This document shows, in pieces, positions 1 through 64,000 of a DNA stretch of 64,000 nt. The position numbers were made by a program, and so were the translations under genes. Each line of letters starts with the position of its first letter. The first letter of the stretch is position 1. Source of the DNA: a bacterium (GTDB taxonomy: Bacteria > UBA8248). The DNA lies in contig OY843592.1 of assembly GCA_963692865.2 (NCBI GenBank), forward strand, positions 288,001-352,000. Direction: 5' to 3'. Under the pieces are notes generated by a model. It saw only the letters and a program-made list of their open reading frames with translations. It made no database searches and was not told where the DNA came from.

Positions 1-8
1 CGGGTAAT

Positions 9-103
9 CGCAGGGACAGGCCCCCGTGCCTGTCCTGATGGAGGCGAATCAAGGAAAGGAACAACCACAGGGGCAGGACAACCCAAAAGGGTTATCCCTA
101 CAG
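9..103. repeat. GTAG-type REP-like palindrome pair
   Basis: gggacaggcccccgtgcctgtcc and ggacaacccaaaagggttatccctac; near-identical pair at ~61683-61757. Confidence 0.7.
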
Positions 104-105
104 CC

Positions 106-729
106 TCACACCCCATTCAGCCACTCCTCCGCCTCCCTCCGGACGGCCGCCTCCTCCGGGCTGTGTTGAAGCACGATGTTCCTGGCGGGCGGGTGGCCGA
201 TTTTCGCGTTTCGCCAGCAATGGTAGCGAATGGCTGCGGGGTATCCTGAAAGATCGATGGAGGCGTAGAACGAGTCGGGGACTTCGTCGGGCTTGTAGGG
301 GTCCATCCTGTCTTTTTCGTAGATGTTGGTCCGTTGCCAGATGCGCCACGCGCCGTCTCTTTTTTCGAGCAGGGCGAGCACGCGGCTCCAGGTCGTGAAG
401 TCGAGTTCCACGCCGTCGATGAGCCTCCTCTGGTAGAGGATCAGGTCGTGCTCGGCGGCGGCGCGCGCGCCGCTCAGGCGAACCCAGGGGTTCGTTACGG
501 TGTGTTTCTGGCTCTCGCCGGGGTGGCGGGCGATTTTCATCTTCTTCGCGGCGTCCACGAACTCATCCCGCGCGCCGCTGAACCAGGAGGTGGTGAGCGT
601 GGCGTCTGCGTGATAACAATCGCGCCACTCCTCCCAGAGGCCGGCGTCGCGCGCGTAGTTCACTACCGAGAGAACGTCTTTTATCTCGCTCTTGTCGGCG
701 CTATCCTGAATTCTTCCCTCCGCTTCCAT
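106..729 (-). CDS. SnoaL-like / NTF2-fold protein
   Basis: YARDAGLWEEWRDCYHADA...KHTVTN...LEKRDGAWRI pattern. Confidence 0.75.
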   Translation of the reverse strand: MEAEGRIQDSADKSEIKDVLSVVNYARDAGLWEEWRDCYHADATLTTSWFSGARDEFVDAAKKMKIARHPGESQKHTVTNPWVRLSGARAAAEHDLILYQRRLIDGVELDFTTWSRVLALLEKRDGAWRIWQRTNIYEKDRMDPYKPDEVPDSFYASIDLSGYPAAIRYHCWRNAKIGHPPARNIVLQHSPEEAAVRREAEEWLNGV

Positions 730-738
730 GGCGCCTCC

Positions 739-1155
739 TCACACGAACTCGTGCACTTCGGCGAACATGCCCTTCACGACGCCCCCGCTCAGGTGGCCGA
801 CCAGGACTTCGCCCGGCTGATAGGGGCCGCCGCTCAGCGCCAGGTGGAGGTGGATGTAGGGCCGGGGTTCTTCCCACGTCTCATCGTCGCGGACGGCGGG
901 CGGCTTCTCGGGCCAGGAGATGTTGCCCACGGCGATGAGTTCGCGCCAGTCGTGGAAATAGCGCCGCGCCGAGGGGCCGATGACCTCCCTGAACCCCGTG
1001 CGGATGTCCGATTCCTTGAGCGCGCCGAACACGATGAGCGAGGCGCTTCGTATGTTCTTCTCCATCACGAAACGCTCGAATTCTTCAAAAAAATCATCGT
1101 CCTCATCAAATTCCAGATGAAAGACGCGCCCCAGTTTTTTCTCTTCCGCTCGCAT
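739..1155 (-). CDS. PPC/DUF296 domain protein
   Basis: ELIAVGNI...PYIHLHLALS...VLVGHL motif; ATG at 1155 after GGAG. Confidence 0.8.
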   Translation of the reverse strand: MRAEEKKLGRVFHLEFDEDDDFFEEFERFVMEKNIRSASLIVFGALKESDIRTGFREVIGPSARRYFHDWRELIAVGNISWPEKPPAVRDDETWEEPRPYIHLHLALSGGPYQPGEVLVGHLSGGVVKGMFAEVHEFV

Positions 1156-1157
1156 CC

Positions 1158-2021
1158 CTATCCCTCCTTCACCTCCGCGTAGAGGTTTTCGAGCCCCCGC
1201 CGGAAAGTCCGCCGCCTGTGCGCGATCCACGATTCGCCCCGCCCCGTATCGGACCAGAAGAATTTCTCGAACGAATCGTCGGTTGAGGCTTCATCCTGCA
1301 TCATGCCCTTATCCACCAATCCCTCCATGATTCCCCACATCTCCTCGAATTCGTTCCTGAAGCGCCGCACCTCCTCTATTCCGCATATCTCCCCGTGGCC
1401 GGGGACGACGTGCGCGGCGGGCAGGCTCTCGATCCGCGCGAGCGCCCCGATCCACTCTCTAAAACGCGCCTCGCGCATGCCGGGGCCCGGCTCGTTGATC
1501 ATCACGTCGCCCGTGAAGATCACGCCTTCCTCGGGCACGTACACCGAACTGCAGGCGGGCGTGTGGCCGCCCAGGCGGTATATCTCGAACGTCAGTGGAT
1601 GGAGGTGGAGCGTCATCCCTTGATCGAAGCACACCTGCGGCAGGGGAAGAACGGCCTCCGCAATCTCTCTCGCCTCATCATGCGCGCCGATGTCGTTCAA
1701 GGTGTTGATGAAGGTATCGCGGCCGGCGAGAGAGCCTTCCTTCGCGGCGAGCGCGTCGTATACGCGCTGGGGCGCGATGGAGATAACTCCTTCATCTTCG
1801 ATGAACGCCGCGCCGATGGCGTGATCGCCGTGATAGTCCGTGGCAATGCGGTAGCGGATGCCCTTTGGGCTGAGCGCCCGCAGTTTTTCCTGCCAGCTTC
1901 TGGAATCCGAAGACCGCACGGGGCAGTCGATGAGCACCACGCCGGCCCCGGTGACGCCCGCGCCCACGTTCGCCCAGAGATATTCCGTCTCCGCCACGAG
2001 ATGATCGCTCAGGCGCCGCAT
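1158..2021 (-). CDS. MBL-fold metallo-hydrolase (cyclase-like)
   Basis: TDYHGDH, GGHT, FTGD and VPGHG motifs. Confidence 0.85.
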   Translation of the reverse strand: MRRLSDHLVAETEYLWANVGAGVTGAGVVLIDCPVRSSDSRSWQEKLRALSPKGIRYRIATDYHGDHAIGAAFIEDEGVISIAPQRVYDALAAKEGSLAGRDTFINTLNDIGAHDEAREIAEAVLPLPQVCFDQGMTLHLHPLTFEIYRLGGHTPACSSVYVPEEGVIFTGDVMINEPGPGMREARFREWIGALARIESLPAAHVVPGHGEICGIEEVRRFRNEFEEMWGIMEGLVDKGMMQDEASTDDSFEKFFWSDTGRGESWIAHRRRTFRRGLENLYAEVKEG

Positions 2022-2111
2022 TTTCTTTTCCGTCCATACGAAAAACGCAGAGGCGGGGGCGCGAAGCACACCCCCGCCAAGGCTATGAGTTTGCTATGAA
2101 CGCCCGGGTCT

Positions 2112-3101
2112 TCAGTTTCTGATCTTCACCCCTGCGTTCTTGTAGATGTCCTTGTTGCTCTCGTATTCCGCCCTCACCTCTTTCAGGAGCTTCTCGCCGA
2201 CGACAGGCTCGGCCTTGACGCCCATTTTCCTGAGCAGGCGCTTGAAGGTCTTGTCCTTCGCCATTTTGAGGAGGGCCTTCGTCAGGATGTCGATTCGGTC
2301 CTTGGGCGTTCCCGCGGGCGCCATGATGATGCGCTTCGAAGACAGCAGGAGGTTCACGCCCTGCTCCCTGAAGGTCGGCACGTCCGGGAAAAGCGGGAAG
2401 CGCTTCGCGGCCGCCACGCCCAGAATTCGGATTTTGCCGGACTTGTAGTTGGAGAGAACGCCGCCCGTCGCCGGGTTGGCGCCCGCCGTCTGCACGTGTC
2501 CGCCCAGCATGGCCTTCATGGCCGGGCCGCCGCCGCGGAAGGGAACGTGGGGCAACGGCGCCTTCGTGTCGTAGGCGATCTTGAGCATCATGGTGTGGCT
2601 CAGGCCATACGTCCCCGTCGAGCCGTGCTTGATCTTGCCTTTGCTCTTTTTCGCCGCGGCGATGTATTCCTTGAAGTTCTTCCACGGCTGGTTCCCCAGC
2701 GTGGCCAGCATGTAGGGAAGTTCGTTGATCTGGAACACGGGGATGAAATCCTTGAACGGGTCGAAGCCCATGTCCTTCACGTGGGGCGACATGTAGAGGT
2801 GGCTGTTCGCGCCCATCGCGAGGGTGTAGCCGTCGGGCTTGGCGCGCTTGAGCGCTCCCATCCCTATCTTTCCGCCGCCGCCCGGCATGAGCTGCACGTA
2901 AGCGGGCTGGCCGATGTACTGGTGCAGCACGCTGGCCACGGCGCGCGAATGGAGGTCGTGCGAGCCGCCCGCGCCCAGGGGCACGATGATCTTGATGGGT
3001 TTCGAGGGATACTTCTCCGCCGCGGCGGGCATGGCGGTGAAAGCGAGGAGCCCGAACGACAAGACTACCGCCAGGGCGATCTTCCAGGATTTGCGCATCA
3101 T
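2112..3101 (-). CDS. tctC: Tripartite tricarboxylate transporter substrate-binding protein (Bug/TctC)
   Basis: Signal peptide, YPSKPIKIIVPLGAGG, KPDGYTL, DVPTFREQG; C-terminal part of ORF 2112..4595. Confidence 0.9.
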   Translation of the reverse strand: MMRKSWKIALAVVLSFGLLAFTAMPAAAEKYPSKPIKIIVPLGAGGSHDLHSRAVASVLHQYIGQPAYVQLMPGGGGKIGMGALKRAKPDGYTLAMGANSHLYMSPHVKDMGFDPFKDFIPVFQINELPYMLATLGNQPWKNFKEYIAAAKKSKGKIKHGSTGTYGLSHTMMLKIAYDTKAPLPHVPFRGGGPAMKAMLGGHVQTAGANPATGGVLSNYKSGKIRILGVAAAKRFPLFPDVPTFREQGVNLLLSSKRIIMAPAGTPKDRIDILTKALLKMAKDKTFKRLLRKMGVKAEPVVGEKLLKEVRAEYESNKDIYKNAGVKIRN

Positions 3102-4636
3102 TTTGGTTCCTCCTTTGAATTGGATGAATCGGCAACCGTTTGCGGCCTTAAGGTCTCGGCCCACGGCCGCTTCCACATGCTCGTCACCAGCATGAGTATG
3201 GTCATACCGATGAAAAACGCCGCGATGGGGCGGGTGATGAAAACCGAATAATCGCCGTCGGAAATGATAAGCGCCTGCTGTAAGGCTTCTTCCGCCCGGG
3301 GCGCCAGGATGAACGCGATGACGAGCGGGGCCATCGGAAATTTGAGTTTTCTCAACCCGTATCCGAACAGGCCCGCGATGAGAGCGAGAATGAGGTCGCC
3401 CAGGTTGCTGTGATATACGTACGCCCCCACCAGACAGGAGACGATGATGCCCGGCACAAGCAGCGACTGCCGGATGTTGACTATCCTGGCGAACATGCCC
3501 GTCAGGAGCCAGCCCTGGATCAGCATGATGGGGTTCCCGATCAGCAGCAGGGTGAAGATGGCGTACATGACGGGGGCGTGTTCCTGGAAAAGGCTCGGCC
3601 CCGGCCGCAGCCCCTGCGCGATGAACGCGCCCATGAGAATCGCCGCGCTCGGATCCCCCGGAATGCCGAACGTGAGGGTGGGGATGAGGTCCGCGCCCGC
3701 GACCGCGCTGTTGGCGGCTTCGGAGGCCGCGACGCCCTCGTAGCTGCCTTTTCCGTATTCTTCGGGTTTCTTGGAAGCCCGTTTCGCCGCCGCGTAGCTC
3801 ACGAAGGTGGCGATGGCCGCTCCCGTGCCCGGAATCGCGCCCACGAAGGTGCCTATCATGGACGAGCGCACGATGGTGCGCGCCGAATGCCATACCTCGA
3901 TGATCTTGAGTGTCCTGCCGCCTCGCAGATGCAGGGTATCGGGCGGGCTCGAGAGGACGGAGGCCTTTTTTTCCGCCTGTATTAACACCTCGCTCACGGC
4001 GAAAAGCCCGATGAGCAGGGGAACCACCCCAATTCCTTCGGCCAGTCCGTGAAGACCGAACGTGAAGCGCTCTCCGCCCGAGACGATGTCCGTGCCCACC
4101 ATGCCGAGTTGGAGTCCGATGATGGCCGACAGCACGCCCTTCACCAGGGAGGCGCCCGTCACGCTGGAGATGATGGCCAGCCCCATGAGCAGGAGCCCGA
4201 AGAACTCGGCCGGCCCGAACATGAGCGCCACGGCGGCCAGCGGAAGCGCTGCGAGAATCAGCACGAGATCGCTGAAGGTATCGCCTATGGTGGAGGAGTA
4301 GAGCGCCATCTGGATCGCGCTCCTCGCCTCTCCTTTTTGCGCGAGCGGAAACCCGTCCATACACGTCGCCGCCGCGGGCGCGGTTCCCGGCGTATTCACC
4401 AGAATCGCGGGGATGGAGCCTCCGAAGAGCGTCCCCTTGTGAATCCCCAGCAGGAAGGGAATCCCCAGCACGGGAGGCATGAAAAAAGAGAAGGGAACCA
4501 GAATCGCCGTCGCCATCACGCTGGTGAGCCCCGGAATCGCGCCCACCGTGATCCCCACGAAGACGCCAAGCGCAATCATGGCGATACCCTGCCACGTGAG
4601 CGCCATCATGACTCCCTGGAGTATCTGTTCGAACAT
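3098..4636 (-). CDS. tctA: Tripartite tricarboxylate transporter large permease
   Basis: GGSIPAILVNTPGT, EAANSA, TLTFGIPG motifs. Confidence 0.92.
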   Translation of the reverse strand: MFEQILQGVMMALTWQGIAMIALGVFVGITVGAIPGLTSVMATAILVPFSFFMPPVLGIPFLLGIHKGTLFGGSIPAILVNTPGTAPAAATCMDGFPLAQKGEARSAIQMALYSSTIGDTFSDLVLILAALPLAAVALMFGPAEFFGLLLMGLAIISSVTGASLVKGVLSAIIGLQLGMVGTDIVSGGERFTFGLHGLAEGIGVVPLLIGLFAVSEVLIQAEKKASVLSSPPDTLHLRGGRTLKIIEVWHSARTIVRSSMIGTFVGAIPGTGAAIATFVSYAAAKRASKKPEEYGKGSYEGVAASEAANSAVAGADLIPTLTFGIPGDPSAAILMGAFIAQGLRPGPSLFQEHAPVMYAIFTLLLIGNPIMLIQGWLLTGMFARIVNIRQSLLVPGIIVSCLVGAYVYHSNLGDLILALIAGLFGYGLRKLKFPMAPLVIAFILAPRAEEALQQALIISDGDYSVFITRPIAAFFIGMTILMLVTSMWKRPWAETLRPQTVADSSNSKEEPK

Positions 4637-4643
4637 ACGCGCT

Positions 4644-5120
4644 CTAACTGAAAAAGCTGCCCTCGGGCAGCGCCAGCTTGAAGGCGAACCAGAAGAAATA
4701 GTTCACCACGATGGGAAACAGGATCGACATCGCCGCGACGTAACGCCAGTCACGCGTGCCCATGGACGCCACAAGGATTGCGAGAAAAACGGGCGTACTC
4801 ACCAGAAAGCCGAAATACGCCAAAGACTCGACGTAGACGTAGCTGAGGACGAAAACGCCGCAGACTTGGCATAGCGCTCTTTTGCTCGTAATCGTTTGCC
4901 CGCCCGCTTCACTCCGCCTGAGAGCCCCGAAGAGGAACATCGCGCTCACCAACGCGAATGCGATGACGGCGGAAGTAGGGAAGAAAGTGGGCAGAAAGAC
5001 GGCGTTTGTTACTTCCTCGGGCGGAATGGCGTATTGAATCTGAGTGGGAATGATGTAGAAAAAGCCGATGACGCTATAGACGATAAAAATGACGGCTGTG
5101 CAAATATCGGCTTTCCGCAC
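4644..5120 (-). CDS. tctB: Tripartite tricarboxylate transporter small permease
   Basis: 4-TM protein ending FKLALPEG, upstream of tctA. Confidence 0.85.
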   Translation of the reverse strand: MRKADICTAVIFIVYSVIGFFYIIPTQIQYAIPPEEVTNAVFLPTFFPTSAVIAFALVSAMFLFGALRRSEAGGQTITSKRALCQVCGVFVLSYVYVESLAYFGFLVSTPVFLAILVASMGTRDWRYVAAMSILFPIVVNYFFWFAFKLALPEGSFFS

Positions 5121-5370
5121 GTCCGGCCCTCTTCACGGATGTGGAATCCACGCCTCCCTCATACATACTCCCGCCGAGGACAGGCCTTGATTCCGGGACG
5201 CTAAAACCGCCTCGCATCTTTTCTGCGTGTATAAAGCAGGCTAACAAGAATCGCCGCGCGTGTCATCCTGGAACCACATCCGAGGACGGCGTGAAAGATC
5301 GCGTTCATTGTGGGAAGATGAACCATTCATCAGAAAAATCCGGAACTCGCGTTCGATGAGGAGTCATCCC

Positions 5371-6024
5371 GTGTCCAGAGTCCCTTTGCTCCAAAGAGAA
5401 AGCGCGGAGGGAGAGGTCGCGCGCACTTTCGACATCCTGAACAACTTCCAGCGCAGGCAGGTCAACTCCACCCGCGCGACGGCGCACTCCCCGTTTCTGG
5501 CCCGCATCTTCTATCCCCTCGTCCAGACGCTGATGCGCGAGGGGCTCGGCACCGTGCTGTCCTCGAAGATCAAAGAGATCGCCGTCATCAAGACCAGCCA
5601 GTTGAACGGATGCGACTACTGACTCGCCCACAACACAGCCCTCGGCCGTGTGCTGGGAATCACCGAAGATCACGCCGCCGCCATCGGGTCGGATGAGTAC
5701 ATGGATTCGCCGCTCCTCACGCCCAGAGAGAAGGCGACCGTCCTCTGGGCCGAACACGTGACGCGCAACACCGCCAAGGTCCGGGACGACGTGGCGGAGG
5801 AAGTGCAGAGACACTTCTCGGATGCGGAGTTCGTGGAGCTCACCTTCGTCATCAGCTACTTCAACATGCGAAACCGCTACCACGATTCTCTCAAGCTGCC
5901 GAACGACGAGATAGACATCATCGAGGACGTCGGCCGCCTCCGGCCCGATCCGGCGAAGCTAAAGGCGTTCCTGCAAGAGGTGCTGGACAACTGGCCGGAC
6001 GCCTTCCCCGAACCCAACGATTGA
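5371..6024 (+). CDS. AhpD/carboxymuconolactone decarboxylase-family selenoprotein (C-D-Y-U, UGA at 5620-5622)
   Basis: ORFs 5260..5622 and 5650..6024 share a frame; read-through gives KEIAVIKTSQLNGCDY-U-LAHN, the AhpD CxxC position; GTG start after GAGGAG; hairpin 5627-5657. Confidence 0.8.
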
Positions 6025-6102
6025 GGTCATCCGCGCGGAAAGACAAGCGGAAAGATAAAACGACGAACATCCATGAACCACGCCAAAGAGGAGAAGCGAT
6101 AA

Positions 6103-6828
6103 ATGGACCGAGGAATCTGGGCGGTATGGTACGACCTTCCCGAAGAGGGATCGGATGAATACGTCTCCTGGCTTCATGAGGTCCACATCCCCGAAGCGCT
6201 CGCGCGTCCGGGCTACCTCTGGGCGGCGCACGTCAAGAACATCGTCACGACCGAGCGCGAGGAGCGAATCCGGGGAGTCGTCCACCACACGGGCGATGCC
6301 AGCGTTCCCACGGGGGTGCAGTACCTGATGCTCTACGGCGCCCTTTCGCCGAACGCTTTTCTGGACCCGAGTCCCGAACAGATGGCGGAGAAGATGACGG
6401 CGGAGACACTCGCAATGCTCGGCAGGCGTATGAACGCGCGATCCTGCATCTTCATGGAGCACAACCGGATCGACGGCCCGGAATTCAAGACCCGCGCGCC
6501 GGGCATCACCCCCGGCCCCGGCATCCAGTTCGGGACCTTCAACATCAACGCCGTCGAGAACGAGGACGAACTCGGCTGCTGGTATTCCCAGGTGCGGATG
6601 CCGCGCCTCACGGGCATGGAAGGCTGCGTCGGCGCGCGGAACCTCGTCTCCGTCTCGGGCTGGGCGAAGCACGGGATACTCTATGAGTGGGTATCCCTGG
6701 AATCGCTCCAGAAGAATTTCACGACGGAGAAGATACCGCGTTCGCGCCGCGCTGTGGACACCCTCGTCCACGCGCCCAGCTCCCCCAGCCTCGGCGAGCG
6801 CATCTGGCCGCCGGCGGCGGGTGGGTGA
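6103..6828 (+). CDS. Hypothetical protein with two EthD/DABB-like repeats
   Basis: WLHEVHIPEALARPGY and WYSQVRMPRLTGMEGC repeats. Confidence 0.6.
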   Translation: MDRGIWAVWYDLPEEGSDEYVSWLHEVHIPEALARPGYLWAAHVKNIVTTEREERIRGVVHHTGDASVPTGVQYLMLYGALSPNAFLDPSPEQMAEKMTAETLAMLGRRMNARSCIFMEHNRIDGPEFKTRAPGITPGPGIQFGTFNINAVENEDELGCWYSQVRMPRLTGMEGCVGARNLVSVSGWAKHGILYEWVSLESLQKNFTTEKIPRSRRAVDTLVHAPSSPSLGERIWPPAAGG

Positions 6829-6975
6829 AAATGAATTTCGAATTCAATAATGGTTGGTCTACGAATTTCCCGGCGTTGAATGAATTGCAGAGATGCCGAA
6901 TGCTTGGGAACTGATACATAATATGCTTTGGAATGGATCGACAAATGATTGTAACGTGTCAGCTGAGATGCCGAA

Positions 6976-7614
6976 ATGACGGTTCCCGAAAATCCGAAGA
7001 TTTACCACATCGTTCATGTAGACCGCCTACCATCCATTCTCTCCGAGGAATACCTGTGGTGTGACGCCGAAGTCATAAACCGAACGATCACAGGCACTAC
7101 TATCGGCATGAACAACATCAAGCATCGGCGGTTGGAAACGCCGCTACAATCTCATCCGAATCTCCATGTCGGTGGCTGCGTACCATTTTATTTCTGCCCG
7201 AGGTCCGTGATGCTCTACGTGATATACAAGGCGAATCACCAAGAATTAGCCTATCGCAGCGGACAATCATATATCATTCACTTGGAAGCGGATTTACACG
7301 AAACCGTTCGTTGGGCCGAAGATGTACAGCGGCGCTGGGCCTTCACACTGTCGAATGCAGGTTCGAGTTATTTTGAAGATCGTAGCGACCTTGCGCGACT
7401 GGACGAGATCGACTGGAACGCGATACGAGCGACAAACTGGCAACATTGCAAGGAGAAAAAACAAGCGGAGTTCCTGATTGAACGAACATTCCCATGGGAG
7501 CTTGTAGAACGGATTGGCGTACAGAATCCACAAGTTTTCAGGCAAGTGAAAATCGAACTTGAGAAAACCACACACCAGCCCGTTGTTGAAATCAAGCCGG
7601 GTTGGTATTATTGA
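6976..7614 (+). CDS. darT: DarT ssDNA ADP-ribosyltransferase toxin (DUF4433)
   Basis: IYHIVHVDRL, VPFYFCPRSVMLY, KQAEFL catalytic Glu; lower GC. Confidence 0.92.
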   Translation: MTVPENPKIYHIVHVDRLPSILSEEYLWCDAEVINRTITGTTIGMNNIKHRRLETPLQSHPNLHVGGCVPFYFCPRSVMLYVIYKANHQELAYRSGQSYIIHLEADLHETVRWAEDVQRRWAFTLSNAGSSYFEDRSDLARLDEIDWNAIRATNWQHCKEKKQAEFLIERTFPWELVERIGVQNPQVFRQVKIELEKTTHQPVVEIKPGWYY

Positions 7615-7626
7615 TTTAACCGGGAG

Positions 7627-8706
7627 ATGGCAATGATCGAACACAAGACAGGCAACATTCTTGTGGAAGATGTGGAAGCATTGGTCAATACCGTCAACTG
7701 CGTGGGTGTGATGGGGCGTGGCATCGCCCTTCAATTCAAAAAAACATTCCCGGAAAATTTCAAGGCATATGCGGATGCCTGTAAGCGAAACGAAGTCCAG
7801 CCCGGCAGAATGTTCGTCTTCGAAACAGGCAGACTCACCAACCCACATTACATAATCAATTTTCCGACCAAGCGGCATTGGCGCGGCAAAAGTCGCATAG
7901 AAGACATTGATGACGGCTTGAAGGCCCTGGCGGAGGAAATCCGATCTCGTGATATTCGCTCGATTGCACTGCCGCCTCTGGGTAGTGGACTGGGCGGATT
8001 GAATTGGCGCGAGGTACGGCCTCGAATAGAAGCGATGCTCCAGGAATTCAGCCACTTAAAAGCCGTCGTGTTCGAACCGGGCGGCGGCCCTGCTGATGAT
8101 AAACGGGCTAACCGTTCGACAGAAGTTCCTAAAATGACACAAGGGCGGGCAGTACTGGTCAATCTGATGCGCCGCTATTTGGACGGATTACTCGATCCGT
8201 TTGTGACACTGCTGGAAGTTCATAAACTCATGTATTTTATGCAAGAAGCCGGAGAGCCATTGAAGCTGCACTTTCAGCAAGCGCATTATGGGCCATATGC
8301 AGAGAATCTGCGGCACGTACTGCGGGAAATAGAAGGTCACCTCGTGTCAGGATATGAAGACGGGGGAGATGCTCCCGATAAACAACTGGAACTCGTACCG
8401 GGAGCTGTCGAAGATGCGTGTGCCTTCCTAAAAAATCATCCTCAGACCCAGTCGCGCTTCGACAAAGTGTCCGAACTCGTCGAGGGTTTCGAGTCGTCCT
8501 TCGGCCTCGAACTTTTGACAACGGCGCATTGGGTCGTCGACAAGGATCATGCCCGAACACTTAATGAGGTAATACAGAAGATCCACTCCTGGAGCGACCG
8601 GAAAAAGCAATTTTCCAGGCGTCAGGTTCAGATTGCATGCGAAGCGCTATCGGAGCAGGGCTGGATCGAAATGCCGGAAATTGCAGATTCCTTATCACCA
8701 ACCTAA
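7627..8706 (+). CDS. darG: DarG macrodomain antitoxin
   Basis: NTVNCVGVMGRGIALQFK, NFPTKRHW, LGSGLGGL, KLMYFMQ...YGPY. Confidence 0.92.
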   Translation: MAMIEHKTGNILVEDVEALVNTVNCVGVMGRGIALQFKKTFPENFKAYADACKRNEVQPGRMFVFETGRLTNPHYIINFPTKRHWRGKSRIEDIDDGLKALAEEIRSRDIRSIALPPLGSGLGGLNWREVRPRIEAMLQEFSHLKAVVFEPGGGPADDKRANRSTEVPKMTQGRAVLVNLMRRYLDGLLDPFVTLLEVHKLMYFMQEAGEPLKLHFQQAHYGPYAENLRHVLREIEGHLVSGYEDGGDAPDKQLELVPGAVEDACAFLKNHPQTQSRFDKVSELVEGFESSFGLELLTTAHWVVDKDHARTLNEVIQKIHSWSDRKKQFSRRQVQIACEALSEQGWIEMPEIADSLSPT

Positions 8707-8818
8707 ACAGCGAGAGAAACACAAGAACCCGGATCAACGACAAGTTATTACAAAGAGTATTTCTCCGCTTCTTTTGCCCCTCCCGACACCGCGCCTGGCG
8801 ACGAACCGCTCCCCGCAA

Positions 8819-10204
8819 TCAATACGTGAGCTTCGAGAACCCCTCGAACAGGTGCGCGAGGAACTTCTCGGACTGGAGAACCCCCGAGACCTGCGCGTAT
8901 TCGTTCGCCGCGTGCTTTCGCATGGCGTTGCACGGAAGCCCGCCTATCCAGGGCACGCCCAGCTCCTCCGTCCATAGGGCCACGGGCATCCCCGCCGGGT
9001 GCACGGGCCAGACTTCGGGGTCCGCGCCCATGTCCGCATGGGCCTGGAGGAAGCACTCGATTAGCGGATGCTCCAGCGGCGTTCCGCCTCCCGCGTAGTG
9101 GTTGTTCACGACGAACTCGACGTCGCCGTAGCCGCCCTCGGCCAGTATGTTGCGCACGTTCCCGATGCGCTCGTCGGGGTCTTCGCCCGGCTGGAAGCGC
9201 ATGTTCACCACGGCCTGGGCTTGCGCGGGAATGCTGACCTTGACGGATTTCCCCTCGCCCACGAAGCCCGCGTGAAGACCCGTCAAGGTGAATTCCGCCT
9301 TGAACAGGTGCGAGCGGACGGCGGCGTGGAAATCATCCTGCCGGAAGCGCTCGACCCCCAGGCTCCGCTTCATCCTTTCGGGGTCCATCCGCTCTGCGAG
9401 CTTGCGGCAAAGCTCTTCCTCGGCCTCGCTCGGCGTCCAGCCCTCGCCATTCTGATAAATCTCCTCGAGCCTCGCCTGAAGGTAGGCGATCGCCTCCACG
9501 ATGCGCTCCGCCGGATTGCCTATCCAGTTGCAGTTGAGCGCGTGAATCTCGTTGCCCACCGGCCCGCCCCACTCCCCGGGACGGCAGAAGAGCCTGCCCA
9601 TCAGGTTGCCCTTGAGACCCAGCGGGACGATGGGCGTGCCGTCGGTCTGCCCCATCGGGCAGAGCCAGTAGGCCGCGTTCGCCTTTTGCATCTTCTCCTT
9701 GTAGCGCGGGAAGAAATCCTTGATGCCGCCGCTTCCGAGTTCGGACGCCTCGTGGACGAACATGAGGTTGAGCGGGAGCTTCTCCCCCGCGGCGCGCGCC
9801 GCGTAGACGGCGTTCATCACGCAGGCGATGCCGGTCTTCATGTCCTCCGCTCCCCGACCCACGATGCAGGGCCCCAGGCCTTCGAGTTCCTGGATCCGGG
9901 GATCGAAGGGAGGATTGATCCAGCCCGGTTCTTCGGCCGGCGTCACGTCGTAGAGGCCGTGGCAGAGGAGCGTTCGCTCGGCGCCTTCGTCGATAAGGCC
10001 GTAGACGACGGGAAACTCCGCCGTTTCCACCATCTCCGCCTCGCCGCCGACCTCGATGATTTCATCGGCCAGCATCCGCGCCATCTCGTCGTTGCCGAGG
10101 TTGAGCGCCGAGACGCTCGGCTGGCGTATGTATTTCAAAAGGCGTTCGATGTGGGTGGATTCGAAATCCGCTTCGATTTGCGCGATGACCCGTTCGACGT
10201 CCAT
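8819..10204 (-). CDS. M20 family peptidase/deacylase
   Basis: GRGAEDMK, HAANE; variant metal ligands (HGLYDV, EASE). Confidence 0.85.
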   Translation of the reverse strand: MDVERVIAQIEADFESTHIERLLKYIRQPSVSALNLGNDEMARMLADEIIEVGGEAEMVETAEFPVVYGLIDEGAERTLLCHGLYDVTPAEEPGWINPPFDPRIQELEGLGPCIVGRGAEDMKTGIACVMNAVYAARAAGEKLPLNLMFVHEASELGSGGIKDFFPRYKEKMQKANAAYWLCPMGQTDGTPIVPLGLKGNLMGRLFCRPGEWGGPVGNEIHALNCNWIGNPAERIVEAIAYLQARLEEIYQNGEGWTPSEAEEELCRKLAERMDPERMKRSLGVERFRQDDFHAAVRSHLFKAEFTLTGLHAGFVGEGKSVKVSIPAQAQAVVNMRFQPGEDPDERIGNVRNILAEGGYGDVEFVVNNHYAGGGTPLEHPLIECFLQAHADMGADPEVWPVHPAGMPVALWTEELGVPWIGGLPCNAMRKHAANEYAQVSGVLQSEKFLAHLFEGFSKLTY

Positions 10205-10231
10205 CGGAAAACCTCCTCATCCCCCGCGGGG

Positions 10232-10543
10232 TCAGGGAATCATGACACCGAGCAGCGGCCCGTGCTGCTGCGCTCCGTACACGTCTCGGTCGCCCGGCGC
10301 GCCCGAGGTCGGTCCCTTCCTCGGCATGGTGATCTTGATGGCGTTGGCCGCGTCGAAATGCACGATCTTCACCTCCTCGGGCGCCATCTCGTAGAGTTCT
10401 GAAACCACGCCCGGCGTGAGCGCCTCGCTGTCGGCCACGCGCCGGTAGGTCTCCTCGTCGGCGAACAGCAGATCGAGCGTGATGTGCAGCGGGCCCGCGT
10501 TCTTGCTCCGGAACACCTCGGCGAGGTCGTAGAGCCGCTCCAC
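10232..10543 (-). CDS. DUF4387 domain protein
   Basis: RSKNAGP...DRDVYGAQQHGPL. Confidence 0.85.
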   Translation of the reverse strand: MERLYDLAEVFRSKNAGPLHITLDLLFADEETYRRVADSEALTPGVVSELYEMAPEEVKIVHFDAANAIKITMPRKGPTSGAPGDRDVYGAQQHGPLLGVMIP

Positions 10544-10545
10544 CC

Positions 10546-11910
10546 TCAGCCCACCTGCGCGAATTCGACCTCGAAGGGCGCCGCGGCGTCTTCGAGCTCC
10601 ACCAGGTGATAGATGTGGAACTCATACACCGGCCCGCCCTCGAAATCGGACGGCGAGAACGGGAAGGCCAGGTTCCCGGCGGTGGCCTTTCTACCCTCGA
10701 AGCCCGCGTGCAGGAACGTGCTCCGCGTGAGGGAGAGCACCGCGTTCGCCGTCGTCTGGTCACTGGCGATCGCCTCCATGACTACGCCGACCTCCCGTGG
10801 AGCGCTCGATTCATTAGCCGCCGGACGGCCCATGACGCCGTCGCGCCCGTAGAAGATGAAGCGAAGCTCGTAATCCTCGGGCGAGAGCGCACCCCGGACC
10901 ATATCCGCGACGGTGTTTTTCACGTTCGCCTCCACCTCGTCGAGACTCGCGAGCAGCCTGGGGTCCGTCATCCCGGCGACGGCGATGGTGCGGAATCCCC
11001 TTAAGCGCACGCCTTCGATCTTGATGGTCGGGGTCTGTGCTTGCACGAAGCGGCTGCCGCTCACCCGCACGCGGCGCTCGCCGATTTGTTCGAACTCGGA
11101 GTCCTTGAGGTCGATCATCCCCTCGGGTTCATAGAACAGATAGGGGTCGGGCTGTTCGTACATCATGTGGGCCGCCACGGAGTTCGGCGTTACGCGCATC
11201 CCCTCGTTCATCGGCTCGAGTTCGAAATGATCTTCTCGTAGCGTGCCCAGAATGCAGTCGTTCGCCCCGATGGGCAGGGCGCACTGCGCGCCGCACTCGA
11301 TGATCTTCGCCATGTGGAAGGCGAGGCCGAGATCGTACCCGCGCATCGCGGCGTAAGAGGTATAGATGGCCGTATCGCAGGAGCGTCCGGCGAGAACGAC
11401 TTCAGCCCCTCCTTCCAGAGCCGTCATGAAGGGCTCCAGCCCCATCTGGCCCACGATGCGCACGCTCTCGTCCACCATCTCCTCGGTGAGTTCGGGGAGT
11501 TTGCCCAGAGTGCGCGTCCTCTTCTCCCGCACGGCGCGTTTGACGAATTCCTTGTCCATCTCGGAGCGGATCACCGCCAGCTTGAAGCGGTGCCCGTCGC
11601 GTTTCGCCAACTCGTGCATCGTGTCGAGCACGCTGCCCACGTGGGGGTTTCCGCCCGCCGTACCGGCGGAGCCGATGATGTAGGGAATCTTCTTCTTTCT
11701 GGCGGCGGCCAGCGAAAAGCCCAGGTCCCTGCGAATCTGCTCGCGCTTGGTGAGTTGATCGCCGCTGCCGAGGTAGTAGGGCCCCGCGTCGGTGGAGCCG
11801 TTGTCCGCCCCCATGACGTGCGGGTCGCGGGCGAGGCCGTTTTCGAGCGAGGCTTTGGGGAATCCATAGCCGAGATTGCCGCATACGGACAATACCCTGA
11901 GTTCATCCAT
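10546..11910 (-). CDS. AtuA/DUF1446-family protein
   Basis: LGYGFP, GSTDAGPYYLG, AKIIECGA, TAGNLAFPFSP. Confidence 0.85.
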   Translation of the reverse strand: MDELRVLSVCGNLGYGFPKASLENGLARDPHVMGADNGSTDAGPYYLGSGDQLTKREQIRRDLGFSLAAARKKKIPYIIGSAGTAGGNPHVGSVLDTMHELAKRDGHRFKLAVIRSEMDKEFVKRAVREKRTRTLGKLPELTEEMVDESVRIVGQMGLEPFMTALEGGAEVVLAGRSCDTAIYTSYAAMRGYDLGLAFHMAKIIECGAQCALPIGANDCILGTLREDHFELEPMNEGMRVTPNSVAAHMMYEQPDPYLFYEPEGMIDLKDSEFEQIGERRVRVSGSRFVQAQTPTIKIEGVRLRGFRTIAVAGMTDPRLLASLDEVEANVKNTVADMVRGALSPEDYELRFIFYGRDGVMGRPAANESSAPREVGVVMEAIASDQTTANAVLSLTRSTFLHAGFEGRKATAGNLAFPFSPSDFEGGPVYEFHIYHLVELEDAAAPFEVEFAQVG

Positions 11911-12004
11911 GCGAGACTCCTGGGGCATTTTGACTGGAAGATACGCGAAACCTGCGCGATCGCACCTGCCCGGTAAACGCCGCGTAATCCGGCGTCAGCA
12001 ACGC

Positions 12005-12442
12005 CTACGGCTGGACCCGCAGCCGCTCGGGCTCGATGATGGCCTCCGCCGTTATCTCGATCATCGCGTCGGGAGGACCGAGGCGGGAGATCTCGATGAG
12101 CGTGCTGGCTGGTCGGACGTTCTTGAAGTATTTGAAGCGCTCATCCGAATGCTTGTAGTACTCCATGATGTCGGTCACGTACGTCGTGGAGCTGACGATG
12201 TCGTCGAACGTAGCGCCCGCGTGGGCCAGACCCTTGCCGATGTTCTCGCAAGTCACCCGTATCTGGGTGCGCATGTCGCCGACGCCTTCCACTTCGCCGC
12301 TCGGCTTGCGGGGCACCTGGCCGGAAAGATAGATGTGCGCGTGGTCCGATCCGTGAATCGTCACCACGGGCACGTAGAGCAACTCGCCGTTCTCCACGCG
12401 GGACCACATATCGTCGGGCTGCATGAACTGTCTCTGGATCAT
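12005..12442 (-). CDS. RidA family protein
   Basis: IYLSGQV...RPASTLIEISRL...IEI; C-terminal part of ORF 12005..12988. Confidence 0.88.
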   Translation of the reverse strand: MIQRQFMQPDDMWSRVENGELLYVPVVTIHGSDHAHIYLSGQVPRKPSGEVEGVGDMRTQIRVTCENIGKGLAHAGATFDDIVSSTTYVTDIMEYYKHSDERFKYFKNVRPASTLIEISRLGPPDAMIEITAEAIIEPERLRVQP

Positions 12443-12468
12443 CTCGTCGTTCCTCTCTAGGTGTTCGT

Positions 12469-13284
12469 TTAATCCGTCACCCATGCGGGTTGGCCATCGG
12501 ACTGCCCCATCAGGCCCGCCAGCGTCTCGGCCACCTTTCTTTCGCACTCGAGAAACTCCACCGAAAGAACGTCGCGCGGACGGGGCAGGTCGATCTTGAT
12601 CTCCTCGGCGATTCGTCCGGGGCGCGGCGACATCAGGAGCACCCGGTCTGAGAGATAGGCCGCCTCGCGGACGCTGTGGGTCACGAAGAGGACCGTCTTG
12701 TGGGTTTCCATCCACACCTGCACGAGAAGCTGCTGGAGGCTCGAGCGGGTCTGGGCGTCCAGGGCGCCGAAAGGCTCGTCCATGAGCATCACCTCGGGGT
12801 CGAAGGCCAGCGCGCGCGCGATGCCCACGCGCTGCTTCATGCCGCCCGAGAGGCGGTAGGGATAGACGTTCTTGAAACTCTCGAGTTCCACGAGCCGCAA
12901 GAGGCGATCGACCACGGGGTCGCGCTCGGCTTTGGGGATTCCCTTCATGCGCATGCCGAAGCGGACGTTTCCGGCCACTGTCAACCACGGGAAGACGGCG
13001 AACTCCTGGAACACGACGCCGCGGTCGAAACCCGTGTCGTTAATGTGGTGGCCGTCCAGGACGACGTCGCCCGAGGTTTTTTCATACAGTCCCGCCACGA
13101 TCATCAAGAGCGTGCTCTTGCCGCACCCGCTCGGCCCGATGAGGGAGATGAACTCGCCGCTTCGCACCTCGAAGTTCACCGATTCGAGCGCGGTGATATC
13201 CGTCGTCCGCCCCCATCCCTCGTCGATGGTGAAGACCTTGTCCAGATCCGTAATCTGGAGTTTTACGGGACCCTGTATCGCCAA
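12469..13284 (-). CDS. ABC transporter ATPase (nitrate/sulfonate/taurine type)
   Basis: GPSGCGKS, LSGGMKQR, MDEPFGALD. Confidence 0.92.
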   Translation of the reverse strand: MAIQGPVKLQITDLDKVFTIDEGWGRTTDITALESVNFEVRSGEFISLIGPSGCGKSTLLMIVAGLYEKTSGDVVLDGHHINDTGFDRGVVFQEFAVFPWLTVAGNVRFGMRMKGIPKAERDPVVDRLLRLVELESFKNVYPYRLSGGMKQRVGIARALAFDPEVMLMDEPFGALDAQTRSSLQQLLVQVWMETHKTVLFVTHSVREAAYLSDRVLLMSPRPGRIAEEIKIDLPRPRDVLSVEFLECERKVAETLAGLMGQSDGQPAWVTD

Positions 13285-13304
13285 AATATGCTCCTATCGG
13301 CGCG

Positions 13305-14165
13305 TTATTCGCGCAGCGTTCCCCAGCGCTGGACCGTGGCCAGTTCGATGCTGCGCAGGCAGACGCGCTCCACGATCACGCCGAGAATTCCGACGACCAC
13401 GACCCCCCCGTACATCATGTCCGCCGCGAGGAAATCGCGGGCCGCGAAAATCCGAAAGCCCAGGCCCGCCTCTAAAGCGACTATCATCTCCCCGGTCACT
13501 ACGATGCGCCACGCGCGGCTGAACGCGATGCGGTAGCCCGCGATCAGGTTCGGCAGCGCGCCCGGGACCATCACCTGGAAGAAAAGCGTCATGCCCTTGG
13601 CGCCCATGGCCCTGCCCGCGCGGATGAGGGAGGCGTCCACGGTCTTTACGCCCGTCCAGGCGTTCACCATGACGGTGATCATCCCCTCGAACCAGAGCAC
13701 GGAGATCAGCGTGAAATCGCTCAGCCCGAACCAGAGAATGACGATGGGAAAGAGCGCGAGGCCCGGCACGGCCAGGAAAAAGTACATCGGCGGGGCCAGA
13801 ATCCGCTCCACCGTTTGATTCATGCCCATCACCAGGCCGACCACGGTTCCCGAAACGAGGGCGAGGAACGCTCCGACCAGCAGGCGGTAAAGCGAAACGT
13901 AGATGTCGAGCCAGAGGATGCCGGACTTCGCCTGGTCCACCATCGTCACCCATATCTTTTCCAGTGGCGGAAACAGGACGGGATGGAGCGTGCCCGAGTG
14001 CGCGAGCAACTCCCAGAAGACGAGCAACCCGATCAGGGGCGCCGCCATGAGGAAAAAGGCCTTGCCCGAGTTTCGGAAAACCACGCCCCAGTTGGGCGGC
14101 CCGAGATCTCTTTTGGTCCCCGGCGTTTCTCCGGGCTGCGTTTGCGGTTTATTGGCCGACGCCAC
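13305..14165 (-). CDS. ABC transporter permease (SsuC/TauC-like)
   Basis: Hydrophobic; RAGRAMGA, GEMIV, GLGF. Confidence 0.9.
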   Translation of the reverse strand: MASANKPQTQPGETPGTKRDLGPPNWGVVFRNSGKAFFLMAAPLIGLLVFWELLAHSGTLHPVLFPPLEKIWVTMVDQAKSGILWLDIYVSLYRLLVGAFLALVSGTVVGLVMGMNQTVERILAPPMYFFLAVPGLALFPIVILWFGLSDFTLISVLWFEGMITVMVNAWTGVKTVDASLIRAGRAMGAKGMTLFFQVMVPGALPNLIAGYRIAFSRAWRIVVTGEMIVALEAGLGFRIFAARDFLAADMMYGGVVVVGILGVIVERVCLRSIELATVQRWGTLRE

Positions 14166-14179
14166 GAAGATTCCCTTTC

Positions 14180-15528
14180 TCAGCTTCCGAGAGCCGTTAT
14201 TCGTCCGCTCCCGAGAGCTTCGATCTGTCCGGGTTGGGGCAGGTTCGCGTAGGGGTCCGGCGCGATGGCGGTTTCCTCACGCTCCCGGGCGCACAGGTCC
14301 AGCGCCGCCAGGGCGAATATCTTCGTCGTGTCCACCAGCGCGTCGACGTGGATGTGCTCGCCGATATCGGCGTTCCAGCCGTAATCCGCATTAAACGTCC
14401 GGCCCGCCAAGCCGTACGTGATGGTCTGGACGCCGTAGCGGTTCATGTGGGCGGCGTCGAGATAGGAAGTCTTCACGATGATGTTGGGCTTTTCGCCCAC
14501 GATTTCCTCGTGCGCGTTGATCATCGCGAGTGAGGGCAGCGAGTCGACGGGAATGCCCGAGGGCGGATGCGAGGAGAACACCTCGACTTTGGCCCCGATG
14601 TCGGGGTGTTCCTCGTTCATCCGCTCGATGACGCCCTTGAACTCCGCCTGCACGTCCTGGATCGTCTGCCCCGGCACCAGGCGGACGTCCACGTACAGGC
14701 GGCACTCGATGGGCGAGCGCGCGCAGCGGTAGGGCCACCCGCCCTCGATGGCGGCCACGTTCACGTGGGGCCGCTCGCCCAGGAACTCGTTGCGCTCCCG
14801 GTATTCGGGAATCCATTTCCGGATCGCCGCCTGCACCCGCTCCATCCGCTCGATGGCGCTGGCCGTGTAGTGTCCATAACAGGTATGGCCCATCGACCCC
14901 CGCGTGATGACCTTGAACCAGATCGTGCCCCCGTGCCAGGGCGCGACCTGCATGCCGGTCGGCTCCCCGAGAATGCAGAAATCCGTCAGATAACCGTGCG
15001 ATATAAGATGCCGGGTGCCGACGCCGTAGCCGTCGTAGAGCACGTCCTGGTACTGGTCGATCCGGTTCTTTTCGATCTCGCCCGCGACGGAGGCCAGGAC
15101 GATGTCGCCCTTGAGCTTCACGCCCGCATCCTGGAGGCTTTCGCCGCGCCGAGGTAGGAGACATCGGCGCTTTTCATGTTGGCCGCGCCGTTTCCGATAA
15201 TCCAGTCCCCATCGCGAATCGCCTTGTTCTTGTAGCCCGGCTGGGTGAGTTCGGGCTCTTCGCCGGAATAGGAGGTGTCCAGGTGGCCGTTGAACATCAG
15301 GGAATAGCCGCCGCCGGTTCCCGGCGAGATGCCGACCGCGTTGTAGCGGCCCTCGGCCACCTTTTGCAGGTGCGCCTCGAAGCCGGCCTCCTCGTACTTC
15401 GCGTGCATGTAGCGGGCGGCATTCTCCTCGTAGCCGGTGGGGCTGGGTATGTCCACGAGTTCCATGGTGGTCTTGACGAGGAAATCCTCATCCACCGCGT
15501 CGACGACTTTCTTTTGAAGCTCATCCAT
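14180..15528 (-). pseudogene. ArgE/DapE-family M20 deacylase, frameshifted near 15136
   Basis: N-half (NGHLDT, GAANMK) and C-half (KLKGDIVLASVAGE, LGEPT) join if one C is added: AAKA-LQDAG-VKLKGD. Confidence 0.75.
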
Positions 15529-15581
15529 GATTCGCGATTCTCCTCAAGCGCACTTCATCATACGCATACAAATACAATCTC

Positions 15582-15618
15582 ACCCCTCCGGAGGGCTAAG
15601 CCGCCCGCCCGGAGGGGT
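15582..15618 (-). terminator. Intercistronic stem-loop after the binding-protein gene
   Basis: acccctccgg...ccggaggggt inverted repeat. Confidence 0.55.
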
Positions 15619-15647
15619 AAAAACGGTTCAAATTGATATTTGCCGCC

Positions 15648-16643
15648 TTATTTCATCAGAGCGAAGTAGGCGTTCTCCACCAACTGGGTGTCGATGTGCT
15701 TGGTGACGTCGATGCGCTTGGGCAGCTTGCCCTTCTTCACGCTCACGTCAACGCCGTCCTGCACTTCCTTGATGTCCCTGTGCGTGATCATCGCGCGGTC
15801 CCAGCGCATGAACCTGTAAAGATTGTTCTTCACCTTCTTCACGTCGAATTTGAAGCCCTGGCTCTTCCAGAACTCCTGCACAATCTTCGCGGACTCGTCC
15901 CGGTTACGGTTCAGGAAACGCATCGCGCGGACGTGGGCGTTCATGAAGCGCTGCGCGCCGTCGGGATTCTTTTTCCTGATGTAGGACCACGAACTCGTCA
16001 GGAAGACGGGGGAAGTGTAGCCGAGCAAGTCATCGTATTCCTTCGGCCCCATGACCATCCGGCCCAGGCCCTTGTCGACGATGATCGAGCCCCACGGCTC
16101 CCAGGTCAGCCCCGCATCCAGAGCGCCGCGCTCGAAGGCGGCGGGGAGCGAGCCGGTCTTGGTGTTGCGAATCTTGAAATCCTTGTCCGACATGCCAATG
16201 CGCGAGAGATACGTCATCCAGGTGGCCCAGGTGCCCGTACCCATCTGTGCGCCCACGGTTTTGCCCTTCAAGTCCTTTACCGACTTGGTGGTCTTGTCCT
16301 TCACCGGCACGAGAACCATGTTCTGGTTCCCGTAGCGGTTGAGCGCGATGCCCACGACGTCCAGGCCGCGCGCCGCGATCTGGCCCACGCGGGAGCCGCG
16401 CGTGCTGATGATGTCGGCGGTGCCGCCGATGAGAGCGTCAATCAGCGCGCGGGGGCTTGTGACCCGGCGCTTCACGTTGACCCCTTCGGCTTTGTAATAG
16501 CCCTTCTTCTCCGCGATGTAGGGGATAGCGGCGTGCGAGGTGTTGTCGTGAATCAAGTTGATGACGCCTTTCGCGGCCAGCGCACTCGAGGCCATACCCA
16601 TTACGACGAACATTGCAATCAAAGCCAGGCCGAACCTTTTCAT
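15648..16643 (-). CDS. ABC substrate-binding protein (NMT1/SsuA-like)
   Basis: Signal peptide, AEKKGYY, DLKGKTVG, TWEPW. Confidence 0.88.
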   Translation of the reverse strand: MKRFGLALIAMFVVMGMASSALAAKGVINLIHDNTSHAAIPYIAEKKGYYKAEGVNVKRRVTSPRALIDALIGGTADIISTRGSRVGQIAARGLDVVGIALNRYGNQNMVLVPVKDKTTKSVKDLKGKTVGAQMGTGTWATWMTYLSRIGMSDKDFKIRNTKTGSLPAAFERGALDAGLTWEPWGSIIVDKGLGRMVMGPKEYDDLLGYTSPVFLTSSWSYIRKKNPDGAQRFMNAHVRAMRFLNRNRDESAKIVQEFWKSQGFKFDVKKVKNNLYRFMRWDRAMITHRDIKEVQDGVDVSVKKGKLPKRIDVTKHIDTQLVENAYFALMK

Positions 16644-16725
16644 TTTACTCTCCTCCACGATTGAGAACCCATTGCCTCTACGTCAACCAGAGATAAAACG
16701 ACCTGAACCGGCGAGGAGCGCCTTG

Positions 16726-17073
16726 CTACTCTCTCGCCGGGTGAAATATGGCCAGCAGCTTTACGCCCTTCTCTCCTCCCGTCATGCTGCGGTGCATCGT
16801 CTTTCGGGGCAGGAAAATGCAGTCGCCGCCCCGAAACTCGATGCTCTTATCTTCGAGTTCGTACCGCCCTTCGCCCTCGATGATGTAGATGAGTTCGTCC
16901 TCTTCATGATCGTGCCAATCGTGCGTCTCGCCGGGGCGGAAGACCGTGAGCCAGGCGTCGACGTTCCAGCCGTGGTCCTCCTGCGATGTCATCCGCCAGG
17001 CCTGCGCACCGCCGTCGAGCACCTTGTGCTTCCGGGTTTCGGGCCTGATCAGGCAGGCTTCGCGGTCGCTCAA
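16726..17073 (-). CDS. Cupin domain protein
   Basis: WHDHEEDELIYIIEGEG...GDCIFLPRKTMH; TTG start inferred from an upstream GGAG. Confidence 0.8.
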   Translation of the reverse strand: MSDREACLIRPETRKHKVLDGGAQAWRMTSQEDHGWNVDAWLTVFRPGETHDWHDHEEDELIYIIEGEGRYELEDKSIEFRGGDCIFLPRKTMHRSMTGGEKGVKLLAIFHPARE

Positions 17074-17206
17074 TTCCCGTCTCCCCAAACACGTACCCGG
17101 CCCGCGAGATGAAAACGCCGTACAGAAAATTTGAGCCGCGTATGAAATTGAATGATATCCGAAGATGCTATGCGCTTGTTCCGGCAATGTCAATCACGCG
17201 AGGGGT

Positions 17207-17694
17207 GGGCCTGTTGAAAAAGCCTGTGAAGGGATTTCGATTACGCGCACGCTTTTGAATTTCACTCCCCCCTTGAGGGGGAGTCAACGAGGCAAGGGCG
17301 AAGCCCGCAGGCGAGTTGGTGGGGGGTAGAATTCGGAATGGCGATCAAACACGTTTTACCCCCCACCGAATCGGCCTTCGCATAAACCGCTCGGCCTCTT
17401 CGACTCCCCCTCAAGGGGGGAGTGATTCCCTCTCTCCGTCGGTCGGTTAGATACGTTGAACCGCGAAATCAGGGCTTTTTCAACGGCCCCGTCAAGGGGG
17501 GGTGGTTTTGTAGCAGGACAACCCTTTGGAGTTGTCCTGCCCTCCTCGGGGCTGTCCCACAGGTCGCGACTCCGGACAGGCAATGAGCCTGTTCGGCTAC
17601 GGCGGCGTCCCCTTCGACGGGATCAGGACAGGCTTTCGATACGTGGCTTCGCCGCTACTCAGGATGAGGCGGAGAGGATTTTCTCAACAACCCC
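17207..17694. repeat. Composite intergenic repeat (TIR-bounded MITE-like element plus REP hairpins)
   Basis: gggcctgttgaaaaagcc...ggctttttcaacggcccc ends; cactccccccttgagggggagt pair; ccttcga...ctcaggatga unit. Confidence 0.8.
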
Positions 17695-17724
17695 GCAAAC
17701 GCAGGTGTGCCGGGCGTAGTTTCC

Positions 17725-19206
17725 TCAGGTCTTCTTCCCGCGCCCCCTGCGGAAGATGCCGTCGTAGAAGGTGAACACCGAGACGACCATCAGGATCGTG
17801 CCGACGGGGCTCGTGAGGAAATACCAGAACGGCTTGTTCTCGAAGGTGATGAGCGCGCGGCGCAGGTTCTCGTCCGCGAGCGACCCCAGGATGACGGCCA
17901 GGACCATCGGCGCCAGCGGAAGGCCGAGGCACCTGAGCGCGTAGCCGACGCCGCCCGCGGCCAGCATGACGTAGACGTCGAACATGCTCAGGCGCACCGC
18001 GTACGCCCCCAGGATGCAGATGGGGATGATGATGGGCATGAGCAGGGTGCGCGGCAGGCTGTAGAGCTTGACGGCGGGCTTCACCAGCAGGAGGCCGAAC
18101 ACGTACATCAAAAAGTTCGCCACGATGAGCGCGCCGTAGATGAAGTAGACGAGACCCGGGTTTTCGATGTTGATGGTGGGGCCCATCACCACGTGCTTGA
18201 GCTCCAGCGCCGCCATGAAGGCGGCGGCGGGCGGGCTGCCCGGAATCCCGAGCGTGAGCGTGGGGAGGATGGTTCCGCCGATGCACGCGTTGTTCGCCAC
18301 CTCCCCGCATACGATGCCCTCGTAGCTCCCCTTGCCGAATTTCTCGCGCTCCTCGGGCCTGGCGCGGCGCTTGCCCACGTCGTAGGCGACGAAGGCGGCG
18401 ATGTTGCCGCCCGCGCCGGGGATGGCGCCTATCACCGTGCCGATGATCCCTGAGCGCACCGAGGCGCGCGCATAGCGCCACAGCATACTGAAGGGGGGTA
18501 CTACCCGGTCCACTTTTTCGGGGATCACGGGCGGTTCTCTCTGGGGCAGCACCCAGAGCACCTCTGTCAGGCCGAAAAAGCCGATGATCACAGGGATATA
18601 GCTGATGCCGTCTTCCAGGAGCACGTTTCCGAAAGTGAAGCGCGGAACGCCGTATATGTTGTCGAGACCGACGAAAGCGATGAGCAGCCCCAGCCAGCCG
18701 GAAATCCAGCCCTTGATGGGCGCCTCGCCCGAGGTGAGCGTTCCGCAGATGGCGATCCCCCAAAGGGCCAGCAGGAACATCTCCCAGGAGCGGAACTGCA
18801 GGGCGATGAGCAGGATGAGCGGGATGAACGCCACCAGGATCAGAATGCCCACCCAGTTGCCCAGGAAAGAAGCCACGAGTGCGGTGCCGAGCGCCTGTCC
18901 CCCCTCTCCTCTCTGGGCGAGTTGGTAGCCCTCGATCATGGTGGGTACGGCGGCGGGGGTGCCGGGGATGTTGATGAGCACCGCGGTGATCGAACCGCCG
19001 AAGACGCTCGCCGTATACACGCCCAAAAGGAACATGATGGCCACGTCCTGGCTCATCTGGGTGGAGAGGCCGATCAAGAGCACCATGGACATGGTCGTCG
19101 AGATGCCCGGCATCGAACCCCACAGGAGTCCCAGGATGGTGCCCAGGATGCAGATGAACACCAGATACGGGTTCAAGGCGAGGATGAGTTGCTCGATGAA
19201 AAACAC
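17725..19206 (-). CDS. tctA: Tripartite tricarboxylate transporter large permease
   Basis: GGSITAVLINIPGT, EVANNA, TLTLGIPG. Confidence 0.92.
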   Translation of the reverse strand: MFFIEQLILALNPYLVFICILGTILGLLWGSMPGISTTMSMVLLIGLSTQMSQDVAIMFLLGVYTASVFGGSITAVLINIPGTPAAVPTMIEGYQLAQRGEGGQALGTALVASFLGNWVGILILVAFIPLILLIALQFRSWEMFLLALWGIAICGTLTSGEAPIKGWISGWLGLLIAFVGLDNIYGVPRFTFGNVLLEDGISYIPVIIGFFGLTEVLWVLPQREPPVIPEKVDRVVPPFSMLWRYARASVRSGIIGTVIGAIPGAGGNIAAFVAYDVGKRRARPEEREKFGKGSYEGIVCGEVANNACIGGTILPTLTLGIPGSPPAAAFMAALELKHVVMGPTINIENPGLVYFIYGALIVANFLMYVFGLLLVKPAVKLYSLPRTLLMPIIIPICILGAYAVRLSMFDVYVMLAAGGVGYALRCLGLPLAPMVLAVILGSLADENLRRALITFENKPFWYFLTSPVGTILMVVSVFTFYDGIFRRGRGKKT

Positions 19207-19209
19207 GGC

Positions 19210-19842
19210 CTACCCCGAGCCCGGCAGCGGAATGCGGAAGCCGTAGCGGAACGCGGCGGCCAGAACCAGCGTCGAAATCGCGGAGACGACGAGGCACTGC
19301 AGAAAGGACTTCGGCCAGAAGATTCGCAGGGCGATGGCCAGCATCGGGATGGTGACGGCCTCGAAGCTGCTGAACCCGAGCCGGAAACCTCCTATCATCA
19401 ACGGGATCGTAACGATGAACGTCACCCAGTCGAGGAGCGCCACATACACGACCACCAGGCCCATCAGGATGAGCGCCCACTGGTTCTCGTAGTCGGCGAA
19501 ATACCTCCCCAGCAATTCTCCGGGCGAGAGATTCAGTTCCGACCCGCCGCCGCGCTTGAGCGCGCCCGCCCCCAGGCCGACGGCCATGACCAACAGGCTC
19601 AGGCCCGTGAGAACGGGCATGAAGCCCGGAGCGGTGAAGATGTTATTCTCGGGGTTGGGCATGAGCAGCCCGAAGATGACGGCGAGAATCGCGACGACGC
19701 CCACGACGCTCGCCGCCGCCAAGTCCCTTCCCGGGGTGGCGGCGTCTCCCCCCTCTTCGGAAAGCAATTGCGAGGCGGTGGTGTCTTCTGGTTCATCCAC
19801 AGGCGGATGCACCTTGCGGTCATCGTCGTTCGAGGAAACCAT
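19210..19842 (-). CDS. tctB: TctB-like small permease
   Basis: Hydrophobic, APGFMP, ends FRIPLP; lies between tctC and tctA. Confidence 0.8.
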   Translation of the reverse strand: MVSSNDDDRKVHPPVDEPEDTTASQLLSEEGGDAATPGRDLAAASVVGVVAILAVIFGLLMPNPENNIFTAPGFMPVLTGLSLLVMAVGLGAGALKRGGGSELNLSPGELLGRYFADYENQWALILMGLVVVYVALLDWVTFIVTIPLMIGGFRLGFSSFEAVTIPMLAIALRIFWPKSFLQCLVVSAISTLVLAAAFRYGFRIPLPGSG

Positions 19843-19886
19843 GCAACTCTCTCGGCATAGAACAATATCAATGAATACGGCCTGCC

Positions 19887-19921
19887 TGAACGGGCCGCCT
19901 CGTCTCCAGGGCGGCCCGCTC
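19887..19921 (-). terminator. Stem-loop downstream of tctC
   Basis: cgggccgcc...ggcggcccg inverted repeat. Confidence 0.5.
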
Positions 19922-19953
19922 GGGGCAGGGCATTGCGCGATGAGCCGTCCGGC

Positions 19954-21099
19954 TCAGATGCGAGGCTTGTAGCCCTTCGGCGGCCACCAGGCGTCGAAAT
20001 CCTTCGGTTCGGGAAGCCCGAGTTCCTTGGGTCCGCGCACCTTTTTGCCGATGTGCTTCTGCAGCTTGAGCAGCGTCGCAGCGCTCAGGCACTCGAGCTG
20101 CGCGGCCCGGCGATCGGCGGCCTCCCCCACGCGGACGTCGATCTGGAAGTACTTGCGCGTGGCGATTTTCCCGAAGGCGTCGGATTTCGCGGCCGCGACC
20201 CAGACCGGCTTGATCTTGTTGAGCACGTCGACGGGCGTCTCCCGCCTCAGGGCGATGCTGTACATCCCGCCCATCGGCAAAAGGGCCTTGAGCGCGGGTA
20301 TGTAGTTGGCGATGTTGTAAGCCTTGCCGTAACCCGGGATGTCCAGATCCTTCGGCCCCGTGTGCATGAGGTTTCTCAGCTTGCCGGCGCGCAGGAACTC
20401 GACGTGCTCGTGCACGCCGCCGCCTGCGATGTCCACCTCGCCCTGCAGGCCCGCGACGGTTGCGGGTTTTCCGCCCTTGTACGGCACGAAGCGCAACTCG
20501 ATGCCCGCTGCGTCCGCGACGGTGGCGCCCACCTCGTGCCAGATGCTGCCCACGCCCGAAGTCGAGATGGTGAGCTTGCCGGATTTCTTCTTGGCCGCGG
20601 CGACCACGTCGTTGAAGGTCTTGAAGGGAGAGTCGGGCCGCACCGACCAGCTCGCGAGCGAAGCCGCCGCCGCGAAGTGCTGCCAGTCCACCCACGCTGC
20701 CGAATCCGTGTATCCCATCGGCCGGACGAACTTGTTGTAGTTCCCGGCGCCCAGCCATGTGTAGCCGTCGGCCGCCTTGTTGAGCACGTAGCGGGTGGCC
20801 ACGCCTCCCACGGACCCCGGGCGGTTGATGACGTTGACGGGCCAGCCGGTGGTGCGGGCCATCTCGCCGCACAGGGTGCGGATGACGGTGTCCGTGCCGC
20901 CGCCCGCGGCGTACATCACCACCCCCGTGATGGGGCGCGCGGGCCATTTCGCGGCGTCCGCCTTTCTGGTCGTGAACACCATCGGCGCAGCCACGGCGGC
21001 GCCGGCGACCCCGAGGGTACGGATGAAACTCCTGCGCGTGAGTTCGGATGATTCGGGAATGATGATTTCGGGGTGCTCATGAGACTTGTCTTGGGACAT
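19954..21099 (-). CDS. tctC: TctC/Bug binding protein with Tat signal
   Basis: TRRSFIR Tat motif, WPARPIT...AGGGTD, ADGYT, VPYKGG. Confidence 0.88.
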   Translation of the reverse strand: MSQDKSHEHPEIIIPESSELTRRSFIRTLGVAGAAVAAPMVFTTRKADAAKWPARPITGVVMYAAGGGTDTVIRTLCGEMARTTGWPVNVINRPGSVGGVATRYVLNKAADGYTWLGAGNYNKFVRPMGYTDSAAWVDWQHFAAAASLASWSVRPDSPFKTFNDVVAAAKKKSGKLTISTSGVGSIWHEVGATVADAAGIELRFVPYKGGKPATVAGLQGEVDIAGGGVHEHVEFLRAGKLRNLMHTGPKDLDIPGYGKAYNIANYIPALKALLPMGGMYSIALRRETPVDVLNKIKPVWVAAAKSDAFGKIATRKYFQIDVRVGEAADRRAAQLECLSAATLLKLQKHIGKKVRGPKELGLPEPKDFDAWWPPKGYKPRI

Positions 21100-21427
21100 G
21101 ATGCTCTCCTCTCGTTGAGATGAAACGACCGCTCGAAATAAACCGACAGCCGACCACGACGCCATCCGGCGCAGGATCTACCCAGAATCTTCTTCCTGTC
21201 CTATTTCATTTTTTCGACTGGGATTGATCCTAAAACGAAAGACGATTTCCGTCAAACTTGACTTTCGCGCGCGGCGGTTTCGTGTGGAATCGCGGTTTTT
21301 CCAGAAGCCGGGCAGGCCGTTCATCCGATTGAAATCCATTCAACGCCCAATCTTGACCCGGCTGTGATAAAATGCCGCGAACGCGAAAAACGGATGATTC
21401 CCACCTCATCAGAAGGAAGCGCGAGAC

Positions 21428-22456
21428 ATGAAGCTAGGCGTATTGACGGGGGGCGGAGACTGCCCCGGGCTGAACGCGGTCATCCGCGCGGTGACGGCGT
21501 CGAATTTCCACCGGGGCAGCCACACGCTGGGTATCCGCCGGGGCTGGCGCGGCCTGGTGGACGGCGATTTCGTCGAGATTACGGGCCCGATGATCTCCGG
21601 CATCCTCGACAAGGGCGGCACCATCCTGGGTTCCTCGCGAACCAACCCCACCAAGGACCCGGCCATGCTCGAACGGCTCGAGGAGAACTGGCGCGCCTCG
21701 CGCATCGACGGCCTCGTCGCCATCGGGGGGGACGATACGCTGAGCGTCGCCGCCCGGCTGAGCAAGGAGGGCTACAACGTCATCAGCGTGCCCAAGACCA
21801 TCGACAACGACATCGGCCTCACGGACTACTCCTTCGGCTTCCACACCGCCGTCGGCGTCATCACCGACGCCATCGACCGCCTGCGCACGACGGCGGAGGC
21901 GCACGACCGCGTCATCATCCTGGAAGTCATGGGGCGCCACTCGGGCTGGCTCGCCACCTACGCGGGCATCGCCGGAGGCGCCGACCTCATCCTCGTGCCG
22001 GAGCGGCCCTTCGACATCGAAGAGGTCGTCGAGGTGCTCAAGGCGCGTTTCGCGCGCGGACGCAACTTCGCCAACGTGGTCGTGGCCGAGGGCGCGAAGC
22101 CCGAGGGCATCGAGAACTACATCACGCGCAGCCAGGAGGTGGACGACTTCGGGCACGTGCAGTTGGGCGGCGTCGGCGAATACCTCGCCAAGGAAGTCGG
22201 AGACCGGATGAGCGTGGACACGCGCGCCGTCATCCTCGGGCACATCCAGCGCGGCGGCTCTCCCGTGCCCTACGACCGCGTGCTGGCGACGCGCCTGGGC
22301 GTGCGGGCGAGCGAACTCGCCCACGAGGGGACCTGGGGCGTCATGGCCGCGCTGCAGGGGCGCGACATCAACCCGGTGCCGCTCGAAGACGTTCTCGGAC
22401 GGGTGAACACCCTGCGGGAGGACTTCTTCGACGCGGCGGAGCTCTTCTTCGGGTAG
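21428..22456 (+). CDS. pfkA: 6-phosphofructokinase, PfkA family, probably PPi-dependent
   Basis: GGGDCPGLN, GGTILGSSR, GGDD, PKTIDND, EVMGR. Confidence 0.92.
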   Translation: MKLGVLTGGGDCPGLNAVIRAVTASNFHRGSHTLGIRRGWRGLVDGDFVEITGPMISGILDKGGTILGSSRTNPTKDPAMLERLEENWRASRIDGLVAIGGDDTLSVAARLSKEGYNVISVPKTIDNDIGLTDYSFGFHTAVGVITDAIDRLRTTAEAHDRVIILEVMGRHSGWLATYAGIAGGADLILVPERPFDIEEVVEVLKARFARGRNFANVVVAEGAKPEGIENYITRSQEVDDFGHVQLGGVGEYLAKEVGDRMSVDTRAVILGHIQRGGSPVPYDRVLATRLGVRASELAHEGTWGVMAALQGRDINPVPLEDVLGRVNTLREDFFDAAELFFG

Positions 22457-22675
22457 CCCTCCGGCGTTCCCCGTGGAACGAACCCCGCATCTCCCCGCAT
22501 TTGCGCGCATTTGCCGTCGCGGCGTTCCGCCGAAAACCCCTATACTCGCCAGAGTCCCGAACGCGGGGCGCGGTGCGCCCGCTTCGGGGGGTCGGGCCGG
22601 GAAAACAATTTATCGAAAAACCCCGTGAATTTATCCAATTTTATACATATTTTCAGGAATTCGGCGGCGAAGGAG

Positions 22676-23029
22676 CGCCCGGAGCGGGCGGGGGCAAGCG
22701 TCCGCCAACGGCGGGCGGGACGGCGGTTTTGCAGGGGCCGCTCGTGAGCGGCCCGCGTTCGCGAACGGCGGGGGGCCGTTGGAAAAGTCCTCGCCGGAAC
22801 CACCCCCCCCCTACCCCCCCTTGTCGGGACTGTTGAAAAAGCCTCGCTTCGCTTGGGATTGACCTTCGCCTTTGCTCGTCATTCCGGCGAAAGCCGGAAT
22901 GACGGCGTGTAATCTCGATTGTAGGGGCCGCATATCATGCGGCCCAGCCTTTTCGCCTTCACAATGTGGGTCGCATGATATGCGACCCCTACAAACAAAT
23001 CGTCTCTCTTCGGCTTTTTCAACAACCCC
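22676..23029. repeat. Left direct repeat of the RM island (contains MITE-like element 22826-23029)
   Basis: Near-identical to 31119-31578 but lacks ~100 bp between two ccggaat motifs. Confidence 0.88.
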
Positions 23030-23146
23030 ATGGATGCGGCGCGCGCCGGATGAAGGGCGAAAACCCCTGCTCTCCTCGCCCTTCGATACGCCGCCTTCGG
23101 CGGCTGCTCAGGGTGAAGTCGGTGCGCCCGGTTCAGCCCGGCGCCC

Positions 23147-25948
23147 TCAGACCCGGAACACCTTCATCACCTCATCGCCCAGGTGGTTGATGACCTTCAC
23201 CGCGATGCGGCCGGATTCGGGCCGGTCGAAGGGGCGGGACGCGTCGCTGTGGAGCGTCTCCCAGGCCTCCTGGTCGATCTCGGCCTTGAGCGTCGTCCTG
23301 AGCGACTTGTAGGGGTCGTTCGCCCCCAGGAAATAGGCGTGGCGGACGAAGAAGCTCTCCTCGTTGTAGTCGGTGTCGATGAACCAGCAGGCGATGCCCT
23401 CGGGGCCGTCGCTGCGCACCTCGCCGGTGTTGGGGTGGAAAACGTCCACGCCGCGTATCTTCACTTGAAACTGCTCGGTGTGGATGCCGCCGATTTCGAC
23501 CGGGATGACCTCGATGTCCGGCTCGCCGAAGATGACGAAGAGGTTCCCCTTCCCGGTGTTCTTGAGGTCGTCCGCCATGTGGAGGTCGGCGTTCATGCGC
23601 GCCTTGAGCACGGGGACGCGCCCGATCCTCTCGAACTCAGAAGCATGGGCGTCGTAGCTGAAGGCGCAGGCGATGAGCGCGTCGAAGCCTGCGTCGGCGG
23701 CCTCGCGCGCGGCAGCGACCAGGTCGGGCCGCGAGACCGTGCCGAACTCGGGGCCGATGAACACCGCGGCGCGCCGCTCGCTCCCGTTCCCGTCCCCGCC
23801 CTCGGCGTACCGCCCCTCGGCGCAGACGTATTCGCCCGGCCAGCGCGCCAGCGAGGAGAAGGATATCCTGTCCTCCTTGTGCGCCTGCTGGACGCCGGCC
23901 GTCTTGAGGTTCTCCAGAATCATCTCGGCGAAATCCGCCGCCTCGCCGTAGCCGAGCCTGGCCCCGGCGGCGTTGTCGATGAGCTCGTCGTTCTCGTCCA
24001 CGCCGAGCACGCGGTGCGGCGAGAGGCTCTCGACCGTGAAGGGGCCCGCCACGCGCACCTTGTTCTTTTCCTGGTAGGGCTTGTCGTAGAGATATTCGTA
24101 ATCCGCCTTCGCGGCGATGGAGGCGTCGATTTCCTTCTGGCGGGCGATTCGCGCCTCCCACCAGCGGGCGTGGAGGCTCCTCGCCTCCTCCGGCCATCCT
24201 TCCTCCGGGTCGCGCGGAATCTCCCACTCCTCCCATGCCGCGCCGAGGGCCGCGTTCAATTCCTTTCGCAACGGCTCCAGCTTTTCTTGAAATTTCTCCC
24301 AGATAACGTCGATTTCGGCGTTGTTGGCGATAGATTTGAGCGTAATATGCGGCACGCGCTCATACACGAAGCCCTGGCGGATGTCGCCGTAAGCGGGAGC
24401 GTCGGAGGGGATTTTGCGGGCGATTTCGGCTTCCTTCTTCTGCCCCTCTCGGCTGTCGGCCAGCAGATACCAGGGATAGCGCGCGCCCATGATCCGCGCG
24501 CGGGCGAGCGCAAGGGCGACGCGGGAGGTGTCGATGGTGATCCAGCGGCGGCCCCACTGCTCGGCGACGTAGGCCGTGGTGCCGGAACCGCAGGTGGGGT
24601 CGAGGACGAGGTCGCCGGGGTCGGTGATCATGAGGATGCAGCGTTGGACGATGCCTCTGTTTGTCTGGACAACATAGATTGGGGCTGTTTCACCGTGAAA
24701 GTTCCATATATTATTGATTGGTTGTTGTCCAAAATCACTCAAATATACCACGCCACGAACCGTATTCGTCGTTGGTCTAAGGCGGTTTGCTCGTTCTAAT
24801 CGTTTCATTCCATCGATTGGGTCAAGTGTCCAGTGCCGATTTCTTCCAGGATATTTTTTCTGACCTTGCAAAAAATACGGTTGCACACGACCCTCTTGCG
24901 GATCCTGACTAACCATTGGGTAGTCATCGTTCAAAAATCGATTCTCTGGATCGCGTATTTCCTCATCTGTGGCCTCGTTTACAGGCACTCTCGTAAGATT
25001 GGTTTTCTCAATTTTCTTGAAGCGGTTCTTTTCGGAGGTTGGGTCTTTGGGTTCCACGACAGGTCTAATCTTCAAAACGTCCCGATTCTTACATGCCCAA
25101 AGTATAAAATCGTTCACTGGTTCTGTTATTACCGAAACCGACTTTTTCTTTACAACAATGCTTTGGACAAAATTATCCACCCCGAATACTTCATCCATCA
25201 CAGCCCGCACTCGATGCACGTTCTCATCTCCAATCTGAATGAAGATACTCCCGCTCTCTGTCAGCAGATCACGCGCCGCGGTCAGCCTGTCTCGCAGATA
25301 AGTGAGGTAGGAGTGAATCCCGTCCCGCCAGGTATCGCGGAAGGCCTTCACCTGCTCGGGTTCCCGGGTGATGTGGGCCGCGTTGCCGTCCGTGACGTTC
25401 CGGCTGGTCGTCGACCACTGGAAGTTGGAGTTGAACCTGATGCCGTATGGCGGGTCGATGTAGATGCACTGCACCTTGCCGCGCAGCCCCTCGCGCTCGG
25501 CGAGGCTCGCCATGACCTGCAGCGAGTCGCCGAGGATCATGCGGTTGCTCCAGTTCACGTCGTGCTTGTAGAACTCCGCGCCGTCCGCGCCCTCGGACAC
25601 GCCGCCAAAATCCGCGAACAGATCCAGCATCGAGCCGACCGCGTGGCGCTCCTTGTCCTTCGTCCGCCGCGCCAGATCGTCAATCAAGACCTTGGGATGC
25701 ACCTTCTCCTGGATGAACAGCGGCGGCGCCTGCACGACCAGATCGGCCCAGCCCCGCTCGTCCTTGCCCCGCCAGACGAGTTGGGGGTCCAGGTCCCGGT
25801 TTCTGCGCTCATACGCGATCTCGATGGGGTTCTTGTCGTCCTCGGCCATCACGGCCTGGTATTCGGCGGTGGGGACGTTCCGCCGCTTGTCCTGATGTCG
25901 ATGGGTATCGACCTCTTTGGGTTTTCGGTGGGATTTTTGTTTCGTCAT
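23147..25948 (-). CDS. mod: Type III-like RM site-specific DNA methyltransferase
   Basis: YIDPPY catalytic motif, VLDPTCGSGTT SAM motif, AT-rich central TRD. Confidence 0.9.
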   Translation of the reverse strand: MTKQKSHRKPKEVDTHRHQDKRRNVPTAEYQAVMAEDDKNPIEIAYERRNRDLDPQLVWRGKDERGWADLVVQAPPLFIQEKVHPKVLIDDLARRTKDKERHAVGSMLDLFADFGGVSEGADGAEFYKHDVNWSNRMILGDSLQVMASLAEREGLRGKVQCIYIDPPYGIRFNSNFQWSTTSRNVTDGNAAHITREPEQVKAFRDTWRDGIHSYLTYLRDRLTAARDLLTESGSIFIQIGDENVHRVRAVMDEVFGVDNFVQSIVVKKKSVSVITEPVNDFILWACKNRDVLKIRPVVEPKDPTSEKNRFKKIEKTNLTRVPVNEATDEEIRDPENRFLNDDYPMVSQDPQEGRVQPYFLQGQKKYPGRNRHWTLDPIDGMKRLERANRLRPTTNTVRGVVYLSDFGQQPINNIWNFHGETAPIYVVQTNRGIVQRCILMITDPGDLVLDPTCGSGTTAYVAEQWGRRWITIDTSRVALALARARIMGARYPWYLLADSREGQKKEAEIARKIPSDAPAYGDIRQGFVYERVPHITLKSIANNAEIDVIWEKFQEKLEPLRKELNAALGAAWEEWEIPRDPEEGWPEEARSLHARWWEARIARQKEIDASIAAKADYEYLYDKPYQEKNKVRVAGPFTVESLSPHRVLGVDENDELIDNAAGARLGYGEAADFAEMILENLKTAGVQQAHKEDRISFSSLARWPGEYVCAEGRYAEGGDGNGSERRAAVFIGPEFGTVSRPDLVAAAREAADAGFDALIACAFSYDAHASEFERIGRVPVLKARMNADLHMADDLKNTGKGNLFVIFGEPDIEVIPVEIGGIHTEQFQVKIRGVDVFHPNTGEVRSDGPEGIACWFIDTDYNEESFFVRHAYFLGANDPYKSLRTTLKAEIDQEAWETLHSDASRPFDRPESGRIAVKVINHLGDEVMKVFRV

Positions 25949-25973
25949 TTATGCGTCCATCGGTTGCGGGTTA

Positions 25974-26753
25974 TCACGCGACGCGCTGCACAAGTTTCCG
26001 GTTGAGATCCTCGTGCGATTCCAGAGACGATATCATGTCGCCGCCGACATCCGAGAGCCGCGCAAGATCCATCCGAGGAATCTCGGCCTGATCTTCGAAC
26101 ACGAGTATCGACTCGAATCTGAGTTCGTGCCGATGGAAGTGGGACAGCATGACTGTCGTCAGCCTCGCCTTGTCCCGGTTCGGTACGCCGTAGAGGAAGA
26201 GCGGCACGCCGCTTTTGGCCTCGATCCGGTAATCGACGAGATAAGCCTGGGCGTTGGGGACTTCCGGTCGATAGTCCGGCTGGATGCGGCTCTCGTCCAC
26301 CAGGCGAGAGAGGAGTTCGGCGAGGTCATCGTAGAACACGGAGCCGACGCGCGAGCGGGACAGCAGCGTCAGGTCGTGGATTCGGGTCAGCGCCTGTCCA
26401 AAATGGAAGATGGCCTCCGGCAACCGTTCGAAAGTAGTGTCGAAATAAAAAGCGCCGCCGTCCCACTCGAGCCCGCTTTCGGCCATGATGCGTTCCAGAA
26501 GCATTCCCCGGGTACCGTCCATAAAGGAATCGATATCGTGCTCGTAGCTGATGTGCATGAGCGTATGGCCACGGTCCGACAGCCGAAGTCCGCCCGGCGT
26601 CGCATCGGAAAGGTGGATTGGGTAGTGGTCTCCGTCAGGAAATCTAAAATGCGTCCGCAGCATCAGCGCGCCGTCAGGGCGCCCCTCGATCTTTACGTCT
26701 TCGCAGAGGCGCTTGCATAAGAGGCTGCGTAGCGAGTCAAGATTCAAGGTCAT
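25974..26753 (-). CDS. DUF1828-like protein
   Basis: THFRFPDGDHYPIHL...LRLSDRGHTL; C-terminal YLVDYRI nuclease-like segment. Confidence 0.65.
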   Translation of the reverse strand: MTLNLDSLRSLLCKRLCEDVKIEGRPDGALMLRTHFRFPDGDHYPIHLSDATPGGLRLSDRGHTLMHISYEHDIDSFMDGTRGMLLERIMAESGLEWDGGAFYFDTTFERLPEAIFHFGQALTRIHDLTLLSRSRVGSVFYDDLAELLSRLVDESRIQPDYRPEVPNAQAYLVDYRIEAKSGVPLFLYGVPNRDKARLTTVMLSHFHRHELRFESILVFEDQAEIPRMDLARLSDVGGDMISSLESHEDLNRKLVQRVA

Positions 26754-27232
26754 GAGAATAGCCCCGGATGATCGGGTTGGGCCGCAAGGCCGCTGAGATG
26801 AAAGTCATCGATCAGACACGCCAAAGCGCCTTCGAGTGTTTCAAATCGCCCGGTTTCCTCCGCTTCCGATTCGGGTTTCCTGTTCGCCGCGATCGCAATC
26901 TCCGCAGCGCGATGGATATGCGGACGGTAAATGATGTCCCGGTGCACGTGGCTCGGCCCGTTGTAGCGCGCCAACGTCAGAGACGGGCCGCCGGGCGGCA
27001 GATAGATGATTCCGCAGGAAAAATCATACTCATCGACAAGGTTTTGACGTTGATAGACGGAGAAGCGCGTCTCCGTATCTTGCCGTCCGCGCGCATGAAA
27101 ACCGCGCTGGCGATGTGTGGGTTTCACCTTGGGCTTATCCGACCAGCGGGCTTTGGGGTTGGTCACCCGTTTGGGCATCGCCCGGAGTTCATCGAGTTCC
27201 ATATTGGTATAGAGCCGCGTATTCATCCGCAT
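26750..27232 (-). CDS. Hypothetical protein coupled to the DUF1828-like gene
   Basis: FSCGI...LARYNGPSHVH...PHIHRA; 4-bp overlap with the next gene. Confidence 0.7.
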   Translation of the reverse strand: MRMNTRLYTNMELDELRAMPKRVTNPKARWSDKPKVKPTHRQRGFHARGRQDTETRFSVYQRQNLVDEYDFSCGIIYLPPGGPSLTLARYNGPSHVHRDIIYRPHIHRAAEIAIAANRKPESEAEETGRFETLEGALACLIDDFHLSGLAAQPDHPGLFS

Positions 27233-27279
27233 CCCGTGTCCTGAACGTAGAGGCGCCGGTCGCGCCCGGCCTCAGACAC
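27223..27279 (-). pseudogene. 5' remnant of a HEPN/DUF86 (HepT-like) toxin
   Basis: GTG overlaps the MNT stop; MSEAGRDRRLYVQD resembles the DUF86 N-terminus, then stops after 18 aa. Confidence 0.6.
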
Positions 27280-27619
27280 GGACGGCCTCCTTCTCCACGT
27301 AAGGGCGTATCTCGACCCGCACCATCTTGTCCGTCGCCAGATCGACGGGACGGCCCAGCAGATCCTCGATGTAGAACTGCGCGCCGAAGTATCCCTTCGA
27401 CGTCGCCCGTCCCTCGAAGCGCACCAGGACGTCGAGGTCGCTTTCCTCCCCCGCCTCGTCACGGGCGAAGGAGCCGAAAATGGCGAGTTCGGCGACGCCG
27501 AAGCGCTCCGCGAGTATCCCTTTGTGCGCCCGGAGAATCTTCAGGATTTCGTCGCGCTTCGTCGGGGCGTCCGTGGACTCGATAAAAAGAGTCCTGTGGT
27601 TTTTGCGTTTTTGCTTCAT
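27272..27619 (-). CDS. Minimal nucleotidyltransferase (MNT/MntA-like antitoxin)
   Basis: IFGSFARDEAGEESDLDVLV...LLGRPVDL. Confidence 0.88.
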   Translation of the reverse strand: MKQKRKNHRTLFIESTDAPTKRDEILKILRAHKGILAERFGVAELAIFGSFARDEAGEESDLDVLVRFEGRATSKGYFGAQFYIEDLLGRPVDLATDKMVRVEIRPYVEKEAVRV

Positions 27620-27621
27620 GG

Positions 27622-27837
27622 TCAACCGGCCCTGAACGAGCGCAGCGGCAGGGCTTCGGTCTCCAGCGTGGAAAGATCGAGACGCCGCGACGCATGGTCG
27701 ATGTCGAAACCAATCACGCCGCCGCCTGCGTCGAGGTCGACGTTCAGTCCGTCTGAAACCTCGCGCGTCTCCGCGCCTGATCCGGACTTGAACTCGATAT
27801 ACAGGCTGTCGGTGTCAGGATAATAGTGCAGCTTCAT
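27622..27837 (-). CDS. DUF2283 domain protein
   Basis: MKLHYYPDTDSLYIEF...VDLDAGGGVIGFDI. Confidence 0.85.
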   Translation of the reverse strand: MKLHYYPDTDSLYIEFKSGSGAETREVSDGLNVDLDAGGGVIGFDIDHASRRLDLSTLETEALPLRSFRAG

Positions 27838-27894
27838 GATCCATCCCTTCCGAATCTCCGGTCGCGGCAGATGGTTGCGCGTTCCCATACTTCA

Positions 27895-30800
27895 TCACAT
27901 GTTATCGTATTCTACAAGAAAACCGTCCACAAGTTCGTTGAACGCGGTCTCTATCTCGTAATAGTCGGTGAACTCGGCGAACGCCCAGCGCCCGAACCCG
28001 CCGCGCAGGTTCACTCCCGGAATCCAGTACGTGTCCATCGTCTCCTTCTTGACCTTCGCGTCTTCTCCCCGGTAGCCCTTTATCTCGACGATGAGTCGCA
28101 GCGGGTCGTCCTCCCCGCGGCCGTCGTCCACCAGCACGATGAAATCGGGGATATACGTCCGGGGGATGGCGCCGTAGCGGTAGGGAACCTCAAGCCCCAG
28201 CCCCTGGTTCTTGACGTACGCTCTTACGCGGGGGTGCGCTTCGGCGACGCGGCAGAACTCCGCCTCCCAGTCGCTGTCGCAGGCGACCCAATTGACGTGG
28301 CAGCGATTCGATGCGGTTTTATAAAGCGTCTTCTTGGTGGTGGCGAAATGGACGTGACGCGTCGAGCCGACGGGATTGTAGGGGTCGAGTACGGCCTTGA
28401 CGGGGCTTGCGCCACTTTCCGCGCGCGTGATGGCGGCGGCGATGCGTTCGCACGCCATGTCGGCAAGCTCCCGGTGCATGAGCTGGGCGGGGTATGTACT
28501 ACCCTTGCAGACGAGATGCGCCTCCAGCCACTCGCGCGTAATGCGCTTGAGTTGACCGAAAAGGTGGAGTTTCGGCTCTTCTCCGGCGTCGCGCCACTTG
28601 GTGTAGAGCAGATGCTGTGTCAAATGAAACAGGAGGGTCGAGCGCCGCAATTCGTCGGTATGAACCAGATTGAGGTCCACCCCCTCGCCGATGATGCCCT
28701 CGTTCCGGGTGATGGACGGGCCGGTGAGGCCGGGCGTGAGCTCCAGCGTCGAATCGGCGTCGAACTCGGCCCGCAGGCGCTCCTCGGGCAACTCGACGCG
28801 GTAGCCGGCCACGCGCGGGAAGCGGATTTCGCAGGCGTCGCGCTCGGGCGTCATCGCCTTGACCTGCGCCACCTTGCGCGGCGGCGCCGGTTTCGCAACG
28901 ACCGGCTTCGCCGTGAAGTCGAAAGGGATGCCCAATACGTCCGCGTACTCCACGTCGAACAGGCCCTCTTCGTTCACGTCGTAGGACTGCCGCCGCAGCG
29001 CACGCCCGACCACCTGCTCGCAGAGGAGTTGCGTGCCGAAGGCGCGCACGCCGAGGATGTGGGTTACCGTGTTCGCGTCCCACCCTTCGGTGAGCATGGA
29101 CACCGACACCACGCACCGGATCGAACCTCCCAGCGAACCGGGTTTTCCCACGGTGTTCATGACCTCGCGCAGCAGGTCCTGATCGCTCATATTCTCGGCC
29201 TGCCTGCGGTCGCCCGTGCGCTGGACGATCTCGCGGCGGAAGCGCTCGATCTCGTCCGCCGCCATCGCGCGGAAGTTCCTGTCGAGCGCCTGGCCGGATT
29301 CGAGTTGCTCGCTGTCGATCAAGAGCGTGCGCGGGCGGGCGAGGGCGGCTCCATGCTCGTCGAAGTTTCGGAACAATTCGAGGCGGCCGTTTTCCAGCGT
29401 CGTTGCGCCGTCGGGGTTATCGCGCAGGAAGCCGGAGATGTAGTCGTAGACCAGCTTCGAGGTCGAGGTGTTGTTGCAGACGACGATGAAGCACGGCGGC
29501 ACCTCGATTTGCGCCTCTCGCCACAACGCGAATATCTTTTCGTAATGACCGTAGAGGGCTTCCAGCGCCACCTGGAGCTTGAGAGGGATCGCCAGCGGAT
29601 CGAGGCCCGACGCCTTGCCGCGGCCCTTCTTCGGCATCTCCTTGCCGATGTGCTCCCACAGGTTGCGGAACGTCGGCATATCGCCGCCGGGGATGTTGTC
29701 CGCCACCGGCACGCGGGGCAGCTTGACGATACCGCACTCGATGGCGTCCATGAGCGAGAAATCGCACGTCGTCCAAGGGAACAGCGTCCCTTCCGCGTAG
29801 CCGGAGCCGCGCAGGAAGAACGGCGTGGCCGAGAGGTCGACCACCCGGCTCAGGCCGAGCTTGTCCTCTACTATCTCCAGCCCGGATATCCAGAGGCGGG
29901 CCGCTTCGCGGTTCTTTTCCGCCTCCTTGCGGTCGTCGCCCGTCAGGACGCCTTCGTCGCCCTCGCCCGGTTTCTCGCGGTAGCAGTGGTGCGCCTCGTC
30001 GTTCAGCGCCATGACGTTCTTCATGCTCATGAGCTCGGGCATCACCCGCTGGAGCATCTGCCCTTCGGTCTCGACCGAGCGCAGTTCGGGGCCTCTGCCC
30101 TGGAGGAGGGCGCGGCCCCCCTTCGAGACCTCCATCGTCTCCCGGAGCTTGAAGGCGTGGAAGTTGGTGATGACGATCTTCGCCCGGTCGAGGTCGCGCA
30201 GCATGTCGCCCGGAACCAGTTCCCGGCTCCGGTAGTAGCTGTGCGGGTCGTTGGGCTGGAGCACGCGGAGGCGGTCCCGAATCGTCAGGCCGGGGGTTAC
30301 GACGAGGAAACCGCGCGTGAAGCTGCGGCTGTTCGGGCGGCGGACCGCGTTTATCGTTTGCCACGCGATCAGCATGGCCATGACGGTGGTCTTGCCCGCG
30401 CCGGTGGCGAGCTTGACCGCCAACCGCGACAGCTTGGGGTTGGCGTCTTTGTTTGCGTCCGCCAGGTGGTCGAGGAATCCCTTTCCGGTCCGGCCCGCCT
30501 GGGGCGCGACTTCCGTCAGCCAGATCACGGTCTCGGCCGCTTCGATCTGGCAGAAGAAAGGCCGGAAACCGCCGAACTTGTGATGCCGCCAATGCTTGAG
30601 CAGCCGGGCCGTCTCGGGCGTCACCCGCCACTGCGTTTCCGGCAGCGCCCTCCATTCATCGACGGCGCGGCGAATGCTGTTGATGGTCTGTATCAATTCG
30701 TATTGCTGGCTCTCGGTTTCAAGACGGCTCGCGTCCTCATCGAACGCCAGTTCGCGCTGGGTTCGTTTTTGCTTCCTGGGTTCGGGGATCGGCGTGATGA

Positions 30801-30927
30801 ACGAAACGCGGCGACGGCGCTCGATTATCCTGTCCGTGGGCTGGCCGTCCTCGTCGAGTTCCCAGTGGCGGGAGGGGTACTCGTAGGGCGAGTTGATGAT
30901 GGGGCGTTCGAAGAAGCTGTCCGTCAT
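27895..30927 (-). CDS. res: Type III-like restriction endonuclease/helicase (BPTD_3080-type)
   Basis: LATGAGKT Walker A, DEAHH, MLTEGWDA, C-terminal PDFIV...VEIKG. Confidence 0.9.
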   Translation of the reverse strand: MTDSFFERPIINSPYEYPSRHWELDEDGQPTDRIIERRRRVSFITPIPEPRKQKRTQRELAFDEDASRLETESQQYELIQTINSIRRAVDEWRALPETQWRVTPETARLLKHWRHHKFGGFRPFFCQIEAAETVIWLTEVAPQAGRTGKGFLDHLADANKDANPKLSRLAVKLATGAGKTTVMAMLIAWQTINAVRRPNSRSFTRGFLVVTPGLTIRDRLRVLQPNDPHSYYRSRELVPGDMLRDLDRAKIVITNFHAFKLRETMEVSKGGRALLQGRGPELRSVETEGQMLQRVMPELMSMKNVMALNDEAHHCYREKPGEGDEGVLTGDDRKEAEKNREAARLWISGLEIVEDKLGLSRVVDLSATPFFLRGSGYAEGTLFPWTTCDFSLMDAIECGIVKLPRVPVADNIPGGDMPTFRNLWEHIGKEMPKKGRGKASGLDPLAIPLKLQVALEALYGHYEKIFALWREAQIEVPPCFIVVCNNTSTSKLVYDYISGFLRDNPDGATTLENGRLELFRNFDEHGAALARPRTLLIDSEQLESGQALDRNFRAMAADEIERFRREIVQRTGDRRQAENMSDQDLLREVMNTVGKPGSLGGSIRCVVSVSMLTEGWDANTVTHILGVRAFGTQLLCEQVVGRALRRQSYDVNEEGLFDVEYADVLGIPFDFTAKPVVAKPAPPRKVAQVKAMTPERDACEIRFPRVAGYRVELPEERLRAEFDADSTLELTPGLTGPSITRNEGIIGEGVDLNLVHTDELRRSTLLFHLTQHLLYTKWRDAGEEPKLHLFGQLKRITREWLEAHLVCKGSTYPAQLMHRELADMACERIAAAITRAESGASPVKAVLDPYNPVGSTRHVHFATTKKTLYKTASNRCHVNWVACDSDWEAEFCRVAEAHPRVRAYVKNQGLGLEVPYRYGAIPRTYIPDFIVLVDDGRGEDDPLRLIVEIKGYRGEDAKVKKETMDTYWIPGVNLRGGFGRWAFAEFTDYYEIETAFNELVDGFLVEYDNM

Positions 30928-31118
30928 TTCCGCAGTCTCCGGTATTCACTTCCAGAAATCATCGCAGCGCTCTTCATCGTCCGATGGATTCGTGAAGCCC
31001 AAGGAAAACGCCCCGAATCGTCGGTGAGCCGGAACAAGCAAGTCTCCGCAGTCTTATGCGTTCAGAAGATAGGGAGTTTGGGGCGCATGCGCAAGTAGTA
31101 CCGGGCGGCGCGGAGATA

Positions 31119-31590
31119 CGCCCGGAGCGGGCGGGGGCAAGCGTCCGCCAACGGCGGGCGGGACGGCGGTTTTTTGCAGGGGCCGCTCGTGAACGGCGCG
31201 CGTTCGCGAACGGCGGGGGGCCGTTGGAAAAGTCCTCGCCGGAACCAACCCCCCTACCCCCCCTTGTCGGGACTGTTGAAAAAGCCTCGCTTCGCTTGGG
31301 ATTGACCTTCGCCTTTGCTCGTCATTCCAGCGAAAGCCGGAATCCAGAGCCGATGTGGATTTCGAACCGCAGGACGACCATGAAAAACAATCATGCGAAA
31401 AGACACGAATTCAAAAGCAAAGTCCCTGGATTCCGGCATGCGCCGGAATGACGGCGTGTAATCTCGATTGTAGGGACCGCATATCATGCGGCCCTGCCTT
31501 TTCGCCTTCACAATGCGGGTCGCATGATATGCGACCCCTACAACCAAATTGTCTCTCTCCGGCTTTTTCAACAAGCCCTTGTCAGGGGGC
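31119..31590. repeat. Right direct repeat of the RM island
   Basis: Matches 22676-23029; internal segment also matches ~46376-46530. Confidence 0.88.
31269..31578. mobile_element. Non-autonomous MITE-like element with 18-bp TIRs and TTGTC target duplication
   Basis: gggactgttgaaaaagcc / ggctttttcaacaagccc, flanked by ttgtc at 31264-68 and 31579-83. Confidence 0.8.
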
Positions 31591-31606
31591 AGGCGATGCC
31601 CCCGCC

Positions 31607-32683
31607 TCACCCCTCCACCCGCGCGCCGCTGTCGCCGTCGAACAGATGGGCGTTTTCCACCTCGAAGAACACCCGTATCTGCTCGCCCACCCGCGCGCGG
31701 AAATGGCCCTCCTCCTTCACGGTGAGCACCTCTCCTGCGATGTCCAGGGCGACGAAGGTGTCCGACCCCAAAGGCTCCACGAGCTCCACCCGGCCCTCGG
31801 CGGAGACGAGGCGCTGCCCGTCCTCCTGAAAACCCAGGTGCTCGGGGCGGAAGCCGAGGGTGTAGCTCTCTCCCTCCCGGCACGCTTGCGGCAGCGGGAA
31901 GCTTAAGCCGCCCGCTTCGAGTTCGAGGCCCCCCTCCGCCCGCCGGGCGCGGCCCTCGATGAAGTTCATGGCCGGACTCCCCAGAAACCCCGCCACGAAG
32001 CGGTTCACGGGCCGGTCGTAGAGTTCGATGGGCGGCCCCGCCTGGAGGATCTTCCCCTCGTCCATGACGACGATGCGGTCGCCCATCGTCATCGCCTCGG
32101 TCTGGTCGTGGGTGACGTAGACGGAGGTCGTGCCCAGGCGGCGCTGGAGCTTGCGTATCTCGGCCCGGGCGGTGACGCGCAGCTTGGCGTCGAGGTTGCT
32201 GAGCGGCTCGTCGAAGAGGAAGGCGACCGGGTCGCGCACGATGGCCCGGCAGACCGCCACGCGCTGGCGCTGGCCGCCCGAGAGCTGGCGGGGCTTGCGG
32301 GCGAGCAGGTCTTCCAGCCCCATGAGGGCGGCGGCCTCCTTGACGCGGCGGTCGATGTCCTCCCGCGAAATCCGCCGCACGCGCAGGCCGAAGGCCATGT
32401 TCTCGTAGACCGTCATGTGGGGGTAGAGGGCGTAGTTCTGGAACACCATGGCCATGTTGCGGTCCTTGGCGGGAATCTCGTTCACGCGCTCGCCCGAGAC
32501 GCGTATCTCGCCGCCGGTGGGAAACTCCAGCCCGGCCACCATGCGCAGCGTCGTCGTCTTCCCGCAGCCCGAAGGCCCCACCAGGACGAGGAACTCCCCC
32601 TCGGCGACTTCGAGGTCGATCCCGTCCACGGCGCGCACGCTGCCGAAGTGCTTGCTCAGGTTCTCCAGACTCACGGTGCCCAA
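31607..32683 (-). CDS. Sugar ABC transporter ATPase (MalK/UgpC)
   Basis: GPSGCGKT, FQNYALYPH, LSGGQRQR, DEPLSNLD, TOBE tail. Confidence 0.93.
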   Translation of the reverse strand: MGTVSLENLSKHFGSVRAVDGIDLEVAEGEFLVLVGPSGCGKTTTLRMVAGLEFPTGGEIRVSGERVNEIPAKDRNMAMVFQNYALYPHMTVYENMAFGLRVRRISREDIDRRVKEAAALMGLEDLLARKPRQLSGGQRQRVAVCRAIVRDPVAFLFDEPLSNLDAKLRVTARAEIRKLQRRLGTTSVYVTHDQTEAMTMGDRIVVMDEGKILQAGPPIELYDRPVNRFVAGFLGSPAMNFIEGRARRAEGGLELEAGGLSFPLPQACREGESYTLGFRPEHLGFQEDGQRLVSAEGRVELVEPLGSDTFVALDIAGEVLTVKEEGHFRARVGEQIRVFFEVENAHLFDGDSGARVEG

Positions 32684-32721
32684 ACCGGCTCCTCCATCAT
32701 CGCGCGCCGCGCCCCGAACGC

Positions 32722-33040
32722 GGCTGGTGGAAAACGCCCTGCGGGCGGGGTGAAATCGCTCTCCCTTCCAGCGCGCCCAACAACCACTCCCCCCTTGAGG
32801 GGGAGTCGATGAGCTAAGGGCGCAAGCCCGTAAGCGAATCGGTGGGGGGTGCTTTTATGTTGAGAAAAATCCATATGATAGAACCACACCCCCCACCGCA
32901 TCAGCCTTCGCGCAAAAACCGCTCGGCTTCTGTCGGGCTTTCCCCTCGGGAAGCCCGACCCCCTCAAGGGGGGAGTGGTTTTCTTTCTTCTCATCGGTCG
33001 CGTTGAACCCTTATTCATCAGACCTTTCTCGACAACCCAG
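32722..33040. repeat. Composite intergenic repeat inside the sugar ABC operon
   Basis: Degenerate TIRs; cactccccccttgagggggagt / cccctcaaggggggagtg; nested gtcgggctttcccctcgggaagcccgac. Confidence 0.8.
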
Positions 33041-33050
33041 GCCGCAGCCA

Positions 33051-33899
33051 TCATTTCACCGCTCCCGCCGTTAAGGCGCGGATGAGATAGCGCTGCATGA
33101 AAAAGCCCACGAGCAGGGCGGGCAGCATGATCAGCGTCGCCAGGGTGGACATGTCCTGCCAGAAGACCTGCATCTCGCCCATGGTCTCCGCCAGCCGGAC
33201 GGGGATGGTGCGCGCGTGCACGTTCGTCAGCATGAACGCGAACATGAACTCGTTCCAGGCCAGCAGGAAGACGAAGATGGAGGTCGCGGCGATGCCCGAA
33301 GACGCGAGGGGAAAGGTCACCCGCGCCAGGGTGCGCAGCGCGCCGCAGCCGTCGAGCGCGGCGGCCTCTTCGAGTTCCTTCGGTATTCCGTCGAAAAACG
33401 CCTTCATCAGCCAGGTGCCGAAGGGGATGTTCAAGGCGGTGTAGATGAGGATCAGGATGAAGCGCGTGTCGAGTATCTGGAGATAGCGGAAGAGCAGGTA
33501 GAGCGGCACCACCGCCGTCACGGGCGGCAGCAGGCGCGTGGCCAGCATGAAGAAGAGCAGATAGTTCGACGCCCGGAAGCGGTAGCGCGAGAACGCGTAG
33601 GCCGCCAGGGATGAGACCAGCAGGGTGAGGAAGGTCGTCACCACCGCGATGAAGGCGCTGTTCCAGATGAACAGCAGGGCCGATTCGTTTCCGAGGCTCA
33701 GAAACTTCCAGTACGAGGAAAAATCGGGACTCACGAAGACCTTGGGCGGAATGCTGAAGATGGCGGTCTCGTTCTTCACCGAGGTGAGCATGATCCACAG
33801 AATCGGGAACAGGCTGAACGCGAGCAGCACCATCATCGCCCCGCGCGCCGCCGGGAAGGAGGGAATCCCCGGCCCGATCTGTTCCTCGCCCCGCGCCAT
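33051..33899 (-). CDS. Carbohydrate ABC permease (MalG-like)
   Basis: EEAAALDG, AWNEF, GAVK. Confidence 0.92.
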   Translation of the reverse strand: MARGEEQIGPGIPSFPAARGAMMVLLAFSLFPILWIMLTSVKNETAIFSIPPKVFVSPDFSSYWKFLSLGNESALLFIWNSAFIAVVTTFLTLLVSSLAAYAFSRYRFRASNYLLFFMLATRLLPPVTAVVPLYLLFRYLQILDTRFILILIYTALNIPFGTWLMKAFFDGIPKELEEAAALDGCGALRTLARVTFPLASSGIAATSIFVFLLAWNEFMFAFMLTNVHARTIPVRLAETMGEMQVFWQDMSTLATLIMLPALLVGFFMQRYLIRALTAGAVK

Positions 33900-33902
33900 C
33901 GC

Positions 33903-34832
33903 CTAGCCGTCCCTGTCCCGGATGAGCCGCAGGTAGGCGAACGCTATCCCTGCGCCCAGCACGAGGAGGACGACCGAGGTGGCCGCCGCGTTGCCCACGT
34001 CGAAATAGCGGAAATAAATGCGCTGGATAAACAGGCCGTAGGGCATGGTGGACGTGCCGGGGCCTCCTTCGGTGAGGATATAGGGAATGTCGAACACCCG
34101 CAGCTTGAAGATGGTCTGGAACAGCAGCGCCACCACCAGCGGGGGAAGGATGAGCGGAAAGGTGATCCGCCGGAACACCTGCACCCGGTTCGCGCCGTCC
34201 ACGTGGGCGGCCTCGAACACCTCGCCCGGGAGCGCCGTGATGCCCGCCAGGAGGATCATGGTGACGAAGGGCGTCGAGCGCCAGACCTCGCAGATCACGA
34301 TGGCCCAGAAGGCGGGGCCCGTCTCGGCGAGCCAGTTCACCTTGGCGACGCCCACGAGGGTGATGAGGAGGTTCACGATGCCGATGTCGCGGTCCCACAT
34401 GAGCCGCCAGCCGAGGCCCACCGCGATGGGGGCGACCATGTAGGGGGTCAAGAGAAAGGACGTCATGAGCCGCCTGCCGCGCACCAGTCCGTAGAGCAGC
34501 AGCGCGCTCGCCACCCCCAGGATGAACTCCAGGGCGATGGTGGCCACGGTGAAGCCCAGGCTGAAGCGGGTCACCTGCCAGAAGTCGGGGTCGAACGTGA
34601 GCAGGTGCGCGTAGTTCGCAAAGCCGACGAAAGTGGAGATATGCGGCGTCGTGAGGCGCCATTTCCACATCGAGAGGTAGATGTTGTAGATCGAGGGATA
34701 GACCAGTATCCCGCCGAGGATGGCGAAGGCGGGCGCCATGAGCAGATAGGGCGCCAGCTTCTGCTTTCGCGCGGGGGTGAACCACGACCGGCTCCCCCGC
34801 CGCGCCGCATTCTGAACGGCTCCGGTATTCAC
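33903..34832 (-). CDS. Carbohydrate ABC permease (MalF-like)
   Basis: FVGFANY, EAAHVDGA, TEGGPG; GTG start inferred. Confidence 0.88.
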   Translation of the reverse strand: MNTGAVQNAARRGSRSWFTPARKQKLAPYLLMAPAFAILGGILVYPSIYNIYLSMWKWRLTTPHISTFVGFANYAHLLTFDPDFWQVTRFSLGFTVATIALEFILGVASALLLYGLVRGRRLMTSFLLTPYMVAPIAVGLGWRLMWDRDIGIVNLLITLVGVAKVNWLAETGPAFWAIVICEVWRSTPFVTMILLAGITALPGEVFEAAHVDGANRVQVFRRITFPLILPPLVVALLFQTIFKLRVFDIPYILTEGGPGTSTMPYGLFIQRIYFRYFDVGNAAATSVVLLVLGAGIAFAYLRLIRDRDG

Positions 34833-34954
34833 GATCTTCTCCGTGCCTCCGCCGGCCTCCGGGTTTCTCGGATGGAGAACCCGGCTATCCCCGGAGGGGG
34901 CCTTCGTGTCCGGCTTCCGGCGTAATCGCCACCTCCATTGTAGGTGGCGCATAT

Positions 34955-35510
34955 GGGGTTGTTGAAAAGCCCACAGAAGGAGCGTACCGAATTTCACTCC
35001 CCCCTTGAGGGTCGGGCTTCCCGAGGGGAAAGCCCGACAACGAGGCAAGGGCGAAGCCCGCAGGCGAGTTGGTGGGGGAGCTTTTTCTGTGGAATGTCCC
35101 CCCACCGGTTCAGCCTTCGCAGAAAACGCTCGGCTTCACCGACTCCCCCTCAAGGGGGGAGTGGTTCTTGCGCTTTCATCGGTCGCGTTAAACCCTCTTT
35201 CATCGGGGCAGTAATCCCCCCCACCCTCCCTTGTCGGACTTATTGAAAAACCCCTCGTCGGGTAGAAGGGCCTTGCTTTTTCTTGCCCCCCTGACAAGGG
35301 GGGTAAGGGGGGTTGCTCTGGTAGTGACAGCCCCTCCTCGGGGCTGTCACTACAACAATCATGGGGTCTTCGTAGGGGCGGCCCCCCGTGGCCGCCCGTA
35401 TCGGATATGTCCATCCCCTTGGTTACGCTTCACAGGGACAGGCACGGGGTCCTGTCCCTACAAATCCTCTATTTGCAGGACCCCATGCCGACTTTTCCAC
35501 ACCCCCCGGG
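34955..35510. repeat. Composite intergenic repeat
   Basis: TIR-like ends with several REP-like hairpins, e.g. gtaggggcggccccccgtggccgccc. Confidence 0.8.
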
Positions 35511-35544
35511 ATGCCTTCTCGTCCGGCTTGCTTCCCCGGTCGCT

Positions 35545-36819
35545 CTACTTGATTACCGCGTTGATCCGCTTGCAGGCGTCCCCCATGGCCTGCTTCGCGC
35601 TCTTCTTCTTCTGCAGGTAGTTGATGACTTCCTTCGAGGTGGCGTCGCTTATCTCGGACGCGCGCGGATGCTGCGCCGCGCCGCTGCCCCGGCTGATGGC
35701 GGTCAGCCACGCCTTCGCCACCGGGAACTTCTTGAGATAATCCGCGTTCGTGTAGACCGAACTGCGCACGGGGCCGTTCGCCCACTGCAGGGCGCCCCGA
35801 AGCTGGTTCTTCTTGTTGGAGAGCGCCATGATGAGCTCCCAGGCCGCCGCCTTGTTCTTGCTCTTCTTGTCCATGACGAGGTGCCAGCCGCCGTTCAGGG
35901 TGGCGCCCCGGTTCTTGCCGTCCAGCGTGGGGACGAGGAACCAGCCCAGCTTGTCCGCCGTCTTGGACTTCTTGGGGTTGGTCATCAGGCCCCAGTAGGG
36001 GGAGAAGTAGACCCCCATGGCGGCGCGGCCCTGCATCATGGCGTTGCGGTACTCGTCGCGGCCCCAGGCCAGCATGTCGGGCGGCGACCAGCCGCTGCGG
36101 AACGGCTTGCCGAATATCTCGAGCAGCTTGACCGAATCGGCGCGCTCCAGCAGGCAGGTCTTGTTGTCGGCCGAGAGCACGCCGTGGCCGGAACTGTGGA
36201 GATAGCGCAGGAAGTCCTGCTCCACGTGGACGCCCGGTTTCCCGCGCTGAACGACGCCGTAGACCTTGCCGGGCTGGTTCAGCTTCTCGGCCGCGGCGAG
36301 GAACTGACCCCAAGTCTTGGGGATCGCGACCTTGGCCGCCGCGAACAGGTCCTTTCGGTAATAGACGATTCCCGTTCCCGTCCGGTAGGGAACGCCGTAG
36401 GCGGGCCCGCCGGGCTTGGGGAAGCGGGTGGTGCCCGAGAGAGCGGGGATGAGGTCGCCGTAGTCGTAGCCTTTGGGCGCGCTCTTGATGTAGCTGTCCA
36501 GCGGCTCGAGGAAGCCTATCGTCTCGGGGTTGACCCAGGCGTCCACCCAGGACACCACGTCGAACTGCCCGCCTCCGGCGGCGAAGGAGAGCACCGCCTT
36601 GTCCTTGATCTTCCCGTAGGGGGTGGTCACCACGGTAACCTTGATGCCCTTCTCCTTCTCGAGGTCGGCCACGACGCCCTTCGGCCCCCCCGCCGCCTTG
36701 AACAGGGTCGGGTGGATGAGGAGGGTGACCTTCTTGGCCGCCGCGGCGGGAAGCGCTAACCCCGCCACCAGGGCGGTCACGGCGATAAGGCATATGAGCC
36801 GACGTCCGGAACGTTTCAT
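35545..36819 (-). CDS. Sugar ABC substrate-binding protein
   Basis: Signal peptide, YYRKDLF, IPKTW, GGWHL. Confidence 0.9.
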   Translation of the reverse strand: MKRSGRRLICLIAVTALVAGLALPAAAAKKVTLLIHPTLFKAAGGPKGVVADLEKEKGIKVTVVTTPYGKIKDKAVLSFAAGGGQFDVVSWVDAWVNPETIGFLEPLDSYIKSAPKGYDYGDLIPALSGTTRFPKPGGPAYGVPYRTGTGIVYYRKDLFAAAKVAIPKTWGQFLAAAEKLNQPGKVYGVVQRGKPGVHVEQDFLRYLHSSGHGVLSADNKTCLLERADSVKLLEIFGKPFRSGWSPPDMLAWGRDEYRNAMMQGRAAMGVYFSPYWGLMTNPKKSKTADKLGWFLVPTLDGKNRGATLNGGWHLVMDKKSKNKAAAWELIMALSNKKNQLRGALQWANGPVRSSVYTNADYLKKFPVAKAWLTAISRGSGAAQHPRASEISDATSKEVINYLQKKKSAKQAMGDACKRINAVIK

Positions 36820-36871
36820 CGTTTCTCCTCCCTTTGCTGGGTGATCGGATGATGCGAATTCCAGGGAGCGG

Positions 36872-38257
36872 TCACACGACCGCCCCGTCCTGTCGAAGCT
36901 TCTCCCGCAACGGCTCGACCGGCAGTTCGCGCGGGGTCGTCCTGCGCTCGGCGCACATGGCCGCCGCCGTGCCCGCCGCCTGCCCGATGGTCATGATGTG
37001 GGCCTGGTTGCGCACGGAGCCGTTCGCGAAGCGATCGCTCGATACGGGCCGGCCCGCCACGATGCAGTTCTCCACTTTCTGCGGGATCATGACGCCGTAG
37101 GGGATGCCGTAGGATTCCCCGTCCCTGACGTGCTTGTGCTCGATCACGCCGCTGGGCTGATGGACGTCCAGGCAGTAGGCCCCCTGGCCGATGTCGCGCG
37201 GCCCCTTGCGCGCCTCGATGCAGTCCTCGTCCGTGAGGGTCTCCTCCCCGATGATGCGGCGCGTCTCGCGCACCCCGATGGCCGAGGCCGAATCGACCAC
37301 GTAGCACTCCTCGAAGCCGGGGGCGTATTTGCGGTAGAAATCGCGCACCTTGAATATCTGCTCGCGGCCCTCGATGGCGACCTGGTTCAGATCGTCGTTG
37401 TCGACGCCGCTGTAGCCCAGCATGCTCGTCGAGTTGATGGTGACGACGCCCGGAATGGTGGTGACGGAGAACACCACCCGCTGGCGGTTCGGGTGGAACT
37501 CGCCGCGCGACTGGGCGAGCTTGACCGCCTCGTAATAGCCGGTCACGAGGGGGTAATCCTTGTGGGTGCGAAGGCCTGCGGCGATCTCCTCTCGGCTCTT
37601 CCCGATGTAGGGGTCCTCGCCGAGCATGAAGTTGTACGGGTTGGCCTTGACGTGCGCGAGATGGCGGTCCAGGTCCACGTTCCCCATCCGGGAGAAGAGG
37701 CTGATGGACATCAGCTTGCCCTCCTCGTCGCCGAGGTGGAAGGGCGCGCCCGCCTGCGCGGCGATGTCCGCGTCCCCGCTCGCGTCGATGACGACCTGGG
37801 CGCGGATTTCGCTCTCCCCGCTCTTGTTCACGATCCGCGCGCCGGCCACCCGGTCGCCGTCCATGACGGGTCCTATGGTGTAGGTGTTCAGCACCAGGTC
37901 CACGCCCGCCTCCAGGCAGAGTTTCTGGTTCACGAGCTTGAGCACCTCGCCGTCCTGGGGCGTCACGGAGTAGGAGTTGCCGTAGGCGTTATGGAGGTGG
38001 CCTTCGGGAAAGGCGCCGCCAAGCCGGATGAGTTCGTCCACGATCTCCTGGGGGATGCCGTCGCAGATCTGCTCCCCCTTCATGTTGTGGAAGGTGAGGA
38101 AGTTGCCGAGAAGGCCCGCGGTCGCGTTGCCCCCCAGGAAGGCGTAGCGATCCGTGAGGACCGTCCGAGCGCCGCCCCGCGCCGCGGCGATGGCGGCGCA
38201 CACCCCGGCCATGCCCGCTCCGACTACGAGAACGTCGACGTTGCTCCTGTCCGCCAT
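36872..38257 (-). CDS. FAD-dependent oxidoreductase
   Basis: VVGAGMAG, IDASGDAD, GVRETRRI, GQAAGTAA. Confidence 0.88.
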   Translation of the reverse strand: MADRSNVDVLVVGAGMAGVCAAIAAARGGARTVLTDRYAFLGGNATAGLLGNFLTFHNMKGEQICDGIPQEIVDELIRLGGAFPEGHLHNAYGNSYSVTPQDGEVLKLVNQKLCLEAGVDLVLNTYTIGPVMDGDRVAGARIVNKSGESEIRAQVVIDASGDADIAAQAGAPFHLGDEEGKLMSISLFSRMGNVDLDRHLAHVKANPYNFMLGEDPYIGKSREEIAAGLRTHKDYPLVTGYYEAVKLAQSRGEFHPNRQRVVFSVTTIPGVVTINSTSMLGYSGVDNDDLNQVAIEGREQIFKVRDFYRKYAPGFEECYVVDSASAIGVRETRRIIGEETLTDEDCIEARKGPRDIGQGAYCLDVHQPSGVIEHKHVRDGESYGIPYGVMIPQKVENCIVAGRPVSSDRFANGSVRNQAHIMTIGQAAGTAAAMCAERRTTPRELPVEPLREKLRQDGAVV

Positions 38258-38321
38258 GGCTATCTCCTTCTTTCCGGTCAATTCATGAAGAATCCACCAG
38301 TTGAATTCATGGTTCCCCCTC

Positions 38322-38567
38322 AAGGGATTGTTGAAAAACCCCTCGTCGGGGGGACATCGCCTTTACCCCCCCTTGTCGGGGGTTGTTAAAAAAACCCCTT
38401 CTCGCTCGGAATTCACCACTCCCGTCATTTCGGCGTCATTGCCATTTCTGTTGTAGGGGCCGCATATATGCGGCCCTCCCCGTTCGTGGCATGCGGGTCG
38501 CATATATGCGACCCCTACACATCCCCTCGAATGGCGACCGTAGGGGCGGTTCGCGAACCGCCCCTAC
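38322..38567. repeat. Composite intergenic repeat
   Basis: Two left-TIR-like motifs; gtaggggccgcatatatgcggccc; gtaggggcggttcgcgaaccgcccctac. Confidence 0.78.
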
Positions 38568-38620
38568 TGCCGACTCACGTATATGATTCCCTTTCCTTTT
38601 CTCTCGTCCGTATCGTTCGC

Positions 38621-39655
38621 TTAATCCCGCACCGGCTTCGTGACCGCACGGGTCTCGCCGTAGGTCGGGAAGAAGAGCGTGTGGCTCCCCGGCCCTCCGG
38701 CTACACTGATGAGAATGTTCTCCGGCCCGTCCGCCACCGGCACGCCATCAGGTTCGGCGTCGCCAAAAAGCCCGGGCCGCCTCCCCCGCACGCGCCCGGC
38801 GATCTCGGGCGAAAAACTCTTCATGGGCACACGCGCCCCCTCGAACAGCGCGCGCTGCGCGTCCGCCCGGTCCACCCCGCCCGAGACGAGGAGACCCAGG
38901 TGCTGGGGGCTGATGACGAGGAGCACCTCCCCGCCGCCCTGGGCGTTGTTCGAGCCGGGGTAGGCCATCGTGCCCGCGATCATGCGCAGCACGCTCTCCG
39001 CACTGCCGCTCGCGTAATCGTTCACGTTTACGGGCGCATCCGCCGCCACCACCGTCACCGCGCTCTGCTCCGCGCGGAACCCCCGCGTCGCGTGGAGCGG
39101 CTCCCAGCCGCAGGCCGCCTCGGCGAAACAGGCGGCGTACTTCCCGCCGTGGCCGAAGGTGGCCATGTCGGTCTCGCCGGGAACCGCCATTCCCAGCCGA
39201 ACGGCGGCCAGGCGGACGGCGCGGCCGATTGTGGCGTTCGCCCGGAAACCCGGCCCCAGGCACCCGCTGCCGGAGTGCACGCCTATCCGCTCGGCGACAG
39301 GCCCGTGGACGATCACCAAAGGCGAGGCGAGCTCGGTGGTCGCCTGAATGGCCAGGAAATTGAACTCGGGCTCCATGACGGCTTCGAGCGCCGCCAGAAC
39401 GACAGGGAAGTACTCCGGCCTGCACCCTGCGGCCACCGCGCAGACGGCCGCCTCTTCGACCGTCACCTCTTGCATACCGGGCGCCATGACTCCCAGAACG
39501 TGGGTGGGACCTTCCTGGGCGGCGGCGAGCATGGCGTCGACCGCCCCCCGCGTGGGCGGGACGAGGGGCAGGCCGTCGCCCGGCCCATCCTCCATCGCGG
39601 CTTCGAGCGCGGCCTGAGCGCTCGGCGAGAGTTCGCTCAGGAGCGCTTCGGGCAT
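38621..39655 (-). CDS. UGSC-associated uncharacterised protein, paralogue of the upstream C-terminal domain
   Basis: DGLPLVPPT, AVAAGCRP, ANATIGRAV, WEPLH. Confidence 0.75.
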   Translation of the reverse strand: MPEALLSELSPSAQAALEAAMEDGPGDGLPLVPPTRGAVDAMLAAAQEGPTHVLGVMAPGMQEVTVEEAAVCAVAAGCRPEYFPVVLAALEAVMEPEFNFLAIQATTELASPLVIVHGPVAERIGVHSGSGCLGPGFRANATIGRAVRLAAVRLGMAVPGETDMATFGHGGKYAACFAEAACGWEPLHATRGFRAEQSAVTVVAADAPVNVNDYASGSAESVLRMIAGTMAYPGSNNAQGGGEVLLVISPQHLGLLVSGGVDRADAQRALFEGARVPMKSFSPEIAGRVRGRRPGLFGDAEPDGVPVADGPENILISVAGGPGSHTLFFPTYGETRAVTKPVRD

Positions 39656-39658
39656 GGC

Positions 39659-41269
39659 CTAGTCGATCTTCCGCGTGACGGATCGGTGGTTCAGCGCGCC
39701 GGGCGCCAGGAGCGAGTTCGGCCCAGCACCTCCGTGCACCATGATGGTGATGTCCTCCCTCTCCTCGACGATGGGGAGGGTCGCGTTCTCCATCGTGTTC
39801 ACCCCGTAGAGCATCTGCTTCCAGTCGCTCCAGCGCTCCCGCGATTCGGGGGGATAGGCGTGGACCGGAATGCGGTGGACCTCGCAGAGGTAGTCTCGCA
39901 CGAGCTTCTTGTCGAACCCCGCTTCTGCGACCTTGTTCGCGTGGGTGGGACCGAAGATGAGCATGATCTCGCAGCGGCCGAACTGCGGCCGGGTGCCGGA
40001 GCAGGCGGCCACGGTGCCGAAGGTGCCCAGGATGCCCTGCGCGGTGAGCGCGCTGTGGTCGTCCACCATGTGGAGGGGTTCGGCGGTGAACACCGTCACC
40101 ACGCTGTCCGATTCGGCGAAGCCCTTCTCCACGTGGAGCGGCTCCCAGGGGCTCTGCTCGACGTTCTCGGTGATGGCGTCGAAATACTTGGCGAAATGGC
40201 CCTGGCAGGTGGCGCCCCGGTTTTCCAAGTCGCCGATGCAGTTGAACATGATGAGCTTGACCGCGCGGCCGATTGCCGCGTTCACCCCCCAGCCCTCCGC
40301 GCTCAAGTCGCGCCCGTCGCTCATCCCGACTTCGCGCGCGATGGGGCCGCTCACCACGACGATGGGGAACAGCGTGTGCGCCGTGGTGATGACGTGGTTG
40401 ACGTGGTACTCCTCCGCCCCCATGGCCTGCACCGCCGTAACGAGGATGGGCATGACGCCGGGCTTGCAGCCCGCCATGACGGCGTTGGCCGCGACCCGCT
40501 CCACGGTGATGTCCGCCAGCCTCGGCATGAGGCGGGCGATGACCTCATCGCCCTTGCGGCCCGAGGCCGCCACGAACCGCTCCACCATTTCAAGAGTCGG
40601 GGGGATGACGGGCAGCCCGTCCGTCGCCCCCAGATCGAAGAGCGCCCCGTTCGCGCCGATGGGGTCTCCCGCAATCGTGAGGACCCGCTCGATGGGGTCC
40701 TCGGCGACGGCTGCGGCGTCTCCCCCGTTCGCCGTGTTCATCCACTCGGCGGCCACCGAATCCACGCCGCTTTGCGCGATGCGCATCAGGGCGTCGCCGC
40801 CCTGGTGGGCCACGGTGTCGTCCACAAGGAGAAGACGCAGATGGGGGGATTTGTAGGCCTTGGCGAAACTGCGCGCCGCCGTCTCGAAGCCGTTTCCCAC
40901 CACCACGACGGTGGGGACGCCGCGCTTTTCAAGCTCGGCCGAGTCGTGGACACTCCACGACGTGCAACCCCCTCAGACCCCGAAGCCGGTCACCGCCACG
41001 TCACAGTTGGACGCGATCTCGTCCAGCGTCTCCTGGCCTGCGCCCTGGGCGGCCCAGCCCTTCTTTCGCACCAAAAGCTTGGCGCCGTGACGCTCGGCGA
41101 AGGCCTCTCCGACGTGGTTCAGAAAATCGCCCGCGTGGGGCATGGAGTTGTCGAGGAGGGCGATGCGGAGCCCGTCCAGTCCCGAGACGGCGGCGCCAAC
41201 GCCTGCGCCTTCCTCTTCCGCCACGGCGGCGATGGGGTTGATGATTTCGATTCGACCGTTTGCGTCCAT
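39659..41269 (-). CDS. UGSC-family selenoprotein (U-G-G-C) fused to a DGLPxxPPT domain; UGA at 40973-40975
   Basis: ORFs 40973..41305 and 39659..40906 are in frame; read-through gives TGFGV-U-GGCTSWSVHDSAELEKRGVPTV. Confidence 0.85.
40943..40961 (-). promoter_or_regulatory. Putative bacterial SECIS
   Basis: Perfect hairpin GTCGTGGA-GTG-TCCACGAC starting after an 11-nt spacer from the UGA. Confidence 0.75.
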
Positions 41270-41496
41270 ACCCGAACTCCCTCCGAATCCGCGGGGAACA
41301 CGCACTCCGCGCTTTAGGGGTTTAGCCGCGATCTTCGATTCTGCTTAGATAAATCAGTTATAAACAGGAAGCCGGTGAGATGTCAATTTCCCGGAGGCGC
41401 GCCCGACGGCCCTCCCCCTGTGAGAAAGGAAAGAGGCGGGCTTGCGCCCACAAGCGAAACGGGAAACTTTCCGCCCCTTGAAACGCGGGGGCGCCT

Positions 41497-42678
41497 TCAG
41501 GGTTTCCCGCGTTCGTCGAATCGTTCGAGCAGTTCGCCCAACGCGCCCAGCGGAACTACCTCGCCGTCCCGGCGGGACTGCCGCTCCGGGCCTCCATAGA
41601 CGACGGCTCCGTGAACGATACGCGGCAACGCCCTCGCCACACGGCGAAAGGCGTCGAACCAGTCGGAGGCGACCGTCGCGCCGGACTTGATCTCGATGAC
41701 GCCCACCCCGTCTCCGTTCTCGTAGAGAAGGTCGCACTCCAGCCCCCGGACGTCCCGGAAGAAGGACAGGTTGGAGCGGCGCCCCCGGTTGAAGCGGTGC
41801 TTGAGGGCCTCTGCGACGACGGCGTTCTCGAACAGCGTCCCCCGAAGCGGGTGGGTGCCCAATTGCCCGGCGTGTTCGATGCCGATGAGGTGGCTTGCCA
41901 ACCCGACGTCGTGGAAGTAGAGCTTGGGTGACTTGACCAGACGCTTGCGGACGTTGGCGAAAAACGGCGGCAGCTGGAAAACGATGTAGCTCGCTTCGAG
42001 AATCGTCAGCCAGTGGCGCGCCGTGGTGTGGGAGACGCCGGCGTCCGCGCCCAGGGCCGAGAGGTTGGCGAGTTGTCCCACGCGCCCGGCGCACAGGCGG
42101 ACGAACCGGCGGAAGCCGGAGAGGTTGCGGATCTCGCCGATCCGGCGCACGTCGCGCTCCACGTAGGTTTCGAAATAGTCGCCGAGCGCCTGGCGGGGTT
42201 CGAGCTTCTGGTCGTGAATCCGGGGGTAGAAACCGGAATAGAGAACGTCGTCGACCGCTTCGCTCGCGCCCGTCCGCCGCCTTTCGGCGAGCGAGAACGG
42301 CAGCAGGCGCAACAGCGCCGTGCGCCCGGCGAGCGACTGGCCGATGGCGTCGGAGAGCCGGAACTGCTCGCTGCCCGTCAGCACGAAGAGGCCGTTTCTT
42401 CCCGCCCTGTCGGCCAATACCTGGAGATAGGACAGGAGTTCGGGGACGCGCTGTATCTCGTCCAGGACGGCGCCGTCGCCCAGCCGGGAGAGAAAACCCC
42501 GGGGGTCGGTTTCGGCGAATTCCCGCTGGTCCGGCGCCTCGAGGTTGACGTATTCGAGGTGCGGAAAGGCGGCGCGGCAAAGCGTGGTTTTGCCCGACTG
42601 CCTCGGGCCGGTCACCGTGACGAACGGGTATTGTTCGAATAACGCCGTCAGGCAAGGGGTGATCTCACGCTCGATCAT
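41497..42678 (-). CDS. AAA_14 + DUF4143 ATP-binding protein
   Basis: GPRQSGKT, LDEIQ, LTGS, KSPKLYFHDVG, IEIKS. Confidence 0.88.
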   Translation of the reverse strand: MIEREITPCLTALFEQYPFVTVTGPRQSGKTTLCRAAFPHLEYVNLEAPDQREFAETDPRGFLSRLGDGAVLDEIQRVPELLSYLQVLADRAGRNGLFVLTGSEQFRLSDAIGQSLAGRTALLRLLPFSLAERRRTGASEAVDDVLYSGFYPRIHDQKLEPRQALGDYFETYVERDVRRIGEIRNLSGFRRFVRLCAGRVGQLANLSALGADAGVSHTTARHWLTILEASYIVFQLPPFFANVRKRLVKSPKLYFHDVGLASHLIGIEHAGQLGTHPLRGTLFENAVVAEALKHRFNRGRRSNLSFFRDVRGLECDLLYENGDGVGVIEIKSGATVASDWFDAFRRVARALPRIVHGAVVYGGPERQSRRDGEVVPLGALGELLERFDERGKP

Positions 42679-42816
42679 GGGGACAGGGTAGCGCGAAAAT
42701 GGCATAATTGCAAGTACTACTTTCAATATTGCAACATGCGCGGGCGTAGGCGGACGGCAAACATGCAAGAAAGCCGCGGGAAAGCCGGGCCTCGACACGG
42801 GCCCGCCGGTATGAAT

Positions 42817-42909
42817 TGGCGGAGAGGGAGGGATTCGAACCCTCGAGGCGCCTTGTGGGCGCCTATACGATTTCCAGTCGTACTCCTTCGGCCTCTCGGA
42901 CACCTCTCC
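42817..42909 (-). tRNA. tRNA-Ser (GGA)
   Basis: GGAGAGG...anticodon loop CTGGAAA, long variable arm, GGTTCGAATCC, ends GCCA. Confidence 0.95.
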
Positions 42910-43008
42910 GCGGGAGCGGGGCCGCCGCGTGAAAGCGTAAGGCGGCCATGCGGGGATTTGTATACCACGGACGGCGGGGGACTGTCAGTCCGCCGTCTTC
43001 ATCGCGCC

Positions 43009-43037
43009 TTGACTTTTCGCAGCGCTTCCCGGATGAT
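43009..43037 (+). promoter_or_regulatory. Putative sigma70 promoter
   Basis: TTGACT-17 nt-GATGAT. Confidence 0.5.
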
Positions 43038-43043
43038 GCGGCC

Positions 43044-43213
43044 ACGTCAGAAAGGAGGTGATCCCAATATGAAAACACACTGTAGGGACGAGGTGACCGG
43101 CGTCTAGGGGAGAGAGCCCTCGGGAGATTCCCACGGGTTTATCTTCGCCCAGGCGAATCCCCACCAGGTCACCGAACGATGGGAAACCCCGGTCCGCGAG
43201 GGCCGGGGTTTTT
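43044..43213 (+). ncRNA. Candidate structured small RNA / micro-ORF transcript (MKTHCRDEVTGV, 43069-43107)
   Basis: AAGGAGGTGATCC SD, nested stems, upstream promoter and downstream terminator. Confidence 0.55.
43184..43213 (+). terminator. Intrinsic terminator
   Basis: aaaccccggtcc-GCGA-gggccggggttttt. Confidence 0.8.
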
Positions 43214-43280
43214 CACGTCGCGTCATTTGAAAACTTTCATCTTTCACGTCTTTTGTCTTCAAGCATAAGGAGCGCGTTTC

Positions 43281-43739
43281 ATGTCGCAGACGAACTGGAC
43301 GGTCTATCTATCGGGAGAAGTGCACACCGACTGGCGCGAGCGCATCACCGGGGGCGCGGAAAAAGCGGGGCTTCCGATCACCTTTCTCGCCCCCGTAACG
43401 GACCACGACGCGAGCGACGACTGCGGCGTGTCCATCCTGGGCGATGAGGAAAAGCCGTTCTGGAAGGACCGCAAGGGGGCGGGCGTCAACGCCATCAGGA
43501 CGCGCACGCTCATCGAGAAGGCGGACGTGGTGGTCGTTCGCTTCGGGGAGAAATACAGGCAGTGGAACGCCGCCTTCGACGCGGGCTACGCGGCGGCCCT
43601 GGGAAAGGCCCTCATCACCCTGCACGAGCCGGGTCACACGCACGCCCTCAAGGAGGTGGACGCCGCCGCCATGGCCGTGGCCGAAGAGCCCGAGCAGGTA
43701 GTGCGTATCCTGAACTACGCCGTCAACGGGACGTTGTAG
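43281..43739 (+). CDS. YtoQ family protein (nucleoside deoxyribosyltransferase-like)
   Basis: VYLSGEVHTDWR, RFGEKYRQWNAAFDAGYA. Confidence 0.88.
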   Translation: MSQTNWTVYLSGEVHTDWRERITGGAEKAGLPITFLAPVTDHDASDDCGVSILGDEEKPFWKDRKGAGVNAIRTRTLIEKADVVVVRFGEKYRQWNAAFDAGYAAALGKALITLHEPGHTHALKEVDAAAMAVAEEPEQVVRILNYAVNGTL

Positions 43740-43750
43740 CGGGCGTGCAT

Positions 43751-43976
43751 GGGGTTGCTGGAAAAGTCCGTTTCGCTCGGAATTGACCACCGCCGTCATT
43801 CCGGCGAAAGCCGGAATCCATTTTTCGCCTTTTGCCTTTCGTCAGGGTTCCCGCACATCGGCGGGGAAGGAAACGCCGCCGTTCATTCATCCGCATCCGC
43901 AAATGGATTCCGGCTTTCGCCGGAATGACGAACAAAACCGAACCGCCTCGAAAGGACAGGTCTCGACCTGTCCCTA
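43751..43976. repeat. Intergenic repeat with an inverted gtcattccggcgaaagccggaatcc pair
   Basis: Related copies at ~55090-55230 and ~61320-61460. Confidence 0.8.
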
Positions 43977-44035
43977 CCACCCTCTCCGGTCGGGAGCGAC
44001 CTGCGCAGGAACGCGCCGGGGTTTCATCGGCTACT

Positions 44036-45043
44036 TCACCTCCCCCGCGCGAGGACCTCGTAGACTTCCGGGTTCACGAGCGTGGACGGCCGCTCGCCCC
44101 GGAAGTAGGCGAGCACGCACCCGGTCGTGTGGCGGAGCGTGTTGCGAATCGCGTCCTCGCCCCGGCCGCCGAGGTGGGGGGCGAGCACGGCGTTCTCGAG
44201 CGTGAATATGGGATGAGCATAATCGGGCGGCTCCTCGGGGAACACGTCTATCCCCGCGCCGCGGATGACGCCGCTCTGAAGAGCCTCGGTAACGGCGTCG
44301 AGATCGAAGACGGGCCCCCGCGAGGTGTTGAAGACGTAGGCGTCGGGCTTCATGAGGCTTAATATCTCGCGGTTTATGATGTGCGTCGTCTCGGGCGTCA
44401 GGGGCACGTGGCAGGTCAGGTAGTCCGATTCCCTCGCAAGCTCCTCCAGGCTCGCGAAGCGCACGCCCAACGCCTTCGCCGTCTCCTCGTCTTGCGCGAC
44501 GTCGTGGGCGATCACCTTCATGTCGAAGGCGACGGCCCGCTTCGCCACCTGCTTGCCGATGTTGCCGAACCCCAGTATCCCCATCGTCATCCCGTTCAGG
44601 GGGCGCATGGGGGGCTGAATCTCGCGCCACAGGCCCTTCCGGATTTCCGAGTCCAGCCAGCCGATGCGCCGGACGGCGCAGAGCAGCATGCCGAAGAGGT
44701 GCTCGGCCACGGACTGTGAGTTCTGCCCCGCCGAGTTCGCGACGACCACCCCCCGCTCGGTGGCCGCCGGTACGTCCACGTTGTTCACGCCCACGCCCGC
44801 GCGCACGATGATCCGCACGCCGGGGGCGCCGTCCATCACCTTGGCCGTATAGGGCTCCGCCCCCGCGATGACGGCGGTGACGCCCGGCAGGGCCGCGATG
44901 ACGTCTTCTTCGGGCATGTGGCCCCGGCACTCGTCGAGGCGCACCTCAAGGCCCTCCTCCACCAGGGGCCGGAACATCTCCATCGGGTTGTCGAAATTCA
45001 GGATAAAGGGGGTTCCCACCCAGACCACGGGTTTATCGCTCAT
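44036..45043 (-). CDS. D-2-hydroxyacid/phosphoglycerate dehydrogenase family
   Basis: GILGFGNIG, NTSRG, DVFPEEP, APHLGG. Confidence 0.9.
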   Translation of the reverse strand: MSDKPVVWVGTPFILNFDNPMEMFRPLVEEGLEVRLDECRGHMPEEDVIAALPGVTAVIAGAEPYTAKVMDGAPGVRIIVRAGVGVNNVDVPAATERGVVVANSAGQNSQSVAEHLFGMLLCAVRRIGWLDSEIRKGLWREIQPPMRPLNGMTMGILGFGNIGKQVAKRAVAFDMKVIAHDVAQDEETAKALGVRFASLEELARESDYLTCHVPLTPETTHIINREILSLMKPDAYVFNTSRGPVFDLDAVTEALQSGVIRGAGIDVFPEEPPDYAHPIFTLENAVLAPHLGGRGEDAIRNTLRHTTGCVLAYFRGERPSTLVNPEVYEVLARGR

Positions 45044-45105
45044 GCGCTCTCGTCTCCATTTCATTCGTTCTCGGCTGCATTGAGGGGAAATATGAAAATC
45101 AGAGC

Positions 45106-45873
45106 TTACCTGCCCCGCCAGACGGGCTTTCTCTTCTCGCGGAAGGCGAGGATGCCCTCCCTGGAATCCTCGGTGTGCAGGATGCGGTCCGCCACGTCGC
45201 GCGACATGTAGACCCTGTCGCGGTAGCCCAGGTCCTCGCCCCGGCGCGCCGCCTCCTTGATGGCGCAGACCGCCATGGGCGCGGCTTCGAGGATTTCGTG
45301 CGCATAGCGCACAGCCGTTGCGAGAAGCTCCTCGTGCGGCACCACCTCGGTGGCGATTCCCAGGCGAAGGCATTCCTCGGCGGGGATGAACTTGCCGCGC
45401 ATCAGGTAGCTCATCGCTTGCGTCCAGGGAATCGCGTGCGCGCACATGGCCGGGCCGCTGACCGAGGATATCCCCCGGAGCACCTGCGGCCAGCCCATGG
45501 AACCGCGTTCTGAAAAAATGAGGATGTCCGAGTTCAGCGCGAAGCCCGCCCCCTGGGCCAGGCAGGGGCCGTTAATGGCGCAGATGATCGGCTTGTAGAG
45601 ATAGCGGAGATAAAGATAAAGCTCGTCGTTCGACATCACCTGCGCGTCGCTCTCGGGCATCTTCTCCACGATGTCCTTGCCCGAGCAGAAAACGTCCCCC
45701 GCCGCCGTGATGATGGCCACCCAGACGTCCGGGTTGTGCTTGATGTCGGCGTAGGCGTCCTGCACCTCCTTGCGCATGGCGTAGTTGATGGCGTTTTTCT
45801 TCTCGGGCCGGTTGAGAGTCAGGTACGCGACGTGGTTCTTCACTTCATACGTGGTTGCTTCTCGATTCGCCAT
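45106..45873 (-). CDS. Enoyl-CoA hydratase/isomerase family
   Basis: TLNRPEKKNA, FCSGKD, KPIICAING, AFREKRKP. Confidence 0.9.
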   Translation of the reverse strand: MANREATTYEVKNHVAYLTLNRPEKKNAINYAMRKEVQDAYADIKHNPDVWVAIITAAGDVFCSGKDIVEKMPESDAQVMSNDELYLYLRYLYKPIICAINGPCLAQGAGFALNSDILIFSERGSMGWPQVLRGISSVSGPAMCAHAIPWTQAMSYLMRGKFIPAEECLRLGIATEVVPHEELLATAVRYAHEILEAAPMAVCAIKEAARRGEDLGYRDRVYMSRDVADRILHTEDSREGILAFREKRKPVWRGR

Positions 45874-46077
45874 GGCCGGGCTTCCTTTTCTGAAAGATGC
45901 GGGAGCGGCGCGGGCCGCTCCATGAAATCATCGTCGGGTCGAAGACGGCCATTGTAGCGAAAACCGCCCGAGCGCGCTCCCGCCCGCGTAAATTCGCAGA
46001 CTGTGCGCTTGAGCGGCCAGCCCCGGCCCCGTCGGCCCTCCTCGAAGCGGGGGCAGCCGATCAAGACCCCTCCCGGA

Positions 46078-46720
46078 GGGCTGTTGCCCCCCCCCGACAA
46101 GGGGTAACAGCGACGCCCCCCGCCAAGGAGTTAAAAAAGGCCCCCCTGGCAAGGGGATGTTGAAAAAGTCCTTCTTGGGGGACATCGCCTTTGCGGGAAG
46201 GCCGCTTTCGCGCGAACCCCCTCGTCGGAATCAACCCCCCTACCCCCCCTTGTCGGGGCTGTTGAAAAACACCTGATTTCGCGATTCGGCGAATGCAGCC
46301 GACCGGGAAGGGAGGGTTCGACGGTTTTGCTCGTCATTCCGGTGTCGGAGCCGACCGCGGAGGGAGGGTTCGACGGAATCCAGAGCCGATGTGAATTTCG
46401 AACCGCAGGACGACCATGAAAAACAATCATGCGAAAAGACGAATTCAAAAGCAAAGTCCCTGGATTCCGGCATGCGCCGGAATGACGGCGTGTAATCTCG
46501 ATTGTAGGGGCCGCATATCATGCGGCCCGTTGCCGGAGAGGCGAAAAAGGCCGGGCCGCATGATATGTCAGACATATATGTCTGACCTGCGGCGGGATTA
46601 CCGACTGACCTGCAAGGACTTTTTCAACAACCCCTTGTCAGGGGGGTACAAGAATGCGATGCGCTCCCGCGGGGCAGAGGGGGGTTTTTCAACAGCCCCG
46701 ACAAGGGGGGTTGGGGGGTT
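46078..46720. repeat. Nested composite repeat
   Basis: Multiple TIR motifs and cccccttgtc/gacaaggggg half-sites. Confidence 0.8.
46255..46634. mobile_element. MITE-like element with TTGTC target duplication
   Basis: ttgtc|ggggctgttgaaaaac...actttttcaacaacccc|ttgtc. Confidence 0.78.
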
Positions 46721-46845
46721 CAAGGCCGAAACAGGCATCTCCCGGGAGGGGGAGGCATGGGCGCGTAAATTTCCTTGACGATAAACTTGTGAGAAACTCC
46801 CCCCATCGTTCAAAGCGCGTCCACCGAACCTACAGGAGAAGCCAC

Positions 46846-48501
46846 ATGCGCGTCGTCGACGTCATCGCCGGAATCCTGAAGCGCGAAGGGGTGAGCCACC
46901 TGAACTGCTACCCCACCACCGTCCAGATCGAAGCGGCCGCCGCCCTCGGCATCCGGCCCGTCGTCTGCCGCCAGGAGCGCGTGGGGGTGGGCATCGCCGA
47001 CGGCTTCGCCCGCGTCACCAACGGCGCCGCGCCCTCGGTGTTCACCATGCAGTACGGGCCGGGGGCGGAAAACGCCTTTCCGGGCATCTCCACCGCGTAT
47101 TCCGATTCCACGCCAATGCTGCTGCTCCCCCTCGGCCACGCCAGGGGGCGCGACCGCGTGTTCCCCATGTTCAGTTCGGTCGACTCCTACGCCTCGGTGA
47201 CGAAATCGGCCGAGCAGATCAACGTGCCCGAACGGACGGCGGACGCCATGCGCCGCGCCTTCCACGCGCTCAGGAACGGCCGCCCCGGCCCCGTGCTCGT
47301 GGAGTTGCCCGAAGACATCGCGGGAATGGAAGTCTCGGACGATATGCTCGAAGGCTACGCGCCCGTGAAGCGAACGCGCTCCCAGGCGGACCCGCAGGAC
47401 GTGGAGAGCGCAGCAGAAGCGTTGCTGGCGGCCGAGCGTCCGGTGATCCTCGCGGGCGCGGGCGTGCTCTACGCGGAGGCGACCGAGGAGCTGCGCGAAC
47501 TGGCGGAGCTCCTCCGGGTTCCCGTCCTGACCACCATGGAGGGCAAGAGCGCGATCTCGGAGGCGAACCACCCCCTGGCCCTCGGCGTGGGTTCGAGCGT
47601 CATGGCGGGTCCCGCCTACCATTTCCTGAAAGACGCAAGCCTGGTGTTCGCCGTCGGCACGAGCCTCACCGACCACGGCCTCGCCACGCGCGTGCCCGGC
47701 GGCAAGACCATCGTCCACGCGACGAACGACCCGGTCGACCTGAACAAGAGCTACGCCGCCGATTACCCCGTACTCGGCGACGCGAAGCTCGTGCTGCGCC
47801 AGTTCATCGACTGCTGCGCGGAGCGGATGAAGAACGCGGAGGGGAGCGGGCGGGTAGGAGTACAGGCGCAGGTGGCGGAGGCGCGAAAGGCCTGGCTCGA
47901 CGAGTGGGCGCCCAAGCTCGCATCTGATGAAAAACCCATCAACCCCTACCGCGTGATCCGGGAACTGATGCGCAACGTCCCGCCCGCGGAAGCCGTCGTG
48001 ACGCATGATTCGGGGAACCCGCGGTACGAGGTGCTGCCCATGTATCTGTGCGACACGCCGAGGTCCTATCTCGGCTGGGGGAAATCCCACCAGCTCGGCA
48101 CCGGGCTCGGCCTCGCCATGGGGGCGAAGCTGGCCGCGCCCGACAAGTTCTGCGTGAACTTCATGGGAGACGCGGCGTTCGGCATGACCGGGCTCGATTT
48201 CGAGACCGCCGTGCGCGAGAATCTCCCCATCTGCACCGTGTTGCTCAAGAACTCCACCATGGCGGTGGAGACCAATCACATGGCGCTATCGCATGAGAAA
48301 TACGGCACGCGCGACGTGGGCGGCGAATACGCCGACATCGCCAGAGCGCTCGGCGGCTGGTCGAAGCGCGTGGAGGAGCCGGGCGAGGTCGGCGCGGCCT
48401 TCCTGGAGGCGAGGCGTGTGACCGAAGAGGGAACGCCCGCCCTGATCGAATTCATCACGAGCGAGGAGATGGGCTACTCCCACCCCCGCCCGTTCGGGTA
48501 G
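46846..48501 (+). CDS. Thiamine pyrophosphate-requiring enzyme (acetolactate synthase superfamily)
   Basis: RQERVGVGIADG, GPGAEN, GDAAFGM. Confidence 0.9.
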   Translation: MRVVDVIAGILKREGVSHLNCYPTTVQIEAAAALGIRPVVCRQERVGVGIADGFARVTNGAAPSVFTMQYGPGAENAFPGISTAYSDSTPMLLLPLGHARGRDRVFPMFSSVDSYASVTKSAEQINVPERTADAMRRAFHALRNGRPGPVLVELPEDIAGMEVSDDMLEGYAPVKRTRSQADPQDVESAAEALLAAERPVILAGAGVLYAEATEELRELAELLRVPVLTTMEGKSAISEANHPLALGVGSSVMAGPAYHFLKDASLVFAVGTSLTDHGLATRVPGGKTIVHATNDPVDLNKSYAADYPVLGDAKLVLRQFIDCCAERMKNAEGSGRVGVQAQVAEARKAWLDEWAPKLASDEKPINPYRVIRELMRNVPPAEAVVTHDSGNPRYEVLPMYLCDTPRSYLGWGKSHQLGTGLGLAMGAKLAAPDKFCVNFMGDAAFGMTGLDFETAVRENLPICTVLLKNSTMAVETNHMALSHEKYGTRDVGGEYADIARALGGWSKRVEEPGEVGAAFLEARRVTEEGTPALIEFITSEEMGYSHPRPFG

Positions 48502-48507
48502 AGAGGC

Positions 48508-49497
48508 CTACACCTCGACGACGATCTTGCCCATCTGCTGGTTGGATTCCATGTACTCGTACGCCCCCGCCGCCTCGTCGAGCGGGAACGTCCTGGCGAT
48601 GACGGGCTTGAGCGCGCCCGATTCCAGGCCGTCGTAGATGAACTTCTTCCCCCGCTCCCTTTTTTCCGGGAACTTCGTGATCTCCATGATCGTATAGCAC
48701 CGGAAGGTCAGCCCTTTCCGGAGGGCCGGGAACAAGGGAATCACCGCATCCTCGGGCGAGAGGCGGCCGTAGAGGAAAATCGCGCCCTGGTAGGCGGCCG
48801 CATCGGCGAGCTTCGGCAGCGTGGACCCGACGACGGGGTCGAAGACGACGTCGGCGCCCGCGCCGGCCGTGATGTCCATCACCGACTCCGCCAGGTCCTC
48901 CTCGTCCGTCACGACGACCCGGTTCGCGCCGATGTTCAGGAGAAAATCCTTCTTGCCCGCCCCGCGCGTCGTGGCGATCACCCGCGCGCCCACTGATTTC
49001 GCTATCTGTATCGCCGCAACGCCGACGCTGCTGCTCGCCGCCGTGAGCAGGACGGTATCGCCCTCCTTCAATCCTCCGAATTCGATGAGCGCGCCGTATG
49101 CGGTGAAATACTGCATCCAGATGGCGGCTCCCTCGGCGGGCGAGAGTCTGTCGGGGTAGCGGGCGGCGGCGAACGCGGGCACGACCGCCTGCTCGCCGCA
49201 CACGCCGTGCTCCACCATCGAGAAGCAGGGAATCGTGCTCACGCGGTCGCCGACCGCCAGTTCCGCCACGCCCGGACCCACGGCGTCTATCGCCCCGCAG
49301 GCCTCGTAGCCGATTCGGGAGGGGAATTCGGGTTTGTCGTGGTAAAGGCCATGGCGGAAGAGAATCTCCGCCCGGTTGAGCCCTATCGCCTCAACTTTGA
49401 TGCGAACTTCCCCTTCTCCGGGCTGCAAGTCGGAAACCTCCGCCACGCGGAGCACGTCCGCGCCGCCCAACTCGTCAAAAAGAACCGCTTTCGGCAT
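48508..49497 (-). CDS. MDR-family NADPH:quinone oxidoreductase
   Basis: GLNRAE, GYEACG, TAASSSVG, GKIVV. Confidence 0.9.
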   Translation of the reverse strand: MPKAVLFDELGGADVLRVAEVSDLQPGEGEVRIKVEAIGLNRAEILFRHGLYHDKPEFPSRIGYEACGAIDAVGPGVAELAVGDRVSTIPCFSMVEHGVCGEQAVVPAFAAARYPDRLSPAEGAAIWMQYFTAYGALIEFGGLKEGDTVLLTAASSSVGVAAIQIAKSVGARVIATTRGAGKKDFLLNIGANRVVVTDEEDLAESVMDITAGAGADVVFDPVVGSTLPKLADAAAYQGAIFLYGRLSPEDAVIPLFPALRKGLTFRCYTIMEITKFPEKRERGKKFIYDGLESGALKPVIARTFPLDEAAGAYEYMESNQQMGKIVVEV

Positions 49498-49521
49498 TCC
49501 CTCACCCTCCTTCGCTGTCGC

Positions 49522-50349
49522 TCAAAGAGCAGGCCCGATGGGCCACTCGATTACCGTCACCCCCAGGAACCACAGGGGTTCTATCCGGTAGGTCCAAAGA
49601 TTCGCCTCGGTGTCTCCGCTGAGAGCCGCGGCGGATATCCACGTCCTGATCTCGTTGCCCCCGTTCCCGCCCTTATCGATCTTCTCTTGCGGCCACGCGG
49701 AGAGACCCTTCGCGTCCGCGCGGCGCAGCATGTCGATCACCTCGCGGTCCCACCCCTCGTCGATGGCGCCCAGCTCGGGCGTCCCTATCCAGTGCGAGGG
49801 CGCGCCCGTCGCCACGACGGCGGCGCGCTCGCATCCTGCGTAGCTCTCCAGCAGTCGCCTGAGGGAAACGCCGAGATCGTACGCTCTCGCTGCGGGCGGC
49901 AGGGGCGGCGCCACCGTGTTTTGCAGGACCGGGACGACGGGGAGGCCCGTATCGCCCATCAAGGCCAGTGGCGAGACGAAGGAATGATCCAGCGCCAGTT
50001 CGCGGCAAACCAGGGGGTCGAAGCCGTTCGCCAGCAGCCCGCGCGCCAGATGGGATGCCAGCCCCTCCGCGCCCTCGTAAACGTCGCCCGGCAGAAAAGG
50101 CTCGGTCTCCACCGGGCCGAATCGAGGACCCGCGCCGACCGCCAGGGCGGGGTATCTGTCCATGGAGAAGGCGTGCAGGTGGTCGTTCCCCAGCAGGACC
50201 ATCGCCTCGGCCCCCCGCGCCACGATCTCGCGCGCCATCCTTCGGTAGGAGGAGAATACCTCTTCCCTCACCTCTTCTGCGGGCGCATCGTGCCTGAGCA
50301 GAAAAAGAGGCGTGTGGCTCGCCGCGAAGGCGCCGACGATCTGCGCCAC
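49522..50349 (-). CDS. LigB-type extradiol dioxygenase catalytic subunit
   Basis: ASHTP, NDHLH, LDHS, TGAPSH, NEIRTW; GTG start. Confidence 0.85.
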   Translation of the reverse strand: MAQIVGAFAASHTPLFLLRHDAPAEEVREEVFSSYRRMAREIVARGAEAMVLLGNDHLHAFSMDRYPALAVGAGPRFGPVETEPFLPGDVYEGAEGLASHLARGLLANGFDPLVCRELALDHSFVSPLALMGDTGLPVVPVLQNTVAPPLPPAARAYDLGVSLRRLLESYAGCERAAVVATGAPSHWIGTPELGAIDEGWDREVIDMLRRADAKGLSAWPQEKIDKGGNGGNEIRTWISAAALSGDTEANLWTYRIEPLWFLGVTVIEWPIGPAL

Positions 50350-50350
50350 C

Positions 50351-50629
50351 TTATATCTCTCCCTCATCGGGGCGCGGATAGGAGAGGCCCGCCAGCGCCG
50401 CCCTGTAATCCGCATCCGTTATCCCCGCGCGCATCTGCAGCACGCGCAGCAGGTAGGGGTTCGCGCCGAAGCTCCACAGCGCGCGCACGTCGGAATCGCG
50501 GACCGCCGCCAGTTCCGCGTCGGTTACGTCGTACCCGCGCGCGAACCCGTGCGGGTCGCGCAGGAACGCCTCGCGCTTCTCAAGGGGCTGGATATCGTGG
50601 ATCAAGCGGTTCAGGGCCAGTTTCGACAT
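50351..50629 (-). CDS. LigA-like small dioxygenase subunit
   Basis: AFLRDP...TDAELAAV...GANPYLL, adjacent to the ligB-like gene. Confidence 0.78.
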   Translation of the reverse strand: MSKLALNRLIHDIQPLEKREAFLRDPHGFARGYDVTDAELAAVRDSDVRALWSFGANPYLLRVLQMRAGITDADYRAALAGLSYPRPDEGEI

Positions 50630-50744
50630 GGGGGAAGCCTACAGGAGTAGTCCGTGAAAATAAACGGGAATTGCATACGCCTCTCGACCGCGGGGAACAA
50701 GGTTCTGGATGTGGCAGGGAATGATGGAATCACTCCCTCTTGGA

Positions 50745-51028
50745 GGGTTGTTGAAAAACCTCTCCTTGCCCAAAAGTGACCACTGCCGTCATTCCAGCGT
50801 TATTGCCGCTCCTATTGTAGGGGCCGCATACATGCGGCCCAGCCTTTTCGCATTCACAATGCGGGTCGCATAATATGCGACCCCTACACTTCTATTGTCA
50901 TCCCGACTAAGGGGGAGTGGTTCTTCTCTTTAGTCGGAAGGAAATGCTGCATAAGAGGGGAGTGGTTTGATAAGCGCACGTCGATGGGGAAATCCATCCT
51001 TTTTGGGGGAGACTTTTCCAACAGCCCC
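50745..51028. repeat. TIR-bounded composite repeat
   Basis: gggttgttgaaaaacc...gacttttccaacagcccc with GTAG-type hairpins. Confidence 0.78.
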
Positions 51029-51197
51029 GAGATGCGGAGGCGTCGTTCGATGGCGTATACGTCCACAGGTTCGTCATCGCTGGCCGATTCGTCCCGCGCA
51101 ACGGTATAATCCCGCCATCTCATCGAACGAGGAGAGCGACATGGAATGCGCGCCGGACCCGACGATTCCGCCCGGGCGCGGAAAACCGGGCAAGGAG

Positions 51198-52463
51198 ATG
51201 ACCCCCGAGGAGGCGAACGGCTTCAAGCTCCTGGGCCACTGCGATTTCGGCGGCCGCAACAAGGGCGACGTCATGCAGCTTCTCGTGAAGGACGACTTCA
51301 TCCTCTGCGGCCACGTGGGCATGTCGGGCGCGGGCACGAGCGTGGTCGACGCGTCGAACCCCCGGAAGCCCAGGCTCGTGAACCAGATTCCCGCCCCGCG
51401 CAACACGCACAACAACAAGCTCCAGATCGTGGGCGACATCATGGTCGTCAACAACGAGCAGTTCGGCGGACGCGGCCCCGACTTCGAACCCTTCAAGGCG
51501 GGAATCGACATCTACGACGTATCGAACCTGCCCGAACTCCGCCCGCTGGGCTATTTCCACACCGGCGGGCGCGGGGTGCACCGGTTCTGGTTCGGCGACG
51601 GGCGCTACGCCTTCCTCACGGCGGGCGATGATGAATACATCGATCAGTTCCTGAAGATCGTCGATCTCGAAGACCCCACCCGCCCCAGGGAGGTGGGCCG
51701 CTGGGCGATGCCGGGCATGCGCATTGATGAGGAGCGCGACTGGCACCAGATGGGCCAGTTCCGCTTCAAGAAAAACCGCAAAGGCGAATACATCCCGCTC
51801 GGCGGCGAAGCGCCCGAGGGGATGAAGAAAAAACGCGCCTGCGTTCACATGTCCATGAACGTGGGCGAGAGGTGCTACGGCGCGTGGTGGGATTCGGGCT
51901 TCATCATCCTCGACATCGCCGACATCACGAACCCCGCGCTCGTAAGCCACACCCAGTGGCCGCCCGAGGAGAGTTCGGCCACGCATTCGGTGCTGCCCCT
52001 GCCCGAGCGGAACATCTGCATCGTCTCGGATGAATGCACGGCGGAGGACATGGAGGACATCCCCAAGCAAATCCGCGTGATGGACATAAGTGACGAGAAA
52101 AACCCGAAGGTGCTCTCCACCTTCCCCCACCCCGAGGGGGATTACGCCGAGCGCGGCGGACGCTCCGGCCCGCACAACCTGCACGAGAACCGCCCCGATT
52201 CGCTGATCGACGAAACCCGAGTTTACATGACGTGGTTCAACGGCGGCCTGCGCGTGTTCGACATCGAAGACCCCTTGAAGCCCAGAGAAGTCGCCCACTA
52301 CGTGCCCGAAACGCCCAGGCGCGACCCCATCCGCCCCCTGTGGGGGAGAGACTACGAACTCCTGCAGGTCCAGGTGGACGACGTCTACATGGCGGCGGAC
52401 GGCAGGGCCTACATCAGCGAACGCCTCGGCGCGGGGGTGTGGATTCTCGAGTCTGATTTTTAG
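51198..52463 (+). CDS. LVIVD-repeat beta-propeller protein
   Basis: SVVDASNP, KIVDLEDP, IILDIADI, GPHNLHE; start could be 51141. Confidence 0.82.
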   Translation: MTPEEANGFKLLGHCDFGGRNKGDVMQLLVKDDFILCGHVGMSGAGTSVVDASNPRKPRLVNQIPAPRNTHNNKLQIVGDIMVVNNEQFGGRGPDFEPFKAGIDIYDVSNLPELRPLGYFHTGGRGVHRFWFGDGRYAFLTAGDDEYIDQFLKIVDLEDPTRPREVGRWAMPGMRIDEERDWHQMGQFRFKKNRKGEYIPLGGEAPEGMKKKRACVHMSMNVGERCYGAWWDSGFIILDIADITNPALVSHTQWPPEESSATHSVLPLPERNICIVSDECTAEDMEDIPKQIRVMDISDEKNPKVLSTFPHPEGDYAERGGRSGPHNLHENRPDSLIDETRVYMTWFNGGLRVFDIEDPLKPREVAHYVPETPRRDPIRPLWGRDYELLQVQVDDVYMAADGRAYISERLGAGVWILESDF

Positions 52464-52511
52464 GGGGGTTCGAGTATTCAACGACGCTTCAGAAATGAGC
52501 GAGATAATCGA

Positions 52512-53471
52512 TTGAACGACTTCACACATATTTCCTTGGACGTAGAACATGATATCGATAATTGGGAGGTTGCCTATGAGCGCCCGACCGGTTCCCGGGC
52601 TAAGCTGACGCTCATCCGCGACAGAGACAATCAACATTTTATCTTCAAGCTGCCAAAAGAACATCGTGAGCATCAGATTTGGTCGGAACTTCTCGCATCG
52701 TTCATCGCAGGCGATCTTTTGTGCTGGGACGTCCAGCATGTATCTTTGGGCGTTCGAAACGGCAAGCCGGGGAATCTGCTCCACTATATTTACCAACCCG
52801 AAGTTCCAGAACATTTCATCGAAGGCTGGCAACTATGCAAAGAGGTTGACCCTGAATTCGACGTGGACAAAGGACAGCACCATACCTTGCCCTTGATTCT
52901 TCGAACCTACACCGATGTAATTGCCCCGAGCTTCAAGATTAAACGCTCTGATTTTATGATTTTCTGGTCACGGGCGCTTGCTCTGGATACACTGATATCC
53001 AACACGGATCGCCACGCGGAGAACTGGGCTGTTATTGTAACTTCAGAACCTGCAGTCCCGGCCAGAATGGCGGCACTTTACGATCACGGGTCGAGCATGG
53101 GATGTAGGCTGGATCTCGTAGGGCTGGATCGATATTTTGACGAAGATGGCCGCCTCAAAGTAGACCGCATGAACCGATTCAGAAAATCCGGGAGACATCA
53201 CGTTCGTCTCGAAGAACCCATGAAGAATGGAGCCCACTTCGAGCCTCTATGTCACAAATTGTTGGAACATCACCCGGAGGGCCGCGTTGTCTTTGAAGAA
53301 GTAGCCGGAATCGACCTGGAGATCGTGAACAAGTTGGTACATGAGATTGTCGCACGCGTCGAACTGCCGGAGCCCTATGCGCTCACGGATAGAAGGGCAG
53401 AACACATCTATGCTATTCTGAAACTCGGCATGGAGCGCATCGAGAACATCCTCCGCGAGACGAAAAAATGA
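52512..53471 (+). CDS. HipA/CtkA-like kinase
   Basis: TGSRAK, IFKLP, WSELLAS, NTDRHAENW, LYDHGSS; lower GC. Confidence 0.8.
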   Translation: MNDFTHISLDVEHDIDNWEVAYERPTGSRAKLTLIRDRDNQHFIFKLPKEHREHQIWSELLASFIAGDLLCWDVQHVSLGVRNGKPGNLLHYIYQPEVPEHFIEGWQLCKEVDPEFDVDKGQHHTLPLILRTYTDVIAPSFKIKRSDFMIFWSRALALDTLISNTDRHAENWAVIVTSEPAVPARMAALYDHGSSMGCRLDLVGLDRYFDEDGRLKVDRMNRFRKSGRHHVRLEEPMKNGAHFEPLCHKLLEHHPEGRVVFEEVAGIDLEIVNKLVHEIVARVELPEPYALTDRRAEHIYAILKLGMERIENILRETKK

Positions 53472-54196
53472 CGGACTTGATCACCGACCCCATACAGACG
53501 CGCCGGGCTTTATTTACGTGGCAGCGCCCCCTGGAACAGCCCGGTTCCCGCGACAGGTTCGCGGTCGCCGAATTGTTGCAGTGCGAGGGAGGCGTGGCGT
53601 TCTCTTATCTGGATGAAGGCAGCCTTGCTCCGGTTATGGAAGCTGGATTCCGTGGCTATCCCGGCTTGGCGCTCGGCGATGCGCACGAAGCCGAAACTGC
53701 GCTCGACGTGCTGGCCCGACGGCTGCCGCCCCGAGATCGGCCCGACTTTCATGAATTCCTGGAGACGTTCGGCCTCTCGCCGCAAGCCGATTTCTCCAAC
53801 CTCAGCCTGTTGGCCTATACGGGCGCCCGCGTAACCGGCGACAGCTTCGGCGTCACCGAGACTTTCGATGGTTTCGACCGCCCCTTTCGCTACGTTTTCG
53901 ACGTCTCGGGTTACCGACATTACCGAAACGATGCGCTTGACCTCGCTGTCGATGAACCCTTGATTTTCCGGCTCGAACCAACAAACGAGTATGATTCTGA
54001 TGCAATCGAAATAGCCCGAGAAAATGACGTCCGACTCGGCTACATCAATCGGTTGCAAGCTCAAACGGTACGGGGCTGGATCGAGCACGGGAACATAGAT
54101 GCGCGCGTGTTTAAGGTGAACGGTCGCTCGGCCTATCCACGATTATTCGTCATGGCCGATATCGAGCCGGCCATGCAAAAGGTCCATGCGGCTTGA
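53468..54196 (+). CDS. HIRAN-domain protein with HipS-like N-terminus
   Basis: RRLPPRDRPD, YTGARVTGD, VSGYRHY, EPTNEYDSDAI, LGYI; ATGA overlap. Confidence 0.8.
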   Translation: MTDLITDPIQTRRALFTWQRPLEQPGSRDRFAVAELLQCEGGVAFSYLDEGSLAPVMEAGFRGYPGLALGDAHEAETALDVLARRLPPRDRPDFHEFLETFGLSPQADFSNLSLLAYTGARVTGDSFGVTETFDGFDRPFRYVFDVSGYRHYRNDALDLAVDEPLIFRLEPTNEYDSDAIEIARENDVRLGYINRLQAQTVRGWIEHGNIDARVFKVNGRSAYPRLFVMADIEPAMQKVHAA

Positions 54197-54230
54197 AAAT
54201 CCCTGCCGTTTAGCTGTTTTAGAGTTATCC

Positions 54231-54950
54231 TCACCCCAGCTTCTCGGCGAAAAACGCGAGGGTCTTCTCCCAGGAGTCCTCGCTCTGCGCGGCGCGGAAG
54301 CGCTCGGGGTTGTCCTCCCACTGGAATGCGTGACCGGCGCCGTCGTAGCGGTGGAAGACGTATTCCGCGCCCGCGTTTTTTAACGCCGCCTCGTAGTCGT
54401 CCACGTCTTCGGGCGAGGGGTTCTGATCCTCGTTGCCGAACACCCCGATGACGGGGCACGCGATGTTCGCGGTCAGCTCGATGGCGGGCGGGTTGCCCGC
54501 GCCGCGCACCTCCTTCACGCCGCCGCCGTAGAAGACGGCGCACGCGGCGTAGCGAGAATCCGTGCACGCGCCCAGCCAGCTCACGCGTCCGCCCCAGCAG
54601 TGGCCGACGATTCCGATCCGGCCCGCGTCCACGCTCTCAAGCGCCGCCAGGGCGTCGAAGCCCGCTTTCAAGTCCAGCGCCGTCTGCGCGTCGTTGAACT
54701 CATCGCGCTTTATCTGCATGTCGTCTTCTTTCGACCACCAGTGATAGAGAAAGGGGACGGACACCGCGTAGCCGTTCTCCCGGTAGCGCGCAGCCGTCTT
54801 GAGCGTGAAGGGGTCGCCATCGATCCCCGCGTGGCCCGGTATGTGCTGGCAGAGCACCAGCCCAGGATGGGGGCCCGCGCCTTCGGGCTCATACAGGTAA
54901 ATCTCCATCTCGCTGCCCTGGACCTGCGCCGTCTCGATTCGATAGCTCAT
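54231..54950 (-). CDS. Dienelactone hydrolase family
   Basis: GHCWGG, GNEDQNP, GAGHAF. Confidence 0.9.
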   Translation of the reverse strand: MSYRIETAQVQGSEMEIYLYEPEGAGPHPGLVLCQHIPGHAGIDGDPFTLKTAARYRENGYAVSVPFLYHWWSKEDDMQIKRDEFNDAQTALDLKAGFDALAALESVDAGRIGIVGHCWGGRVSWLGACTDSRYAACAVFYGGGVKEVRGAGNPPAIELTANIACPVIGVFGNEDQNPSPEDVDDYEAALKNAGAEYVFHRYDGAGHAFQWEDNPERFRAAQSEDSWEKTLAFFAEKLG

Positions 54951-55046
54951 CTTTTTCCCTCTCTTTTTTATAAGTATGAAGCCGCGTGATTTGCTCAAAG
55001 ACTACAACAAGGAAACGCTTCGCGCATGGCCGGAAGCGCTCCTCCT

Positions 55047-55367
55047 GGGGTTGTTGGAAAAGCCCTCCTCGCTCAGAATTGACTACTGCCGTCATTCCGG
55101 CGAAAGCCGGAATCCATTTGCGGATGTGGGTGAATGAATAGCGGCGTTTCATTCCCTGACGATGCGCGGAAACCCTGACGAAAGGCAAAAAAGCGTAACA
55201 ATGGATTCCGGCTTTCGCCGGAATGACGAACAAAACCGCATGGCCTCGTAGCTTCCTCGGACAGGCACAGGGGTCTCGGACAACCATTGGGGGTTGTCCG
55301 CTACAAACCCCACTTCCCGGTCGATTCCATTCGCCAAATCACGAAATCAGGACTTTTTCAACAACCC
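55047..55367. repeat. TIR-bounded composite repeat
   Basis: ggggttgttggaaaagcc...gactttttcaacaaccc. Confidence 0.78.
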
Positions 55368-55379
55368 ACCTGATGCGCC

Positions 55380-56342
55380 TCAGGCGTCCTCGAACACGAG
55401 ATTCTGCGGGTTTCCCCGCAGATAGGCCTCCACGTTGTCCACTGCGATGCGCGCCTCACGCTCCACCGCCCCCTCGGTGTGCGCGGCGACGTGGGGGGTG
55501 AGGACGACGTTATCGAGCGAGCGGAACGGGGAATCCCCCGGCAGGGGTTCCTCCGGCTCGAACACGTCGAGGCCCGCGCCCGCGATCCGCTTTTCCCGCA
55601 GCGCTTCGAGCAGGGCGTCCATGTCCACGAGCGCCGCGCGCGAGGTGTTTATCAGATACGCCGTGGGCTTCATCTGCGCGATGCGCTCTTTGGAGATGAT
55701 GCCTCTCGTCTCGGGCGTCACGTGAAGCTGGATCGTCACGAAATCGGCCCGCATGCACGCATCGAGCGTGGCCGCGCGCGCACCGGCCCCGGCGGCGCGC
55801 TCGGGCGTCATATTCTTCGACCAGGCGAGCGCCTCCATCCCGAAGCCCCGCGCCATGGGGACGACCTTGCTCCCGATGTGACCGAAGCCGATCACCGAGA
55901 GCGTCTTGCCGAGAAGCTCCACGCCCCGGACGCGCTCCCACGCCCCCGCCCGCATGGCGGGTCCCTGAAACGGCAACCGCTTCGCCAGGGCCAGGACCAT
56001 CATCATCGTGTGCTCGGCCACGGAGGGACTCCCCGCGCCGGGCGTCACGGCGACGGATACGCCCCGCTCCCGCGCGCGCTTCATGTCCACCGCCCGGGGG
56101 CGCGTGCCCCATACCGAGATGAGGCGAAGCCCCCGCGCCGCATCGAGCAGGGCGGCGTTCCTGAAGTCCGTCTGGTAGCGAACGGTGAGGATAACGTCCG
56201 CACCTGCGATGCGCGCGGCCATCTCTTCCTCACTCGCAGGCCGCTCGGTGAAATGGTCCACCTCGCCAAGCTCCATGAGGCGCGCGAGTTGGGGCGAGTC
56301 CGTGAAGTTGCCCTCGTAGTCATCCGGAATCACGATTTTCAT
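55380..56342 (-). CDS. D-2-hydroxyacid dehydrogenase family
   Basis: IGFGHIG, NTSRA, DVFEPEEP, TPHVA. Confidence 0.9.
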   Translation of the reverse strand: MKIVIPDDYEGNFTDSPQLARLMELGEVDHFTERPASEEEMAARIAGADVILTVRYQTDFRNAALLDAARGLRLISVWGTRPRAVDMKRARERGVSVAVTPGAGSPSVAEHTMMMVLALAKRLPFQGPAMRAGAWERVRGVELLGKTLSVIGFGHIGSKVVPMARGFGMEALAWSKNMTPERAAGAGARAATLDACMRADFVTIQLHVTPETRGIISKERIAQMKPTAYLINTSRAALVDMDALLEALREKRIAGAGLDVFEPEEPLPGDSPFRSLDNVVLTPHVAAHTEGAVEREARIAVDNVEAYLRGNPQNLVFEDA

Positions 56343-56467
56343 GCGCGCACGCTCCCATCCTCGCCTTCCGGGCGCCACCGCCCCCTCAGGGGTCGGTCTT
56401 CCTTCCTCGGGAAGATCGATACCTGCGGTGCATTCGCCGCCCCCGCCGCTGTAAACGCCCGCTCATC

Positions 56468-56728
56468 GGGGTGGTTGAAAAAGTTCTCCTCGCTCGCAAT
56501 TGGCCACCGCCGTCATTCCGGCGCATGCCGGAATGACGAACAAAACCGCACCACTCGCATGGACAGGTCCCCGTGCCTGTCCATGCGAAGCCAACCACGG
56601 GGATGGACATATTCGATACGGGCGGCCACGGGGGGCCGCCCCTACGTCTCAAAACTTGGGTGGGTATGTATCCCCTCCCCGGTCGGCTCAATACCCCGAA
56701 TCACGAAATCAGGGATTTTCCAACAACC
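56468..56728. repeat. TIR-bounded composite repeat
   Basis: gggtggttgaaaaag...ttttccaacaacc; shares blocks with the 55047 and 35390 regions. Confidence 0.75.
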
Positions 56729-56869
56729 ACCCCTGGGGCGGCGATACGCCTCATCGACCAAAAGGTTTACGCCTCCACGGTATACCCCAATATGATTGAC
56801 AGAACATATCGTCTCAAGTAGTGCTATGGAATCGGACGAAACTACGCTTTCCCACCTCGCTTCCAGAGG

Positions 56870-58063
56870 ATGCGCCCGAACGCCATGATGCCGGACCTGA
56901 CCCCCGAAGAAGCCGAGATGGCGCGCCGCGCGCGCCGGATTGCGCGCGAGGACATCCTCCCCATCGCCGCGGCGAGGGACAGGAACTACGCGCCGGGCGA
57001 GGCCTATCCATGGCACATCGCCGACAAGCTCGATGCCGCGGGCTTAAGAACGCTCACCGTGCCCGAGAAGTTCGGCGGCTTCGGCGCGCGGCATCTTGTG
57101 CAGGCCATGGTGGCCGAAGAGATAGCCTACGGAGACCTGGGCGTCGCCGTCTCGATGGATCAGACGTATAAATTCACGCAACTGCTCACGAACGAGACCA
57201 CGCAGGCGCAGCGCGACCTGTACCTCGAAGACTTCATGACTGACCCGAGGGCGCTCCTCGCCCTCGCCACCACGGAGCCCCAGAGCGGAACCGACACCTT
57301 CCTCATGTACGACGCGCCGGGCGCCGGCCCGCGCATGACGGCGAAACAAGAGGGTGATTTCTACGTCCTGAACGGCACGAAGCACTACATCTCGAACGGA
57401 GGACTTGCGAAGTATTACTTCATCTTCGCGAGGACGGCGCCCGAGAAGAAGATGAGCGAGGGCCTCACCTGCTTCCTCGTGCCGCGCGACACGGAAGGCT
57501 TCGAGATCGGCGAGGCGCACTCGAAGCTCGGCAGGCGGCTGCTCCAAAACGGCGAACTCGTGCTCAGGAACTGCCGCGTGCCCGCCCACAACCTCTTCGG
57601 CGAGTGGAACGGGGGCCTGTCGATACTCAAGCGCATGGTGAGCGGCGCGCTCATCCCGGTGATGGGCCCCTCGCGCCTCGCCTACGATCTCGCGCGAACA
57701 GCGGCGCAGGAGAACGGGGCGGCGGATGAGCAGTGGGCGCAGATGGCGCTCACGGAAATGTATATGCTGATTGAGGCGGCGCGGACCTACCTGTATTCTG
57801 CGGCGTGGCATGCGGAAAAGCCGACGGACGATTCGAAACGCCGTCTGATGTCCAAGGTGTTCGCCTCCGAAGCCGGCATCAGGGTCTGCCGCACCGCGAT
57901 GGAGATCTGGGGGAGGACGGGCGCGACCCGGCGCGACGACAGGCCGACGCCCGAGAAATGCTGGCGCGACGTGCTGAGCTACCTCCACGGCTTCGGCACG
58001 AACGAGGCCGTGAAGCTCAAGGCCGCGCCGCTCCTCGCCCCCGCCGGCGTGGATGAATGGTAA
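56870..58063 (+). CDS. Acyl-CoA dehydrogenase-fold flavoprotein
   Basis: ATTEPQSGTD, LNGTKHYISNG, KLGRR; HGFGTNE instead of YEGTNE. Confidence 0.85.
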   Translation: MRPNAMMPDLTPEEAEMARRARRIAREDILPIAAARDRNYAPGEAYPWHIADKLDAAGLRTLTVPEKFGGFGARHLVQAMVAEEIAYGDLGVAVSMDQTYKFTQLLTNETTQAQRDLYLEDFMTDPRALLALATTEPQSGTDTFLMYDAPGAGPRMTAKQEGDFYVLNGTKHYISNGGLAKYYFIFARTAPEKKMSEGLTCFLVPRDTEGFEIGEAHSKLGRRLLQNGELVLRNCRVPAHNLFGEWNGGLSILKRMVSGALIPVMGPSRLAYDLARTAAQENGAADEQWAQMALTEMYMLIEAARTYLYSAAWHAEKPTDDSKRRLMSKVFASEAGIRVCRTAMEIWGRTGATRRDDRPTPEKCWRDVLSYLHGFGTNEAVKLKAAPLLAPAGVDEW

Positions 58064-58111
58064 ACTTGAAAATACGAGGTTTTTCGTCACATAACCGATA
58101 AGGAGACTGCA

Positions 58112-59080
58112 ATGCCCGCATACAAGAAATCGGACGCGCGCGCCTTCTGCAAGGAGAACATGCAGGGAATCTGGGCCGCCATCCCCTACCCCTTCGATGA
58201 GAACGACGACATCGACGAGGCGGGCCTGCGCGCCGACATCCGCCACTACATCGACGACCTCGACATCAAGGGGTTTTTCGTCGGCGGGTTGATCGGCGAG
58301 TTCTGGTGCCTCACCAAGGAAGAGCGCCTGCGCGGCCAGGCGATCGCCTGCGACGAGGCGGGGGACGTGCCCGTCATCGCGCACACCGGCCACACCTCGG
58401 CCAAAGAGGCGATTGAACTCACCAACGCGGCGATAGAGGCGGGCGCGACCTACGCGATCCTGGCGAACCCCTACCTCGGCGCGCAGGGGATACCCGAGCG
58501 CGTGCGCGCGTATTTCCGGGAATTCTGCAGCAACGTGGATATCGGCGTGTCGCTCTTCAACACGGCGGCGACCGGCTATTCCCTCTCGCCGGGCCTCGTC
58601 CGGCAGATCGTCGACGACAACGAGAACATCTGCTGCATCAAGAACGCGCAACCCAAACCCCACTGCGACAATGTGCGCGAAGCCGTGGGCGAGGACATCG
58701 TCGTCAGCGACCCGATGGAGACCCAGTGGTTCTTCAGCCGGGCCTATCACAAGCAGCAGACCTTCATGAGCGGCCCGGATCCTTTCCTCATGCAGCGCAC
58801 CGGCAACCTGGGGATGCAGCGATACACCGACCTGATCGACGAGGGGAACCTCGAGGAGGCCTGGACCGCGCGCGAGTCCATGAACCCCATGCGCCGCGTG
58901 GCCGACAAGTGGCTGTGGGAGCCCTGGACGCGGGGGGCGTTCCCCATCGCCGCGCTCAAGAACTGGATGGACCTGATGGGCATGCGCGGCGGCCCCACGC
59001 GCGCGCCGATGATCCCCCTGAGCGCGGACGAGAAGGCGGAGCTGACCTCGGATCTCAAGAGCGTGGGCCTCATCGACTAG
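58112..59080 (+). CDS. DHDPS-family aldolase (possible hydratase-aldolase)
   Basis: GIWAAIPYPF, GGLIGEF, CCIKNA Schiff-base Lys. Confidence 0.85.
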   Translation: MPAYKKSDARAFCKENMQGIWAAIPYPFDENDDIDEAGLRADIRHYIDDLDIKGFFVGGLIGEFWCLTKEERLRGQAIACDEAGDVPVIAHTGHTSAKEAIELTNAAIEAGATYAILANPYLGAQGIPERVRAYFREFCSNVDIGVSLFNTAATGYSLSPGLVRQIVDDNENICCIKNAQPKPHCDNVREAVGEDIVVSDPMETQWFFSRAYHKQQTFMSGPDPFLMQRTGNLGMQRYTDLIDEGNLEEAWTARESMNPMRRVADKWLWEPWTRGAFPIAALKNWMDLMGMRGGPTRAPMIPLSADEKAELTSDLKSVGLID

Positions 59081-59116
59081 CTCGCTGCGTTCCTCGCGTT
59101 CATAAGGATTCGGCGC

Positions 59117-60265
59117 ATGGATTTCGCTCCCGGGGAGGCCACTCTCGCGCTTCAGGGCCTGGCGCGCGACTTCGCGCGTCAGGAAATCGCACAGCACTCG
59201 GATGCGCTCGACGAGGAAAAAGACCCGGAGAAACGCTTTCCCGGGGAGATACTGGACAAAGGCGACGCTCTCGGCCTGCGCACACTCTCCCTCCCGGAAA
59301 GCTACGGCGGAGGGGAAGCCGATCTGCTCAGCCTGTGCTTCGTGGCGGAGGAGATCGGCTGGGGGGATTTGGGCGTGGGCGTCATCTACGCTCAGGACTG
59401 GGCGCTCGCAAACGCAGTATCCCGCCTGTGGGATGAGGCCGCCTTCGCGGCGTTCGCGGAAAATTTCACGCAGGATCAACCGCTCCATCTGGCCCATGTG
59501 AAAATCACAGATACGCCCGCGCCAGAGGATAAGAGTCCTTATCCATCAGATGCGCGCCAGGGCGCATCCATCGGGAAAGATGGCGACGGCCTACGCCTCG
59601 ACGGCGGCGCGCGGCACGTGCTGAACGGCGCGGCCGCCGGCCTTTTTCTTCTGGAGTCAGGTTCTGCGGACGAGAACGAGCGGCAGGTCTTTCTCGTGGA
59701 AAATCGCGGGGGGGCAGGAATCACGGTCGCCCGCTACCATGACCCGATGGGGATGCGCTCCTGCCCGGATGTCGACCTGCGCTTCGAGGATGTAAAGCTC
59801 GACCCTCCGCTCGATTGCACGGACGAGAAATGGCGGAGCGCTACGCACGCTCTCCGCATCCTGCCTGCGGCGGCGGCGGTCGGATGCGCGAGGAAATCCC
59901 ACGAGCACGCGCATGAGCACGCCCGCGAGCGCGTGCAGGGAGGAAAACCCATCATCGAGCACCAGACGGTGGGCTTCATGCTTTGTGATAACCTGATGGA
60001 ACTCGACGCCGCCAGGAGAAGCCTCCAGGCGGCGGCATGGGCGGCGGAGCATGGCGAGAACGCGGAACCCTGGCGGAGCTTTCTCGCAAAGGCCTTCGCA
60101 ACCGAATCGTGCGAGCGCGTCGCGCGCCGCTCGATGGAGGTGTGGGGAGGCGCGGGCTACATGACCGAAGCGCCCATGGAACGGCTGGTGCGCAACGCCG
60201 TGGCCTTTTCCCATGGGTTCGGTATGGGCCACGCCGCGCGCTCCGCCGCGATGGATTTGCTGTAA
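59117..60265 (+). CDS. Divergent acyl-CoA dehydrogenase-fold protein
   Basis: RVQGGKPIIEHQ, WGGAGY, MERLVR; lacks the TEP motif. Confidence 0.8.
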   Translation: MDFAPGEATLALQGLARDFARQEIAQHSDALDEEKDPEKRFPGEILDKGDALGLRTLSLPESYGGGEADLLSLCFVAEEIGWGDLGVGVIYAQDWALANAVSRLWDEAAFAAFAENFTQDQPLHLAHVKITDTPAPEDKSPYPSDARQGASIGKDGDGLRLDGGARHVLNGAAAGLFLLESGSADENERQVFLVENRGGAGITVARYHDPMGMRSCPDVDLRFEDVKLDPPLDCTDEKWRSATHALRILPAAAAVGCARKSHEHAHEHARERVQGGKPIIEHQTVGFMLCDNLMELDAARRSLQAAAWAAEHGENAEPWRSFLAKAFATESCERVARRSMEVWGGAGYMTEAPMERLVRNAVAFSHGFGMGHAARSAAMDLL

Positions 60266-60298
60266 GATAAACCGTGAATGACGCGATGATGCCAAACG

Positions 60299-61225
60299 AT
60301 GGAGGGTGTGGAATTGAGTGAGAGAATCGCCTACGTCAAGGGCCGGTTCGTGCCGGAATCAGAAGCGACCGTGTCCATCCTGGATCGCGGCTTCCTCTAC
60401 GGCGATGGCGTGTACGACGCATCGCGCACCTTCGGCGGCCAGCCCTGGCGCCTGAGGGCGCACATCGACAGGCTCTATCTTTCATGCCGCTACGCGCGGC
60501 TCGACCCCGGCATGAACGCGGACGAGATGGAAGCCCTCACCATGGATCTCATCGAGCGAAACCGCGGCGTATACGCCGAGGGAGAGGAATTCCGCATCAA
60601 CCACTGGGTGACGCGCGGCGGCGGCATCAGTTCCGCCGCCACCCACACGCACGGGGCGCACACGGTGGTCATCTTCACCCTGCCGATGGACTATTCGCGC
60701 TACGCCCACGGCTACAGGGAAGGCGTGCCCTCGGTCGTCACCGGCGTGCGGCGCATTCCGCCCGAATGTCTCGAACCGCGCGCCAAGGTAGGCAACAAGA
60801 TGAACCACGTGCAGGCCGACTTCCAGGCCGCCGAGGCGGGCGCGTGGCCCATCATGCTCGACATCCACGGCTTCGTGGCCGAGGGGTCGGGCTACAACTG
60901 CTTCTTCGTGAGAGACGGCGAAATCCTCACTCCGACGGATCACAACTGCCTGGTCGGCGTCACGCGCACCCACGTCATCGACATGGCGAAGGAACTCGGC
61001 ATCCCGGTTCGCGAAGCCAACCTGACGCGCTACGACCTGCTGATCGCGGACGAGGCCTTCCATACCGGGAACAGCATCTGCATCCTCCCGGTCTCCTCCA
61101 TCGACGGAACCCGGATGGCGCACGGCGCTCCCGGCCCCGTCACCAAGCGCCTCATGGACCTGTGGGCGAGCCAGGTGGGCTGCGACTGGGCCGCGAAATC
61201 CCTCGCCGCCATAGAGGCCAGTTGA
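60299..61225 (+). CDS. Class IV PLP aminotransferase
   Basis: DRGFLYGDG, AEGSGYN, LVGVTR, ADEAF. Confidence 0.9.
   Translation: MEGVELSERIAYVKGRFVPESEATVSILDRGFLYGDGVYDASRTFGGQPWRLRAHIDRLYLSCRYARLDPGMNADEMEALTMDLIERNRGVYAEGEEFRINHWVTRGGGISSAATHTHGAHTVVIFTLPMDYSRYAHGYREGVPSVVTGVRRIPPECLEPRAKVGNKMNHVQADFQAAEAGAWPIMLDIHGFVAEGSGYNCFFVRDGEILTPTDHNCLVGVTRTHVIDMAKELGIPVREANLTRYDLLIADEAFHTGNSICILPVSSIDGTRMAHGAPGPVTKRLMDLWASQVGCDWAAKSLAAIEAS

Positions 61226-64000: not shown

Follow-up and report, generated by a model that had tools for sequence, protein, structure and literature searches.

The closest described systems are Ms_IGR-5, the rre small mRNAs, and CC2171. Ms_IGR-5 (RF02471) is an actinobacterial small RNA first seen in Mycobacterium smegmatis; the accessible text of the reports on it describes a small RNA, without mention of an ORF or a long Shine-Dalgarno (SD) sequence (bioRxiv 10.1101/2021.12.14.472595; PMC8079986; PMC10454040), and the available portion of one of them presents it as validated, reports that it is NAD-capped, and calls it uncharacterised (bioRxiv 10.1101/2021.12.14.472595). 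The rre small mRNAs comprise rreB of the Bradyrhizobiaceae and rreR of the Rhodobacterales, and the parts of the study at hand state that rreB binds the 30S subunit and is translated weakly, and that its start codon influences how stable the RNA is (Hahn et al., RNA Biol 14:1353; PMC5711450). CC2171 (RF01867) is a Caulobacter small RNA that, according to the accessible text, has been validated by Northern analysis in Methylorubrum (bioRxiv 10.1101/2022.01.24.477521). A literature search covering sources other than subscription journals found no paper that assigns a function to these families or links them to one another.

The element compared here with these RNAs lies in a 64,000-nt stretch of bacterial DNA (the window, from whose first letter all coordinates are counted), in which positions 43044-43213 (+) form a self-contained unit made up of a promoter-like site, an SD, an ORF, a folded body, and a terminator. 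The promoter-like site (TTGACT as -35, 17 nt, GATGAT as -10; 43009-43037, +) was located by sequence scan and is one of two such sites in the interval 42600-43500, against a shuffle mean of 0.1; its -35 TTGAC and the position of its -10 are preserved in 29 of 30 aligned relatives, the remaining one (L029) being truncated by a contig end. Among these relatives, conserved sequence sets in with [C/T]ACGTCAG, 7 nt 3' of the -10. The predicted transcript of about 170 nt (43044-43213, +) would accordingly start at A43044 and finish in the U-run, both ends being deduced, and the covariance model described below (R1) covers 43043-43216 in its match to the organism's own genome. The extended SD AGAAAGGAGGUGAUCC (equivalent to AGAAAGGAGGTGATCC; 43049-43064, +) is complementary over 16 nt to the 3' end of the 16S gene in the same genome (GGATCACCTCCTTTCT), the mature rRNA 3' end being assumed, and thus contains the shorter match that had first been noted (AAGGAGGTGATCC; 43052-43064, +). 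The 14-mer AAAGGAGGTGATCC within this complementarity has exactly two copies in the genome (4.15 Mb), one in the element and one at the end of the 16S gene. The GGAGG core is separated by 10 nt from the ATG (43069) of a 12-codon ORF encoding MKTHCRDEVTGV (43069-43107, +), which ends in a TAG stop at 43105-43107 and which contains a second SD-like box, GAGGUGACC (43090-43100, +), recognised by alignment and duplex search. Lastly, a terminator hairpin (43184-43211) with a 12-bp stem and a GCGA loop runs into a U-run (43184-43213 in all, +) and is conserved across phyla; a simple terminator scan of the region returned 0 sites because the U-run lies partly within the stem, which reflects a limit of the rule rather than absence. 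The promoter-like site divergent from a tRNA-Ser gene, the SD complementary to the 16S 3' end, the 12-residue ORF, and the GCGA-loop terminator had all been put forward in the original prediction, and each is borne out by these comparisons.

The element is a real, conserved, single-copy gene. DNA-level matches were obtained in all 22 genomes of the genus and in 32 of the 36 other genomes of the family, and a covariance model built from 29 sequences of the window's family only (R1, from alignment A1) matched 38 of 42 family genomes and, at E <= 0.01, 44 of the 51 genomes of the phylum, which holds a single class; one of the 44, G040, reaches just 21 bits. Every matching genome carries one strong R1 copy, with additional matches scoring at most 33 bits. 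In viral contigs the motif pattern introduced below gave 0 matches, and phage carriage was thus not seen.

Relatives outside the phylum were sought with both Rfam models and a motif pattern. At gathering scores, an Rfam scan of the whole window recovered tRNA only and no family was reached by the element, in keeping with the original statement that it matches no recognised family; the accompanying suggestion of novelty fares less well, in that the element is the sole RF02471 hit at E <= 1 in its own genome, albeit sub-threshold (16.7 bits against a gathering score of 45; E = 0.11 for the region and 0.25 genome-wide), relatives of the element pass that threshold, and the accessible account of rre already describes RNAs of this kind (PMC5711450). 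Under relaxed thresholds Ms_IGR-5 and CC2171 both aligned along their full length; CC2171 scored 24.2 bits (gathering score, 75), and a genome-wide search with its model gave no match at E <= 0.001. Further weak hits (AS-pc01, anti-hemB, miRNAs, DsrA, etc.) rest on the terminator hairpin and were treated as chance. The Ms_IGR-5 model also produced sub-threshold hits in the control genomes of Caulobacter vibrioides and Thermus thermophilus, which hints at a wider group that would take in CC2171 and a Thermus locus as well.

The motif pattern, consisting of the extended SD, TGTA, and GAGGTGRC as found in the element and a sister family, was scanned against one genome per species and returned at least 116 loci, or at least 112 once L078, L108, L145, and L167 are set aside as apparently ordinary coding regions matched by chance; by our own rough arithmetic, chance would yield about 14. 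Since the pattern fixes the SD, TGTA, and GAGGTGRC, these positions, together with the Cys codon, are conserved by construction. The loci carry the labels of about ten phyla, among them Planctomycetota, Acidobacteriota, Actinomycetota (Actinomadura, Saccharothrix, and Acidimicrobiia), Binatia, Nitrospinota, Eisenbacteria, Sumerlaeota, Armatimonadota, Tectomicrobia, Spirochaetales, and others. The Ms_IGR-5 gathering score is passed by 7 of 20 diverse pattern loci, five of which are labelled Actinomycetota (Actinomadura, Saccharothrix, Spirillospora, Natronosporangium, and a MAG). Conversely, R1 finds full-length matches in 74 of 100 loci from other phyla, including the Rfam-positive ones (L079, 41 bits; L113, 43.9; L142, 38.5; L148, 32.6; L128, 29.5), with scores that derive in part from the selecting pattern.

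The RNA is predicted to fold strongly, the 173-nt sequence having a minimum free energy of -77.4 kcal/mol (z = -4.2) that none of 200 shuffles equalled. RNAalifold applied to the phylum alignment predicts helix P1 between CGUC (43045-43048, +) and GACG (43087-43090, +), which would enclose the SD and the greater part of the ORF, start codon included; helix P3 between GGUGACCGG (43092-43100, +) and the anti-SD-like strand CCAGGUCACC (43164-43173, +), the latter found by both alignment and duplex search and resembling GGAUCACC of 16S rRNA; helix P4 between the stop-codon region (43102-43108, +) and 43148-43154 (alignment columns 62-119 to 68-113); and the terminator stem. In the sister family, P1 reads CGCG/CGCG instead of CGUC/GACG, and across phyla double-sided changes are present at 4 of its 4 pairs (helix 1). 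The core of P3, in which GGTGACC (43092-43098) pairs with GGTCACC (43167-43173) as originally envisaged, is preserved through a compensatory A-U to G-C change in six sequences of the phylum, and 6 of the 8 P3 pairs show changes on both sides across phyla. Double changes likewise occur in 4 of 4 pairs of P4 (helix 9), which is also part of the Rfam consensus of Ms_IGR-5, and at 13 of 13 pairs of the terminator (helices 12-13). Over 79 rows from many phyla aligned to the covariance model, 93.2% of cells pair, as opposed to 68.6% for shuffled controls and 33-56% for slid partners, and double changes affect 33 of 41 pairs, values that carry a bias towards the R1 structure to which this alignment (A3) was fitted. 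An independent duplex search showed that in most lineages the second SD box has ..CAG.YCACC as its partner, the variants being CCGAG/CUCGG, CUGAG/CUCAG, CUGGG/CCCAG, and CUGGC/GCCAG. As judged from these alignments, P1 and the GAGGUG/GGUCACC helix P3 are conserved, each with compensatory changes.

The remaining parts of the folded body are less uniform. The stretch CGAAUCCCC (43155-43163, +) is conserved and predicted to be unpaired, with a GAAUCC core common to Ms_IGR-5. The inner domain (GAGAGCCC ... GGGUUUAUCUU; 43112-43145, +) is variable, and support there is limited to a CCC/GGG helix and its flanks; of the nested stems first proposed for this region, gggga/tcccc and ttcgc/gcgaa are possible in the window without compensatory change, and ggga/tccc was discarded as not conserved. 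P4 competes with these inner stems, and the covariation sits in P4. A candidate pseudoknot, GGGAGAUUC/GAAUCCCC, has 80% of its cells paired and zero double changes.

Given that GGUCACC could also pair with the true SD (SD1), the original prediction raised mutually exclusive folds, from which follows a two-state switch in which this strand alternates between the ORF box (SD2) and SD1 and thereby gates ribosome access. Both duplexes are feasible here, at -15.8 kcal/mol for the ORF box and -11.2 kcal/mol for SD1, so that the second fold can form as claimed. The compensatory changes within the window's phylum preserve the SD2 pairing only, however, and since both boxes are SD-like, any anti-SD-like strand would pair with both; in the seven sequences with an altered mimic (L015-L017, L021-L023, and L030), the energy of the SD1:mimic duplex drops to -7.5 or -8.3. 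The switch is most plausible in an Acidimicrobiia-like lineage (L076, L102, L103, L123, L153, L156, and L177), where the mimic (e.g., ACUCGGACCACCG) complements the true SD over about 10 nt and also complements the second box with one bulge, the two duplexes being nearly equal in energy (-17.9 to -20.8 for SD1, -19.4 to -21.5 for the second box). As an account of the element under study, we consider such a switch unlikely.

The preferred reading, a small mRNA that is itself translated, draws on the behaviour of the tiny ORF. Each of the 27 unique family sequences preserves the frame, as do 125 of the 129 unique pattern-bearing sequences across phyla, the criterion being a canonical start 3-16 nt past GGAGG together with a stop, in the same frame, 12-18 nt past the G of GAGGUG. 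In the sister family and in Planctomycetota, the start is UUG or GUG and follows GGAGG by 7 nt. Across phyla the ORF spans 11-17 codons, mostly 12-14, with whole-codon differences within lineages, and ATG, GTG, and TTG starts as well as TAG, TGA, and TAA stops are in use among the 129 sequences. Of the 125 ORFs, 100 translate the GAGGUG box as E-V and 24, in which it lies one base out of frame, as R-G-G; 21 of these 24 are from Planctomycetota. In 21 of 22 Planctomycetota sequences, a +1 shift ahead of GAGGUG goes together with a stop at +14 rather than +15, which restores the frame. The reading of one box in two frames, with paired shifts, argues that the box is conserved as RNA and that the open frame is maintained for its own sake. 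Four Acidimicrobiia-like loci (L112, L115, L143, and L164) possess the boxes and have no in-frame ATG, GTG, or TTG at the usual distance, and three of them (L115, L143, and L164) retain the in-frame stop; these loci may use a non-canonical start or may be untranslated.

These observations bear directly on whether it is the 12-residue peptide (consensus x4-C-x2-3-E-V-[AT]-x2) that acts as the effector, with the fold tuning its synthesis, as in a micropeptide gene. The maintained frame, the recurrence of C...EV[AT] within the frame-0 lineages, and synonymous changes in the sister family (e.g., AGU/AGC and GAG/GAA) would fit such a gene. On the other hand, EV is simply the reading of a box conserved as RNA, from which the same nucleotides give R-G-G in the 24 ORFs noted above; the N-terminal residues are free to vary; and the T/A change in the peptide follows the compensatory change in P3. 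The Cys codon is imposed by the search pattern, for which reason no conservation of Cys is claimed, and an in-frame Cys is absent from L156. Moreover, the accessible account of the rre system reports that synthetic RreB and RreR peptides are unstructured and that their overproduction caused no phenotype (PMC5711450). By these alignments the peptide is not conserved across phyla, and a micropeptide effector is, in our estimation, improbable.

At the opposite extreme, the ORF might be incidental and the RNA might act by base pairing without being translated, either as a sponge or decoy that presents a 16S-tail complement to free 30S subunits or as a trans-acting small RNA. The 16-nt complement, the strong and conserved fold, and the description of rreB, in the portions available, as mainly associated with 30S and only weakly translated (PMC5711450) are in line with this possibility. 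Against it, the identities of the start and stop codons vary while frame and position hold across phyla, the paired shifts of Planctomycetota included, and pure base pairing is therefore insufficient as an explanation; according to the accessible text of Hahn et al., overexpression had no effect on growth and ribosomes were judged far more abundant than the RNA (PMC5711450). We consequently give a purely non-translated role little credence.

The genes that flank the element follow lineage. A divergent tRNA gene lies beside it in 35 of 35 examined loci of the window's family (family loci L001-L071), namely tRNA-Ser(GGA) in 29, as in the window (42817-42909, -), and tRNA-Cys(GCA) in six; the former is found in most genera and the latter is confined to two, and the sister family has no tRNA nearby. 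Adjacency to a tRNA was rejected as a general rule, as it holds for nine of the at least 116 pattern loci, all of which are labelled Nitrospinota or are near-identical to family loci. The accessible text on Bradyrhizobium indicates that rreB also adjoins a tRNA gene (PMC5711450). The adjacency may reflect growth-rate control common to both genes, or it may be due to chance. On the far side of the tRNA in the window lies a gene with AAA ATPase and DUF4143 domains (PF13173 and PF13635; 41497-42651, -), and the numerous long overlapping ORFs at about 38-42 kb look like the usual high-GC artefacts. Downstream, ytoQ (PF11071 by family match; 43281-43739, +) is outside the element. In other genera the next genes encode URO-D, LexA, an amidase, a glyoxalase, an HTH-cupin protein, and others, some on the opposite strand, and no neighbour gene common to the phyla was found, neighbour clusters being lineage-specific.

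That the element is a leader or attenuator of ytoQ, which the original prediction listed among its options, is scarcely credible: ytoQ shares the element's orientation, starts 67 nt after the terminator end, follows the element in 20 of 22 own-genus loci with the motif, and is entered by one contig from an RNA library, but it follows the element in none of 18 loci from other genera, where different genes (some on the opposite strand) lie downstream, the same element occurs in other phyla beside unrelated neighbours, and it carries its own conserved terminator, so that the absence of the linkage outside the genus argues that the element is not a ytoQ attenuator.

A distinct arrangement was observed in five loci labelled Acidobacteriota (L085, L089, L119, L126, and L162), in which the ORF downstream on the same strand is one that we take, by eye, to encode ribosomal protein L31 (rpmE). 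No obvious terminator was seen between the element and this ORF, and in these five loci the element may perhaps be the leader of a ribosomal protein gene.

RNA libraries provide a weak hint of expression. Eleven runs were listed, five of them recorded as RNA, and four RNA runs from three studies were examined. Each of the four yielded one short contig (184, 186, 298, and 177 nt), starting at 43056 or 43066 and ending at 43233, 43225, 43349, and 43238, respectively. These contigs differ from the window by 3-26 positions and therefore derive from relatives; they reach 12-35 nt beyond the terminator, with one entering ytoQ, and are uninformative on transcript ends or levels. No contig covered 42920-43039 in the four runs, which is not to be read as absence of transcription.

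Taken together, we consider it probable that the locus is a stand-alone gene of about 170 nt for a small mRNA with an extended SD, a divergent relative of Ms_IGR-5 with a build like that of rre and CC2171, which docks ribosomes and is itself translated. What persists of the original proposal is hence a small RNA gene that stands by itself, with a 5' end suited to ribosome docking and a tiny ORF that is maintained, and what falls away, given 0 of 18 loci in other genera, is the attenuator of ytoQ. Under the small-mRNA reading, the 5' portion of the long SD, being single-stranded, would dock a 30S subunit, and the ribosome would then translate the tiny frame, opening P1, P3, and P4 on the way. 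With the stop codon in the A site, the P-site codon would follow the second SD at a distance of 8 nt (7 nt in Planctomycetota), a spacing like that of initiation, and the anti-SD of the terminating ribosome could re-pair with the second SD, displacing the RNA's own GGUCACC mimic; the spacing is the sole ground for this proposed hand-over between the two boxes at termination. Translation would in this manner control the fold of the RNA and probably its decay, as has been reported for rreB. By analogy with the rreB precedent, the combination of a very long SD with a 10-nt gap between GGAGG and AUG may perhaps make translation poor. The act of translation, rather than the peptide, seems to be what matters, and the RNA may sense or hold ribosomes.

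A bolder extension is that Ms_IGR-5, rre/CC2171, and the element constitute one ancient family of mini-mRNAs spread over many phyla, in which each RNA would hold a full-length 5' SD together with a second SD box that an internal copy of the 16S tail keeps locked, with the hand-over of the anti-SD from SD1 to SD2 serving as a translation-gated device; we regard this as doubtful, though worth entertaining. If it were true, the RNA would report or buffer free ribosome capacity, or park a ribosome, and would carry no peptide message. Separate reports exist from Caulobacter, rhizobia, and mycobacteria of small RNAs that match the 16S tail over its full length, and the present locus links a Nitrospinota-labelled lineage to an actinobacterial family, along with look-alikes that carry the labels of about ten phyla. 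The comparison also yields three rules, namely that the frame is kept and the peptide is not, that a second SD box is accompanied by an anti-SD mimic, and that the stop lies at a fixed distance from the box; if these rules hold, they would describe a widespread ribosome-linked control element.

With regard to Ms_IGR-5, its consensus and the element share GAAAGGAGGUG.UCC, UGUAGG.AC, GAGGUG.C, UAG, and GAAU.CC..CAG.UCACC, and the order of blocks is the same in both: a short 5' strand, GAAAGGAGGUG.UCC, a start codon, UGUAGGAC, GAGGUG.C, a UAG within a helix, GAAU.CC, CAG.UCACC, and a terminal hairpin. Both thus combine a stop-codon helix with a CAG.UCACC strand, and the Ms_IGR-5-like members from actinomycetes contain an ORF of 12-13 codons encoding MV.CRTREV.VR, whereas the element differs from Ms_IGR-5 in its inner domain, its terminator, and its phylum. 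CC2171 agrees with the element in its 5' GAAAGGAGGUGAUCC, its GC-rich terminator, and the pairing of the ORF region with the segment just before the terminator; its long-range helix is CAUUGUC/GACAAUG, in place of the GAGGUG box of the element. The element is a divergent relative of Ms_IGR-5, and it resembles both CC2171 and the rre small mRNAs.

The likeness to the rre RNAs is one of build. As set out in the accessible text of Hahn et al., these are transcripts of about 165 nt with their own promoter and terminator, to which the element is similar by prediction, and they carry a 16-17-nt complement of the 16S 3' end ahead of an ORF of 14-18 codons, compared with 16 nt and 12 codons in the element (PMC5711450). 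A complement of at least 16 nt to the organism's own 16S 3' end, upstream of a small ORF, is thus common to both; in addition, the long SD lies partly in a hairpin and the genomic context is not conserved in either case (PMC5711450). The differences are equally specific: the rre complement enters the first base of the GUG start, whereas in the element the 4-nt spacer CAAU intervenes and is followed by AUG; unlike the element, rre has no second SD-like box or anti-SD mimic in the portions of the description available; and the rre peptides are unrelated to that of the element, with rre having been reported, in the same text, from Alphaproteobacteria only (PMC5711450). What the present comparison adds to these systems is the link between Ms_IGR-5 and rre, the spread over phyla, the helix between SD2 and the anti-SD mimic, and the evidence for translation from frame compensation.
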